From Heteronotia binoei (taxonomy: Eukaryota), in NCBI RefSeq assembly GCF_032191835.1, contig NC_083228.1, positions 71,548,001 through 71,612,000 on the forward strand: a stretch of DNA of 64,000 nucleotides, given 5' to 3'. The notes beneath the pieces were generated by a model, which saw nothing but the letters and a program-made list of their open reading frames with translations, was not told the origin of the DNA and ran no database searches. A program made the position numbers and the translations under genes. Of this stretch, positions 1 through 64,000 are shown one piece after another; the first letter of the stretch is position 1; each line of letters starts with the position of its first letter.

Positions 1-697
1 AAAATCTGTTGACTCTTGATATTCTCTCCTCTTTTGTCTCACAGGCCAGGGAACCTCTCTCGGAATTTTCACCATGTTTCCAGCTATCATCATTGGTCTA
101 TCTCTTACTTGTTTTAAAATGTCATCTTTGGTCCTCTTTCTTGTAAATCTCAAATGAACTTCACTAGGCAGTTTATTTCGTCTTGTATAGCTCGAAGGTA
201 CCCATCTAACTTGGTCAAATTCTTCTTCCATCTTCTCAGGTGTCACCTGTAAGATTTCAGCCAAGGTTTCGCTTAGAATTTTCTGTAAATCTTCATTTTT
301 CTCTTCTGGTATGTTTTGAAACCTCAACATATATGCAGCTCTATCTACTTCCAGTTGTAAGATTCTAGAATCTTATGCTCTGTTCTTTTTCCAGATGTTC
401 CACCTTTTGAATATTCTCTGTCACCTGACCGTCTAGTACTTTTAAAGCCTTGTTGGTCTCAGCTGTCTGTCTGCTGTTCTCCAAAAGCTCTTTTTTAATC
501 TCTGCCATCTGTTCACCAATGTTATCTACTTTGCTTGTTAACTGTACTATAGCAGTCATTAAAGCAGTTTGCATTTATTTTATATTTCCTTGCATGGTCA
601 TAAATTTGCCTGGTCCAGATGGAGGGTTAGGTGAAAGAAATGTTTGCTTTCCTTCTTTGTTGTCTTTTCTTTTGACAGTTTCTTTGGGACCACTCAT
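1..697 (-). pseudogene. L1 ORF1p, disrupted by an in-frame TAA at 575-577 and a frameshift near 375
   Basis: Manual translation gives MSGPKET... a coiled-coil region, then after the frameshift LEVDRAAYMLRFQNIPEEKNE...EVPWPVRQKR. This matches LEMEKAAYILRFQNLPEEKNE...DVPWEVRQRR of the intact ORF1 at 55970. Confidence 0.9.
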
Positions 698-1048
698 TCT
701 TGTTGAAATAAGCACACTCACAACCACAATTCCAATAACACCTCTTCCACGTTTGTTTTGAAACCCTATGTTCCTGTTTATACCAGATAAGTTAAACTCC
801 ACCAAAGAATACCCTTGTTATAAAACAGTTCAAAAATGAAAACAACCTTCTGGCTTCTATCAACAGTTTGTGTTAGCCAAAACAATGCGAAAAATAATAA
901 TAAACACCATTTTTCAGTTCACCACAGTAGATAGTCAATAGGGAAAACAGTTCAGTTCAGTTCAGTAGAGCAGCAGCCATTCCCTGTTATGTGCAGCAAA
1001 GTTAATTCAATTGTAATCCAAATCACCACCACATCTTCCAGCTAAATT

Positions 1049-1680
1049 CCAGGTATAGAGGCTGCAAAGTGTAAATCTGTAATCCAGGGTTGATTACCCT
1101 AGTTGTAATTCAAGAGTGAGAGCCAAAATCAAACTATAAACCAGTAATCCAGACACAAATAAAAGAAAATTAACAAACCCAAAAATAGAAACAAAAAATG
1201 CAGGTGCATAAAACAAAAGGTCAATAATCCGGGTACAGAGGCTATAAAATATAAATCTGTAATCCAGGGCTGATTACCCTATTTGTAATCGAAGGGTGAG
1301 ACCCAAAAACAAAGAATAAACAAGTAGTTCAGACAAAAAGGGAAAAGAAAACCAGTAAACCCAAAAATAAAGGCATACAGGTAGAAGAAGAAGAAGAAGA
1401 AGATATTGGATTTATATCCCGCCCTCCACTCCGAAGAGTCTCAGAGCGGCTCACAATCTCCTTTACCTTCCTCCCCCACAACAAACACCCTGTGAGGTGG
1501 GTGGGGCTGGAGAGGGCTATCACAGCAGCTGCCCTTTCAAGGACAACCTCTGTGATAACTATGGCTGACCCAAGGCTATTCCAGCAGGTGCAAGTGGAGG
1601 AGTGGGGAATCAAACCCGGTTCTCCCAGATAAGAGTCCGCACACTTAACCACTACACCAAACTGGTACATAAAAAAAAAG
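1049..1680. repeat. Diverged 180-bp tandem duplication in the L1 'A' 5'UTR; the second unit is split by a SINE
   Basis: ccaggtatagaggctgcaaagtgtaaatctgtaatccagggttgattaccct at 1049 recurs as ccgggtacagaggctataaaatataaatctgtaatccagggctgattaccct at 1229. Similarity continues to caggt|acataaaa across the SINE. Confidence 0.8.
1383..1665 (-). mobile_element. tRNA-derived SINE, likely Squam3-type (MIR/Ther1-related), with (TTC)n tail
   Basis: Pol III A box TGGTGTAGTGG (1649-1659), B box GGTTTGATTCC (1606-1616), L2-like 3' end. Near-identical copies lie at 5606 and 38171. The family name comes from recall, not a database search. Confidence 0.85.
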
Positions 1681-2283
1681 AAATCCCAAACCAAAAATCT
1701 TTAAAACCATATCAAAAAATAATCCAACCATAAATGTACACAAGGCAAAAAAGAAAAAAAAAGTAAAATATAAGTTTAAAAGATTGTATCCATATCATCC
1801 ACAAAAATAGATAGAAATCCACTTTAAAAATTTGCAAAATGTTCTTCTTACCACCAGAGATCCTGCTATGTCTTATAGATCAATATCAGGTACCCACCAA
1901 CTTTTAATAGTTTCTTAAAGTACTTATAAATTCAGTCAGAGCACTTCAACTTAAACTTCAAATTATTTTTAAGCCAACCAGCTTTCACATCCATGTGCAC
2001 TTGTCAGCATACATCTTCCCCAAAAACCAAAGCATTTTCATCCCCCAAAGGGGGTTTAAGACAACTAAATTCAGTCATCCACTAGAAGTTGATGAAGTCT
2101 CTTACTGCAGGTATTTTCAGTGTCTCAGGTTAGGCAGACCTTTACAAACCTTGAAAAAGAAAGAGGGGGGGGCATGGCGTTGTGGGCTTTGCAAATGGAC
2201 ACCTAGACACGGAGCTCCTCTCTCCTTCCCCCCTTTTGATGGCTTAAACACCACTCAGATGCCTTAAATTTCACCACCTTGCT

Positions 2284-3287
2284 ATGGGCAAGAAGGCTGG
2301 ACATAAAAGCAAGAAGGCTGGTACAACTCCAGGCTCAGTACAAGCTTATTTCACCCGGGGGACCTGCTCTTCCACTCCAGTGACCCCTTCAACATCGGCT
2401 GACAATATGGCATCAGGAAGAGAGAACTCTCCTGACGGGGACTTCTCAGTCTTCAGACACGAGGTAATGGAAGGCTTTTCATAACTTAGAGACTAAATTT
2501 ACCTGCCTTATTCAGTCAATTTCAGACCAAATGGCAGAACTTAAATCTTCTATGAATAAAATAGCAGAAACAGCCGATTCTGCATTGACCGCAACATTAG
2601 CTCTGCAAGAAGACGCGCAGTATTTTTATAAACAATATGAACGGGTCACTGACAAGTTAATAGCAATGGAAAACCACCTTAAAGACTCTAATTTTAAACT
2701 GTGCGGCCTTCCTGAATGGGTTCATCTTCTGACTCCTAATTAAGGACTGGTTAATACAAACATTTAACTACACCCAGGAGAATTGCCCTGTGATTGATGC
2801 TGCCTATAGACTGGGACCTCTTCATAAACAACATTCCACCTTTCCCAGAAACATTTTGGTGCGGCTGACTAACTCTCAAGCCAAAGCAAAGATAATTTCT
2901 CTTGCATACACTAAAGAAACCCTGCTACTTCAAAATCACAAGGTGCAAATACTACAAGATCTTTCAGCTGAAACACTTCAGAGAAGGAAAATTCTGAAGC
3001 CTATTCCTACTGCTTTAAATGATGCACAAATAAAATTCCGCTGGTCTGCTTATTGCAAACTCCAAGTAACTCTTCAGGACCATACCTACAATGCCTCTGA
3101 TTTGGATTCCGGAGTGCAGCTTCTCAAAGACTTGAATTTACCAGTGCCTCCAGACCTTCTGCATGAGGAAAATGCTGATCTGACTCATCCTATGCCTTCT
3201 AGATGGAACAGAGTTCCTGGAAAACGTTACAGAGACGAACGCTCTTACCCACAATTTTATTTTCTAGATTTTCAATGCTACACTTGA
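2284..3287 (+). pseudogene. L1 ORF1p of element B, broken by stops and two frameshifts
   Basis: ORF pieces 2284-2484, 2531-2743 and 2790-3287. They carry L1 ORF1 RRM/CTD-like motifs (NFKLCGLPE, IDAAYRLGP, PRNILVRL, QILQDLSAETLQRR). Confidence 0.85.
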
Positions 3288-3939
3288 GTAGCTTGCTGAA
3301 AATTGCCTTGTAAATCACTGTTTGACTTTTATGGTGGTGACTGTCTTCTTTAACTTTCACACTGAGCGTTTAAGGGGGGGAGGGGCTGTGGTGGGAGTTT
3401 CCTTATGGATTTCTCCCTTTTATCTCTCTATTTTCTTCTTTCTCCTCCCCTGTCTCTCTCTCCTCTCCCTTTTTCTCCTTTTCTTAATCTTGGGGGGTTT
3501 TTTATTCAGCTGTCTTGGGAGGGGAGGGGGTTGGAGCTTCCGGTTTTTAGCTCCTTATTGGTTTCATCATCTACGTTAAACTATAGTATTTTTTAAGTAA
3601 GACCCATACAATTGGTTACTGTTGACATAGGTGTGTTTTAACCTTGTAGTTATCCATTTTGAGATATTCTCTATTTAAAGAGAAAGCAGAGCTCACAAGT
3701 TAGCTCTGCATTTTATTTTAAACATGTTTGTTCTGTTCATTATTCTCTTAGTTCACCTTTTCTGCAGCAGAATCATCAGCAACTTGTATTTGTTTGGTAT
3801 TATTCAAATGGGGAAATCTTACACTATGTATATTCCATTAGCATTCTGGTTGTGCTTACTGTAAACCTAGTTCAGACGATCATTATTCCCTTTTTTCATG
3901 CTATATTAAGAATGCTCATTCTCATAGTTTGCTATAAAT

Positions 3940-6900
3940 ATGACTCTACCTCAACTTAAATTACTTTCTTTTAAATGCCGAGGCCTCAACAATTTGATTA
4001 AGAAAAAAAGGGTTATGACTGCCATCCTCCAGCAAAAACCTGATGTTGTTATGCTACAAGAAACCCACCTGAAAAATTCATACTCAAAGGTATTTAATTC
4101 ACTTTTTTTTCCTATCAGTTTCAAGCTCAAGGCTCCTCCAAGGCGAGGGGTGTAGCAATTCTGATTAGTAAGTCAGTTAGATTCAACTTGGAAAGCATAC
4201 AAACTGACCCACAGGGAAGATTTCTTTTTTTGAATGGTTCTCTAAATGGGCACAAACTAACTTTATCCTTTATTTATGCACCAAATGAAAATCAATTGGA
4301 TTTCATAGATAATACCTTAACAGAATTGGATCATTTTCACTCTGGTCCTATCATTATTGGGGGCGACTTAAATTACATAATTAATCCCTTACTAGACAAA
4401 TCTAGTACACCTTCACAAGTACATAAACGATCTCAAAACAGTAAGGCTGTTACCAAACTAGCCAACATACTAGCCAACCATAACCTCTGTGATATCTGGA
4501 GAATTAAACATGGCACTGAAAAAGACTTTACTTATTTTTCCCCACGCCACTCAGTTCACACTAGAATAGACTATTTTTTAGTCTCTAACTCAAGTCATGA
4601 TTCCATCCTAAAAGTTAACATAGGCCCAAAAATATGGTCCGACCACTCCTGGCTAGAGTGTTCTCTTGTGGATGATGAGAAAAGCTCTTGCAGCTACAAC
4701 TGGAAGCTGAATAAGCACTTGTTAACTATGAAATCAATCACAGACACTTTGGAATCTGATATTAATGAATACTTTAATATAAACTCTCACTGTGGAACCC
4801 CAAAACAGATAATATGGGATGCTTTCAAAGCTGTCCTTCGAAGCAAACTTATAGCCATTGTCTCTACCTATAAAAGAGAACAACACAAATTACGTTCAGA
4901 ACTAGTTGTTAAGATATCTAAATTGGAAGATGAGCACAAAAAAATCTGGAAGAAAAAAAACTTATGCTAAATTGATTATGGAATGTAAAAAACTTGAATC
5001 ACTAGAAGTAACAAAGATCCCAAAGCAGTTGCTTTTTACAAAACAAAAATATTGGCACAAAAGCCCTCAGTCACTCAAACTGTTGGCTTGGAGAGTCAAG
5101 AAAAGACATGTGGAGAAAAACTCCACATTTGTGCACTCAATAAGAAATACCAAAGTGTTGATAAAACATTCTACCAAAGTCATAGCAGATGTGTTTAAAT
5201 CATATTACCAATGGTTATATTCTTCTACTGAACCTTCTTCAGACAGAATTAAAGCATTTCTCAATTCTCATTCTCAGTTGAAAAAAAATTTCACCTGATC
5301 TTAAGTCCTTCATAGACCAACCAATCACTGCCCAAGAAATTCAGGACACAATCCGTTCAATGAAATCTAATAAGTCTCCTGGAAGAGTCGGCTTCATAGT
5401 AGAGTTTTACAAATACTTTAATATTTTACTGTCTCCATATCTAGCCAATATATGCAACCATGTTCTTGAAACTGGAGATATGCCCTCAACCTGGTCCGAC
5501 GCAAAGATCATAGTAATCCCCAAAAAAGAGAAAGACCCTCTGGATACTGGTTCATATAGACCAATATCCTTGCTCAATACAGATTATAAAATATTTACAG
5601 CTACCAGTGGTGTAGTGGTTAAGTGTGCGGACTCTTATCTGGGAGAACCGGGTTTGATTCCCCACTCCTCCACTTGCACCTGCTAGCATGGCCTTGGGTC
5701 AGCCATAGCTGTGGCAGAAGTTGTCCTTGAAAAGGCAGCTGCTGTGAGAGCCCTCTCCAGCCCCACCCACCTCACAGGGTGTCTGTTGTGGGGGAGGAAG
5801 GTAAAGGAGATTGTGAGCCGCTCTGAGACTCTTTGGAGTGGAGGGCGGGATATAAATCCAATATCTTCTATCTTCTTCTTCTTCTTCTACCCTTGTTGCT
5901 AGATTGAACTCCTTCATAGGCAAATATATTCACCATGACCAGCCGGGTTTTATCCCAAACAGAGAACTCACAGACAATCCAGAAAACTGATCAATATAAT
6001 CACTTATTGCAAAATATTTCAAGTTGATTCTTCATTTATTTTGTCAATTGATTTTGAAAAAGTGTTTGATACCATTGAGGCCCTCTACTTATTTAACCTT
6101 TTAGAATACATGAACTTTGGCCCAAACTTTCTTTGAACTATTCAGGCTTTATATAGCTCTCCTAAAACTATTATCTCCATTAATAACCATGACTCTGAAG
6201 AATTTGAGTTGTGCAGAGGTACAAGACAGGGCTGTCCCCTTTCCCCTCTACTGTTTGCCCTTGCCATTGAATCCCTGGCAAATGCTATACGTCATGATCC
6301 CCTTATTTCTGGAATCTCTTTTAAAGATCATTTTACAAAACTTTCATTATTTGCAGATGATCTAGTTATTTTTACTACACACCTAGAACACTCTCTTCAG
6401 GCAATTTCAAATCAGCTACACCATTTATCTTTAGTTCAGGCCTTAAAGTTAATCTATCCAAATCTGTTTTGTATGATATCATACTTTCTAAGCAGCACCA
6501 AGAATACATTCATTTGCATTTTAACTATAAGTGGCCGGCTAAATATTGGACCTATCTAGGGGTGAACATCCCTGTAAATCTTGGTGAACTATTTCACAAT
6601 CACTATAATACAATCATTATTTTCTAAACAAATCCATACTGTCACTCCAGCAAAACAAATCTTCTAACTTTACCCCTTGGATAGAAAAAATTCAAATATT
6701 AAAATCCTTCATTTTCCCTAAATTTTTATTTTTATTTAGAGCCCTTCCAATCCTTATTCCAGCAGATCTCTTTACAACCTGGAAACATTCTTTTATTTTC
6801 TACATCTGGAATAAAAAATCACCTAGAATTAGTTACAACACCCTGATTTGCCCTTCAGATCAAGGAGGACTCGCCCTTCCGGATCTCAAAAGGTACTACG

Positions 6901-8162
6901 AAGCAGCTATTTTATCTGGTCTTCTCAAACAATACAATTCAAATTTTCAATCAGACTGGAAACTGATTGAACATGAATATTTAGACAATAAATCTTTTCA
7001 AAGTATTCTTTGGGAAACCTTTGGGAGGTTTGGAAATCTCTTACTTTGGAAACCTTTGGAAATCTCTTACTTTGGGAGTAAGAGACCACCCAATTCTTTA
7101 AACAACCCTTTTCTAAAAGCCTCCCTATCCATTTGGGACAAACTAAAGCCTCATCTTGAACCTAAGGTTTCACCTATCTCTCACTTTCTCACCCAATCGT
7201 GGTTTCAACCTGGTTTTTCTACAGACTCCTTTCATATCTGGATATCTTTCAACCTTGTAAGTTTTCCTGACATACTTTCAGATGGTAAGCTCCTGGGAAA
7301 AAGCCAGTTAGAAGACAAAATTCACCACCCTCTTAATTGGTTTGAATATCTACAGGTAAAACACCTTATTGATCAGGTATCAAAATCTCATAATTTGGCT
7401 AGGCCTCTTACTTTTTTTGAACAATTCCTATCTAATTCACCTGCTACATTCAGAGGCTTAGTCTCCTTCTTATACAAAGGCTTAATTCTTGTAGACTGCA
7501 CACACCCTTCCTCTTACCAGCACCCATGGCATTTAGACTGTAAAACACAATTTACCAATGATCAGTGGGATCATATCTGGTCTTCTCACTCACACACCTC
7601 TTCCTCCTTAAATATTCAAAGACTAAGCTATAAAATATTATTGAGGTGGTACATAACACCACAAAAATTACACCATATATCATCAGAACATCCTCCCTAT
7701 TGTTGGAAAGGTTGTGAGAGAGAGGCAGACTTCTTACATTGCTGGTGGCACTGTACATTTGTTAAAGAATCCTGGATTTCAGTTGTATCACATATCAAAA
7801 CTATCACTGGTTACGCCATCCCATTTATTCCTGAAGTGATATTATTAGACCTGTGGCCTGATTTAATAATTTCACAGTTTAGCAAATCTTTAATTTCAAC
7901 TTTACTTATGGCTGCCAAAATGGTCATAGCTAAGAACTGGAAGACCTCTGGTCTGTTATATCTTAAATTTTGGTACTCAACAATATGGGAATTTTATTCC
8001 ATGGACAAAATCCTAGACTCTACAACCCCTTTAGATAGATCTAATACTCCTAAGAACTTATTGCTCAAATTGCTACCCTTCCTTGAGTCATCTTTTTCTC
8101 AAACACCTGCTGCTAGATCCTATATACCATCTCAACTATACGATGTTATTAATTTTATGTAA
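3940..8162 (+). pseudogene. L1 ORF2p of element B (APE endonuclease, RT, CCHC), with multiple frameshifts and a SINE insertion
   Basis: Endonuclease motifs LQETH, GGDLN, RIDYFL and SDH. RT motifs YRPISLLNTDYKI, GTRQGCPLSPLLF and LFADD. C-terminal CWKGC...HCWWHC. Confidence 0.92.
5606..5886 (+). mobile_element. Squam3-type SINE inserted in the RT domain of L1 'B'
   Basis: A and B boxes and a (TTC)n tail. TSD CTACC at 5601-5605 and 5887-5891. ORF2 reads through (KIFTA|TLVARLN) once the SINE is removed. Confidence 0.9.
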
Positions 8163-8827
8163 GGTATGCTATTTTGACGATCATTTATACACTTAAATAA
8201 CTTTTAAATTACTTTAAAAATAATTTAACTTTGTAATCCAGTAAGTATTGGATCTCATTGTTGTTATGTTTTTCATTTACATTGGTATTACTGCTGCTGA
8301 CAGATGTTTGTTTGTTGTTTTTATAAAGTTATATTTCAATAAAATTTATTTTAAAAAAAAAAAGAAAGAGGGAGAGTTCCCACCCACCCACCCCTTCTCT
8401 GTTTCTTGCCTTACTTAAAATCTGCTCCTGATTCTCCTTTCTCCTGCAAATGCTACCAATCCAAAAAGAAGTATGGGGAAAATACACTTACAGAATAAGA
8501 AGATCAATGTCCTTTATCTTGAAGATATGAAGCTTGAAAATCCAGAATGTAAGGTGATGTGAAGAGAAAGAAGAAGCCGGTGGCTGACCCTCTTGCCATT
8601 TAAAATGGCGATCAGTACAATGAGGCTTGAGGAAAGTGGGATCGGGAAGTAGCCACCTCCGCTGGTATCCCTGATCTACCTCTCAGTCCTCCCACCTTCT
8701 GGGATCCTTCCTGGGCTCCAGAGTCGAGTCGTTCTTCGGGGGCGACCCCTCAAAGTGCTGATTTGAAAGTGGCTCAGGACGCATCGGTGCGAGCCACTTT
8801 CAACCTCTCGCCGCCAAAACCGGAAGT

Positions 8828-10478
8828 AATTTATCCACCTCTTGTATCCATATTGGGCTAGGAAAAGACAACTTTTTATGACCCAAAAATAAAAATCTCA
8901 AACCTACTCTTGTTTAGTGTTACCTACCCAACTATCCAAAATAAAACCATTTCAGGAAACCCTTCTTATTAGAAAGAAATCAATCTCCTGAGTTATGCAT
9001 TAACTTGTAAAATTATCCATATCTATAACAAACATAGAAACTAATGCCATTATCTATTGAAAACAGGTTCAGCATTTTGTCGAGAAATTACTTTGTCTGT
9101 ATTCTTAAAAATTAATCTAAAAAAATTATTTTTACATAAAATTCTTTTCAAAAACTTTTTGGCCCTTTAACTTTTGAATCCATATTTTTTTAAGCAAAAC
9201 AGCTTCTTATAACCCCAAAACAAACAAAAAGAAAAAAAATTCACTTAACCTTCTAGTTTCACATATCAGAATTTCTTACAGAGTCCATGTCCAGCTATCC
9301 ACTGAGAAAAGTCTAATTCAGGAGAGTCTTTTTTCTGAAAGATTTCCACATCATAATTTTTTGGTTGAAATACCTCTTCTCACTTCTTAAAGCAGTCATC
9401 CTTCTCAAAGGAGATAAGAAAAATTCCACAGCCTTTGTTCCTCTCAATCTAGCTTGAGGCAGTCTCCATTTCCAGTCCTCTTTTTTAAATATGCCACAAG
9501 ATTCCATTTTGATTTTCTTTTTTTGATTTCCCAGCAGCTCAGTCTCCCATTTCAATTCCACAAACATCACCATAAATTCCACAGACATCTTTAGCTCTCT
9601 GTTCATGTAGATTTGAGATTTCACTAACTTTCAGCAAAAAAGCTGCCATTTGTTTCTCAACCAGATCGGCCAGTACATCAAGATCTTGCCTCAGATTTTC
9701 AATTGCTCAAAATGTCTTTTTTATAAGAAATTTAGCTTGGCAAAGCCATTTTTCTCTGTCAGCAAACTCAGTCCATTAATCCTGATTAAACAGTAGCTCA
9801 GAGACCCAGATAGCCCGTCCTTCTCAGTCTCCTCCAACTGAAGTTTTAGATGTTAACGTATGAGTTTCAGATCAGACAACAAGGAAAAATCACTCTAACA
9901 GGTATCTCATTTTGTTCAGACTATATTGCAACCAAATAATAGTCTCTTTAGGAAATATCCAATTATGATCTGGGTCGGTTTAAATGTCCATATTCTAATT
10001 ATTTCAAATTGTTTCCAGCATTTAAAGATGTTGTTTGACTTTCCACGGCCTCATTCACAGGGAAATTAGAGACATCGATCTCTTTCCCTTCTTTTGAACT
10101 ATTAAGTCATTTGAACATAAGAAAGACCCATTAGCATTTGACAATAGAAAGCAAACTCACTTGCATTGCAGATTTATCGTGCTTGAGATAGAGTGTTGGT
10201 AGATCAAAGGTTTGCTAGAGAAAAGAAAGGCAAGCAGTCGAGCGTTCGTCTCTTGTTGCTGTCACGATGGGGAGAGCTTCAGAGCACACAGAAGGAGCAG
10301 GAGCAACAGCCGTTGCGCCCCCGCTCCACTGTAAAAAGCCCCATGCCTAAGAGACCCTTCCTGGGTCTCTTTGGGGGTGTCAGATCAGTGACACCCCTCC
10401 CCCTGCCCAATCAGGGGGAGTCACAAGCAGGAGAGCTCATGATTCCACCTGCTAGCAAGACGACATAGCCCGGAAGCC
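8828..10478 (-). mobile_element. Old, decayed L1-like element 'C' (5'UTR plus ORF1-like remnant)
   Basis: The 5' end reads GGCTTCCGGGCTATGTCG at 10478, a variant of the L1 start motif. A degenerate coiled-coil / LEMETA / RLRG peptide lies around 9313-9700. No ORF2 is recognisable. Confidence 0.45.
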
Positions 10479-10870
10479 ACAAGTGTCTCATCTGTTTGGG
10501 ATAGGCCTCAGGAAATATATTCAATAAAAATAGTTCTGGTTTGAATTGAATCTGTGTCTTCATAATTTTCTGTAATAGTTCATGGACCATTTTCCAATAG
10601 TCTTTCACAATCTCACATGTCCACCACATATGATAAAAAGAACCCACCTGTTTAGCACATTTCCAACATTTGTTTGAATGTTGATTAGTATACATCTTAC
10701 GCAATTTATGTGGGGTCATGTACCATCTATAAAACATCTTATACAGATTTTCTTTAAAGGTTACTGACTTAGTTAATTTAATATTGAATTTCCACAACTC
10801 TCCCATTCTTCTAACATACTATTATGACCCAAGTTTTTCGCCCATTGGACCATACAATCTTTTACTGCCT
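10479..10870 (-). mobile_element. L1 ORF2 C-terminal fragment
   Basis: WKFNIKLTKSVTFKENLYKMFYRWYMTP...CWKC...YHMWWTC...PELFLLNI, homologous to the C-terminus of ORF2 at 56977-60705. Confidence 0.88.
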
Positions 10871-10968
10871 CATTCCTCAAACTTTCTCAAGCCTGCTTTG
10901 CTATAATGATTTGGGAAAGTTCACAGTAAAACCAATATGGCTGCTGTGTTGGTGGGGAAATTCATTTT

Positions 10969-11178
10969 CAGGGCTTTTTTTGAGCAGGAACACACAGGAA
11001 TGCCGTTCCAGCTGACTTGGTGTTAGGGGGTTTTGGCCTAATATGCAAATGAGTCCTGGCTGGGCTTTTTTTTTTTTTTTTACAAAAATCCCTTTGTAAA
11101 ACAATGGTAGTATTAGAGGGTGTGGCCTAATGTGTAAATGAGTCCCTGCTGGGTTTTTTTTTTACTAAAAAAGCCCTG
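10969..11178. mobile_element. Non-autonomous hAT-type MITE (TIR CAGGGCTTTTTT)
   Basis: TIRs cagggctttttt / aaaaaagccctg. 8-bp TSD ttcatttt / gtcatttt (7/8). Related copies at about 14672-14790, 25424-25541 and 46740-46861. Confidence 0.75.
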
Positions 11179-14087
11179 GTCATTTTCCATATTACCCCTG
11201 AAATAGTCATTTTCTCCCCCTGCCACCAGGTGGCTATTCTATTTTGTTTAGTATTTGTTTTCTTGCCACACATAATCTTGTGGGATACTAATCTTATTTC
11301 TTCTGTGGAATTAGGATAAAGATGTTTGGCAATGATGAGCTGTGTTTCCAAATTAAAACTCCTCTAGGATACTTTGTTGGAATAAATATCAACCTAACCT
11401 TCCTCTGAATCATTGAAAAAACTTCTGTTCCCTCCCTTGGTTACATTACTTGACTGACTGATCATGTACAAAGGCTTTTGGCCTCTGTATACCTTTATGA
11501 TTGTGATACTATGTGGTCTGGTACAGACATGTAGGTAAGGAGTATAGCATCATGGCAACATGCTGGGATGAATGGCCATTTGAGACACATTTGGCTATGT
11601 GCTGGTCTCCAGGACATTCATTTGTTAGGAGAAGAATGTATCCTCTAATTTAGAAAAAAGGTTTTGGAGGAAAAGCCCTTCTATCAATTTGTTTCTCAGT
11701 TTAAAGGGATTAAAATGTTATGGTGCTGGCTTCCTAAATGTAATTAATTTTCAAATCACTACAACTTTGGAGAAATTATTCTTGAAAGCCCAAAAAAGCA
11801 AATAATAAAAACAAATTTCAATAGGAAGTTACTCCAGGGAGGAAAAGCTCATCTGAGCCTCATTTACAGACATTTGACTTTTGTGGATGCTGGGATTTTT
11901 TTTATTATTGCCAATATATGTGCATGTATAATACATTCAAGTAAAGTCAAACACAGTTTCATTTGCATCTGAGGAGAATGTTCAACAGAAGCCCATTTAC
12001 ATTGGATATCAGAAAGGATGGGGAAAAAGGAAATCAATACCACTAACCATGGGGTGAAATGTGTCACTCAAAATGCTTATATATATATAACTATCTTAAG
12101 TTGTCTGCTAAAAAATGGATCTATAGAGGCTCTGAAACTTCCAGCTGTGTCTTGGGAAGACGTATTATAAGATGTACAGTTCATTTGTATGGACAGAACA
12201 GTAGGCTTGGATTCAAAATACTGCTAAAGTCAATTCATCATTTTGCTTTTTGGTTTTCAGTCCTTCCCCTGTATTTTTACTCCTTCCATTCCTGATTCCA
12301 GGATCCAGTTGACACTGTGATTTTGGCTTATTGAAGTAAATGCAAATTAATTCTTCCAAATTTTAAAGCTGTTTAATTGGCCTTGTAAATGTTTTTTGCT
12401 CCATTCCAGATCATAAGTCTTAAAACATTTTATTTGTGTTGTGAATCAAGGTCTAGCTGTGGCTGGACACATAGCATATGGGGGAAATGGTTATGTTGTC
12501 GTTCCCAGAAGAAGCCAGAAATTAGGCAAATGTAGCGTGGACTTTCTGTTTCTCCTCGGTTGGGGCCTGAGCAGGATGAGAGAAGGTTTAGATCTTTGTA
12601 AATAAGCTATAACCATGAAGTTTAGAGTGTGTTGAAAGACTGAGAATGTTTTAACATAAATATAGAAATAAAACACTTTGAAACACATATGCTAAAGGTT
12701 GGAAATAAGGTCCCATTGGATTTTGTTCTATTATGCCAATGTTAAAAGCATAGAAGCTCCTCCAAAAGAATGGGCAATCCTGTTCCCTTGAATGATGCTT
12801 GTGGATATGTACCCCTATGCATGGAATAGCCAGATGCACAAAATCACCCTTAATCGAGGAGACAATGGATGAAACAGTGTTGTTTCTTTCATTCTGATTT
12901 TATCTTTATTTCCTCTAAATATATATATATATATATAACTTTTTTTTTCATTTTCAAGAAAAGAATCTATTTCCAACAAAAATGCATGGAGGTGAAAAAC
13001 AGCATTTTAAAATCTCTTTCACACAGATTCAAGCATATATAGACACAAGCCCATTTTGTAATAGCATTAAAATGTTGGAAGAAAGAAATGGAAAGTCCAT
13101 TGAGGGCAGTTGAAGAGGTTTAATGGCTGTTATATTATTATAGTAATAATTGTAGCCTGTATGTTCCACTGAAAGGAACACAGAAAAGGAAAAAGAAAAT
13201 GAGAATTGCCAGTTGGATGAAGCTGCAGCCTTGACAAGAAGGGGAACTCACATGGAATACAATGAAAGAAGAAAAGGCCAATTGCTTTGGGGTAAGTAGA
13301 ACTTCATAGATTTTGCCAGTGAGCAATGCATGAGGGATGATCCTGAACTTCTCACCCTGCTCCTCCAGCTTGAAAATTCTCATTTCAGTTTCTATTCTCT
13401 TTTGCTTATGTGATAAGTGTTGTGGATGAGGGGCAGCTGCCATCCAAGAAAACACACAATTTGGAGAAAGACATGTAGGGACCTAGGGCAGAATGGAGAG
13501 TGCCACTCTATCAAACCGCCTGTCGTTCCAAGGCAATGGCAGTGGGAGAATGCTGAGAACAGAAGAGAACTAGTTTTTAAGTTTAGATAGCTGGTGTTTC
13601 TCTTTATCCCCTAGAACCTGTATCTTCTGCAAGATGATGTATCCTCATTCATCTGAGCTGGTATACTTGAATAGAATGAATGTTAGCTAAATAAACTTTT
13701 TACTTTAAGACTGTATGTAAGACTGCATTGCATCCTTGCTCATTTGCCTGGCTGCTTAGTCAAGCAATGCACATCTCCCTTCTGGCCAACCCCAGTCTCC
13801 AAGAGGATTTGCAGAGAGTAAATCAATCCCAAAGGGTAATAGGACTTTACACATTCCCAAAAGTTTGGAAAGAGTTGGGGGAAATAGGAAGGAATTTCTC
13901 AGTTGGCCTCAGTTTCCTCCAAACCCACTAATCTCCCTAAGGCAGCTGAACTCTCTTGGTGACTTGCTGTCTTGAACCAAGTGACAGAGGGAAGAGAAGG
14001 TGAGGAACCAGCAGGGCATCATGATAAAATCATGGTTAGTAGAATCCTAGATGCTTTATTTGGGATTATTTTCCGTTTCCTCACAAC

Positions 14088-14215
14088 NNNNNNNNNNNNN
14101 NNNNNNNNNNNNNNNNNNNNNNNNNNNNNNNNNNNNNNNNNNNNNNNNNNNNNNNNNNNNNNNNNNNNNNNNNNNNNNNNNNNNNNNNNNNNNNNNNNNN
14201 NNNNNNNNNNNNNNN
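14088..14215. other. Assembly gap (128 N)
   Basis: Run of N in the sequence. Confidence 1.
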
Positions 14216-14671
14216 TAAAACATTGTATATATAAATACATACATGGAAAATGTATACATTGTGTTTCAAAGATATCAAAGACTGCAGCAACTATCAAAGA
14301 TGTCAAAAACTGCAGCAGCTATCAGACCAACTCACTAATTTCTCATGCAAGTAAAAAAATGCTCAAAATCTTACAACAAAGACTTACCTTTCTGACATAA
14401 GAAATCCCAGATGTTCAAGCTGGATTTTAAAAAGGAAGAGGCACTACAGGTCATATTGCAAATTTATGTTGGTTTCTGGAGAATATAAAAGAATTTCAGA
14501 AGAAAATCAGCTTGTGTTTCATAGGTTACAGCAAAGCTTTCGACTGTGTGGATCATGAAAAACTATGGATAGTTTTAAAATAATTGGGTGTCAACAACAT
14601 TGGTTGTTTTGATGTGCAACCTAAACTCTGGAAAAGAAGCTATTGTTAGGGAAGGATATAGAGAAGTGTAT

Positions 14672-14790
14672 AACTTTTTTTTTTTTAGCAGGAAACCAAA
14701 AAAACACAGTTCTGGCTGGCTTAGCACCAGGGATGTGTGGCCTAACATGTAAATGAGTTCTTGCTGGGCTTTTTCTCAAAAAAAGCCCTG
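14672..14790. mobile_element. hAT-type MITE (CAGGGCTTTT family), left end degraded
   Basis: Shares tgtggcctaacatgtaaatgagtt...aaaaaagccctg with 10969-11178. Confidence 0.65.
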
Positions 14791-14986
14791 AAGAAATGGA
14801 ATGGTTTCAATTGGCAAAGGTGTCAGACAAGAATGTATTTTATGTTCCTGTCTCTTATATGCAAACCATATCATAAGGAAAACTGGATTAGATTTAGATG
14901 AAGTTAGAGTGAAAATTGGGGGAAGGAATATTAACAGTTTGAAAAATGCAGATGACATCACATTACTGGCAAAAAATAGTGAAGAT

Positions 14987-15180
14987 TTATTTATTAACTT
15001 CATTTATACTCGGTCTTTCTCCCCAGTGGGGCCCCAGGGTGGTTTACATCATTCCCTCTCCTCCATTTTATCCTAATGACAGACCTGTGAGATAGGTTAG
15101 GCTGAAAGAGTGTGACTAGCCCACATTCACCTAGTGAGTTTTGATGGTGCTAGTGGAGATTTGAATGTGGGTCTTCCCAC
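14987..15180 (-). mobile_element. Old MIR/Squam3-like SINE fragment
   Basis: Reverse-complemented L2-type tail (atttatttatt...) and the core cctgtgagataggttaggctg. Confidence 0.55.
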
Positions 15181-15472
15181 ATTGATTCTCTTGAAACAAC
15201 AACTGATGAAGGTTAAAGCAGAAAGTACAAAAACTGGATTACAACTTAAATTCAAGAAGATAAAACCAAGGACTATTGAGGAATTGCACATCTTTAAGGC
15301 TGATTATGAAGAAACTGAAATAATTCAAAATTTTCTATTCTTTGTTAAGTGTCACTGGCAAGCAAGATGAAGATAATTCAAACCATAGTATTTCCTATTA
15401 CTATGTACAGAGGTGAAAGTTGGATAATGAAGAAAGATGACAGGAAGAAAGTTGATTCATTTTAAATGTAGT

Positions 15473-15602
15473 TGTGACGGAAAGCAATGGGTTAACCATA
15501 AGCTGAAGACGCACAGGGCTGCGTCAGGTGACCTGAGCGTGGGGGCAAAGTGCTGAGAGCTCTCAGGGAGGGAAAGTAGTGGAAGGAGAGAAACTGCTGA
15601 GG
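15473..15602. repeat. Inverted terminal repeat occupying the position of the 3' LTR
   Basis: Base-by-base reverse complement of 21001-21130 with one mismatch (15538). Confidence 0.97.
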
Positions 15603-15605
15603 CAG

Positions 15606-15619
15606 TCCCTCCCCCTTTT
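15606..15619 (-). other. Polypurine tract (plus-strand primer site)
   Basis: Minus-strand AAAAGGGGGAGGGA followed by C-TG, ~160 nt downstream of the pol stop. Confidence 0.85.
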
Positions 15620-15779
15620 GAGACATTTCGCAAGGCGAAAGGTCTCAGCCTTTTGCTGAGCAATGGGACATGGGCACACTTGCTTGGGTTACACTATGTC
15701 ATAACTCTTTTGTCATAACACCAACTTCAAAATTATATACATTCTTCATCAGTTCTACAGTCTAACATCTTTTAAAATT

Positions 15780-17222
15780 TTACATTCTTCTTGATAGTGC
15801 ATCTGCTATCACATTTTGCTTTCCAGGGATATGCTGGATGTCAAAGTTGTAATCTTGGAGCTGTAAACTCCATCTTATCAGTTTGCTGTTCGTATCTTTA
15901 ACTTGGTTCAACCATTTCAGGGGAGAATGATCTGTACACAGTGTAAACTTCCTTCCCCATAGGTATGGTTTCAATTTACCTATTGCCCACACAATCGCTA
16001 AACACTCTTTTTCTATTACTGAGAGGTGTTGCTCTCGGTCCAATAACTTTCTACTCAGATACAGAACTGGATGATACAGTCCTTCCTCTCCTTGCTGACT
16101 TAGTGTTGCACCTACCCCAACATTAGATGCATCAGTAAAGAGGGTAAACTCCTTTGAAAACTCTGGAGTTCTCAACACTGGTTCAGTGGTCAAAACCACT
16201 TTCAGATGTTCATAAGCTTTTTGACACTCTGCATTCCAGTTTACTGGATCAGGGTTCCTCTTCTTGGTGCACTCACATAGCGGTGCTGCTATCGTGCTAA
16301 ACTCAGGTATAAACCTCCTGTAGTATCCTACTACGCCCAAAAATGCTCGTATTTGTTTCTTGGTTTTGGGTCTGGGCCACTCGTGTATGGCTTGCACCTT
16401 TCCCCAATCTGCTTTGATCTTACCTCCTCCTAGCACATGCCCTAAATACTTAACCTCGGCCATGGCTAGTTGACACTTAGATGCTTTGATGGTGAGACCC
16501 GCATCTTTCACTCGCTGTAACACAATGGCCACATGCTGCAAATGTTCGTTCCATGCAGCACTGTAAATAGCAATATCGTCAATATATGCAAGCACAAATT
16601 CTTTCAGTCCTACTAACATCTTATCAATTACTCTCTGGAATGTGGAGGGAGCATTCCTTGACCCAAATGGTAACACAGTAAACTCAAAGAGTCCCTCTTT
16701 GGTTACAAACGCTGTTTTCTGCTGATCTTTTGGATCCATAGCTACCTGCCAATAACCTTTTGTCAAATCTAAGGTGGTAATAAAATTGGCAGCTCCAGTT
16801 GTCTCGACCAACTCGTCTATGCGAGGCATTGGATACACATCTGGTACTGTGATTTTATTCAACCTCCTGTAGTCCACACAAAACCTCATAGTTTTGTCCG
16901 GTTTGGGTACTAGGACTACAGGTGAGGCCCACGGACTTTCTGATGGTACAATTAAACCCAATTTCAACATTTCTTCTACCTCCTGCTGTACATACTTGGC
17001 ATTCGGGCCGGTCACTCTATATGGTTGGAGTGCTACAGGCCTTGAATCCCCTGTGTCAATCTTGTGACACGCTATGTTTATCTTCCCTGGTACATCTGAA
17101 AAAATTGTTTTGTACCTTCCCACTATCGTTTGTAATTGGCCTCTTTGTTCTCCATTAAGAGAAGGGGCGAACTGAACCTCATTAATGGTTTCTTCCTGGG
17201 ATATTTCCCCCCAACCCGACAA
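15780..17222 (-). CDS. Gypsy reverse transcriptase plus RNase H; in frame with the upstream ORF after a single TAA
   Basis: SPWASPVVLVPK, RFCVDYRRLN, LDLTKGYWQ, LPFG, YIDDI, FTDAS, EKECLAIVWAI, TDHSPL and ADALSR. The track's start is a TTG directly after the stop, not a real initiator. Confidence 0.95.
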   Translation of the reverse strand: MSGWGEISQEETINEVQFAPSLNGEQRGQLQTIVGRYKTIFSDVPGKINIACHKIDTGDSRPVALQPYRVTGPNAKYVQQEVEEMLKLGLIVPSESPWASPVVLVPKPDKTMRFCVDYRRLNKITVPDVYPMPRIDELVETTGAANFITTLDLTKGYWQVAMDPKDQQKTAFVTKEGLFEFTVLPFGSRNAPSTFQRVIDKMLVGLKEFVLAYIDDIAIYSAAWNEHLQHVAIVLQRVKDAGLTIKASKCQLAMAEVKYLGHVLGGGKIKADWGKVQAIHEWPRPKTKKQIRAFLGVVGYYRRFIPEFSTIAAPLCECTKKRNPDPVNWNAECQKAYEHLKVVLTTEPVLRTPEFSKEFTLFTDASNVGVGATLSQQGEEGLYHPVLYLSRKLLDREQHLSVIEKECLAIVWAIGKLKPYLWGRKFTLCTDHSPLKWLNQVKDTNSKLIRWSLQLQDYNFDIQHIPGKQNVIADALSRRM

Positions 17223-20192
17223 TTAAGTTCCCTCACTCACTCCCTTCTTTGCAATTAACACCAAATTACCCCTGTCAAAATAAGGTTTTAGCATGTTTAC
17301 ATGGAACACTTTACATTGTTCACCATCTTCACTTAAATTCACAACATAGTTCACGTTGGAGACCTTATGGGCGATGGTATAAGGTCCCTCCCAGGCCACA
17401 TCTAACTTGTTCTTCTTCCTGGGCTTCAACACCAGTACTCTGTCTCCTGGCTTGAACTCTCTGTCTCTGGACTTGGAGTCGTACCACTGCTTCTGCCGTC
17501 GTTGCGATCTTCTCATGTTGTCTGCAGCAGCCGTCCTCACCTCCTGCAGATGCTGTTGTAGTTCGTGTAGGTAAGAGATGACATCTGTCTCCTGGATGTC
17601 CTCGTTCCCGGACCACGCCTCTTTCAGAACATCAAGGGGTCCTCTGGCTTGCCTTCCATACAACAGTTCAAATGGACTGAACCCGGAACTTTCTTGGGGT
17701 ACCTCCCTATACCCGAAGAGCAGGTGTTGCAACCTCTGGTCCCAATCGTTGGGATGCTTGTATGCGTAAGTCTTTAGCATATGGTTCAGGGTGCCATTAA
17801 ACCTTTCATTGAGTCCATTTGCTTGTGGGTGGTATGCTGTTGTGGTCACATGCCGGATTCCACAAGCTCTTAACAATTCTTGCATCACATTTGACATAAA
17901 TGTGGTACCTAAATCAGTCACCATCTCTTTTGGAAAACCCAATCTTGAAAACACAGTCAATAGGGCATCCGCTACTGTCTTTGCCTCAATGTCCTTAAGT
18001 GGAACCGCTTCTGGAAACTTGGTGGCATAATCAACGATGGTAAGGATGTACTTGTTTCCCCTTCTGGTCACTCTGGAGATAGGACCAACAATATCTACTC
18101 CTATCTTCCCAAAGGCTTCTGTGACTATAGGGACTGGCTGTAATAGACCGTTAGTTTTGTCTAGAGCTTTCCCCACCATTTGGCAGGCCTGACACGATTT
18201 GCAAAAAGCCCTTATGTCCTTGCCCATATTTGGCCAAAAGAACCGTTCTTGCACTCGGTCCCTTGTCTTATTGATGCCAAGGTGAGAGGCCATGGGTGAT
18301 GCATGAGCCAAATCCAACACTTGCATCCTATACTTTCTTGGAAGGACTAATTGTTTCTTTCTTTCCCATACTATGTTATGTTTTCTTTTTAAGGCCACCC
18401 GGTATAGTTTCTGGTCTATCACTTTAAATTGGCATGGGTGTTCAATTGTGATCTCATTATCACTCACCCCAGTTCTCTGCCATAGTTCCTTCAGGCTGTC
18501 ATCTTGTTGCTGCTCTCTGAGGAATTCTGCAGCAGGGATGGTCTGCAACATTGTTTCCTCTTCTTCTGCTGGTTGCTGTACACACACCTCAGTTGCTGCC
18601 TCTGGCCTGCTTCTTGTAACAATGTTGACAGGATTAGCTTGCTGTCTCTTTAACTCAGAAGCTAAATCATTGCCCAATAAAAGCGATGTTCCTATGTCAC
18701 TCAGGACTCCCACAATCCAATCACCTTGGAACTCTCTATACTTGATAGGAACTTCTGCCAGGGCCACTTCAAATGTAGGTCCTTTAATGCCTTTTATGGT
18801 GTAAGATTTCCCAGGCAAATACTGATGACTTTTTACTAATTCTGGCTGTACTAGGGAAACCTGCGCCCCTATGTCCCTATAAGCCTTGACTTCCTCGTCA
18901 TTTACTGTCACAGTCTCAGTATATTCCTCACTCAAGCTTTCCTGTACTTTCCACACCTTCAGAACACTATTGGGTCTTTCTGGTGGTGTGTTCTCTGGAA
19001 GTGAGGGGTTTGTTTCTACTTCTTTCTGTTGACCTTGCACCATTTTAACTGTCTTAGTTGGTGGGGTCTTTTTTCCTTTTTCTGGGCAAGTCCTGGCATA
19101 GTGCCCTATTGCCCCACATTGGAAACAAGCAGCCTGAGTCTTCCTGTATGGAGGTGGACTGTATCGCTTTGCAGGGTTGTTGTTATCCGCCCCAGACTTC
19201 TCTGGAGAGTTCCAGACTCGGGGTTTTTTAGTTGGAGCAGTCCACATTGATCTCCCTAGATCTGATTCAATCTCATCTAGAATCATAGCTGCTTCTTCTA
19301 CTGTCTTCAATTTCTTGTCTCTCAGAACCCACCTATACTGAGAGGGGACTTGGTTATAAAACTGTTCCAAGCCCACTAAGTTTTTCAGGTCCTCTAAAGT
19401 GGAAACTTTACTCCCTTCTACCCATCTGTTCAGGGCTCTGTCTAACCGACAACCTAGTTGAGAGTATGTTTCTCCAGGCTTTCTTCTGATTTCTCTAAAT
19501 TTTTTCCTGCTTTGCTCTGCTGTTAAGCCAAAGCGGACTCTGACCCTTTCCTTGTACAATTGATAATCAGAAGTTTCCTCATCCCTCAGTTCAGAGTAGA
19601 TTTCACTCAACTTTCCACAGATCTGAGGTCTCAAATAAATCATTCTGTCCTCATCAGCAACTCTTAAATCTTTACAGGTTCTTTCAAAATTAAACAAAAA
19701 AGCTTCTACATCATCCCCTTTTTGGTACTTGGGGAATTTCTTTTGTTCTACTGTGAGTCGCCTCTCACTTCTAGTATCACGTTGAAATTCTGGCTTTCCC
19801 TGAATCTCCTGGAGTTTCAAACTGTACATTTTTTCCTCATGTTCTCTCTCTCTATTTTCTCTCTCTGATTCCAGCCTAGCCATTTCCACTCCTCTCTCTG
19901 ATTCCAGCCTAGCCATTTGCAATTCTTTCTCTCTCTCTGCTTCCCTTTCTCTGTGTTCTCTCTCTGTTTCCAGCCTAGCCATTTGCAATTCTTTCTCTCT
20001 TTCTGCTTCTCTTTCCCTTTGTTCTCTCTCTGATTGAATTTTGGCCATCTGAATTTCTTTTTCTGCCTCTATTCTAGCCAATTCCAACTGTATTTTCATA
20101 GCCTCTATATTCTGACTAGGATTCTCCTCAGGAATCTCTTCTTGTGTCTGCCCATCCCCCGTGGCTGTGGTAGTTCTCTTAGGAGGAGCCAT
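17223..20192 (-). CDS. Gag (coiled coil, SCAN-like capsid, CCHC knuckle), aspartic protease and integrase
   Basis: SCAN-like RKKFRE...LEQFYNQVP...KTVEEAAMILDE; CFQCGAIGHYARTC; protease site DIGAQ (canonical D-T/S-G); HHCC zinc finger; D..D-35-E; C-terminal WEGPY module. The track's start is an alternative start codon. Confidence 0.95.
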   Translation of the reverse strand: MAPPKRTTTATGDGQTQEEIPEENPSQNIEAMKIQLELARIEAEKEIQMAKIQSEREQREREAEREKELQMARLETEREHREREAEREKELQMARLESERGVEMARLESERENREREHEEKMYSLKLQEIQGKPEFQRDTRSERRLTVEQKKFPKYQKGDDVEAFLFNFERTCKDLRVADEDRMIYLRPQICGKLSEIYSELRDEETSDYQLYKERVRVRFGLTAEQSRKKFREIRRKPGETYSQLGCRLDRALNRWVEGSKVSTLEDLKNLVGLEQFYNQVPSQYRWVLRDKKLKTVEEAAMILDEIESDLGRSMWTAPTKKPRVWNSPEKSGADNNNPAKRYSPPPYRKTQAACFQCGAIGHYARTCPEKGKKTPPTKTVKMVQGQQKEVETNPSLPENTPPERPNSVLKVWKVQESLSEEYTETVTVNDEEVKAYRDIGAQVSLVQPELVKSHQYLPGKSYTIKGIKGPTFEVALAEVPIKYREFQGDWIVGVLSDIGTSLLLGNDLASELKRQQANPVNIVTRSRPEAATEVCVQQPAEEEETMLQTIPAAEFLREQQQDDSLKELWQRTGVSDNEITIEHPCQFKVIDQKLYRVALKRKHNIVWERKKQLVLPRKYRMQVLDLAHASPMASHLGINKTRDRVQERFFWPNMGKDIRAFCKSCQACQMVGKALDKTNGLLQPVPIVTEAFGKIGVDIVGPISRVTRRGNKYILTIVDYATKFPEAVPLKDIEAKTVADALLTVFSRLGFPKEMVTDLGTTFMSNVMQELLRACGIRHVTTTAYHPQANGLNERFNGTLNHMLKTYAYKHPNDWDQRLQHLLFGYREVPQESSGFSPFELLYGRQARGPLDVLKEAWSGNEDIQETDVISYLHELQQHLQEVRTAAADNMRRSQRRQKQWYDSKSRDREFKPGDRVLVLKPRKKNKLDVAWEGPYTIAHKVSNVNYVVNLSEDGEQCKVFHVNMLKPYFDRGNLVLIAKKGVSEGT

Positions 20193-20295
20193 TTCTGACA
20201 GGAATTTTTCACAAATCTGTCCTAATTCCTTTACTGCAGTGTCCCTCTACTTTCTGTGTCTCTTAGTGACACTTAGTTTGGGGTTTTTCTTCAAG

Positions 20296-20313
20296 ATCCC
20301 ACCGCTGCCACCA
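20296..20313 (-). other. Primer-binding site complementary to the tRNA-Leu 3' end
   Basis: TGGTGGCAGCGGTGGGAT, 5 nt after the LTR-terminal CA. It is complementary to the 3' ...AUCCCACCGCUGCCACCA of tRNA-Leu; the isoacceptor assignment is from memory. Confidence 0.85.
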
Positions 20314-20318
20314 ATTAT

Positions 20319-21130
20319 TGCAGCGCCCGCCTCAAGGCCTCACTGGATCTCTGTATTTTCGTCTCTTCGGGGTATTTTACTTGTTCTGTTGATGGGACCA
20401 CAGCAGCCTTGTTTATTCTTCCCCATAAAATATATAGGCTCATGAGAACTTTAACTTAAACCACAGATTTATTGTAACAAAAAGTCTTAAACTGGGGATA
20501 TGGGAGATATTTACACAGGCTTATACTTTGTTCTGTTGTTTCAGGCTTTACATTCACTTTTCCTTTTGTTTTGCATCTTTCACAGTTACACAGTTCACCT
20601 TTCACTCACTCTCCACCTCTAGCCAAGGTCTGGCCTCTTGGGATTGATGTGTCTAGTCTCACCCCTCGACTGGAGTCTCTCCTCTCAGCCCTTCTTGGTG
20701 TTTCAGACCCACATCCACTCCCTCAACCTCCTCACTAGATCTTCAGAGTGGTTCCTAGGTGTTTGTGACTGTTCCGGTCTTAACTGACTCACACACACAC
20801 AGCCCTCTTGGCTGGTTTTGTCCAGCTGGCAGTCTCTGGAAGACTTCCCCGTCTCCATCTCCAGCTTCTTCACAGGATCAGCTGCCCTCTCAGCCCTTCT
20901 GGCTGGCACTAACTGACCCTCTCAGTCTCTGTCAGGTCCCCACTGACAGACTTTTCTGACAGGCCTCCACTCTGTCAGACATCAACTGACTGAACTCCTA
21001 CCTCAGCAGTTTCTCTCCTTCCACTACTTTCCCTCCCTGAGAGCTCTCAGCACTTTGCCCCCACCCTCAGGTCACCTGACGCAGCCCTGTGCGTCTTCAG
21101 CTTATGGTTAACCCATTGCTTTCCGTCACA
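20319..21130 (-). promoter_or_regulatory. 5' LTR (~812 bp, TG...CA)
   Basis: Starts TGTGAC and ends GCTGCA just before the PBS. Contains minus-strand AATAAA at 20468-20473 and 20412-20417, and TATA-like motifs near 20520 and 20430. Confidence 0.85.
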
Positions 21131-21236
21131 GTAGTGTTGGAGGAGTTTTACAGATACTGTGGACCATCCAAAAGACCAATAAATAGGTCCTAAATCAAAT
21201 TAAGTCTAAACTCTCCTAAAAACTAAAATGACTGCA

Positions 21237-21438
21237 GAGGGACTGTGGCTCAGTGGAAAAAACATCTGCTTAGCATGCAGAAAGTCCCAGGTGCAATCCC
21301 CAGCAGGACCAGGCAATAGATGAAGTGAAAGACCTCTACCTGAGACCCTGGAGAGCTGTGCCAGTCTAAGTAGACAATACATTACATTAGTGATCAATGG
21401 TATGATTCATTATAAGGCAGCTCATGTGTATTCATGTG
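21237..21438 (+). mobile_element. tRNA-derived SINE, second family, diverged
   Basis: A box TGGCTCAGTGG and degenerate B box GGTGCAATCCC. Body similar to 21506-21733. Confidence 0.75.
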
Positions 21439-21505
21439 AGGCTATCATACTTAGGTCACATTATGAGAAGCCACCTTTTCACTGGAAAAAGACAATAATA
21501 TTTGA

Positions 21506-21733
21506 GGAGGGATGGTGGCTCAGTGGTAGAGCATCTGCTTGGTAAGCAGGAAGGTCCCAGGTTCAATCCCCGGCATCTCCAACTAAAAAGGGTCCAGGCA
21601 AATAGGCATGAAAAACCTCCGCTTGAGACCCTGGAGAGCCACTGCCAGTCTGAGTAGACAATACTGACTTTGATCGACTGAGGGTCTGATTTCAGAATAA
21701 GGCAGCTTCGTATGTTCATATATGTTCATATAT
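21506..21733 (+). mobile_element. tRNA-derived SINE, second family
   Basis: A box TGGCTCAGTGG, B box GGTTCAATCCC, and a tail of repeated (tatgttca). Confidence 0.8.
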
Positions 21734-22539
21734 AATGCTAGGAAAAGAGGAAAAGATCCAACACAAGATGGATTGACTCAATAAAGGAAGCTGTGGCCTT
21801 CATTTTGCAAGACCTGAGCATGTCTGTCAACAATAAGACATTTAGGAAGTCATTAATTCATAGGGTCACCGTAAAGTTGGAAGTAACTTTGATACTTAAC
21901 TCACACATACATTGTATTTAAAACCATATGTGGACGTTTTTAAAATTGAAAGCCATGAAACAAAAGCAACTAAAAAAACAGAAACAAAATAAATAACTTT
22001 TAGAAACATTTCCTTATGCTGGTTTATCACAACTAGAGCACAGATTGCTGCAATTACAAGCAAAACATATATTCAATCCAATAGGGATGTGTGATTAGTT
22101 ATGTCTGGGCTGATAAAAAAAATACCTTACTGATGGGTGTGTGTGTATTTTTAAAGCATAACACACGTTAGGGAATCTCCTGAATGCAAAGAAATAATAA
22201 TTTTTTAAAAACCCATAGGCTTTATTTGGAATTTCAGGAAACCGGCTGGTGAAGTTCTTTAGGCTTCCCCCGCTCTTTAGGGAGGGGGCATATGTACTAC
22301 CATAGGTTCTGTTGTACTTGCAAAAGTGCATCCCCTTGCCCAGGTTAACATTAGTTCTGTTAAGGCTTGCCATGTTGGCTTGTGGTTGTGCTGGGATTTC
22401 TTGGTGCTGTCTTGCTTCTGCTGAGCTTGTTGCTGGTTCTTGCATGGAAGACATTGACTAGTGGTTGTTGCAGGCTTGCCTCTTTAGTTTTGCTCTGAAG
22501 AAAGCAAGACTTTGCACCTCTCATTGGAACCAATGGAAG

Positions 22540-23041
22540 TAGTGTTGTCAAGTCCAATTCAAGAAATATCTGGGGACTTTGGGGGTGGAGCCAGGAGACA
22601 ATGGGGGGTGGAGCCAGGAACAAGGTTGTGACAAGCATGATTGAACTCCAAAGGGAGTTCTGGCCATCACATTTAAAGGCACTGCACACCTTTTAAATGC
22701 CTTTCCTCCATTGGAAATAATGAAGGATAGGGGCACCTTCTTTTGGGGCTCATAGAATTGGACTCCCTGGTCGACTCCTTTTGAAACTTGGAGGGTCTTT
22801 TGAGGAGAGGCACCAGATGCTATGCTAAAAATTTGGTACCTCTAGCTCAAAAAACAGTTCCCCCCAGATACCCACAATCCATTCTATATTATACTCTATT
22901 GGAATCGGTTTCCATAGCAATTAATAGAGTGCCCAGCAGACATTTTCCTCCCCCGCCCCTGCTTTCTGATGGCCTTAAAGTGGGGGGGAGGGCCTCCAAA
23001 CCAGGGGATCCCCTGCCCCCACCTGGGTATTGGCAACCCTA
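22540..23041. mobile_element. Non-autonomous hAT element (TAGGGTTGCCA-type TIR, Blackjack-like)
   Basis: Ends tagtgttgtca / tggcaaccta with a perfect 8-bp TSD AATGGAAG at 22532-22539 and 23042-23049. A partial copy in the opposite orientation lies at about 34790-34996. Confidence 0.85.
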
Positions 23042-23126
23042 AATGGAAGATGGATGGGACACCATGTTTGAGGGCTCATGGAATTGAACCCCTTGACCAC
23101 ATCTTCTTGAAACTTGGCACTTCTTC

Positions 23127-23404
23127 TGTAATGTACTGAACTTAATGTTTCGTGGGAAGCTTCACACATGCCCGGGCAACCACAGGAAATGCTAGAGACT
23201 CTTGATTGATTTGAACTGGAAGCAGCAACCAATGAACGGTCTTGGTGTGAAACTTGACTGCCTCGATTTGGTATGGGAAACTGGGGTGGCGGTGTTTCAT
23301 TTGTATGTATATAAGCAGGGTCTCGGCCCCATGTTGCCTTAGTGTGTAGTTGCTAATAAAGCAGGTTCCTGGTTGAACTCCTACGTGTTGAACCCAGTAT
23401 TTAA
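23127..23404 (+). mobile_element. Solo-LTR-like insertion (278 bp)
   Basis: Starts TGTAA, has TATATAAG at 23308 and AATAAA at 23355, and a 4-bp TSD CTTC (23123-26, 23405-08). Removing it restores a repeat collinear with 22784-22817. The end lacks the canonical CA. Confidence 0.65.
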
Positions 23405-26400
23405 CTTCTGTGGACAGACACCAGCAACTGTGGTGCAGCCCCCTGGATAGATTCCTCATAGGCTATGATGGAACTAAATAATATCAGATTCATGAATAAA
23501 ACTTGGATCCGAATACCACACTGGTACTTGGATCCCAAAAAATCAGGATACTAATATTTTTGTCTCCAATATACTCAAATCTGGAAAAAAAAAGGTTTTT
23601 GCACACCTCTATGGTCCAAAAAGAAGTTAGCAGCATATTCTTTCAGTCTCTTTCTTAGAAAGCAAATCCATGGTTGTCATGAAAAAACAGCAAGCCATTT
23701 GTATCTGCAAGATGGGAAGTTTGGGGCCTGCTCAAAATGCTGCTTCAGCTTTGAGCTACTAGCCCCTCTCCTACCATTTTATTGCACCTTAGAACCTGAA
23801 ACAACTGAAACAAGAGGTGAGTGGTTTTTCCTTGCTCCCTTCTTGTATTGATTTGTTATTTCACTCTGCACTAAGTTCCATTCTTTCTTAATTCCAGTTT
23901 CACTAGGAGAGTTTCTATAATTAATGAATTTTGGGGCAAACATTTTATCTATGATGTCAAATCTTTAATGGTCAATTTGTTGTCAAGTGACAAATATAAT
24001 ATGAGGCAGTTCCTAGATTTGTTATTGTCACTTCTTACCAGATCACAGTGATAACTACCTACATCAGTTTCTTAACCTAACAGCAAGTCAGCAAACCATT
24101 TTTTCCCCTGCCTGAAATATTCCAAAGGTGTGAGAAAGTAGGATTTTTGTATGTACATTTTAATGCTAGTCTGCCAACTAGACCTGCATGGAGACTGCTC
24201 CACATTGTGATAATCCATTTAGAAGGGATTTCATGCAACTTTTAGACATTGATAAGGAAAGTATCCCTGGCTCTTTAGCTAGCTTATGTCAGCAGACAGT
24301 GAACACCTTGTTAAAGACATGCGATTACCAGTAAGCAGTGTGTAATTCCACTGCTCTTTCAAATCCCTCAGGGGGTGTTACACGACGAGGCAGGATTTTC
24401 ATTTCACCTTTCCCATTTCTGCATGCAAGCAAATCTTATTTCTTATGCAAATCTTATTTCTTTCCCTTTGAACTCCTTTTTTGAATTGGAACATGTTTCA
24501 TTATAGATTTTGAAAGAAAGACGATGATTTTATAGTCTCGCCAGAGGAGAGGATTCCAGGTACATATAGGACTTAATATGTCACAACTCCATAAACTGGA
24601 TAGGCAATGATGCTGAACATGATGCAGAGAGTTCTTGAAATACACATATTTTGTAATGCTTATTGGTAGCTAGGGCACAAAACTGATGCATTTGAGATGG
24701 GGTGAACACATGTATTTTTATTTCAAATCATGTACATGGTCAGGAAGACTATTTTCATTTTATCTAGGGTTTTGGCAAATCTCCCATTTTCATTGTTTCT
24801 TTAATGTGATTGTGTGCCATTAAAATGCTCTCTGTATATCACAAATCATTTTAATGCTGCTTATACACAACTAAAAACAATATTTCTATTAGATTTTGTT
24901 TATATGGTCAACTGGCTGCTTGTAAACAGTGAGCAGAGCATGGGTGGATGTTTGAGCATCCCTACTCATGACACATACTACTATTATCACCAGCCCTCCT
25001 ATGCTTTTAGATTTTACAAAATTTCTTCTCCATAGATTTAGTACTCAATTATCCTCCACTCCAATGTAAATTATCACTAGGGAAGCTCAACAACCATCAG
25101 CTTGTCTTATCTTCTGATTACCAGTAGCTATCAGTTGTACCAAATTATCTTCCAAGAAATTGTCATGATGTGACGGCATCCCATGGGTCAGTAATGACTC
25201 CGTGTTTTCACAGGGGACTACCTTTACCTGTACCATTACAGACTAGACCAGTTTAGTCCGCGATTTAACTCTACCTTTTTGGCCTGCAGAGTGTCATAAC
25301 GATTGCCTTGGAAAACAGACACCATATAGATAGTTTCAGAGGGTAGCCATGTTGGTCTGCAGTAGATTCAAGCCCAATAGCATCTTGGAGACCAACAAAA
25401 CTCAGGGGAGGGGGGTGAATAAGCAGGGAGTTTTTTTGTAGAAAAAGCCCAGCTGGAATTCATTTACATATTAGGCCACACACCCCTGGCCCCAAGCCAG
25501 TTGGAACCACGTTCCTGTGTTCCTGCTCAAAAAAAGCCCTGGTATAAATTTTTGAGAGTTAAATCCCCCTTCATCAGACAGAGACTATATAGAATCACTG
25601 CTGCAGATAGTTTTGTTCACCACATTGTAAGACAGAAAAATGGGCATAGTGATGGCATTACATATAAGACCTTCTGTGCAGTACCCATAAAAACACAGAG
25701 TTCTAAATCCCTATCTGGTTGTGTTTGTTCCAGGGTAAAAAAAAAATCTGTTTTTAAGATGGTGTACTCTGTACAGGTGCCTTTGTTGACTTAGTTGTTA
25801 TTGCACAAAATGACACATCATTTCTCTTGTAGAGTGTTTCAGAATGTTGTTCAAACCTGGAAAGTGCTGCTTGCAATCTATTTAGAGTCACCTCTGCAGC
25901 CAGCACAAGCTTGCAAACTAGTTTTGTAAATTACAGTAGAGGCAGGTACTCTTGCAATCACAATTGCAGTAGTCTCCCACATTTAATTAAATAAAACATA
26001 TATAATTGGGGTACATGGCTGTGTAAAAATTCAGAAAGAAACATGAACATATAGTTTTATGATTGTAATAAATTGAGAAAATCAAGAATCCCTCATAATG
26101 GCAGAGAAAGGAATAAAGCTCAGCTCCAAACAGCAAAGTTCCCAGATCCTGACATCTCTAGTTGAATTATTTCATTGTTGGAAAATACCTCTGTCTGAGA
26201 TCATTGGGAGCCACTGGTAGTTATAATATCCAGTACTGAAGTAGATTGACCAATGGCATGACTCAGTATAGAAAGCGTTATAAATTCATATGATAAAGTT
26301 TGGCATAGCATAGCCTTAGTGTTTCTCACTTGTGAATCCTCATTTGCAAAATGGAGAAATTAGTCTTGTATTCTCTATCAAAGAACGTATCACAAAGACA

Positions 26401-27868
26401 TTCATCCTGATCCTAGTAATTTAATTATTACTAATTTGTTTTGTTGTCTTTGAAGGACTTTCATTACCATACACTTTAGTGAGTCAGGGCCAGTGCCATT
26501 TCAGAGAGCAAGACAGATAGGCCATAATGCAACACAAAGTTGGTTGTATCTGGATCCAATTGGCCTAAAGGTGCCTAACAGCCTTGAATTATGACCATGA
26601 GTAGCATGGAAATAGCTAATGTTAAAAGGCAACTACAGCCTATTTGATTACTGCAGTATTTGTTATTGACAATACATTATTGACTCACCACCTCACCAAA
26701 GTGGAAATATGTGGGGTGGCCTTGCAATGGCTTTCCTCCTTTCTGCACAGTTGGGGACAGAGGGTGGCACAAGGTGAGGATGTGTCCACTAGATATCCCC
26801 TCTTGTGTGGGGTTCTACAAGGGGCACTCCTCTCCCCAATTCTATTCAATGTCTATATGTGCCCCCTTCCACCGCTGGTATGGAGCTTTGGGCTGGAATG
26901 CCATCAATATGCAGGTGACACTCAGCTATATTTGCTGTTGGACGACCAGTTGGCTACGGTTCCACCAACTCTGGCTGAGGGTTTGGAGGCCGTGGTGGGC
27001 TGGCTAAGGAAGAGCAGGTTGAAGCTGAACCCATCAAAGACAGAGGTTCTGTGGATGTGGGGGGGCGGGGGCGGAGCTGGAGCATAGACTGCCGACTCTT
27101 GACAGGGTGCTACTAACACGAGCACCTACCATCAAGAGCTTAGGAGTGACGCTGGATACCTTGCTATCAATGGAGGCCCAGGTCACACATATCACCAAGG
27201 TGGCATTTTTTCATCTTTGTCAAGCCCTCCTATCTCACTTGGACCTAGCCACAGTAACCCATGCAACAGTCACCTCCAGACTAGACTACTGTAACTTGCT
27301 CTATGCTGGCCTACCCTTAAGTCTGATCCAGAAGCTCCAGTGGGTCCAGAATGCGGCAGCATGAGTCCTGACAAGAACACCATGGACGGCACATATTCTA
27401 CCTGTACTGCGCCAGCTACACTGGTTGCCAGCTGAGTACCAGGTTAGATTCAAGGTTTTGGTAATGACCTTTAAGGCCTTGAGTGGTGTGAGACCGATGT
27501 ATTTATGGGATTGCCTCCTCCACTATGTCCCTGGAAGGGTGTTGTGCTCCACTGGTCAAAATCTGCTGGTGATCCCTGGCCCAAAAGAGGGCCAGGGCTT
27601 TTTCAGACCTGGCCCCAACTTGGTGGAATGCTCTTCTATAAGACATCAGGGCCCTGCAAGATCTTTTACAGTTTTGCAGGGCCTGTAAGGCAGAGATGTT
27701 CCACCAAGCCTTTCCTTTGTATAAGGACAGTGATGGTTGCCGTGTTGGCACCTTTTCCTCTCCACCTTTTCCTCTCCCTGATGTGATGTAGTGACTGAAT
27801 AAGAACACTTTAAAGAAACCAGGGTTTGTAATTTTTAAATGTAACTGATGTTTTATATATATATATAT

Positions 27869-29205
27869 TCTCTCTCTCGGCTTGGCTTCGCGAACGAAGA
27901 TTTAAGAAGGGTGCAATAGTCCACGTCTGCTGCAGGCTCGCTGGTGGCTGACAAGACCAATGCGGGACAGGCAGGTCCGGCCACAGTGGCTGCAGGGAAA
28001 AGTCTGATTTAGGGTTGGTGCTGTAGCAGTGCGATTCTTCCTCAATCTCCTTTTGTCCTCAAGACCAGCTATGCGTGCGTTCTCAAAGGAAGAGACAGCC
28101 TGGTGGATGGTGTGTCTCCATGCTTTGCGATCTGAGGCTAGGTCGGACCACTGGTGAAGGTTGATGCGACAGGTACCAAGGGATTTCTTCAAGGAGTCCT
28201 TGTACCTCTTCTTTGGTGCTCCTCTATTTCGATGGCCGGTGGAGAGTTCGCCATACAGGGCAATCTTGGGAAGGCGGTGGTTTTCCATCCTAGAAATATG
28301 CCCTGACCAGCGCAGCTGCGTCTTCAGCAGCAGTGCCTCGATACTGGTAACCTCCGCCCGCTTGAGGACTTCAGTGTTGGTCACAAAGTCACTCCAGTGG
28401 ATGTTGAGGATGGTGCGAAGGCAGCGCTGATGAAAGCGCTCGAGGAGTCGCAGGTGATGACGGTATAAAACCCACGATTCGGAGCCGTAGATGAGGGTTG
28501 TCATCACAACCGCTTTGTAAACATTGATCTTTGTGCCTTTTTTCAGATGCTTGTTGCTCCACACTCTTTTGTGCAGTCGGCCAAATGCACGGTTTGCCTT
28601 TGCCAGCCTGTTGTCAATCTCCTTGTCGATCTTGGCATCTGAGGAGATGATGCACCCCAGGTAGCTGAACTGCTGGACTGTCTTCAGAACTGATTCACCC
28701 ACAGTGATGCAGGGAGGGTGATAATCTTCCTGGGGTGCAGGCTGGTGGAGAACTTCTGTCTTCTTCAGACTAACTTCTAGGCCGAATAGCTTGGCAGCCT
28801 CTGCAAAGCAGGACGTCATATGCTGCAGAGCTGATACCGAGTGGGAGATGAGTGCAGCATCATCAGCAAACAGTAGCTCTCGTATGAGTTTTTCCATCGT
28901 CTTGGAGTGGGCCTTTAGTCGCCTCAGGTTGAACAGGCTGCCATCGGTGCGATAGCAGATGTAGACACCATCGTCATCATCTAGATCTACTGCGGGTCCT
29001 TGAAGCCTCATGCTAAAGAAGATCGTAAAGAGAGTTGGCGCGAGAACGCAGCCTTGCTTTACACTGTGCCTATTGGGAAGGGCTCCGAGAGGTCGTTGCA
29101 GTGTCTGACTTGGCCTTGCTGGTCTTTGTGTAGCTGGATGATCATGCTGAGGAACCTTGGGGGACATCCTAAACGTTCCAAGATTTGCCACAGGCCTTTC
29201 CTGCT
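27869..29205 (-). mobile_element. Young 5'-truncated RTE-clade LINE (non-BovB type)
   Basis: VKQGCVLAPTLF, YRTDGSLFNLRRL, LLFADDAAL, FSYLG and C-terminal CSHC...HQRAC. One frameshift near 29062; upstream it reads KGLWQILERLGCPPRFL. (GA)n tail; inserted in a (TA)n tract. Confidence 0.92.
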
Positions 29206-29320
29206 AATATATATATGTATGTATGTACGTACGTACGTACGTACGTATGTATGTATTTTTTAATGTTGTACATCACCCTGAGCCTGGCATTAGTTAGGAT
29301 AGGATGATTCATCAAATGTA

Positions 29321-29396
<76 letters not shown>
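29321..29396. repeat. (AAT)n microsatellite, ~25 units
   Basis: Seen directly in the sequence. Confidence 0.98.
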
Positions 29397-30127
29397 TTAC
29401 TACAGAATAAGTAAAAGAGGTGTTTAATTCAAGACAATGTAAAATTGTATAAAAATGTTAAAAGCTCATAAACAGAAAGTAACAGCAATGGCTGTATTGT
29501 TAAGATGAACTCATGGTTTTCTCCATTTCATGATGATGTTGATATACTAATGCTTTCACTTGGAGCAATGCTTCCTAGACTCCTACCCACTTATACCTAT
29601 CTTATATCTTCATTACACAGAATATATTTTTATCATCAGGACACATGGTAAAGACGCCCTGCATTCCATGACCTCCACCCCACCATCAACCTGACAATGA
29701 ACCAATCTATGCAAGAAATACATTTTCTGGACACTACTGTGAAAAACAAACAATGGATGCATAAAAACCACCTTATATACCAGAAACCTACTGACTGACA
29801 AACATGCATACCTGCTTCCAGATAGCATCCTAAACCTACCAAACAATCGGTTGTATAAGCCAGGCTCTACACTACAACCACATTTGCTCCAATCCTACCA
29901 ACAGAGATTCTCACCTGAGCAAGATACTTTATGCAGTAGTTCACAACTTTAATGCCTGTAGCTCATAAAGTAGAATTTTTGCTCACAAAACACAGTTTGG
30001 AGGATTGAACATCACTAGTGGTTACATACAACTCTGATCTCAAAACGTTTCAAAACATTTCAATGCATCATTAATGACTTACAACCTCTACTAGAAAATG
30101 ACAGCTCTCTTTTACAAGTACTGTGGA

Positions 30128-31700
30128 GTCAAATACTTTTGTCTCACAAGTAGCAATATATAAGATCGATCGACTTAGAAGATGGGAAAGGATACGTTGG
30201 AATTCACTTTCCCCAGACATGGTTCTGTGAGAACTCGTTTGCAAGGTTGTGTGTTTTGTTTTGACAGCCAGAGCTAGATTCTCCAGCCTAGAGACTGGCA
30301 AGCTCCCTGTGTGCTTGCAGAGAACAGAGGCAGTTTTCATTCCCCCTACATGGAGAAGATGCAGTCTTTATCCCCAACTATGAAGACAAGCTATATAGCT
30401 GTGACCAGACACAGTGATTATTTTTCATTTCAAGGAGTGAGATATCAACATTAATACAAAATTAAAAAATTGATACAATAATGCCATTTATAATATGCAG
30501 ATAGTCACAATAATTTGCAGTGTTATAAGCAAATATTACTAAGGTAGTGCTATGAATGCCTAACTGCTTAATAAGTACTATACATTGTGTAAAAAAATAA
30601 AATTTCTTTATTGGGGGATTCATATTGTGGCAAGCACTCTCAGACCACAGAAGTAAAAATTTTAAAAAATGTCCATTGCTTTGAAGAGTGAGGGAAACTA
30701 ATTACTTTAAACATATAACAAACAGACACAGCCATACAAACCTGGGCTGCCAGCAGTGCTTATAAAAACTTTCCCTCCTCTATTTTCTCCTCATAACAAC
30801 CTTTTAAGGTTAGGCTGAAAGAGAGAGTGGTTAGCCCCAGGTTACACCCTGAGTCCGTTTGCGAAGAGGGTGGGATATAAAGCCAGAGTAAGTTAAATAA
30901 AAAACAAAATTACCACCTAGCAGGGTTTCTTAGCAGAGTGGGGGGGGGGAGTTCAAATTTGGGTCTCCTAGATTCCAGTCTAACACTTTAACAGCTATGA
31001 CATGCTGACTCTAGAAATTCTGCCAGCAGATTTCTCTGAGCTGGATATATTTGGAGATCCTTAATAAGAATTATAAGGTTTTCCTGTTTAGGGCAATGTA
31101 CAGAAATCTTTTTGTAATTTGGCAAGATTCTTTTGTTTGCATGGTTAGCTTTGGGCTTTTGATTATATCTGTTTTAGTGGGGGGGGGGGCTCAGAAAATA
31201 TGTGGCAACTTGACTCTGAAAATATATTGCGTGAGAACCTAATTTCCTCAGTTCTCTCTCTGTTTATTTTGACCATAAGCACTTGACCTTTTAAGATAGT
31301 TTGAGGGGTCAAATACTTTTGTCTCATAATTAGCAATATATAAGATCGATCAGATTAGAAGGCTGAGATATATATATTTTTCTACAGTTCTCACCATAAA
31401 ACCAGTGCCCTTGAGCAGTTGACCTTTTACGACAGTTTGTGGGGTTAAATACTTTTGTCTCACAATTAACAATATATAAGATCGATCGACTTAGAAGGTG
31501 GGAAAGGATACCTTGGAATTCACTTTCCCCAGACATGGTTCTGTGAGAACTCGCTTGCAAGGTTGTGCATTTTGTTTTGACAGCAAGAGCTAGATTCTCC
31601 AGCCTAAAGACTGGCAAGCTCCCTGTGTGATTGCAGAAAACAGAGGCAGTTTTCATTCCCCCTACATGGAGAAGATGCAGTCTTTATCCCCAACAATGAA
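30128..31700. repeat. Pair of ~255-bp direct repeats (30128-30383 and 31444-31700) plus a partial third copy (31308-31360)
   Basis: Shared aaatacttttgtctc...gatcgatcgacttagaag...ccctacatggagaagatgcagtctttatccccaac with scattered substitutions. Confidence 0.9.
30775..31015 (-). mobile_element. Old MIR/Squam3-like SINE fragments
   Basis: Degenerate core and head similarity to the SINE at 1383. Confidence 0.45.
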
Positions 31701-31843
31701 AATAGGGATGGGTTTTAATGTTAATAAGAAACTGTAGGTGTTTCCAATTAATAATTAACAGGGCAGTGTTATTAGAATGGGTTGCAGAACTAGTCATGAA
31801 TGTCTTTGGAACAGTTCCCCCCCGCCCCCCATAAAACACACCG

Positions 31844-32165
31844 AGAACATAAGAGCATAAGAGAAGTCATGTTGGATCAGGCCTATGGCCCATCCAGTCC
31901 AACACTCTGTGTCACACAGTGGCCAAAAAACCCAAATGCCATCAAGAGGTCCACAAGTGGTGCTAGAAGGCCTTCCACTTTGCCCCCCCCCCCAAGCACC
32001 AAGAATACAGAGCATCACTGCCCCAGACTGTTCCAACAAAATGCTGTGGCTAATAGCCGCTGATGGACCTCTGCTCCATATTTTTATCCAATCCCCTCTT
32101 GAAGCTGCCTATGCTTGTAGCCTCCACCACCTCCTGCAGCAGTGAATTCCACATGTTAATCACCA
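31844..32165 (-). mobile_element. CR1 LINE 3' fragment
   Basis: Reverse-complemented octamer tail (acataaga) and a 3'UTR nearly identical to that at 32250-32445. Confidence 0.8.
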
Positions 32166-32249
32166 CACATTGCCAATCTTAAAAAGGGATCAAGTAAGTA
32201 ACAGTGACTTTAAGCATGCACCAAGTTGTGAAACACAAGTTCCAGATCA

Positions 32250-33277
32250 TAATAAGAACATGCGAGAAGCCTTGTTGGATCAGGTCAACACTCTGTATCA
32301 CCCCATGCCTAATATATGTATAAACTGTGGCTAATAGCTGCTATTGGACCTCTGCTCCATATTTTTATCCAATCCCCTCTTAAAGAAGGCTATGCTTGTA
32401 GCTGCCACCACCTCCTGTGGCGGTGAATTCCACATGTTAATCACCCTGGGTGAAGAAGTACTTCCTTTTATTTGTTTTAACCTGACTGATCAGCAATTTC
32501 ACCCTGGGTGAAGAAGTACTTCCTTTTATTTATTTTAACCTGACTGATCAGCAATTTCATTGAATGCCCACAAGTTCTTGTATTGTGAGAAAGGGAGAAA
32601 AGTACCTCTTTCTCTGCTTTCTCCTTCCCATGCATAATCTTGTAAACTTCTATCGTGTCACCCCGCAGTCGACATTTCTCCAAGCTAAAGAGCCCCAAGG
32701 GTTTTAATCTTTCTTCATAGGGAAAGTGTTCCAAACCTTTAATCGTTCTAGTTGCCCTTTTCTACACTTTTTTCCAATGCTATAATACCCTTTTTGAGGT
32801 GCAGTGACCAGAACTGTACACAGTATTCCAAATGAGACCGCACCACCTATTTATACAGGGGGGGGCGGCATAATGATACCGGCTGCTTTGTTTTCAATCC
32901 CCTTCCTAATAATTCCCAGTGTGGCGTTGGCCTTTTTTATTGCAATCGCACACTGTCTTGACATTTTTTTCAGTGAGTTATCTACCACGACCCCAAGATC
33001 TCTCTCTCTCTCGGTCAGTCTATACCGGTTCACATCCCCATCAACTTGTATTTGTAGCAGGGATTCTTGGCCCCGATGTGCATTATTTTGCACTTGGCCA
33101 CGTTGAACCTCATCTGCCACGTTGTCGCCCCACTCACCCAGCCTCAACAGACCCCTTTGGAGTGCTTTGCAATCCTCTCTGGTTCTCACCACCCTGAACA
33201 ATTTAGTGTCATCTGTAAACTTGGACACTTTGATGCTTACTCCCAACTCCGGATCATTAATGAACAAGTTAAAGAGC
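32250..33277 (-). mobile_element. CR1 LINE, 5'-truncated, with an internal 58-bp tandem duplication (32442-32557)
   Basis: LFNLFINDPE...SKFTDDTKLF...ERDLGVVVD...KANATLGIIRKGI and YEERLKPLGLFSLEKCRLRGD. Confidence 0.92.
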
Positions 33278-34544
33278 ATGAGTTGTATCGACACGCAACC
33301 TGATATTAAAGTGACGTGTTACATGTATAAGGTTAGCCGTGCTCAGTTTTAAAGCCATCATTTTATCCATTGGGTATGTCTCCTCTCCAAACTATGGCTG
33401 CTTAGAACCATTGCATCTCCACAATTCTCTAAAAAATGTCTGTGTTGCAAAACACGCTTTCCCCCAAAACAATATGAAGCCTGCAACACTTCCTTTCCCC
33501 CTTAGGAAACAGCCGGCATTCCTTGGGAGGGGGGCGAATCCCTAGCCGCCCCCTTGGGGACTGTTGCATCACTCCCCCATGAGGAAACATACCACGTTCG
33601 TGTTTGTGTGTGCGCGCGCATGTGTGGGCGGGGCAGCTGTCACTTTGGAATGCGGCTTGATGATGATAGGTGCTCCCCATCTACTACTCTAGTGGGTCCA
33701 ATTCTAGGGGCACCCAAAGAGGGTGCCCCCACTCCACCATTGTTTTCTATGGTGGGAAAAACTAACTTCTTCTATGGCACTGCCCACTTCAGGCAGAGGG
33801 GTCTCGACTCTTTTTTTGTGGGATTTCTCTCCAGCTCCACTTCTGTCATGTCCCCCTGGCATTGCACTCACTGCTCCTGAGGAACCCCTTCAGGTAGCCA
33901 CCCTTTGCTACTGGATCTGCTGGCATTGCTGGTTTCTGAGTGGACCCTTGGGGTTTCAGGGTGCTGGGTTTTAACTGGAGTTTCTAGAAAGCTTGAGGGT
34001 ACTCTACCAAGCTGAGTAAGTCCACCCTGAGCATACCCTCCAGCTCCCTGAAAGGGGGGCTTTGTTTCCCCCCTGCCCACCTACCCTGATACGTTCTACA
34101 CTTTAGATCCCTGGGTTTTTTGGGGGTGGACCCATGGCACTGGAGTGCCCTTATACTTTCTGGAGGCCTCTCCCAAACTGAGAAAGTCCCCCCCCCAATT
34201 TGCCCCCCAGGGGCCAAAGGAGGACTGTGAATCTATCATATCTCTTTTCATCACTTCCCCCCTTCTCTCCCCTCTGGATTTTTGGGTTCTTGAAGTGGGC
34301 TGATTGGCTCCCCCAATCCCTCTGACCTTCTGCTGTGGGTTCCAACTGAGCCTATGATGGCAATCCCTCGCCTGCCCCTGCTAGAGCCATTTTTGTCTTT
34401 TTCCTACCTTATGCATCTCTGGCACCCCCTGTGACTGTGGCACTCCTCTTTGGGTGCCTGCTGCTCCAGAAGGGTCCCCTATCCAGTCCCCTTGGCTGTG
34501 GCCTTGAAGGGGCCCCCTTCCTGAGATATTGCAGGGGTTGAGGG

Positions 34545-34738
34545 CAGTGTTCCCTCTAAGCTGAGTTAGTGTGAGCTAACTCACAGAGTTTTGGTCTCCA
34601 GCTCACACATTTTTGTCTTAGCTCAGGAAAAATGGCCCCAGAGCAAACTAATTTACACAGTAGCTCACAACTTTAATGCCAGTAGATTACAAAGTAGAAT
34701 TTTTGCTCACAAGACTCCATGGCTTAGAGAGAACATTG
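34545..34738. mobile_element. MITE with TIR CAGTGTTCCCTCTAAGC (hAT-like)
   Basis: Ends cagtgttccctctaagc / gcttagagagaacattg with a degenerate 8-bp TSD (6/8). A partial copy lies at about 29930-29990. Confidence 0.7.
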
Positions 34739-37330
34739 GGTGGGGGAAGCCCCTCTGTACTAGAGTGCTGTTGTTGGGACTGCTGGTACATAGAATAATG
34801 AAGGTGCCCCTATCCTTCATTATTCCAAATGGAGGGAAGGCATTTAAAAGGTGTACAGTCCCTTTAAATGTGATGGCCAGAACTTCCTTTGTTCAATTGT
34901 GCTTGTCATAACTTTGTTCCTGGCTCCACCTCCAAAGTCTCCTGGCTCCACCCCCAAAGTCCCCAGATATTTCTTGAATTGGATTTGGCAACCCTATGCA
35001 GGACCCTGATCTCTGCTGAAAGAGTGTTCCACTAGGTTGGGGCCAGGACTGAAAAGGCCCTGGCTCTGGCTGAGGACAGCCAGATGCTCTTTGGGCCAGG
35101 GAACACCAGCTGATTTTTGGTCACTGAAGAGTAATCCTCTTTGGGGGATATACCAGGAAAGGTGGTCCCAAAGTTATGCTTGTTTTTAAAGGTCAGCACC
35201 AAAAATTTGTTGCCAGATACAGTTAAGATTAAATTACTAAAGAGTAGCATTTTTTTAAAGAGAGTGATGGTGTAGTTTCTTTTGTATATTTGATTTTCTT
35301 CTGTCTTATCTATTGTTAGAAGGATTCAGCAACTTGCTAGAGCTACAACTTCCTTTTGAATCATCTTGCTTCAGTAGAGTAGATAGCTCCAGACAAATCA
35401 ATGCCAGCAATAAGTTTAGTAAAAGGGATTCTTATTGTTTTACTTTAATCTGGCAACGATATCTGTGTGTTTCCACATTTGTAGGTTCATCATGATAATT
35501 CAAAGACACATTTCTTTGTTTCCTTTAAAATAATCCTTTAACATGAAGTGGACCTACAAGTACTCACAGGAAGCGGAAAGCTCATTCCCCCCTCCTCACC
35601 ACAGCCTTTGGCTTCTCTTCCTCATCATCACCTGCAGCTTGCCCTCCTCTAGTATGCCTCCCCCACCCACTTACCCATGTGGACTTTCTTCCTCTTCCTA
35701 CCCCACTCCCCATACCTCTTTCCTATCCCTCCTACCTTTTAATCACCTCTTTGTCATAGCATGGTAAGCAGGGAGAAGTAAAGAGAGGTCACAACTAGCT
35801 TAAGCTTCCCCTCCTCATCTGCTCCTGTTGGCAGCCATCACATTTTTGCATACAATTTTAGGTTGCTACAACAAGAGGACTTGCTTTGAGAAGAAGCAAT
35901 GATGCCAGTTCATAGACATTGGGAGCTTGTAACCCCCCAATTAGTGGCTGGATCCCCATAAGATTTCTACAGATGACAAGGGGTGATTTTTTTTAAAAAA
36001 AAAAACCTCCCCCATACTATGGCAAATCTCAGATAAATACAAATAAAAAAATTATCTATCTATTCTTCTTTAATGCTGCGGGGGGGGGTTGTTCTCAGGA
36101 GCAGCATTTCTGGCCATTTGAGGGTGCAGTGGGAGAAAGCAGGTAAAAAGGATTTCTCAATGCAGGATTTCCATCAGTGGATATTTTTTGCAAGAACCAA
36201 GCCTATGGGTTTTTAAACAAAACAAAAAATCTACAAACATGAGGATACTTCCTGCCTTGTAGAACCCACTGTCATAAGCGTTATGCAGATTTCCACAAGG
36301 AGCAGCCTTTCCTATTAGATATAGGATTAAGATTATGAAGGTATCTCTTACATTGTTCTTCAAATGAATACAGCAGTGCCCTATGCTGCTTCACTTTCTA
36401 TGTACAGGCAGGAAAACAAATTCAAATATCTTGTTTCAGGAGCTTTTAATTTTACTCACCATCCTGCATTTTTTTAAAAGACAGACAGAAAACAATGGAA
36501 GCACTTAAGCGTAAATTGCAGTTTAGGGAATGAGGAAGCATATCTTCATTAGAGTGATTTCATTTTAATATTTTTCATGGCAAAGAAATAATCATTAAAT
36601 GGAAGTTAAGGGGGGGAACACAAAACCATTTCGGGATTTTATTATTTATTTAATTAATTCCCCAAATTTAACACCCCCAAACCAGCTCAGAGCAGGTGAC
36701 AACATCTTACAAATACACAATTAGAAGCCTTCTAAATATAATGTATAATTTCTCAAAATCCATAAAAACAGCAACATCAATAAATCAATTTCTGTAAAAA
36801 CTAAAATGGGGTAAAAATTCATATGGGTGTAGTATGCAGATGGACTAAGAAAGGAAGAAGAGGGGAAGCAGGGGAGAAGGAAAGGACTTTGGAAATCAGA
36901 GTGATGTCAAGGAAACTGTCAGCATCAAGGTTGATTCCCCATACCTTGAAGAGAAACATATATGGGACAATAAAAATTATGTCTGATATCTTGATTTGTT
37001 TCATCATAGAAGTTCTAATGTTGGCCATGCTTATTTGTGGGCAGCTAAAATCAATCACTTCAGTCTAGCAACGGAGATCACATGTACCTTTCATGTGTAC
37101 AGACAGAGAATTCCATCCATAGCACAACCCTCATCCAGACCTTCAAGAGGAATGTGCTAGCTACCACCAGCAGTTGTCCGTGATATTTGACCATGACTGG
37201 CACTGGACTAGATCCTGCAACTGGAATGCATTTACAGTACAATCCATAACAGAGTCAAAGTCAACTGGCTTACAAAAGTGCCAGGATCCCCAGGTTACAT
37301 GCCACTAAATTAGGTACTGGTGAAGTACAA

Positions 37331-37601
37331 AGAAGAAGAAGACTGCAGATTTATACCTTGCCCTTCTCTCTGAATCAGATACTCAGAGCAGCTTTCAATC
37401 TCCTATATCTTCTCCCCCCACAACAAACACCCTATGAGGTGGGTGGGGCTGAGAGGGCTCTCACAGCAGCTGCCCTTTCAAGGACAACTCCTGCAATAGC
37501 TATGGCTAACCCAAGGCCATTCCAGCAGCTGTAAGTGGAGGAGTGGGGAATCAAACCTGGTTCTCCCAGATAAGAGTCAGCACACTTAACCACTACACCA
37601 A
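37331..37601 (-). mobile_element. Squam3-type SINE
   Basis: A and B boxes and body similar to 1383-1665. Confidence 0.85.
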
Positions 37602-37689
37602 AGGCGCGTGAATACAGCTACTATTAATGATGCAACTGGAGTAAAGTGAAAAAGACATTCAGTGACTGATGTGAATGGATGCAAAAGGA

Positions 37690-40680
37690 AAGTTCAAAGA
37701 TACTTGAAAATAGGAACATGGAATGTGAGAAGTATGAATCAAGGTAAACTTAAAATAGTAAAACATGAAGCGCAACATTTATACTGGGAGTAAGTGAACT
37801 GAAGTAAACTGTATTAGAATATTTTCAGTCAGAAAGCTACAAAGCTGTTTATTCTGAAAATGATTAACAAAGAACAAACACGGTTTCATTAATAACAAGG
37901 CAAGATATAGCAGCAGCAACCAGGGGTTATAATGCAAATTTTGACTGAATAATATCTATCAGACTTCATGGAAAATCTATCAACATAATCATCATTCAAG
38001 TGTATGCTCCAACTACAGATGCAAAAGAAAGAGAAGCTGAAAGTGTTCAGCAAGAAATTGTTCATACACATAAACAAGATGTGCTGATAATCATAGGTGA
38101 ATGGTACACAAAAGTAGGATACAAAGACGAATCAATTATTGTTAGAAAATTTTGGCTAGGAATATGAAATGAAGAAGAAGAAGATATTGGATTTATATCC
38201 CGCCCTCCACTCCGAAGAGTCTCAGAGCGGCTCACAATCTCCTTTACCTTCCTCCCCCACAACAAACACCCTGTGAGGTGGGTGGGGCTGGAGAGGGCTC
38301 TCCCAGCAGCTGCCCTTTCAAGGACAACTTCTGCCAGAGCTATGGCTGACCCAAGGCCATTCCAGCAGGTGCAAGTGGAGGAGTGGGGAATCAAACCCGG
38401 TTCTCCCAGATAAGAGTCCACACACTTAACCAGTACACCGAACTGAAACAGGAGAATGACTCAGAATACTGCTAGTACAATCACTTGTTCATTATGAACT
38501 CAAATATCATTAATATCATTAATGCAATACACTGCCTGGCCCAAAATGACACAGAATGATTGCCAGCCAGAGACATGCCTGAACTTATAGTTTAGAAGTA
38601 TGAGTAAGAGCAGCTGGCCAGCTAATGACCTTCTCATCACCCTAGAGAAATGCATAATATAGGACAAAGGGTTTCCCAGGAACATCTTGCCTCACCTTGA
38701 ACTAATCTTGACAACATCTAGCTTCACTTCCCCTCACCCATTTACCCTAATAAAACAACACTTAATACTAACTTTACCAAACCTGATAGCTTTTCTCATT
38801 TGGTACTTATAGGGTCATCAAGCACCATTCACACCTATAATTCACCTCAGGTAAACCCATCAATCTTCTCCCAAATCCTTGTTTACCTCTGAAAAAACCA
38901 TCAAGTTATTGTCAGCTTGCTCCAGGGAGTATTTTGCCCTATATCTGGAGTCTGTGTGTTCTTGGACATAAACCTTCAAATCTGTTTGGACCTTCTCTTC
39001 TCCCCATTAAATGCTGGCCATTTTGCTGCTGTCTCCATGGACCTTTATCTCTGAGACTAGTAACTATAGCCTTCCTCAAAACTGCTTTCTCCCCTCTCCC
39101 TGATTTCTTCTTAGTTAGCCTTGTATGTGTTTTCTGTGTGCCTGTATGTCTGCTATATTCTTTTTCTGTTTGTAATAAAATCTTTTTCTCCAGTAAACAT
39201 CCTCCTGATTTATTTGAGAGTTCTCTCAAAGGGAAAGTCCTCATAAACACTGGTGAAGAATTCCTTTTACCCCCTCTCATTTTGTCACCTGTTTAAGCTA
39301 ATTTTCCCCAACGAATTAGGAGACTACCTATTTGGGTAACAACTCTATTAACTCTGCTAAACCAAGACCAGGAGTAGATTGTGGTACAGATCATGAATGG
39401 TTAATATTGAAAATCAGAATAAAGCTGAAGAAAAACACCAAAATATTCAGAGTGCCAAAATATAATCTAAACAACATAAAGACCATGTAAAGAACAGATT
39501 TGCATTACTGAGTTTTAAGTGAACGTGAACCAAAAGAACTGTGGGTTGAAACCAGAAATATTATCAACAAAGAATGCACAAAAACTTTTCCTGTAGCCAA
39601 AAGAAATGAAAAGTCTTGATGGATGACTAATGAAACCCTTAAAATTGCTAAAGGCAAATGACAAGGGAAAATAAATTGTGTCAGAAATGGAATCATAAGC
39701 CTAAATACAGCATTCCAATGACATACACATAGAAAGAGAACTATTACAATAACCAGTGAAAGGAAATATAAGAACAAAAAAGGAAAGGAAAGAGCTCTGT
39801 TCCACAAAATCCAAGAAATTAAAGGGAAATTTAAAGCACATTTAGGCTAGTTTAAAAATCAACATGGAAACACATTAACTGAATGGGACAGAATAAATAT
39901 AATATAGAAAAAACAGACTAAGGAACTATACAGAAGAGAAGGAAGGAGTGCGTATTTCTTCCAAGAAGAATTTTTGAAGAAGAACCTGCAGTTTTAGAAG
40001 TGAAAGCTGCTCAAAGCAACAGGGAGAAAAAAGTAATCAGGAATAGATGGAATATGAATATAGCTATTTGACACCACAAACATGGAATCCATCAAAAGCT
40101 TAATAAGAATTTGGCAACAAATATGAAAAACAAAACAATGGCTCACAGACTGGGAACACTCAATCTACATTCCAATTCCAACAAGGAGATGTCAGAGACT
40201 GCAGCAACTATCAGACCATTAATTTATCACACAAGTAAAGTGATGCTCAGAAGTTTACAACAAAGACTGTTACCATATATGAAACAAAAATGCCAGGTGT
40301 TCAAGCTAGATTCAGAAAAGACTACTGTGAAAATTTATATGTTGATTAATGGAGCATATGAGAGAATTGGTTTGTGTTTCATAGATTACAGCAAAGCTTT
40401 TGACTATGTGGATCATGAAAAGCCATGGTTGGTTTTAAAAGAAATGGATGTGCCATACCATCTGGTTGTTTTGATGTACAACCTGTACTCCTGACAAAAA
40501 GCTACTATTGGGACAGAAGAAACAGAATGGTTTTCATTTGGCAAAGGTATCAGATGAGGATGTACTTTATTGCCCTATCTGGTCAATTTATATCCAGAAC
40601 ATATCATAAGGAAAACTGGATTAGATTTAGATGGCTGTGAAGTGAAAATTGGTGGAAGGAATATTTATAATTTGATAAGC
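37690..40680 (+). mobile_element. Degenerate near-full-length RTE/BovB-like LINE, interrupted by a SINE and an ~840-bp unknown insert
   Basis: Endonuclease start KIGTWNVRSMNQGKL, IIIQVYAPTTDA, GVDCGTDHE and RT CFIDYSKAFDYVDHEK. Many stops. Confidence 0.85.
38171..38445 (-). mobile_element. Squam3-type SINE (young)
   Basis: Nearly identical to 1383-1665. Short TGAA duplication at the junctions. Confidence 0.9.
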
Positions 40681-40918
40681 AAAGTAACAATGGTGATATT
40701 AAGGTGGCTAATGCCATTATAAGAAGCTAACATATACTATATTATAGTGTGTGGCTTGAACAAAAAGATACCAGCAAAGCCAATTATTGCCAACGTAACT
40801 GTTTAGCAAGAGAAAGAGGATGTGGTAACTGGATCAAAAAGCCCCAGATCAAACAGTTGTCTGGCAACAAGTATAATGTTGCCTATAAAAAAGATACTTG
40901 GGGGGGCTGGAAAGTACC

Positions 40919-40960
40919 GCTTGAGTATATTTGAGGACTGCTTGAGTATATTTGAGGACT
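40919..40960. repeat. Perfect 21-bp tandem duplication
   Basis: gcttgagtatatttgaggact x2. Confidence 0.95.
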
Positions 40961-43039
40961 GAGCTACAGGGTAAAAAGAAGAAACAGTATGTTTGTCTGC
41001 TTGGCAAAGATATCCCTTAAACAGGCATAAAGGAAACAAAGACCTATGTCATAACAGGCATCTGTGGCTAACATTTGTTTACTTCAATTTTTAAAAGTCT
41101 CCTGTTAAGCTATAATCAAGGAAGAGGGGAACTCAGTGTAAGACAGGGATTTCACTTGCCCACTATATGGTACTCCCCTGTAGGGTACTATATGGTACTT
41201 CCACAATCTCCACACGTGCTCAATGGGGGGTGGGGGATTGGCAAGGGAAATAGTGCCCCCAAAATGCTCTAGGAATGCAACTGGAGAAGTCTGCTTACCC
41301 CTAAACAAACTTATGTGGAAACAAGTTGGAAGCAAAATTCTTTACTGCTTCCTGTTGTCAGTCAATTGCTACCTTTTTTTGACCAAGTTTTGGACATTTT
41401 GCTGCACTCCTATCCCTTCATTTGCAGATTTGCCCACCAATAAGCATTGTGATCAAGGTCTAAAAATTAACTGGATCTAGTCACATAATCATTTAAATGC
41501 AGAATTTTCAGTGTGCTCAACTTTCCATGGATTCCACCAAATGTCAGCATTGAAATCATTTGAAATAAATGTTGCATTTTGTGGTCTAAAAGGACTCTTT
41601 ACACTGAAGCCAAATCTTAACTTTAAAAATGTGCCCTTGTCAACTTAAATCTGTAACTCCCTATGCAACCTTGGGGCAAAGATAAAGAGAAAGCTATTAG
41701 TCTATAAATAATCTACTGGGAAAGAAACTGTCTTCCACTCTTAGTTAAATTGTCTTGTTGGAGCCTGTTACCTTCCCCAGCTTTCCCTGTCTCAACTTAC
41801 CAAGGCTGTAAGTAAAGATACGGGCAACCCTGCCATCTATAATCATTGTCCTTTCCAGATCACATCTCGGTGGTTGAAATTATCAGTTTATTGTCAGGCA
41901 TCAAGATTAAAGAGATCTGACATTTGATTTGTTTGGCTTGGAAAGAATCCTCTGATGTGAAAGTATCACCAATTTAAGCTGTAAATTCAGTTTGGCAAAG
42001 AAGAAAATGAACCAGTGTTGGCCTCCACAATCTGTTTCATAGCCATCACAGTTCCTTGGAATGATTTGATTTGACATCAATTAGTCAGCATTCACAAGGA
42101 GAAGGTCCCTTTTTACAGCAGGCCCCATACCCATCAATGTCATTTTCTTCCTAAAATATGACAAAGTACACAAGGGCTTTCTGTCTGTGTTCCAGTTCAT
42201 CACTGTAGGCATTAAACTTAAGCTGAAGATTGGGCTCACTGAAAATATTTGAAGATAAAGAATGGAGCAGGGGGTTATGGGAGGTTATGGCTGGTTTGAA
42301 ATACATTTCATATGAAATTATACACTTCATAAAACGTCTGCTCAAGATACCAACTCATGCGGATATACAGAATCATGGCATGAATTTCATTCCTTCTCCA
42401 TCAATGTGTGGTGAATTCATTGCCTCCTATATTTAAGAGGGGGTCATATGAGTCCATCCTGTGAATTGATCAAATTGCTGCTTCACTGTGTATGTGCATT
42501 CATCCCCACTGTAGCTGATTATAGTGAAGACACAAGCTAAATATAATGCAAATTGTCATTAGTTATGGTTTTAAGAAACTCATTATTTATTTCTTCACTG
42601 AGAAATTCATTATGACCATGTTTGAGAAGTTTTGATACAAAGGGTCTTGAATCAATATGGAATGCTGAACAAGATATCCTTAAAGTTTTCTTATCCCTAC
42701 AAGGCAGTGCTTTTACCCTGCTGGTTCTTTTCAGCAGCAATCAAAGTAAATTTAGATAAATGATGTTTCATTAAAAGGATGTTTTCAAGAGTAGAGTGGT
42801 GCTGGGTGAAGCCATCTGATCCATTTCTGAATTGAAGTCAACAATCATGAAAGATATCCAATGAAAAGTAAAAAGACAGAATGAGATTCCAGTAGCATCC
42901 ATTCAATGAAAGAACAAATAAACCATGTAGATTGCTGATAGGAACTACAGCAGCAGCTTTGCTAGCACAGGTGTGCAGAATATCTCTAGGAAAATTAGCC
43001 TGGATTCAACTTCAGTAGCAACCCTTGTCTTCTAGTCTC

Positions 43040-43600
43040 TTCTAGGGATGGGCATGAACCAGGTAATGAGCCAAAATCCAAACTGAACTTTGCCTCGTTT
43101 GAGGCTTGTGAGCCGAGGTTTGTTTTCCACATGTTCACCAAACAAATCTCTAAGCTTCTGGGCATGGTTGTAGAGTGGAATGACAGCCCCCGGGGGTAGC
43201 AGAAGTGCTCTGGGACTGGAATGACATCCCCCAGAGTGGAATGACAGTACCTAGCAATAGAATCTGTGCTCTGGAACTGTCCATTTATTACATTCCCAGT
43301 GAAGGGAGGGTGGACCCAGGGAGGCACAGCCAACTGCAAATCTGTGTGTGGCTCCGAGGCCCTGGGCAGGGTGAGAGGGTTGACCCTGCCCTGCATTTGT
43401 CTTGCCAGCAGTGGGAAGGTGGGCCCAGGGAGACACAGGCCATCCATCAAAACCCTGCAGGTGGCTTCTGGGCACCAGGCAGGGTGGGAAGTTGGCCTTT
43501 CCCAGTTATCACATTCACAGAGGAGGAAGGGTGGGCCTGGGGAGGCACAGCCACCTGCAACTCTGTGGGTGGATCTCAAGCCCAGGTGGGGTGGGTGGAT
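43040..43600. repeat. Unclassified GC-rich repeat with a TAGGGATGGGCA-type end and ~110-bp internal subrepeats
   Basis: ggtgg(g)cccagggaggcacagcc-like motif at about 43308, 43417 and 43529. gagtggaatgaca-like motif repeated three times near 43170-43250. Confidence 0.45.
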
Positions 43601-45216
43601 TTGTCCTGCCCAATATAACAAGGTGACTGTTTTATTAGTCACTCTAAAACCATCACCCTTATGTTGCATTAGTTTTCCAATATTCCCCTTCAGAAATGGC
43701 ACTCTAGGCACACTTAAACATTTAAACAGAGTTTAGATTTATTTGAACAAACTGGCAGGGAAGGGAATTAGTATTTACATAGTGTTTGGAATTTGGAAGT
43801 GGTAGACAGGAAGTTAAATACAATTACAGGACTGCATCATATGGTGCTGAATACACTTATGACGTTTTGAGACTGCTGGCTGGGGCTGATGAGAATTGTA
43901 GCCAAAAAACATCTGGAGAGCTACTGTTGGCCACCCCTGTACTAGACCCTTTTCTCTGGCAAAATCATTATTACCTTCTCTTTAAGATCAATTAACCTGG
44001 GCTTAGGTTTAGGACCTTTCAATGCCACTTCAAACCATTTGACAAATTTTTACTTTCCAGATTTACAGTCTCTTCACATTGGACATTAAGCTTAGAAATG
44101 GAGAACTAATGCCCCTCTCAAGTTGTGTTTCTTTTTTCTACACACAGAGAGACTGTTTCAACTATTGGGACAGTTTCCTCCAGAATCTATCCTTTTTCCA
44201 AAGCCACACCGCACTGCTTTTTAAACTCTTCTCACACTAGAGTCCCCCAAGTCACTGCTCTCTTCTCCAATCAATTCTCCAACTGCCCGTCATATTCTCC
44301 TCTACAATTAGTTGCAATTCTCCAATCAGAGTAGGTTCCATGAGCTGTCAATCAATTTTGATAACTCACTCTCTCCCAAGCAGCACTGCCTCTAAGCATA
44401 CATCTGTCTGCTATCTGTCACACCAGTGATCACATTTTTAGTTGGACAGAGGGTAGTCACTCCTGAACCTTTGCCTGACATCTCTTCAGAAAAACTTTCT
44501 AAGGGCACCTTGTTTGAGGGTCCGTAACTCAGACCCCTCCAAGCCCAACCTGCACATAACTTGAGCGGCATGCAGAAGGGCACTCCAGGGAGGTATGCTG
44601 GGAGTTGGATGCCTTTAGCTCACCCAGGGTCCATTCTAGACACTCCTGAACCCACACCTGACATCTCCCCAAAAAGCACTTTTCTGGGACACCTGGTTTG
44701 GTGTTCTGTAACTTGGACTTCCATGATTTGATTTGACATGAACTGAACCAGTTCAGTCTCTGATGGATTGGTTTAATTCACAGTTCATGGGCCTAGGAAA
44801 CCAGAGGACCTTTAAATGTGGTTTTCAGAAAGCTATGAAAACAGTTGAGCAATGGGAGTGCTTTCAGCCACTCAACTGATTTGGGCTTTCTTTAAAGTTT
44901 AAAGGGATTGCAAAAGAAAGCTGGAAAAAAAGAGAACAGTCTGTCTGGGATTGGGACTGTGTGCCGCCTCAACACAGGAAGCCCGCTGCCTGTTGCCTGG
45001 CAATCCAGGAGAGGTCAGGGCTCACCCACCCGCCCTGTCACCTGAGGATGCACCTGACCCCCAGATAAGTCATAATTAAACATAACACCGAGATATTTAA
45101 ACTGTCTAACTTCTTCAACAGTTTCTGCATAAATTTGCCAGGGTTGTCCCTTCAAATGCCTTGGCTTTGGAGAATCTCAGAATCTTTTTGGCAAAACCAC
45201 CCCCCCAAAACTGTTA

Positions 45217-45365
45217 AGAAAATAAGAGAATGGATTTATACTCTTCATTTATGCCCTTCATTCAGAGTTTCAGAGCAGTTTACAATCTCCTTTCCCTTCC
45301 CCTCCCCACAACAGACACCTTGTGCAGTAGGTGGGGCTGAGAGAGCTCTTTTGAAAACTGCTCTA
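45217..45365 (-). mobile_element. Squam3-type SINE 3' fragment
   Basis: acaatctcctttcccttcccctccccacaacagacacc...gtggggctgagag matches the SINE body. Confidence 0.75.
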
Positions 45366-46179
45366 GATTGCAAAAGACACAGAAATCATCCATGAGTTTA
45401 TTCAAGCCAATCAAGTTTCAGCTAAGGAGATATAAATTATCAGTATATAGAAGCACTGGAAGAGGTTAATTTGCTAAATATAACCCATTATTTTGCAGAT
45501 TTAGGAAGAAGTTATTTACGGTATATATAAATTGAATAAGTGTGCAGTAAGGACACATTCTTGTCAAACACCTTTTTCAGTTCTTATTGATCTCAGAGAT
45601 TACTTCATATTGAAAATTTTAAAACTGTAGAACATTCCCAGCATATAAATTATTAATCAGGCCCAATAGTCACTTAAGAATAGAGGTGAAGTTCAGCTTT
45701 TCCCATAGACAAGTATGGGATACCGGATCAAAAGCTGCATGAAGGTCAACAAAGGCACCAAATATAGATTCTTCATTGGTTTTAATATATTTATTGATGG
45801 GGCATTTTTTAAATTCTGGCTGGATTACCCAGCATTCTGGCTATCCCCCTCCATCTGTGGGTACTCTCCTGGCTGGTGCACCAGGAGAAGGAGTAGAGGA
45901 ACACTGAGGAATCAGCAGCTGTACATGGTGGCCAGCCAGCCATCATCATCATCAGCTGTTTAGCCCCACCCCAGTAACCCAACACATGGGTGCCATCACA
46001 ACTGGGAGCCTGTGAGTTGGGGCGTTGGGGCAGTGGGTGGGGATGGGTGGACAGAGAGCACCTAGGCTGTGCCAAGCCTGCCCTGACTTGAGGGAGCCTG
46101 GTGCCTCTCCAGGAGGGTGGTGGGAGACCCATTCTCCTTGCAGCAGTGGACAGGAGTGGTTGGAGAGTGGCCCCCCTCC

Positions 46180-46560
46180 AACTTCCATTCCTTCTTTCAT
46201 TCTTCCTTTCTGTCCATCTTTCTCTCTCACTCTCTGTCTGTTTGCTTTATTTCTAACTCCCTTCCCCTCTTTCTTTCTTTCATTCTTGCTTTGTCTGTCT
46301 TTCTCTCTCCCTGTCTATTTGCTTTATTTCCAACTCCCCCCTCTGTCTCTCATTCTTTCTCCCTGTCTTCCCACTTCCCCCTCTCTTTATTTAATTGTTC
46401 ATTTCAGTCCATTTGCTTTATTTCTAACTCACTCCCTCCCTCCCCCCTCTCTCTTTTTGTTTACAACTCCCTCCCACTCCCTCCCTTTCATTCTTTTTTC
46501 TTTCATTCTTTCTTTGTCTTCCTTTGTCCCTGTCTATTTGCTTTATTTTCCTTCCTTTGG
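46180..46560. repeat. Pyrimidine-rich low-complexity tract with degenerate subrepeats
   Basis: Almost all C/T, with recurring ctgtctatttgctttattt. Confidence 0.85.
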
Positions 46561-46861
46561 AGCCTGAGTGGTGGGTGTTGTTTTCTGAAGAACTGCTGTT
46601 GGGGAATGTGGGTGCCTTTAGAGGTTTGGTTGGAGCAGCTGCAGCTTCTGCATGAATGGAGGGAGGGAGTGGTGGCAGATGGGGAGGGCGGGAGCCGGCT
46701 ACCACCAGTTTCACTTATACTTGATTATCCCAACTGCTGTGGCCTAATATTCTAATGAGTGTATGGCCTAATATGCTGATAAGGTAATATGCTAATATTA
46801 GGGGGTGTGGTATAATATGCTAATAAGTTCCTGCTGGGCCTTTTCCACCAAAAAAGCCCTG

Positions 46862-47191
46862 TTTATTGATGAGAGTTATTAGCATCAAACAGCATTGTAC
46901 GTATTTACAGCATTTCCAAAAGCCAGACTGCTCTCTGAATAATGTTGTATTCTTCCATCCAATCTTTATTTTTTTTTTCATTAAAAGGGCAGCATATATT
47001 TTGTTCAATACAGAAAGTAGGCTAACTGGCCTGCAATTAGAAGGATCCGTTCTTTTCCTCTTCTTATAACTATGGGTAATTAATGGCAATTTCCAGCTTT
47101 CAGGATTTACTCCAGTTTGGTTGTGAATTCTTCCCACCATACTGGGTCTAGCTGAAAGAAAACCATACACAGGAGCCTTTCCAGTTTTCAT
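46862..47191 (-). mobile_element. Old non-LTR RT fragment (clade uncertain)
   Basis: GKAP...PESWK...YKKRKRTDPSNCRPVSLLSVLNKIY...EQSGFWK. Confidence 0.75.
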
Positions 47192-49694
47192 TTATAGCTA
47201 GAACTTCTCTTGAGGACATTTACTTTGCTATAAAACTTAAATGTCTTGTTGTTGGAGAGGGTTTTTTTCCCTCCAGTGCTTCATCAGATTTTACACTTAT
47301 TCCCAAAACGTCTTCAGGAAAAAGACAAAGAAAAGAGGGGAAAACAATTTACTTCAATTTGTCTGTCCCCCCCCCCCCCGACTTTCCCATTTCCAATAAA
47401 GCTCTCAGATGAATGTACACACTCTTATTCCAGGAATGGGGAGGAGAGAAGACAAGTGTATTTAGGTACAAGAAAGAGAAGTTGGGAGAGGTGGATTGGT
47501 ATAGGCACAGATTTCATCAGGGAGTCAAATAGACTTAGTGAACCCCAGAGATAGTGATTGTGTAGAGATGGTGGGACCTGTGAGCTCATGCCTGCTTCCA
47601 CTGTGCACACATTCAGCTGGAGTTTGTTTTTTACAGCTGATTTTATGGCAGCTTTAGTGTAGTTTAGTAACACTATGAATCAGCAATGTATGTACAATGC
47701 TTTTAATATTAGCCAGTTGCTATTTTTTTCATTAGAAAAAAAAATGGAGGAGCTAGACGCAAAAAACACTCTGGAATGATATAAGAATTTTGTTGTTCCA
47801 TGTACCATTTAAATTTTGTCTCAGTCTTCCAGATAAATTTTGCATATAGTTCCAGGTTAAGTACAAAGGTGTCTTAAATTTTGCCTGCTGTCCTCATAAT
47901 GCAATATAAATGATCAACGTAGGTAGATGGAATAACTCCCTGAGGTTTTAAGACCCTTGCCTCTATACAGACAATGATCAATTCTATTTTGCGTATTGCT
48001 CTGTTAATTCATCCACCCAAATATCATTATAACTATTCTTAAACTGAAATAACATAATTTCATTTGGATGATTCTCCCAAGCCTCCTTTGACTTTCATGG
48101 GCTCCAGCTACATAAGGAAAGGAGGGGCTAAAAACACCCCCAGATAGTCATGTTCAACAAAGTGACCTTTCTACACATAAAAATCTGTATATTATTCATC
48201 CCAAATACAGCTATATTATTCTGAATTAATTGAAGCACTGCTGAAGCATTGACACACTTAGAATGACCCAGCTAGTGAATCAAATTTTGTCAAAATGAAC
48301 AAGCAACAAATACTTTTTGGATTGGACCCTGGTTGTTTGTCCATAATCCTCCAATGGGTTATCAATGAACTCCCATTTTGGTACAAAGGAACTGAGTGGC
48401 TCTAATCAACACCTGCCTGGAGGGCATGGAAGGACCTCTGTCGACTCAAAAAAGGCCAATAATGTAGCAATTCAGGAAGCAAATAGAGATTAAGTCTCAT
48501 GGTAGACAAAAGATATCCTGTGAGTTTCTTTCTCTCTCTTTGTTTTCTTGTGGTGTCTGCTTTTCTATTGTATTTGCCACTGAAAGACCCTTTGATGCCT
48601 TTTGAATCACAAGTAGTTGCTTGTGGTTGGCCTTGTTCTTGCCCTTTCTGTTAATGTTTCATTCCCAAATCTTAAGGAGCTTTAGAAGTCTGAATTAAGC
48701 AGTTCCTGAAAGAAACCACTGACCTTCTACTAGAGGTCATATCCATGCTTCAGCACACAATGACTTGGTGGGTAAAAGATAAGTCAACATCAGATCAACA
48801 TTTAGATCACCCGGAGTTCCGTGGATTCAACTCAGCTGAGACAACTTCCCACTCATGGCATATAGCATGTAGCATCCCAGTTCAACATACTGGGCTCCAC
48901 TAACAAAAATATTCACTTTTAGCACATTTAAAGGGGCTTAATGGCTGGCTTGTGCTCATTGTGGAAAATAGAAGAATTTCATTACAAAAGATAACTGAAG
49001 AATAGTATTTGAATATAACAGGAGTATTTGATTATGGCTCTAGTTCACCTGTTTTTATCTGAGCAGTACTGCTAATCTATGATGAGGAAAAGGTATGGTA
49101 CAACTTTCATTAGGGTGCTCCCATGTCCTGCAGATACTGTTGAGGCTTGGAAAAACAATGGCACTTTCTGAATATTTGCATTTTATAATTGTTTCTCTAA
49201 AGATCAGGCAGGGCAGAAATGAGCCAGCAGGGCTGTGCCTTCCCACCTACTGGCCCAGAGGAGGGAGCAGAATTTTAATAAGGTCTTGTAGTACTTTACT
49301 ACACCAACTACAACCTCTTTTATTATCTGTTTGTCTTTTGACACCCTCCTTGTTAACATACAGAAGTCCAGGACTTACAGGTAGGCTAAGTGGATTGCAA
49401 AATAAGATGGAAAATCAGTCAAACCTATCTTCTTGTCTCTCCAGTCTAAATTTAGAATTTAACTGAGCCATCTTTTCTTCTGGTATTTTAAAACTCTTTG
49501 AACTCTGATGATTCTCTAGATACAGGCAGCTGCAGTTTAAATCTATAAAAATCTATTGTTGAGGTAGGGTAGAATTGGCTCCAGAGTGGTCAGGCATGAA
49601 AAAACACTGGATGAATTTTATGACAACATAAGCATAGGGGAAAGGAGCAGTAGAGAGGAAGTTAAGTATATTGCTCTGAAGATTATCAGAGCAT

Positions 49695-49935
49695 AGATCA
49701 CTGAAACCAGGCTATCCATGTCCAGAAAGGAGCACAACTGGGTTGAAGTTGATGGAAAGCACTCCGACTCACCAATGCCACCTGAGTCTCAAGTGACAAA
49801 GATGGATCCAAAAGCACCCCCAAGTTATGAACCTGCTCATTCAGGGGTAGCGTGACCCCATCTGGAACAGGTTGAACACCCCATATCTGGTCAGAGGAAT
49901 TAGGTGGATTCAGGGCTCTGAGCCACTGTGTCTCT
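49695..49935 (-). mobile_element. L2 fragment
   Basis: DGVTLPLNEQVHNLGVLLDPSLSLETQVALVSRSAFHQL. Confidence 0.8.
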
Positions 49936-50254
49936 CTGCTCATGCTGAATGGTGGGGCTTAGCTACTGGGTGCCTTGGCAGAGGAACCACATTTTATACC
50001 CTCCTGATTGTGGACTCCTCTCCGCTGTTGGGATCTGGGTGCTACGTGGACTCAGGGCTCATGGCCACGCAAGAAATGTAGGGTCAGATGACAGCCTTGT
50101 GTGACCAGTACTCCAGGGGATCAGTGTCGGTGGGGCCAGGGGCTTGATAAGGTACTCCCTCACCATCACCTCTACTGATTCCTCTGCCAATGCACACCTG
50201 GCATCTCTGCCACTGCCAACCACCTGGTTCACTACTGAAACCAGTAGAGCAACT

Positions 50255-51490
50255 TAGAATCATAGAGTTGGAAGGGACCTCCAGGGTCATCTAGTCCAAC
50301 CCCCTGCACAGTGCAGGAAACCCACAAATATCTACTCCAAATTCACAGGATCTCATGTTCAGTGTATGATCCACTAAGACCCCTAGATCCTTTTTTCATA
50401 TACTACTGCTTAGACAAGTCTCTCCCATCCTATAAGTATGCATGGGATTTTTCCTACCTAAATGCAGAACTTTACATTTATCCCTGTTAAAATTCATTTT
50501 ATTGGTTTTAGCCCAATTTTCCACTCTTTGGGTGCGATCTGTCAACCAGTTACAGATCCACTTAACGGTAACAGGATCCAAACCACATTTTACCAACTTG
50601 TTAACAAGGATAGTATGTGGAACCTTATCAAAAGCCTTACTGAAATCAAGATAAACGACATCTACAGCATTCCCCTGATCCATCAAGGTAGTCACTTTCT
50701 CAAAAAAAGAGATCAGGTTAGTTTGACATGACTTGTTCTTGAGAAACCCATGCTGGCTCTTAGTAATCACATCCATTTTTTCTAAATATTCCAGGACCAA
50801 CCGTTTGATGATTTGTTCTAAAACTTTTCCAGGTATAGTCATCAAGCTGACGGGTCAGTAGTTACCCGGATCCTCTTTTTTGCCTGCTTCCAGTCTTCCA
50901 GCACCTCTCCTGTTCTCCAAGAATTCTCAAAAATAATAGCCAGAGGCTCAGAAATTATATCCGCAAGCTCCTTTAGAACCGTTGGATGCAGTTCATCTGG
51001 GCCTGAAGACTTAGTTTCATTTAAAGAAACTAGGTGTTTATGTACTACCCCTATGCTGATTCTAGGTTGGAACTTCATACTCTTCTTATATGTTCTGTTT
51101 TTGCCATATTGAGCACCATTTCCCTAAGAAGAGAAGACTGAGGAAAAGTAAAAATTGAGCAGTTCCGCCTTCTCTTCATTACCCGTTACAATTTCACTTT
51201 CCTGCCCTCGCAATGGGCCTACCATGTCTTTGCTCTTTTTCTTACTCTGAACATAAGAAAATAACCCTTTTTTATTGTTTTTAGCATCTTTGGCCAGCCT
51301 AAGCTTATACTGAGCTTTAGATTTCCTAACTTTTTCTCTACAAGCACTGGTAATTTGTTTATATTCATCCTTGGTTATAAGGCCCTCCTTCCAATTCCTA
51401 AAGGAATCTTTTTTTATTTCTCAAGTCTTTAGAGAACTGTTTATGGAGCCAACTCGGCTTCTTTAGGCTTTTTCAATTTTTTCTTCTCAT
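50255..51490 (-). mobile_element. CR1 LINE with internal deletions
   Basis: KSSGPDELHPTVLKELADIISEPL, QHGFLKNKSCQTNL and YLDFSKAFDKVPH. Reverse-complemented CR1 tail tagaatcatagag. Confidence 0.92.
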
Positions 51491-51729
51491 AGGAATAATC
51501 TGTGATTGCACTTCGCTTTTCGCTTTTAAGAAATGCTTTTTAAAGCATTTCGCTTTTAAGAAATTCCCACCCCTTTTAAACCCCCTTCTTCCTAAGTATT
51601 TCCTACCATGGGATTTTACCCAGCATAGTTCTAAGTTTATCAAAGTTTGCCTTTCTTTCTGGTTAGGCTCTTTGAGGAAGAGGTGCTGGGCTGAAGCTCC
51701 TCCTTCTCTTCCCCAGCCTCTTCCATCTG

Positions 51730-52300
51730 CTGTTCCTTCTGGCCATGTGTGCTTTTGGGGCCTCCACACTTCCTTGCAGAGCTCATGCATCCATTGCAAG
51801 AGATCTGCATTCAGGAAAGCAATGATGTCTTTTATCCGGGGGTCACAGGCACAGGCTGTCTTATTTATTGCAGAGAGGTTGCAACCTGGTGGTGAATCCC
51901 ACCTGCAACCTCTCTGCAAGGCCCTGACTCAGTGTGGAGGCCAGAGGTCAGTCCAGCTCTTGAATAAAGGTATGACTTGCCCCAGGCTGGCTGCATGACT
52001 GCACAGCACATTGGTAGTATGCTGAAGGGGCTTGAAGACATATACCATTTGGAAAAAGGGTCAGCCAGTGTCTGGAGCTGATGCTGAGCTCCTCTTCCTG
52101 TGCAGGATGGTCATGGAGAAGATGACATCCTGTGCAGTGCTCTTCTGTTCCACCAAATTCACAATCATGGTATAGGTGGAGTTCCTCATCCCCCTGCCTC
52201 TTGGACAGCAGCTAGATAGACTTGATGCTGTCAAGAAGTGGCAGCCAGGTGCCATCAGGTCTTGAACAAGGACTGCATCCTGAGGTAACATCCCAGATAG
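51730..52300 (-). pseudogene. hAT (Ac/Tol2/ZBED-like) transposase fossil
   Basis: Manual translation across frames gives RNSTYTMIVNLVEQK (cf. RWNSTYxMLxRLxEQ), VFKPLQHTTNVLCSHAASLGQVIPL (cf. LKPFxxATxxLSxxxxSLSxVIPL) and ACACDPRIK (cf. ATxLDPRFK), in the expected order. Confidence 0.75.
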
Positions 52301-52351
52301 CATTGAAAATGTAACTCCAGCCCTCACCACCAGCTGAAATGTATGTGTAAA

Positions 52352-52450
52352 CCAGTTTGGTGTAGTGGTTAAGAGCAGTGGAGTCTAATCTGGAGAACTG
52401 GCTTTGATTCCTCACTTCTCCACATGAAGCCAGCTGGGTAATCTTGGGCA
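52352..52450 (+). mobile_element. Squam3-type SINE 5' half
   Basis: ccagtttggtgtagtggttaag A box and a degenerate B box. Confidence 0.75.
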
Positions 52451-54317
52451 GAAAATATTGTTTGGGAGTGGGTAGCTATGGCAAAATGTTGTAATGATGC
52501 ATATGTTCTAATTATTCTCACACTAGATGGTTCTCTTACCTTTCCAGTGAAATGTAATTTTTTTTTTTTGTATTTGACACTGCAAATGGCAGATGGGGTG
52601 TGTGAAGAAATGCATTTTTCCCTCCTCTGGGAGGTTTGAAAGGAATGAAACCTTTTAACAGTTTTTTCTTCTGTGTGTAAAGAACAGGCTGAGAAGGAGA
52701 AAGTCAGTCAATGGTTATCTAAGTTCACCTCAGCTACTTCTTAAAATTGTTAATAGGTCTAGCTAGAGATAATAGGTGGGTTGAGCTCTCCCCCTTTCCC
52801 AAACAAGAACACAGATTTGGAGAAACAGAATGCAAGAGATTCCTGTAGATCTCCGGGGAAAGCCTCTTTGACCTGGCATGATCTGGTCAGTAGGAGGAGA
52901 AACAGATATGATAAAAAGTCCTTGCATCAGAAAGAAGGTCTCTTTTCCTTGCATCCATGAGTGCACACAGACTTCTCCACTGGGAAGGCAACCATAGACC
53001 ATGTGCTCACCTCAAGAATTGGAGCAAACTTCAAGGTAATAAAACTTTGTAGATATCTGGAACTCCTAAACTAAAGAGCCTGTCCTATTTTATCATCTGA
53101 TAGGGCATGTATAGAGAAAGAAACAGAGGATCTGCATGTTTCTCATTTCTTTTGGAATCCCTTGGTCAATGTGGTGCTATACTAAAAGTATGCTTGCAAA
53201 CATTTCTTCTTAAATAAATGCTTTATAACTTTTTATGCTGGCTATAGTTCTCTGTAGCACATAGACCTCCACCATCTCAGACCTACTCTTTTAAAAGAAG
53301 TGCCAAGGGGCAGGCAGGCAGTTGGCAAGTGACTATTCCTCCAGAGGTGACAAGGCAGTAAACTGTCCCCAATGGTGACCTAACAGTGGGCAGCAGGAGA
53401 CACAGAAGCAAGGTCTCACAATTTAGAAGGGAAGGTGGGGATTCCTGACCCTCCCAGTGCGTGATTCCATACAAAGATCAAGTGGCAGCAGCAAGGTAGC
53501 TGAGAGTGAAAGAAAAGCCTCTCCGGGTGTTGAGAAAAACCTTGGAAGGTAGGGTGGAATAGGGCCAGCAAGTCAGAGCTGGCACATTCTGCCACAGGGA
53601 ATAGAGATGATAGTGGACAAAATGGAATCTGCAGGAAGTGGCATGCACATTCACATGTTCTACATCATTGGGAACAAAAGCGTTCCCATACAGACAGCTT
53701 GTCAAATCTTCAGTGATACTAGATGAAACTAGTAGACATTTTGTGAATTGAAACTTGAGACTGAGAATCTCTAGTTATGAGTCAACATATATTTGATTGA
53801 CAAGAGGGTCAGATCTTGAGCTATAATTGAGATCATCACCTGAGAGGAATCATAATTCAGAATACCTATTCTGTAACATCTCAGAATCTACTTGAATATG
53901 CCTAGAAAAAGTGATTGCAAACTATTGAAAAAATGCACAATGCAGGCAGACTGAATGTTCCATCTGCATCTCCTATGGCTACGGATTGACAGTGCAAAGT
54001 AATACATATATAGACTGCAAAGAAGCCAGAATCATATTTTGCGATAACAGCATTGTTTGTCAGTGTTCTGTGTTACTACAGAGACTTAGATATGCTAGAA
54101 TTGAATTTCAGTTAAATATCTGGATTTTCATTTGGCAGCATTCTGACCAATCAAAGATGAGGCTCTGAAAAGCTCCTATGGATGAAATCAAAGTATCTGT
54201 ACTTTTTCTTTCCGTTCCACACAGCATGTTCAAATGATTTACCATTGTGCTAATGAAATCTTGGATATACTTTGCTGCTCTCATTCATTAACTTGTAAAA
54301 TATTTTCAGGTGGTGAC

Positions 54318-54333
54318 ACTTCCGGTTATGGCG
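54318..54333 (+). promoter_or_regulatory. Putative internal promoter motif (ETS-like ACTTCCGG plus YY1-like ATGGCG)
   Basis: Located at the element's first bases, with variants at the 5' ends of the other L1s. Function is inferred. Confidence 0.5.
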
Positions 54334-55969
54334 TGGTGCGGCTGAGCCTTTCCCGAGCTCCGGGAATCGCGCTGTTTTGCTGAGCATTTGGGGGGACCTT
54401 CCGTAGGGGAGTGCCCTCTAAAGAAACGTCAGAAGACGTATCGCAGTTTGGGGAGTCTTCTGGGATCGGGGGGGAGCGGAGGCTCCTCTTTCAAGCCCAG
54501 ACTGTCCCTATAGCCGATGCCTAGCAACACTTCAGTGACAAACTGGGCCACCGGAGAAGGGAACGAGCAGAGACAACATTCTATATCCGAAAAAAGAACG
54601 ACTAAAAGAATTGAGGCAAGAAGTTTTGTTCCCACGCCAGCTGCTGGCGGCGGAGACCCAGCAGCTGAGCTGGTATTGAGCGCAGACAGGAGACACTGGC
54701 TGGGAACAAGGAGCGGAGAGCGGAGCGTACCGGATGAATGGCGCATGAGAGTGCAACACAAATATAGCAGGTACGAGACTATTTGAGACTATTTGAGATT
54801 ATTCTGGCCAAGGAGAAGACTAAAGATTAAATTCAGTTGCTCAAATCAGGTTGAAACGGGGACGGTGCATCTGAATCAGAAGGCAGGGAAACTGATGATG
54901 AACAGTGGCTGTAATGGCGGAGGTTGTAAGATAAAGCGAAGAGACCTCCAGGCGGAGTGAGTTTTTTGAGAGCTGGAGCAATAGACAGGGAGGTCTAAGG
55001 TGAATAATATAATATTACAGCAGAGGAAAAGAAAAGAAAGAAAATATAAAATACAAGAAGAGAGACCAGAAGGGAGAGTGGAAAGTGGAAACTGACTAGA
55101 TAAACCGCTGGACTTTGACACGTGGAGAGCAGATTAATGGCGATGTTGCGGTGGTTTGAAAGTGAAAGTATGAGACGGGGAAAGGGAGGCGTTTGACTAC
55201 AGGCAAGACTTTTGGAAACTATTTAATGGTCCAGAATTGTGTAAAAGAAAGAAGGGAAGAAATCTAAGTGTGGTGCCTGGAGATATAATTTGGTAAAGGG
55301 TGGGGAGAGGGTTTTTAGCAGCGGTTGCGCTGCGGCCGTCTCTCCGCTGAAGATGGGCTTTTGGCTGCTTTGAAGTCATATGAACAATCTGCGTGGTCAA
55401 GAATAACGAAGTCTAGATAAGGACAATAACTATAGAAAGGAAGGAGCACGGAAGAAGGTTATCCTATTGTGGAGGAAGAAGAAGAGCAGGAGAAGGAGAA
55501 AGAGGAAGGTGCAAGAAAAAGTGAACTTAATAACTAACTAAAGTGAACTAACTAAAGTGAACTTAATAACTAATATCTTGTAGGAAGAGAACTTAAACTA
55601 AAGGGTAGAAAACTGGCTAAATGTTCTGTATATAATTACTGGGTGTATAAACTATAGATATAATTGTTGTATAGTGGTAAGGAGAGTATCAGATATTTGA
55701 TGTAATATTTGTATTAAATAAGGAAAGTAGTCATTTATGTAAGGATAAATTAAGATAGTAGGGTAATTGATTAATTGTAATTAATTAAGATACTAGGAGT
55801 TTAAGGTAATTGTGCTATTAAGGAAATAGAAATTAATGTAATGAACTGAACAGTTGCTGATTATAAGAGGCTTCGGGAACTGAGGGATTAATTGGATTAT
55901 TTGATTAATTAATCAACAATTAATTAAGTATATCCCCTGAATAAGGAGAAACTATCCAAAGATTCAGAA

Positions 55970-56980
55970 ATGGGTCCCAAAAAGTTTGGGCAAGGTACCC
56001 CCTCACCAACCCCTGGGGGAGGGGGAAAATCAATACCAGAAGCAACAAATCAAGATGCCATTGAGAAATTGCAAAACTTAGTGACGGCTGGGTTTAGGCA
56101 AAACCAAGAAGTGTTAGAGACGATGAAAGCAGATTTAATGGGCCAGATAATGAAAACAAACAGACAAGTTGAGGAATTCCAAAAGCAGTTATTAGTGAAT
56201 ACCCAACAAATGCATAGTTTGGCCGCTAAAGTGGACAAAATAGCTGAAAGTGAGAAGGAGATGGCCAACACAACCCGAGAAAATAAAACAAGGATGACCA
56301 ATCTGGAGGAAAGAGTTATAAAGTTAGAGATGGAAAAAGCAGCGTATATATTGCGCTTTCAAAATTTACCTGAGGAAAAGAATGAAAATATAATAGAAAA
56401 AATCTCGGAACTGCTGACCTTTGAAGATGATCAATGCCTGGAGGAGGGAAGGAGAGACATTGAGTGGGCCAGAAGAATATCCTCCAACTACACGAGGAAG
56501 TATAATTTAGCAAGAGAGGTGCAAGTGAAATTCACCCACCTCGCAACATGTGAAAAGATTTTGAAAAAAGTTAAAGAACAGGGACTGAAGTGGAAGGATG
56601 CCAACATAAAAGTGTTGAAAGATGTGCCCTGGGAAGTTCGTCAGCGTAGATCCAAATATCGTAAATTAACAATCTGGTTGATGAAGCATTCAGTGCAATT
56701 CAGATGGTTAATCCCAGAAGGGGTTTTCTTTATATATCAAACCAGAAGACATAACATAACATCGTTGGAAAAATTAGAGGAATTTTGGGATCAATATGTG
56801 GATCTAAGTAGTCGTGAATCGGAGACGGGAGATGAACAAGAAGAGCAAGAAGAGGAAGACGGTCGAAGTAAAGTAGAAGAGGGCGCTGTGCAGAAGCTGT
56901 GGAAAGAAGGAGTTAAGACAAGGACCCGAACTAAAAAAGCTCAGGAAACATATTCTGATAGTATTGATTTGCTAAAATGA
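55970..56980 (+). CDS. L1 ORF1p (coiled coil, RRM-like, CTD, acidic tail), 336 aa
   Basis: Open ORF upstream of ORF2 with heptad-like N-half and ILRFQNLPEE / VLKDVPWEVR motifs. Confidence 0.92.
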   Translation: MGPKKFGQGTPSPTPGGGGKSIPEATNQDAIEKLQNLVTAGFRQNQEVLETMKADLMGQIMKTNRQVEEFQKQLLVNTQQMHSLAAKVDKIAESEKEMANTTRENKTRMTNLEERVIKLEMEKAAYILRFQNLPEEKNENIIEKISELLTFEDDQCLEEGRRDIEWARRISSNYTRKYNLAREVQVKFTHLATCEKILKKVKEQGLKWKDANIKVLKDVPWEVRQRRSKYRKLTIWLMKHSVQFRWLIPEGVFFIYQTRRHNITSLEKLEEFWDQYVDLSSRESETGDEQEEQEEEDGRSKVEEGAVQKLWKEGVKTRTRTKKAQETYSDSIDLLK

Positions 56981-59900
56981 ATACCAGGTTTGGAATGCAG
57001 ATCACTTCAGTTAACGTGAACGGCTTGAATGACCCAAGAAAAAGAAGAAGGATATTCCAACAACTTAGGAAAACAGCATCTTCAATAATTTGTCTGCAGG
57101 AGACGCATATTCAAGAAAAAGATATAAAATATTTACGAAATGAAAAATTAGGCACGCTCTACCATTCATCTGACCCAGAAAGGAAAAAAAAGGGGGTAGC
57201 AATATATGTATCTAAGTCTATCCAATCTAGCTGTTTATATTCAGATAAGAAGGGAAGAATAGTGATGGTAGAGATAGAATATTGTGGAAAGAAATTGATA
57301 TTAGTTAACATTTATGCCCCCAATGAAAATCTTGCAAAATTTTACAAAACTCTGCATAAAAAATTGATGGAATTTGAACTTAAGAACTGCTGTATTATAG
57401 GTGACTTTAACGCGGTCTTCGACACAGAAAAAGACAAAAAATTTGAAGAACAAAAAAAAAGGAAATTGAGATGTAGTTTACCCAAAGAGTTCTTAAAACT
57501 AGCTGATGAGTTTAATCTAGTAGACGTGTGGAGAACAAAGAACCCTGCAACCAAGGACTATACTTATTTCTCTTCTGCACATAGGTGCTGGTCGAGAATT
57601 GATATGTGTTGGTTGGCGGCTGACTTAATGTTATCTGTTCAACAGGCAGATATTTTACCTAGTACATATGCTGATCATAATCCGATCCAGATTAATCTAA
57701 TAGGTACAGTGAAGAGCTCACGGTGGACGCTTAATTTGCAAATTCTTAAGGAAACAAAGTTTCTGGAGGCAACAAAGAAAGAAATAAAGGAATTTTTTCA
57801 GCACAACCTAACCAAAGATACCAGTATGCACATCATTTGGGATACATTCAAGGCTTTTTTTCGTGGGATTGCAATAAAGTATACAGCAGGGAGGAAAAAA
57901 GAACGTTTGAAGACCTATAAGGATTTGGTTCAAAAACTAAGCGAACAAGAGCAGCAGTTAAAGATAAAGAATATAGAAGAAATAAGATTAAAGATTTCAG
58001 CTATTCAACACCAAATTAACCTAATACTAATGGAAGAAGTAGAAAAGAAGATGAAATGGATGAGACAAACTCACTTTGAAAGTGCAAACAAAGCCAGCCG
58101 ATGGCTAGCATACAAACTAAAAAAGGAAAGAAGTAAAAAAATCATAAAATCGCTTAAAGATGAAGAAGGAAAGGAGACAACACAAACCAGCCAGATGAAA
58201 ATAATAATTCAAAGCTTTTATCAAAAATTATATAGGGGTCAAGAAATCCCCAACCAGTTACAAGAAGATTATATTGCAAAGACTAAATTTAAACAGTTGA
58301 CGCAAGAACAAAAAGAAAAACTAGAAGTTCCAATAACCATGCACGAGATTGGAGAAGCGATTAGCCAACAAAAGACGAATAAAGTACCAGGACCGGATGG
58401 TCTCCCCATTGAATTTTATAAAGCGTTTGAAGGAGATCTGCTCATCCCGTATAAAAACGTAATTGATGAGGTGCAAAAGAACGGTGGAATACCAGCATCT
58501 TGGAAGGAAGCACTTATTACCTTGATACACAAAGAAGGTACAGACCCAGCGGAAGTAAAGAATTATAGACCTATCTCGTTGCTAAACAGTGATTATAAAG
58601 TTTTCGCTACGGTGCTGGCAAACAGACTTAAAAAAGTTATAAGTGCGGTTGTCCATGAAGACCAAACGGGCTTTGTGCCAGGTAGACAAATGAAACAAAA
58701 TGTGAGATTTTTAATGAATACTCTTGAATACTACAAGGAACATCCTGAGAAGCAGGTGGCTTTAATATTTGTAGACGCGGAAAAAGCCTTTGACAATGTT
58801 AATTGGAATTTTATATTGAAATCATTGGAGGCAGTAGGTTGTGGAGGGAATTTCCGTGGACTGGTGGAAAATATATACACAGAACAAAATGCAAGGATTA
58901 GCTTTAATAATACTAAAACAGACTTAATCGCGATAGCACAGGGTACAAGACAAGGCTGCCCCTTATCGCCATTATTATTTATATTAACACTAGAGCTGTT
59001 AACTCAAAGAATAAGGAATGAAGATCAAATAAGAGGTATTAAAATTAGGGGAGAAGAGCTGAAGATCCAAGCCTTTGCAGATGATTTGCTGTGTATTCTA
59101 GAGGACCCCAATGTATCTATTGAAGAACTGAAAGAATCATTAAAACAATATGGACATGTATCGGGACTCAAAATTAACGCGCAGAAGACGAAATTTTTCA
59201 CAAAAAATATGAATAAAGAGCAAATTGACCAATTTGAAGCTAAATCAGAATTCGCATATGGGAAAAAAGTGAAATATTTAGGAATCCAAATGACTAGTGA
59301 ACTTAAAGACCTGTACCGGGACAATTATGAGAAACTAATAAAAGAAATTCAAGAGGATTTAAACAGATGGCAAGATTTGCATATCTCTCTTCTGGGCAGG
59401 ATTGCAACTATTAAAATGAATGTGTTGCCAAGAGTATTATTTCTCTTCCAGATGATTCCTATTATGCTTCCAAAGAAATTTTTCCAACAATTGAACAAAA
59501 TAATCCTATCATTCATATGGCAGAATAAAAAACCCAGAATCAGGTTAAAAGTATTGCAGGACAGTAAATTGAGAGGTGGGCTGGCCTTGCCAGAATGGAA
59601 CTTGTACCACAAGGCTAGTCGGATAACTTGGCTAATAGAGTGGATTGTATTGAGAAATAAAAGAATGTTGACCTTGGAGGGGGCAGGTTTGGGGAGAGGG
59701 TGGCATGGATATCTTTGGTACCAAAGCCCCCCACCAAATAGTCTATTTTGGAGACATGAAATAAGGAAATCCCTCTTTAGGGCTTGGATGGATATTAGAA
59801 AGTTCTATTTCTACACCCAACTGTGGTTATCACCAGTAGAGGCTCACACTCATCCCAATCTTTATGATTGGAATAACCTAAATGACTATCAAAATCTATT

Positions 59901-60705
59901 AGATGAACAGAACAACTTGAAAGCGGAAGAAATGACCCAATTAGATTGGTGGCTGAAATGTCAAATACAAGTAAGTTATCAAAAAGATAAAGAAAAAGGG
60001 TTTACTAAGAAACTAAACGACCTTGACCAAATTATTCTGACAGACCAGAAACTAGTCTCCAAAATCTATGAATGGTTACTACGGGAGAAAATGCAGGGAG
60101 AGGTAGTCAAGGAATCTTGGATAAAGTGGTTAAGAGACTTTGGGTTTAATATTAATTTGGACGACTGGGAACAAATATGGAAACGAAACATAAAACTAAC
60201 TACGTCGGCCTTGTTTAAGGAAAATTTATACAAAATGATTTACCGCTGGTACCTAACACCAGACCGACTAGCGAAAATATACCCCAGCTACTCCAACAAA
60301 TGTTGGAAATGTAAAAAGACTAAAGGTTCATTATTTCACATTTGGTGGAACTGTGAGATTGCCAAAAAATATTGGGCGTCAATTAATATGTGGATCCAAA
60401 AGATCTTAAAAATTAAGATACGCCACTCCCCAGAATTATTTCTTTTAAATATCTGTAGAGAGAACCTTCCACCAAAAACGATTAAGGTATTAATGTATAT
60501 TGTGACTGTTGCTAGATTACTATTTGCTAAATATTGGAAGACGCCTCAAATCCCTTCTAGAGAAGAGTTTATTGTCAAACTTATGGAAGCGGTGGAGTCG
60601 GACCTAATGACGACAAGGTTACGTGAAGGCAATTTACAAAAATGTAAAGAGACTTGGGAACCAATATATTGTTGGGTAAAAAGTAAAGGACTAATATGGG
60701 AATAA
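56977..60705 (+). CDS. L1 ORF2p (APE endonuclease, RT, CCHC), 1242 aa, uninterrupted
   Basis: NVNGL, LQETH, GDFN, SRID, ADHNP; YRPISLLNSDYK, DAEKAFD, GTRQGCPLSP, FADD; CWKC...HIWWNC. Confidence 0.97.
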   Translation: MNTRFGMQITSVNVNGLNDPRKRRRIFQQLRKTASSIICLQETHIQEKDIKYLRNEKLGTLYHSSDPERKKKGVAIYVSKSIQSSCLYSDKKGRIVMVEIEYCGKKLILVNIYAPNENLAKFYKTLHKKLMEFELKNCCIIGDFNAVFDTEKDKKFEEQKKRKLRCSLPKEFLKLADEFNLVDVWRTKNPATKDYTYFSSAHRCWSRIDMCWLAADLMLSVQQADILPSTYADHNPIQINLIGTVKSSRWTLNLQILKETKFLEATKKEIKEFFQHNLTKDTSMHIIWDTFKAFFRGIAIKYTAGRKKERLKTYKDLVQKLSEQEQQLKIKNIEEIRLKISAIQHQINLILMEEVEKKMKWMRQTHFESANKASRWLAYKLKKERSKKIIKSLKDEEGKETTQTSQMKIIIQSFYQKLYRGQEIPNQLQEDYIAKTKFKQLTQEQKEKLEVPITMHEIGEAISQQKTNKVPGPDGLPIEFYKAFEGDLLIPYKNVIDEVQKNGGIPASWKEALITLIHKEGTDPAEVKNYRPISLLNSDYKVFATVLANRLKKVISAVVHEDQTGFVPGRQMKQNVRFLMNTLEYYKEHPEKQVALIFVDAEKAFDNVNWNFILKSLEAVGCGGNFRGLVENIYTEQNARISFNNTKTDLIAIAQGTRQGCPLSPLLFILTLELLTQRIRNEDQIRGIKIRGEELKIQAFADDLLCILEDPNVSIEELKESLKQYGHVSGLKINAQKTKFFTKNMNKEQIDQFEAKSEFAYGKKVKYLGIQMTSELKDLYRDNYEKLIKEIQEDLNRWQDLHISLLGRIATIKMNVLPRVLFLFQMIPIMLPKKFFQQLNKIILSFIWQNKKPRIRLKVLQDSKLRGGLALPEWNLYHKASRITWLIEWIVLRNKRMLTLEGAGLGRGWHGYLWYQSPPPNSLFWRHEIRKSLFRAWMDIRKFYFYTQLWLSPVEAHTHPNLYDWNNLNDYQNLLDEQNNLKAEEMTQLDWWLKCQIQVSYQKDKEKGFTKKLNDLDQIILTDQKLVSKIYEWLLREKMQGEVVKESWIKWLRDFGFNINLDDWEQIWKRNIKLTTSALFKENLYKMIYRWYLTPDRLAKIYPSYSNKCWKCKKTKGSLFHIWWNCEIAKKYWASINMWIQKILKIKIRHSPELFLLNICRENLPPKTIKVLMYIVTVARLLFAKYWKTPQIPSREEFIVKLMEAVESDLMTTRLREGNLQKCKETWEPIYCWVKSKGLIWE

Positions 60706-60927
60706 GAGGACATTATAAATGAATTTTCTCTGTTCGTACCCGGGATGTTTGGGAGTATGTTTGTGGGGTGGAGGAAGTTTGGATGTGTATATATGTATTT
60801 GTATGTATTTGTGTTTTTATTTGTTGTATTGTATTTGCACTTGGGTGTAATAAACTATCATTCTTTAAAAAAAAAAAATATTTTCAGGTGGGTAGCCATG
60901 TTGGCCTGAAGCAGCAGAACAACATTT

Positions 60928-61077
60928 GCGTCTAGCTGCACCGTTAACACCAACAAAGTTTTATTCAAGGTATAAGCTTTTGTGTGCAAGCACACTTATA
61001 TCTGAAGAAGTATGCATGCACATAAAAGCTTATATCTTGAATAAAACTTTGTTGGTCGTAAAGGTGCAACTGGACTC
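60928..61077. repeat. Foldback (long inverted repeat) element
   Basis: Arms 60937-60997 and 61008-61068 pair at 54/61 positions around a 10-nt loop, and extend ~9 bp further imperfectly. Confidence 0.9.
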
Positions 61078-61279
61078 AAACTTTTTTGGGAAAATACTTG
61101 TGATCTATGTTAATGATGAAGGTACTACACTGTTGTTACAGCACAAAGTACCACCAAGTGTTCCACATAATGACATACCGGAAGTATGAACATTTACCAA
61201 ATGATGTTCCTTGGAAGGACTATTAGTGAATTATGAAAAATCCAAAATTATAATCTTTTAAAACATTCTTATATCAAAC

Positions 61280-62350
61280 ACAGGCTATGAACAATCAGTG
61301 GGGGAAAACAGAACAAGCAGCCTGTCTTAAATACTTGGCTATAATGTTCAGTAACAACCTTACTTGGAAAACCCATATTTGTTCAGCTATAAAAACTGCC
61401 AGGGTAAATATAAATGCTCTCTTATGGTTATTTTATTCCAAAAGGGAACACTACTTTCCTGCAGTTATTGATGCTTTTAGTGCTAAGTCTATCCCACAGG
61501 CTTTATAAAGGGCAGACATTTGGATTAATGGGGTCTCTAAGTCCATTGACCTTCCACTTTTTCAGTTTTTATGCCAGATAGTATGTGTACCAAGCTGTGT
61601 GACAAGGACTGCAGTCCATTGAAATTTGTGCACTGCTCACTGGAATCCTAGGCCTGGATAGGTGCCTTTTACTTAAGATTGAAGGCCCTCTTTTCAATGC
61701 CCAATACCCAGAGGGGGGCTTTTACACTTACTTAAGGAAGATCCCTTTAGAAATGTATAGGAAAAATGTGTGGATAGTCCAATAGGATTCTTAGTTTCTC
61801 TGTTGGTGTGGTTAGGAATATGAGCTATTCTGAAGTTGTAAGGTTGTTTAGGAAAGGGGCTTTTGAGTTTGACCACACCAGCACACGGTGTACACTATAC
61901 TTTTACAGTGGGGCTTCCCCCCTATTTGATCCTTCCCCTGTATTTAAACCTCTTTAGAATTCTGGTCATAGATATGCTTTTGTTAGGCAGACTGAATGTC
62001 CTGAGAACCACAGAGCTCAGGTGCGCTTCACCAAAACTACACATTCTGACCACTACTACTGCTGTGCATCAATCACCACGTCTTATTATGTAATCAGCGG
62101 CTCCCACTCAGAGACCTCTGGGTTGTACCAGTTTCAGCTGCTTATTGAATATCACATTATCTATTTTTTGCTGGTAAGCACCAATACAGAAATAATGTGT
62201 TCTGTTGCCAGATTCTTATCATTTGTGGGTTTCTTTATTCTGTTACAGAGATGAGTTTTAATTTGCCATGCTGTATATTATTGTTTACTGCTTTATATTT
62301 TATCTGGTATCTGTATTGACTTTGCTGTCAGAGGACCATAATAATAAAGA
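61280..62350 (+). mobile_element. Old non-LTR retrotransposon 3' fragment (possibly RTEX-like)
   Basis: LKYLAIMFSNNLTWKTHI...LFYSK...FSAKSIPQAL, resembling the post-RT region. 3' end gaccataataataaag. Confidence 0.55.
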
Positions 62351-63321
62351 AAAAAGAACATTTCAGAAACCTTTACTCCCCCCCCTTTTTTTTCTTACTT
62401 CTCAAAAGCAGAAAGCAAATCTCTGATAACACTATGGGTTGTACATGTCATCATCTGCAAATTAAAAAGGCACATTACCTAATACCTACTTTCCTGAGGG
62501 AGTGCAAATGAAGGAATGGAGATGTAAAAGTTTAATACATTTTTCCTGTGTTGAAACATGACATTGGTTAGCAAGAGTCATTGATCCCTTTCATTCCCTG
62601 GCTTTGTTACCCAGTTATTTGTCTCTCCTGATAAGTTATAATATCTTTTACAATGTTTCTATCTTGCTGGGAAGAAAAAGGCTAAAACTCAGTGAAGTAG
62701 TTCCTTAGACATCTGATTGTCTATCATTCCACCATTATTAAGATTTACCTGACTGTGATTCCTGTCAAAAAGTTAAAACAGGAACATTTCTTACATTTGC
62801 ATCTTCCATCCCAGAAACTGCCCGGTATATGAATACCAAGAGGCATCTTCAAAAAGTCTAGCAAGAGCCCTGGATTTGGGGGAGTGATTCCCAAATGGAG
62901 TAGCACCTGCAAAAAAATTTTAGGAGCACACCCATTGTCTCCTCCTGAATTAGACCCAATATCTGAGACTGAATTATATTTTGTATAGATTTCAATGGCA
63001 TCTTTATCATTGATAGAATGAATATATATAGATTAATTTTAAAGCATAAAAAGCTTATTATCTACTATGGGTCAATACAGAAATTAATAATTTTCACATT
63101 TTGAGCCTAATACTTATCCAAGTTTCCTGGTGTGGGGGATGTTAACAAAAAAGAATCTCTTTCACGTGGATTAGATATTCTTGGGGAAAAACTGCTAATG
63201 GATGCTGGAGATAAATGTACTCACAATCAATGCTTTAACTACATTGGGGACAAATTTTAAAGAATAGTTTAAGCCACATGTTAAAAAATAAGTAACTCTT
63301 AAGTGCTCAATTATGTGACTA

Positions 63322-63410
63322 TTTCTTCTTCTTCTTCTTCTTATTTATTTATTTATATCCTGCCCATTCTGTGAAGACTCAAGGTGGCTAACAACATAAA
63401 ATAAACAGAG
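63322..63410 (-). mobile_element. L2/SINE 3' tail fragment
   Basis: (ttc)n-(ttta)n-tatatcctgccc...gactcaaggtggct, the reverse complement of an L2-type tail. Confidence 0.55.
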
Positions 63411-64000
63411 GCAACATTAGTAAACAGTATTTAAACCATAACAATAAAAACATAACAATTTAAACCATAACAATAAAATCACAGTGGTGCTACTACATCT
63501 ACTATAGGCAGGACTTTTATTAACTTAAGGGGGAGTAAGTGAGCCTAACATCAGACTATATCTAAAGTAGCATTTTTGTGCATGAAAGGTATAGTGAGGT
63601 GGGCAGAGTTTCTTCCTTAAGCGACATTTTCCCCCTTCACATTCACACACAAACATCCACTGTTGTCCCTGAAGATCCACCCATGCTTGGAAGTCATACC
63701 TTTGAAGTCAAGGGACTTAATTCTCAATATCTTGGGGATCAGAATGTAACTTAATCCATGTCCTAGCTAGAGGGTTTTGAATGTAAGTTAACATAGGCTA
63801 GGGAAGGCAATGGAGACACAGCTGGGTTATGTCCTGAGGCTGTGGACAGGCTTTGAGCTTTATAACCTCCCAAAACTATTTAGCTTTTGAAGCTTGTAAT
63901 GTTTAAATGTTGATGGCTTTACGGTTTTGATCCTTTTAAATTTGTAATATAAGTGGTCTAATATATCGGCCCTGTTGCCTGGGCTTCCTCTTACTGTGCT

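What the first reader, a model, noticed from the sequence alone, without database searches (positions are those of the whole stretch)
15468..21135. Gypsy retroelement with terminal INVERTED repeats instead of a 3' LTR, integrated as a unit
Seen: a full 5' LTR, PBS, gag-pol and PPT, but after PPT-C-TG comes the reverse complement of the first 130 bp of the 5' LTR (129/130 identical). Both termini therefore present the same U3 end (TGTGAC...). A perfect 5-bp TSD (GTAGT) flanks them, and the interrupted BovB-like LINE is restored when the element is removed. Established: canonical LTR elements need direct repeats (R) for strand transfer. DIRS elements have inverted ends but use a tyrosine recombinase. 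Ginger DNA transposons combine a Gypsy-type integrase with TG-starting TIRs and lack RT. Inference: this is either (a) a family with non-canonical replication (the RNA could form a 5'-3' panhandle, or the DNA could be cut-and-pasted by its integrase, a Gypsy-to-Ginger-like intermediate), or (b) a one-off event such as a template switch after PPT priming, pairing of two U3 ends in one intasome, or inversion of the 3' LTR between its TG/CA ends plus a ~680-bp deletion. The junction TGC also matches the reverse complement of the LTR end, so the last model fits too.
Basis: partly seen in the sequence, partly recalled or inferred. Interest (0 to 1): 0.92.

Follow-up and report, generated by a model that had tools for sequence, protein, structure and literature searches.

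The report
Retrotransposon copy with two U3 ends
A nearly intact Gmr1-type Gypsy retrotransposon sits in a decayed LINE with a clean 5-bp target duplication, but an inverted copy of the first 130 bp of its 5' LTR replaces its 3' LTR; this is most likely a single mis-made DNA copy that the integrase still inserted, a rare fossil and probably not a new kind of element.

Summary
The arms at 15473-15605 and 20998-21130 are inverted repeats, 131/133 identical (129/130 over the first 130). GTAGT flanks both ends. Database LINE proteins align without gaps across the reconstructed empty site.

The element lies on the minus strand and is 5,658 bp long. It has an 812-bp 5' LTR, a PBS, gag-PR-like-integrase, one in-frame stop, RT-RNase H and a PPT.

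The inversion junction lies 0-3 nt after the PPT, where plus-strand DNA starts. The outer end is exactly U3 position 1. These coincidences point to an error during reverse transcription: a template switch at the PPT/U3 border gave a linear DNA with two U3 ends, which integrase inserted. They argue against a later chromosomal rearrangement.

Three related elements (Zootoca, Podarcis, Lepidochelys) all have direct LTRs. No copy of this family was reachable: the best protein hits are 50-70% identical. The decisive census of copies (family or one-off) therefore could not be run. A Ginger-like lineage with inverted ends is not excluded but is unlikely (about 5%).

The parts
15468..15472 (.). Target-site duplication, left copy (GTAGT)
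   Evidence: Read directly. Identical to 21131-21135.
15473..15602 (-). 3'-terminal arm: reverse complement of positions 130..1 of the 5' LTR (start of U3). On the + strand it reads TGTGACGG... outward-in.
   Evidence: 129/130 identical to 21001-21130, with one mismatch at LTR position 66.
15603..15605 (-). Junction trinucleotide CTG (sense). It can be read as C + TG (the normal start of U3 after the PPT) or as the complement of LTR 133..131 with one mismatch, giving 2-3 nt of microhomology.
15606..15619 (-). Polypurine tract AAAAGGGGGAGGGA
   Evidence: It is the last purine run of 12 nt or more before the terminal repeat and lies 160 nt after the pol stop.
15780..17222 (-). ORF2, 480 aa: reverse transcriptase (about 16910-16434) and RNase H (about 16238-15849)
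   Evidence: Pfam RVT_1 4e-38, RT_RNaseH 3e-38, RT_RNaseH_2 6e-34.
17223..17225 (-). Single in-frame stop codon between the integrase and RT parts of an otherwise continuous frame
   Evidence: The 70%-identical relative P0018 reads through this position, with homology on both sides.
17226..20192 (-). ORF1, 989 aa: gag (SCAN-like capsid, CCHC knuckle), a protease-like stretch, and integrase (H2C2 zinc finger, DDE core, SH3-like C-terminus; about 18341-17280)
   Evidence: Pfam SCAN 6e-11, zf-CCHC 3e-4, Integrase_H2C2 4e-21, rve 2e-13, SH3_Tf2-1 2e-9. No Pfam protease hit; LLGNDL is shared with relatives.
20296..20313 (-). Primer-binding site TGGTGGCAGCGGTGGGAT, 5 nt after the LTR end
   Evidence: The Zootoca relative has TGGTGGCAGCG in the same place. 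Complementarity to the 3' end of a tRNA-Leu is from memory and was not tested.
20319..21130 (-). Complete 5' LTR, about 812 bp, TGTGACGG...GCGCTGCA. TATATA at position 695 and AATAAA at positions 658 and 714. Purine-rich 93-121; hairpin-rich 120-220.
   Evidence: The inner boundary is inferred from the CA + spacer + PBS layout.
21131..21135 (.). Target-site duplication, right copy (GTAGT)
15343..15467 (+). Interrupted host LINE (BovB/RTE-like ORF2 C-terminus, decayed), left part
21136..21233 (+). The same LINE, right part. It continues the reading frame of the left part when the element and one GTAGT are removed.

Best explanation
This is one copy of a Gmr1-like Ty3/Gypsy LTR retrotransposon that was made wrongly during reverse transcription and then inserted normally. 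Near the end of DNA synthesis, a plus strand that had passed the PPT by about 3 nt (C, T, G) left its template. It continued on a PPT-primed plus-sense U3 strand at about position 130-133 and ran off that strand's 5' end at U3 position 1. Equivalently, two 3' ends primed each other across a 3-nt overlap. The result was a linear DNA with a full LTR on the left and an inverted 130-bp U3 start on the right, so both ends carried the same TG...CA U3 terminus. The integrase joined both ends to a staggered 5-bp cut in a LINE.

Shown here: the structure, the TSD, the clean insertion, the domain order, and direct LTRs in relatives. Inferred: the template switch, its direction, and that the copy had a canonical parent. 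The copy lacks a 3' R and a poly(A) signal, so it should not replicate further. Its single stop codon is about what neutral decay since insertion would give.
For: (1) Both breakpoints fall on functional boundaries. The inner junction lies 0-3 nt after the PPT, which is the plus-strand start site. The outer end is exactly U3 position 1, next to an intact TSD. A DNA end at U3 position 1 is the mark of PPT priming and of integrase processing.
(2) A perfect 5-bp TSD and gap-free LINE restoration show one integrase-type insertion of the whole 5,658-bp unit. The Zootoca relative also makes a 5-bp TSD and starts TGTGAC.
(3) The junction has the short, imperfect microhomology typical of template switching. 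CTG pairs with LTR 131-133 TAG as C:G, T:A and G:T, which also accounts for the mismatch at position 131.
(4) LTR 120-220 is unusually structured as single-stranded DNA (z = -3.55). The breakpoint sits in the loop of the first hairpin, LTR 120-147. Structured templates are known pause and switch sites.
(5) Three relatives have direct LTRs, so direct LTRs are the norm in this group.
(6) An LTR-element integrase needs little more than TG...CA ends in vivo. Ty1 integrase inserts foreign fragments with 5-bp TSDs (PMC2939329).
(7) No R repeat and no AATAAA lie between the pol stop and the 3' end; the next AATAAA is about 480 nt out in the flank.
(8) From the arm divergence, 0.9-1.8 new stop codons are expected under neutral decay, and one is seen.
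(9) No other LTR fragment occurs in the 64-kb window.
Against: No other copy of this family could be examined, so a canonical parent is assumed, not shown. The exact path cannot be told from one product: which strand switched, whether the partner was RNA or DNA, and whether one or two genomes were involved. Several steps need a second, normal synthesis in the same particle. The hairpin at the breakpoint is small (5+4 bp). No frameshift has accumulated, which is slightly better preservation than neutral decay might give. I found no published case with this exact structure. The only hit was a passing remark about a guppy foamy-like ERV with 'inverted LTR' (PMC5210030).
Confidence: 0.68

Rival explanations
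1. Two-molecule integration. The U3 ends of two separate cDNA molecules were inserted together at one site. The two free inner ends were then joined by host end-joining, with loss of most of the second molecule and of the 3' LTR of the first.
For: This also gives two U3 ends, a 5-bp TSD and a junction with short microhomology. Concerted integration from two donor molecules is usual in vitro (my knowledge, not tested here).
Against: End-joining breakpoints should be random. Here one lies within 3 nt of the PPT/U3 border of a 5.6-kb molecule. That is unexplained unless the first molecule was an intermediate ending there.
Confidence: 0.08
2. Later chromosomal rearrangement. A canonical copy was inserted, and afterwards its 3' LTR was rearranged. 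Either the first 133 bp were inverted in place and the remaining 679 bp deleted, or the whole LTR was inverted and about 680 bp deleted.
For: The junction TGC also matches the reverse complement of the LTR end...TGCA. Replication-based template switches can produce inversion with deletion.
Against: Two or three breakpoints would have to fall exactly on LTR boundaries (U3 position 1, the PPT border, the LTR end next to the TSD) while leaving the TSD untouched. That is very improbable for random breaks. No displaced LTR piece is found nearby.
Confidence: 0.07
3. Family-level feature. This is a lineage of Gmr1-like elements that moves with inverted U3 ends, either by integrase-driven DNA transposition (a Gypsy-to-Ginger-like intermediate) or by an unknown replication route.
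For: TIRs of 130-133 bp that start TGTGA fit the TGTNR pattern of Ginger and Gypsy termini. Ginger1 may descend from a Gypsy element (PMC2836005). The integrase ORF is intact. No census of this family could be made, so the model is not excluded.
Against: One arm is embedded in a complete 812-bp LTR with PBS, PPT, gag and RT-RNase H, which is the anatomy of a retroelement. There is no 3' R or poly(A) signal. Retroviral-type integrases are not known to excise integrated DNA (my knowledge). Relatives have direct LTRs. There is no second copy and no short ITR-bounded derivative in the 64 kb.
Confidence: 0.05
4. Assembly artefact: a chimeric join inside a repeated LTR.
For: LTR repeats are hard to assemble. 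An N run lies 1.25 kb to the left (14088-14215).
Against: The left host-GTAGT-TGTGACGG junction is a unique sequence. It cannot be produced from the right junction, whose reverse complement reads ACTAC-TGTGACGG. The inner junction shares only 2-3 nt between its partners, too little for a graph mis-join. The structure is not a simple fold-back. The TSD and the LINE restoration fit a real insertion.
Confidence: 0.05

Closest known systems
Gmr1-like clade of Ty3/Gypsy LTR retrotransposons (Metaviridae)
   Same: Integrase lies upstream of RT-RNase H, the trait that sets Gmr1 apart from other Gypsy elements (PMC8220671). Gag is SCAN-like. The element has a PBS, a PPT, TG...CA ends and a 5-bp TSD. 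The nearest proteins are reptile, turtle and amphibian elements with the integrase C-terminus fused to RT.
   Different: This copy has no 3' LTR; an inverted 130-bp U3 start stands in its place. Relatives in Zootoca, Podarcis and Lepidochelys have direct LTRs.
Ginger1 and Ginger2/TDD DNA transposons (Gypsy-integrase-related transposase)
   Same: Terminal inverted repeats of 40-270 bp that begin TGTNR, a short TSD, and an integrase-type DDE enzyme with an H2C2 finger (PMC2836005).
   Different: Ginger elements lack RT, RNase H, gag, PBS and PPT, and mostly make 4-bp TSDs. They are multi-copy families. This element has all the retroelement parts, a full LTR at one end, a 5-bp TSD and only one known copy.
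DIRS retrotransposons
   Same: A retroelement with inverted terminal repeats.
   Different: DIRS elements use a tyrosine recombinase, carry an internal complementary region and make no TSD. This element has a DDE integrase, no recombinase domain and a 5-bp TSD.
Defective retroviral or ERV integrants formed by reverse-transcription errors
   Same: A one-off aberrant product that is still integrated. One guppy foamy-like ERV insert is reported to have 'inverted LTR' (PMC5210030). Ty1 integrase accepts any TG...CA-ended DNA in vivo and makes 5-bp TSDs (PMC2939329).
   Different: I found no described case with a U3/U3 integrant whose breakpoint lies at the PPT and which keeps an intact TSD.

Membership tests
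Ty3/Gypsy, Gmr1-like clade | Pol encodes RT, RNase H and a DDE integrase of the Gypsy type | tested here: met
   Pfam RVT_1, RT_RNaseH, RT_RNaseH_2, Integrase_H2C2, rve and SH3_Tf2-1, all above the curated cut-offs.
Ty3/Gypsy, Gmr1-like clade | Integrase lies upstream of RT (Copia-like order in a Gypsy-type RT) | tested here: met
   ORF1 ends with integrase and ORF2 (RT-RNase H) follows in the same frame. The definition comes from PMC8220671. Relatives have the integrase SH3 domain fused to RT.
Ty3/Gypsy, Gmr1-like clade | RT groups with reference Gmr1 elements in a phylogeny | not tested
LTR retrotransposon (any) | Two direct long terminal repeats | tested here: not met
   There is one 812-bp LTR only. 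The other end is an inverted 130-133-bp U3 start. This holds for the present copy; the family's normal state is unknown.
LTR retrotransposon (any) | PBS after the 5' LTR, PPT before the 3' end, TG...CA termini, short TSD | tested here: met
Ginger DNA transposons | TIRs starting TGTNR and flanked by a short TSD | tested here: met
   133-nt inverted arms that start TGTGA. The TSD is 5 bp, whereas Ginger mostly makes 4 bp and TDD makes 5 bp (PMC2836005).
Ginger DNA transposons | No reverse transcriptase or RNase H; transposase only | tested here: not met
   RT and RNase H are present and open, and gag, PBS and PPT are present.
Ginger DNA transposons | Multiple copies bounded by the same TIRs, or excision footprints | not testable with these tools
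   The source genome is not in any searchable collection. There is no second copy in the window.
DIRS | Tyrosine recombinase in place of a DDE integrase; no TSD | tested here: not met
   No recombinase domain was found and a DDE integrase is present. A 5-bp TSD is present.

The most novel reading that the evidence does not exclude
The copy belongs to a lineage of Gmr1-like elements that has begun to move as DNA bounded by inverted U3 ends, using its own integrase. That would be a living intermediate on the proposed route from a Gypsy retrotransposon to Ginger-type DNA transposons.
Probability: 0.05. Interest if true: 0.9.

Novelty: new variant of a known kind. Interest (0 to 1): 0.45.

Why it matters
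If it is a one-off, it is a natural record of two things usually seen only in test tubes. One is a plus-strand template switch at the PPT border that inverts part of U3. The other is an LTR-element integrase joining two identical U3 ends in a living germ line, with a normal target duplication. It also warns annotators that LTR finders, which demand direct repeats, will miss or mis-call such copies. If other copies share the junction, it would be the first retroelement caught turning into an inverted-repeat transposon, which bears on the origin of Ginger elements.

Tried and rejected
(1) Same-family copies. A self-BLAST of the element against the window found only itself and its inverted arm. 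Three protein searches (ORF1, ORF2, last 150 aa of ORF2) gave best identities of 50%, 70% and 64%. An exact look-up of ORF1 found nothing on record. An exact scan of metagenome contigs for the first 31 nt of the LTR gave 0 matches. The census of direct versus inverted ends therefore could not be done. I did not scan the bacterial genome or viral collections, where a reptile element is not expected.

(2) The closest relative by RT (P0018, Logan SRR13336341, L002) is only about 71% identical in DNA and covers internal sequence only, so it says nothing about termini.

(3) Literature searches for inverted LTRs and for integration from two U3 ends returned almost nothing relevant.

(4) Autointegration was considered and rejected on paper. 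Neither the inversion nor the deletion product of an intramolecular integration places a forward PPT next to an inverted U3 whose position 1 faces outward.

(5) Strand-displacement snap-back was rejected. It would give U3(1-130) followed by its inverse, and the forward copy is absent.

(6) DIRS-type and Penelope-type explanations were rejected on enzyme content and on the TSD.

(7) ARAGORN found no tRNA gene that could test the PBS, only a SINE head.
Full report
The repeat finder reports one strong inverted pair in 14.5-22.5 kb: 15473-15605 against 20998-21130, 133 nt, 98% complementary. Base by base, the only mismatches are at LTR positions 66 and 131. The first 130 nt are therefore 129/130 identical, and similarity ends abruptly after position 133. 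GTAGT lies directly outside both termini, at 15468-15472 and 21131-21135. A BLAST of the element against the whole window finds no other copy or LTR fragment.

2. ANATOMY.
The element is on the minus strand and is 5,658 bp long. In the sense direction it contains:
- an LTR of about 812 bp (21130 to 20319; TGTGACGG...GCGCTGCA);
- a 5-nt spacer;
- a PBS, TGGTGGCAGCGGTGGGAT (20313-20296);
- ORF1 (20192-17226, 989 aa);
- one in-frame stop (17225-17223);
- ORF2 (17222-15783, 480 aa);
- about 160 nt of 3' untranslated sequence;
- a PPT, AAAAGGGGGAGGGA (15619-15606);
- CTG (15605-15603);
- the reverse complement of LTR 130..1 (15602-15473).

Pfam places a SCAN-like capsid domain, a CCHC knuckle and a complete integrase (H2C2, rve, SH3-like) in ORF1, and RT plus RNase H in ORF2. 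No Pfam protease model matched, but ORF1 has a protease-like stretch between gag and integrase that shares LLGNDL with relatives. Integrase therefore precedes RT. Hundreds of vertebrate proteins with the integrase C-terminus fused to RT are the best matches. The 70%-identical relative P0018 reads through the position of the stop, with homology on both sides. The stop therefore looks like a lesion, not a designed boundary. I give no repair.

3. IT WENT IN AS ONE UNIT.
The flanks are a decayed BovB/RTE-like LINE. A 38-aa piece just left of the insertion found 193 database proteins at E of 0.001 or better. Of 12 tested, 11 align without a gap across left flank + one GTAGT + right flank...VDSF*M*CWRS against ...IDAFELWCWRR. 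A second LINE in the window also aligns across the junction. Removing the element and one GTAGT thus restores the target exactly, which is the hallmark of a single integrase-type insertion.

4. RELATIVES ARE CANONICAL.
- The nearest ORF1 relative is from Zootoca vivipara (P0001, 50% identity). It sits between direct 767-bp LTRs that are 99.87% identical. Its LTR starts TGTGAC, its TSD is the 5-bp CCATC, and its PBS begins TGGTGGCAGCG.
- A Podarcis locus has direct 489-bp repeats around the coding region.
- A Lepidochelys locus has direct 372-bp repeats around the coding region.
Direct LTRs, a 5-bp TSD and the TGTGAC terminus are thus the norm in this group.

5. THE FAMILY CENSUS COULD NOT BE DONE.
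No protein above 70% identity exists in the 5.8-billion-protein collection. ORF1 itself is not on record. The LTR start has no exact match in metagenome contigs. Whether other copies share the junction therefore remains open.

6. WHAT THE JUNCTIONS SAY.
The inner junction lies 0-3 nt past the PPT, where RNase H leaves the plus-strand primer and plus-strand DNA begins. The outer end is exactly U3 position 1, the 5' end that PPT priming creates and that integrase recognises. Random chromosomal breaks would not be expected to hit these boundaries and also leave the TSD intact. An error during reverse transcription explains both.

The junction CTG can be the normal C+TG that follows the PPT. It pairs with LTR 131-133 (TAG) as C:G, T:A and G:T, which also accounts for the mismatch at position 131.

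As single-stranded DNA, LTR 120-220 folds into a row of hairpins (z = -3.55). The breakpoint lies in the loop of the first hairpin, LTR 120-147, which is a plausible pause and invasion site.

The simplest path is that a plus strand which had just passed the PPT switched onto a PPT-primed plus-sense U3 strand and ran off its 5' end. That gives a linear DNA with two U3 ends. Integrases of LTR elements need little beyond TG...CA: Ty1 integrase inserts foreign TG...CA fragments in vivo with 5-bp TSDs (PMC2939329). The template switch, its direction and the number of templates involved are inference.

7. CONSEQUENCES FOR THE COPY.
TATATA lies at LTR position 695 and AATAAA at 658 and 714. Transcription should therefore start near position 720, and U3 1-130 would not be in the RNA. 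This weakens the panhandle idea. No AATAAA and no R repeat lie between the pol stop and the 3' end; the next AATAAA is about 480 nt out in the flank. The copy should therefore be unable to make the first strand transfer. The arms differ by 0.8-1.5%. At that age, neutral decay predicts 0.9-1.8 new stop codons in 4.4 kb, and one is seen.

8. RIVALS.
- Two cDNA molecules each giving a U3 end, followed by end-joining. This leaves the PPT-border breakpoint unexplained.
- Rearrangement of a canonical copy after integration. This needs several exact boundary coincidences, and no displaced LTR piece is nearby.
- A lineage with inverted ends (Ginger-like). This cannot be excluded without the census, but it conflicts with the full retroelement anatomy, with the relatives, and with the known inability of retroviral-type integrases to excise.
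- Misassembly. The left junction is unique sequence, and the inner junction shares only 2-3 nt between its partners.

9. VERDICT.
The best reading is a one-off aberrant Gmr1-like integrant with two U3 ends (confidence about 0.68). It is a new variant of a known kind. Interest is moderate, with a small chance (about 5%) of the much more interesting family-level reading. A genome-wide BLAST would settle that quickly.

Noticed in passing
window 55970-60705 (+): An apparently intact two-ORF LINE. ORF1 is 336 aa with no Pfam hit. ORF2 is 1,242 aa with an AP-endonuclease domain and RT. The two ORFs overlap by 4 nt.
   Followed up: partly
window 21237-21422 and 21507-21707 (+): Two tRNA-derived SINE-like units, about 73% alike, lie just right of the insertion. 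They interrupt the same LINE before its ...SYLGHIMR end. ARAGORN calls the head of the second unit a tRNA-Thr.
   Followed up: partly
L001 9150-14633 (Zootoca vivipara, OY735916.1): The closest relative has perfect direct 767-bp LTRs and an open gag-PR-integrase ORF, but no RT-RNase H. Only about 800 bp lie between the integrase stop and the 3' LTR, and they include a 452-bp repeat that also occurs at 22383-22820. It is annotated as an uncharacterized cellular protein.
   Followed up: partly
L003 7038-14071 (Podarcis lilfordi): This relative has direct LTRs, and gag-PR runs almost straight into RT. No integrase match was found, and RT-RNase H is split by an insertion of about 2.2 kb.
   Followed up: no
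window 20911-21011 (LTR positions 120-220): U3 carries several copies of CTGACAG / CTGTCAG, which are reverse complements of each other, and folds into a row of hairpins (z = -3.55). U3 93-121 is purine-rich and repeats the last 8 nt of the PPT, GGGAGGGA.
   Followed up: partly
window 19842-20087: The gag N-terminus contains imperfect 33/66-nt tandem repeats that encode ...EREKELQMARLE... units.
   Followed up: no
window 14088-14215: A run of 128 N lies 1.25 kb left of the element.
   Followed up: no
window 27902-29191 (-): Remnant of a different LINE RT ORF (429 aa). Its C-terminal motif LERFHQRCLR aligns with the insertion-site motif of the interrupted LINE.
   Followed up: no
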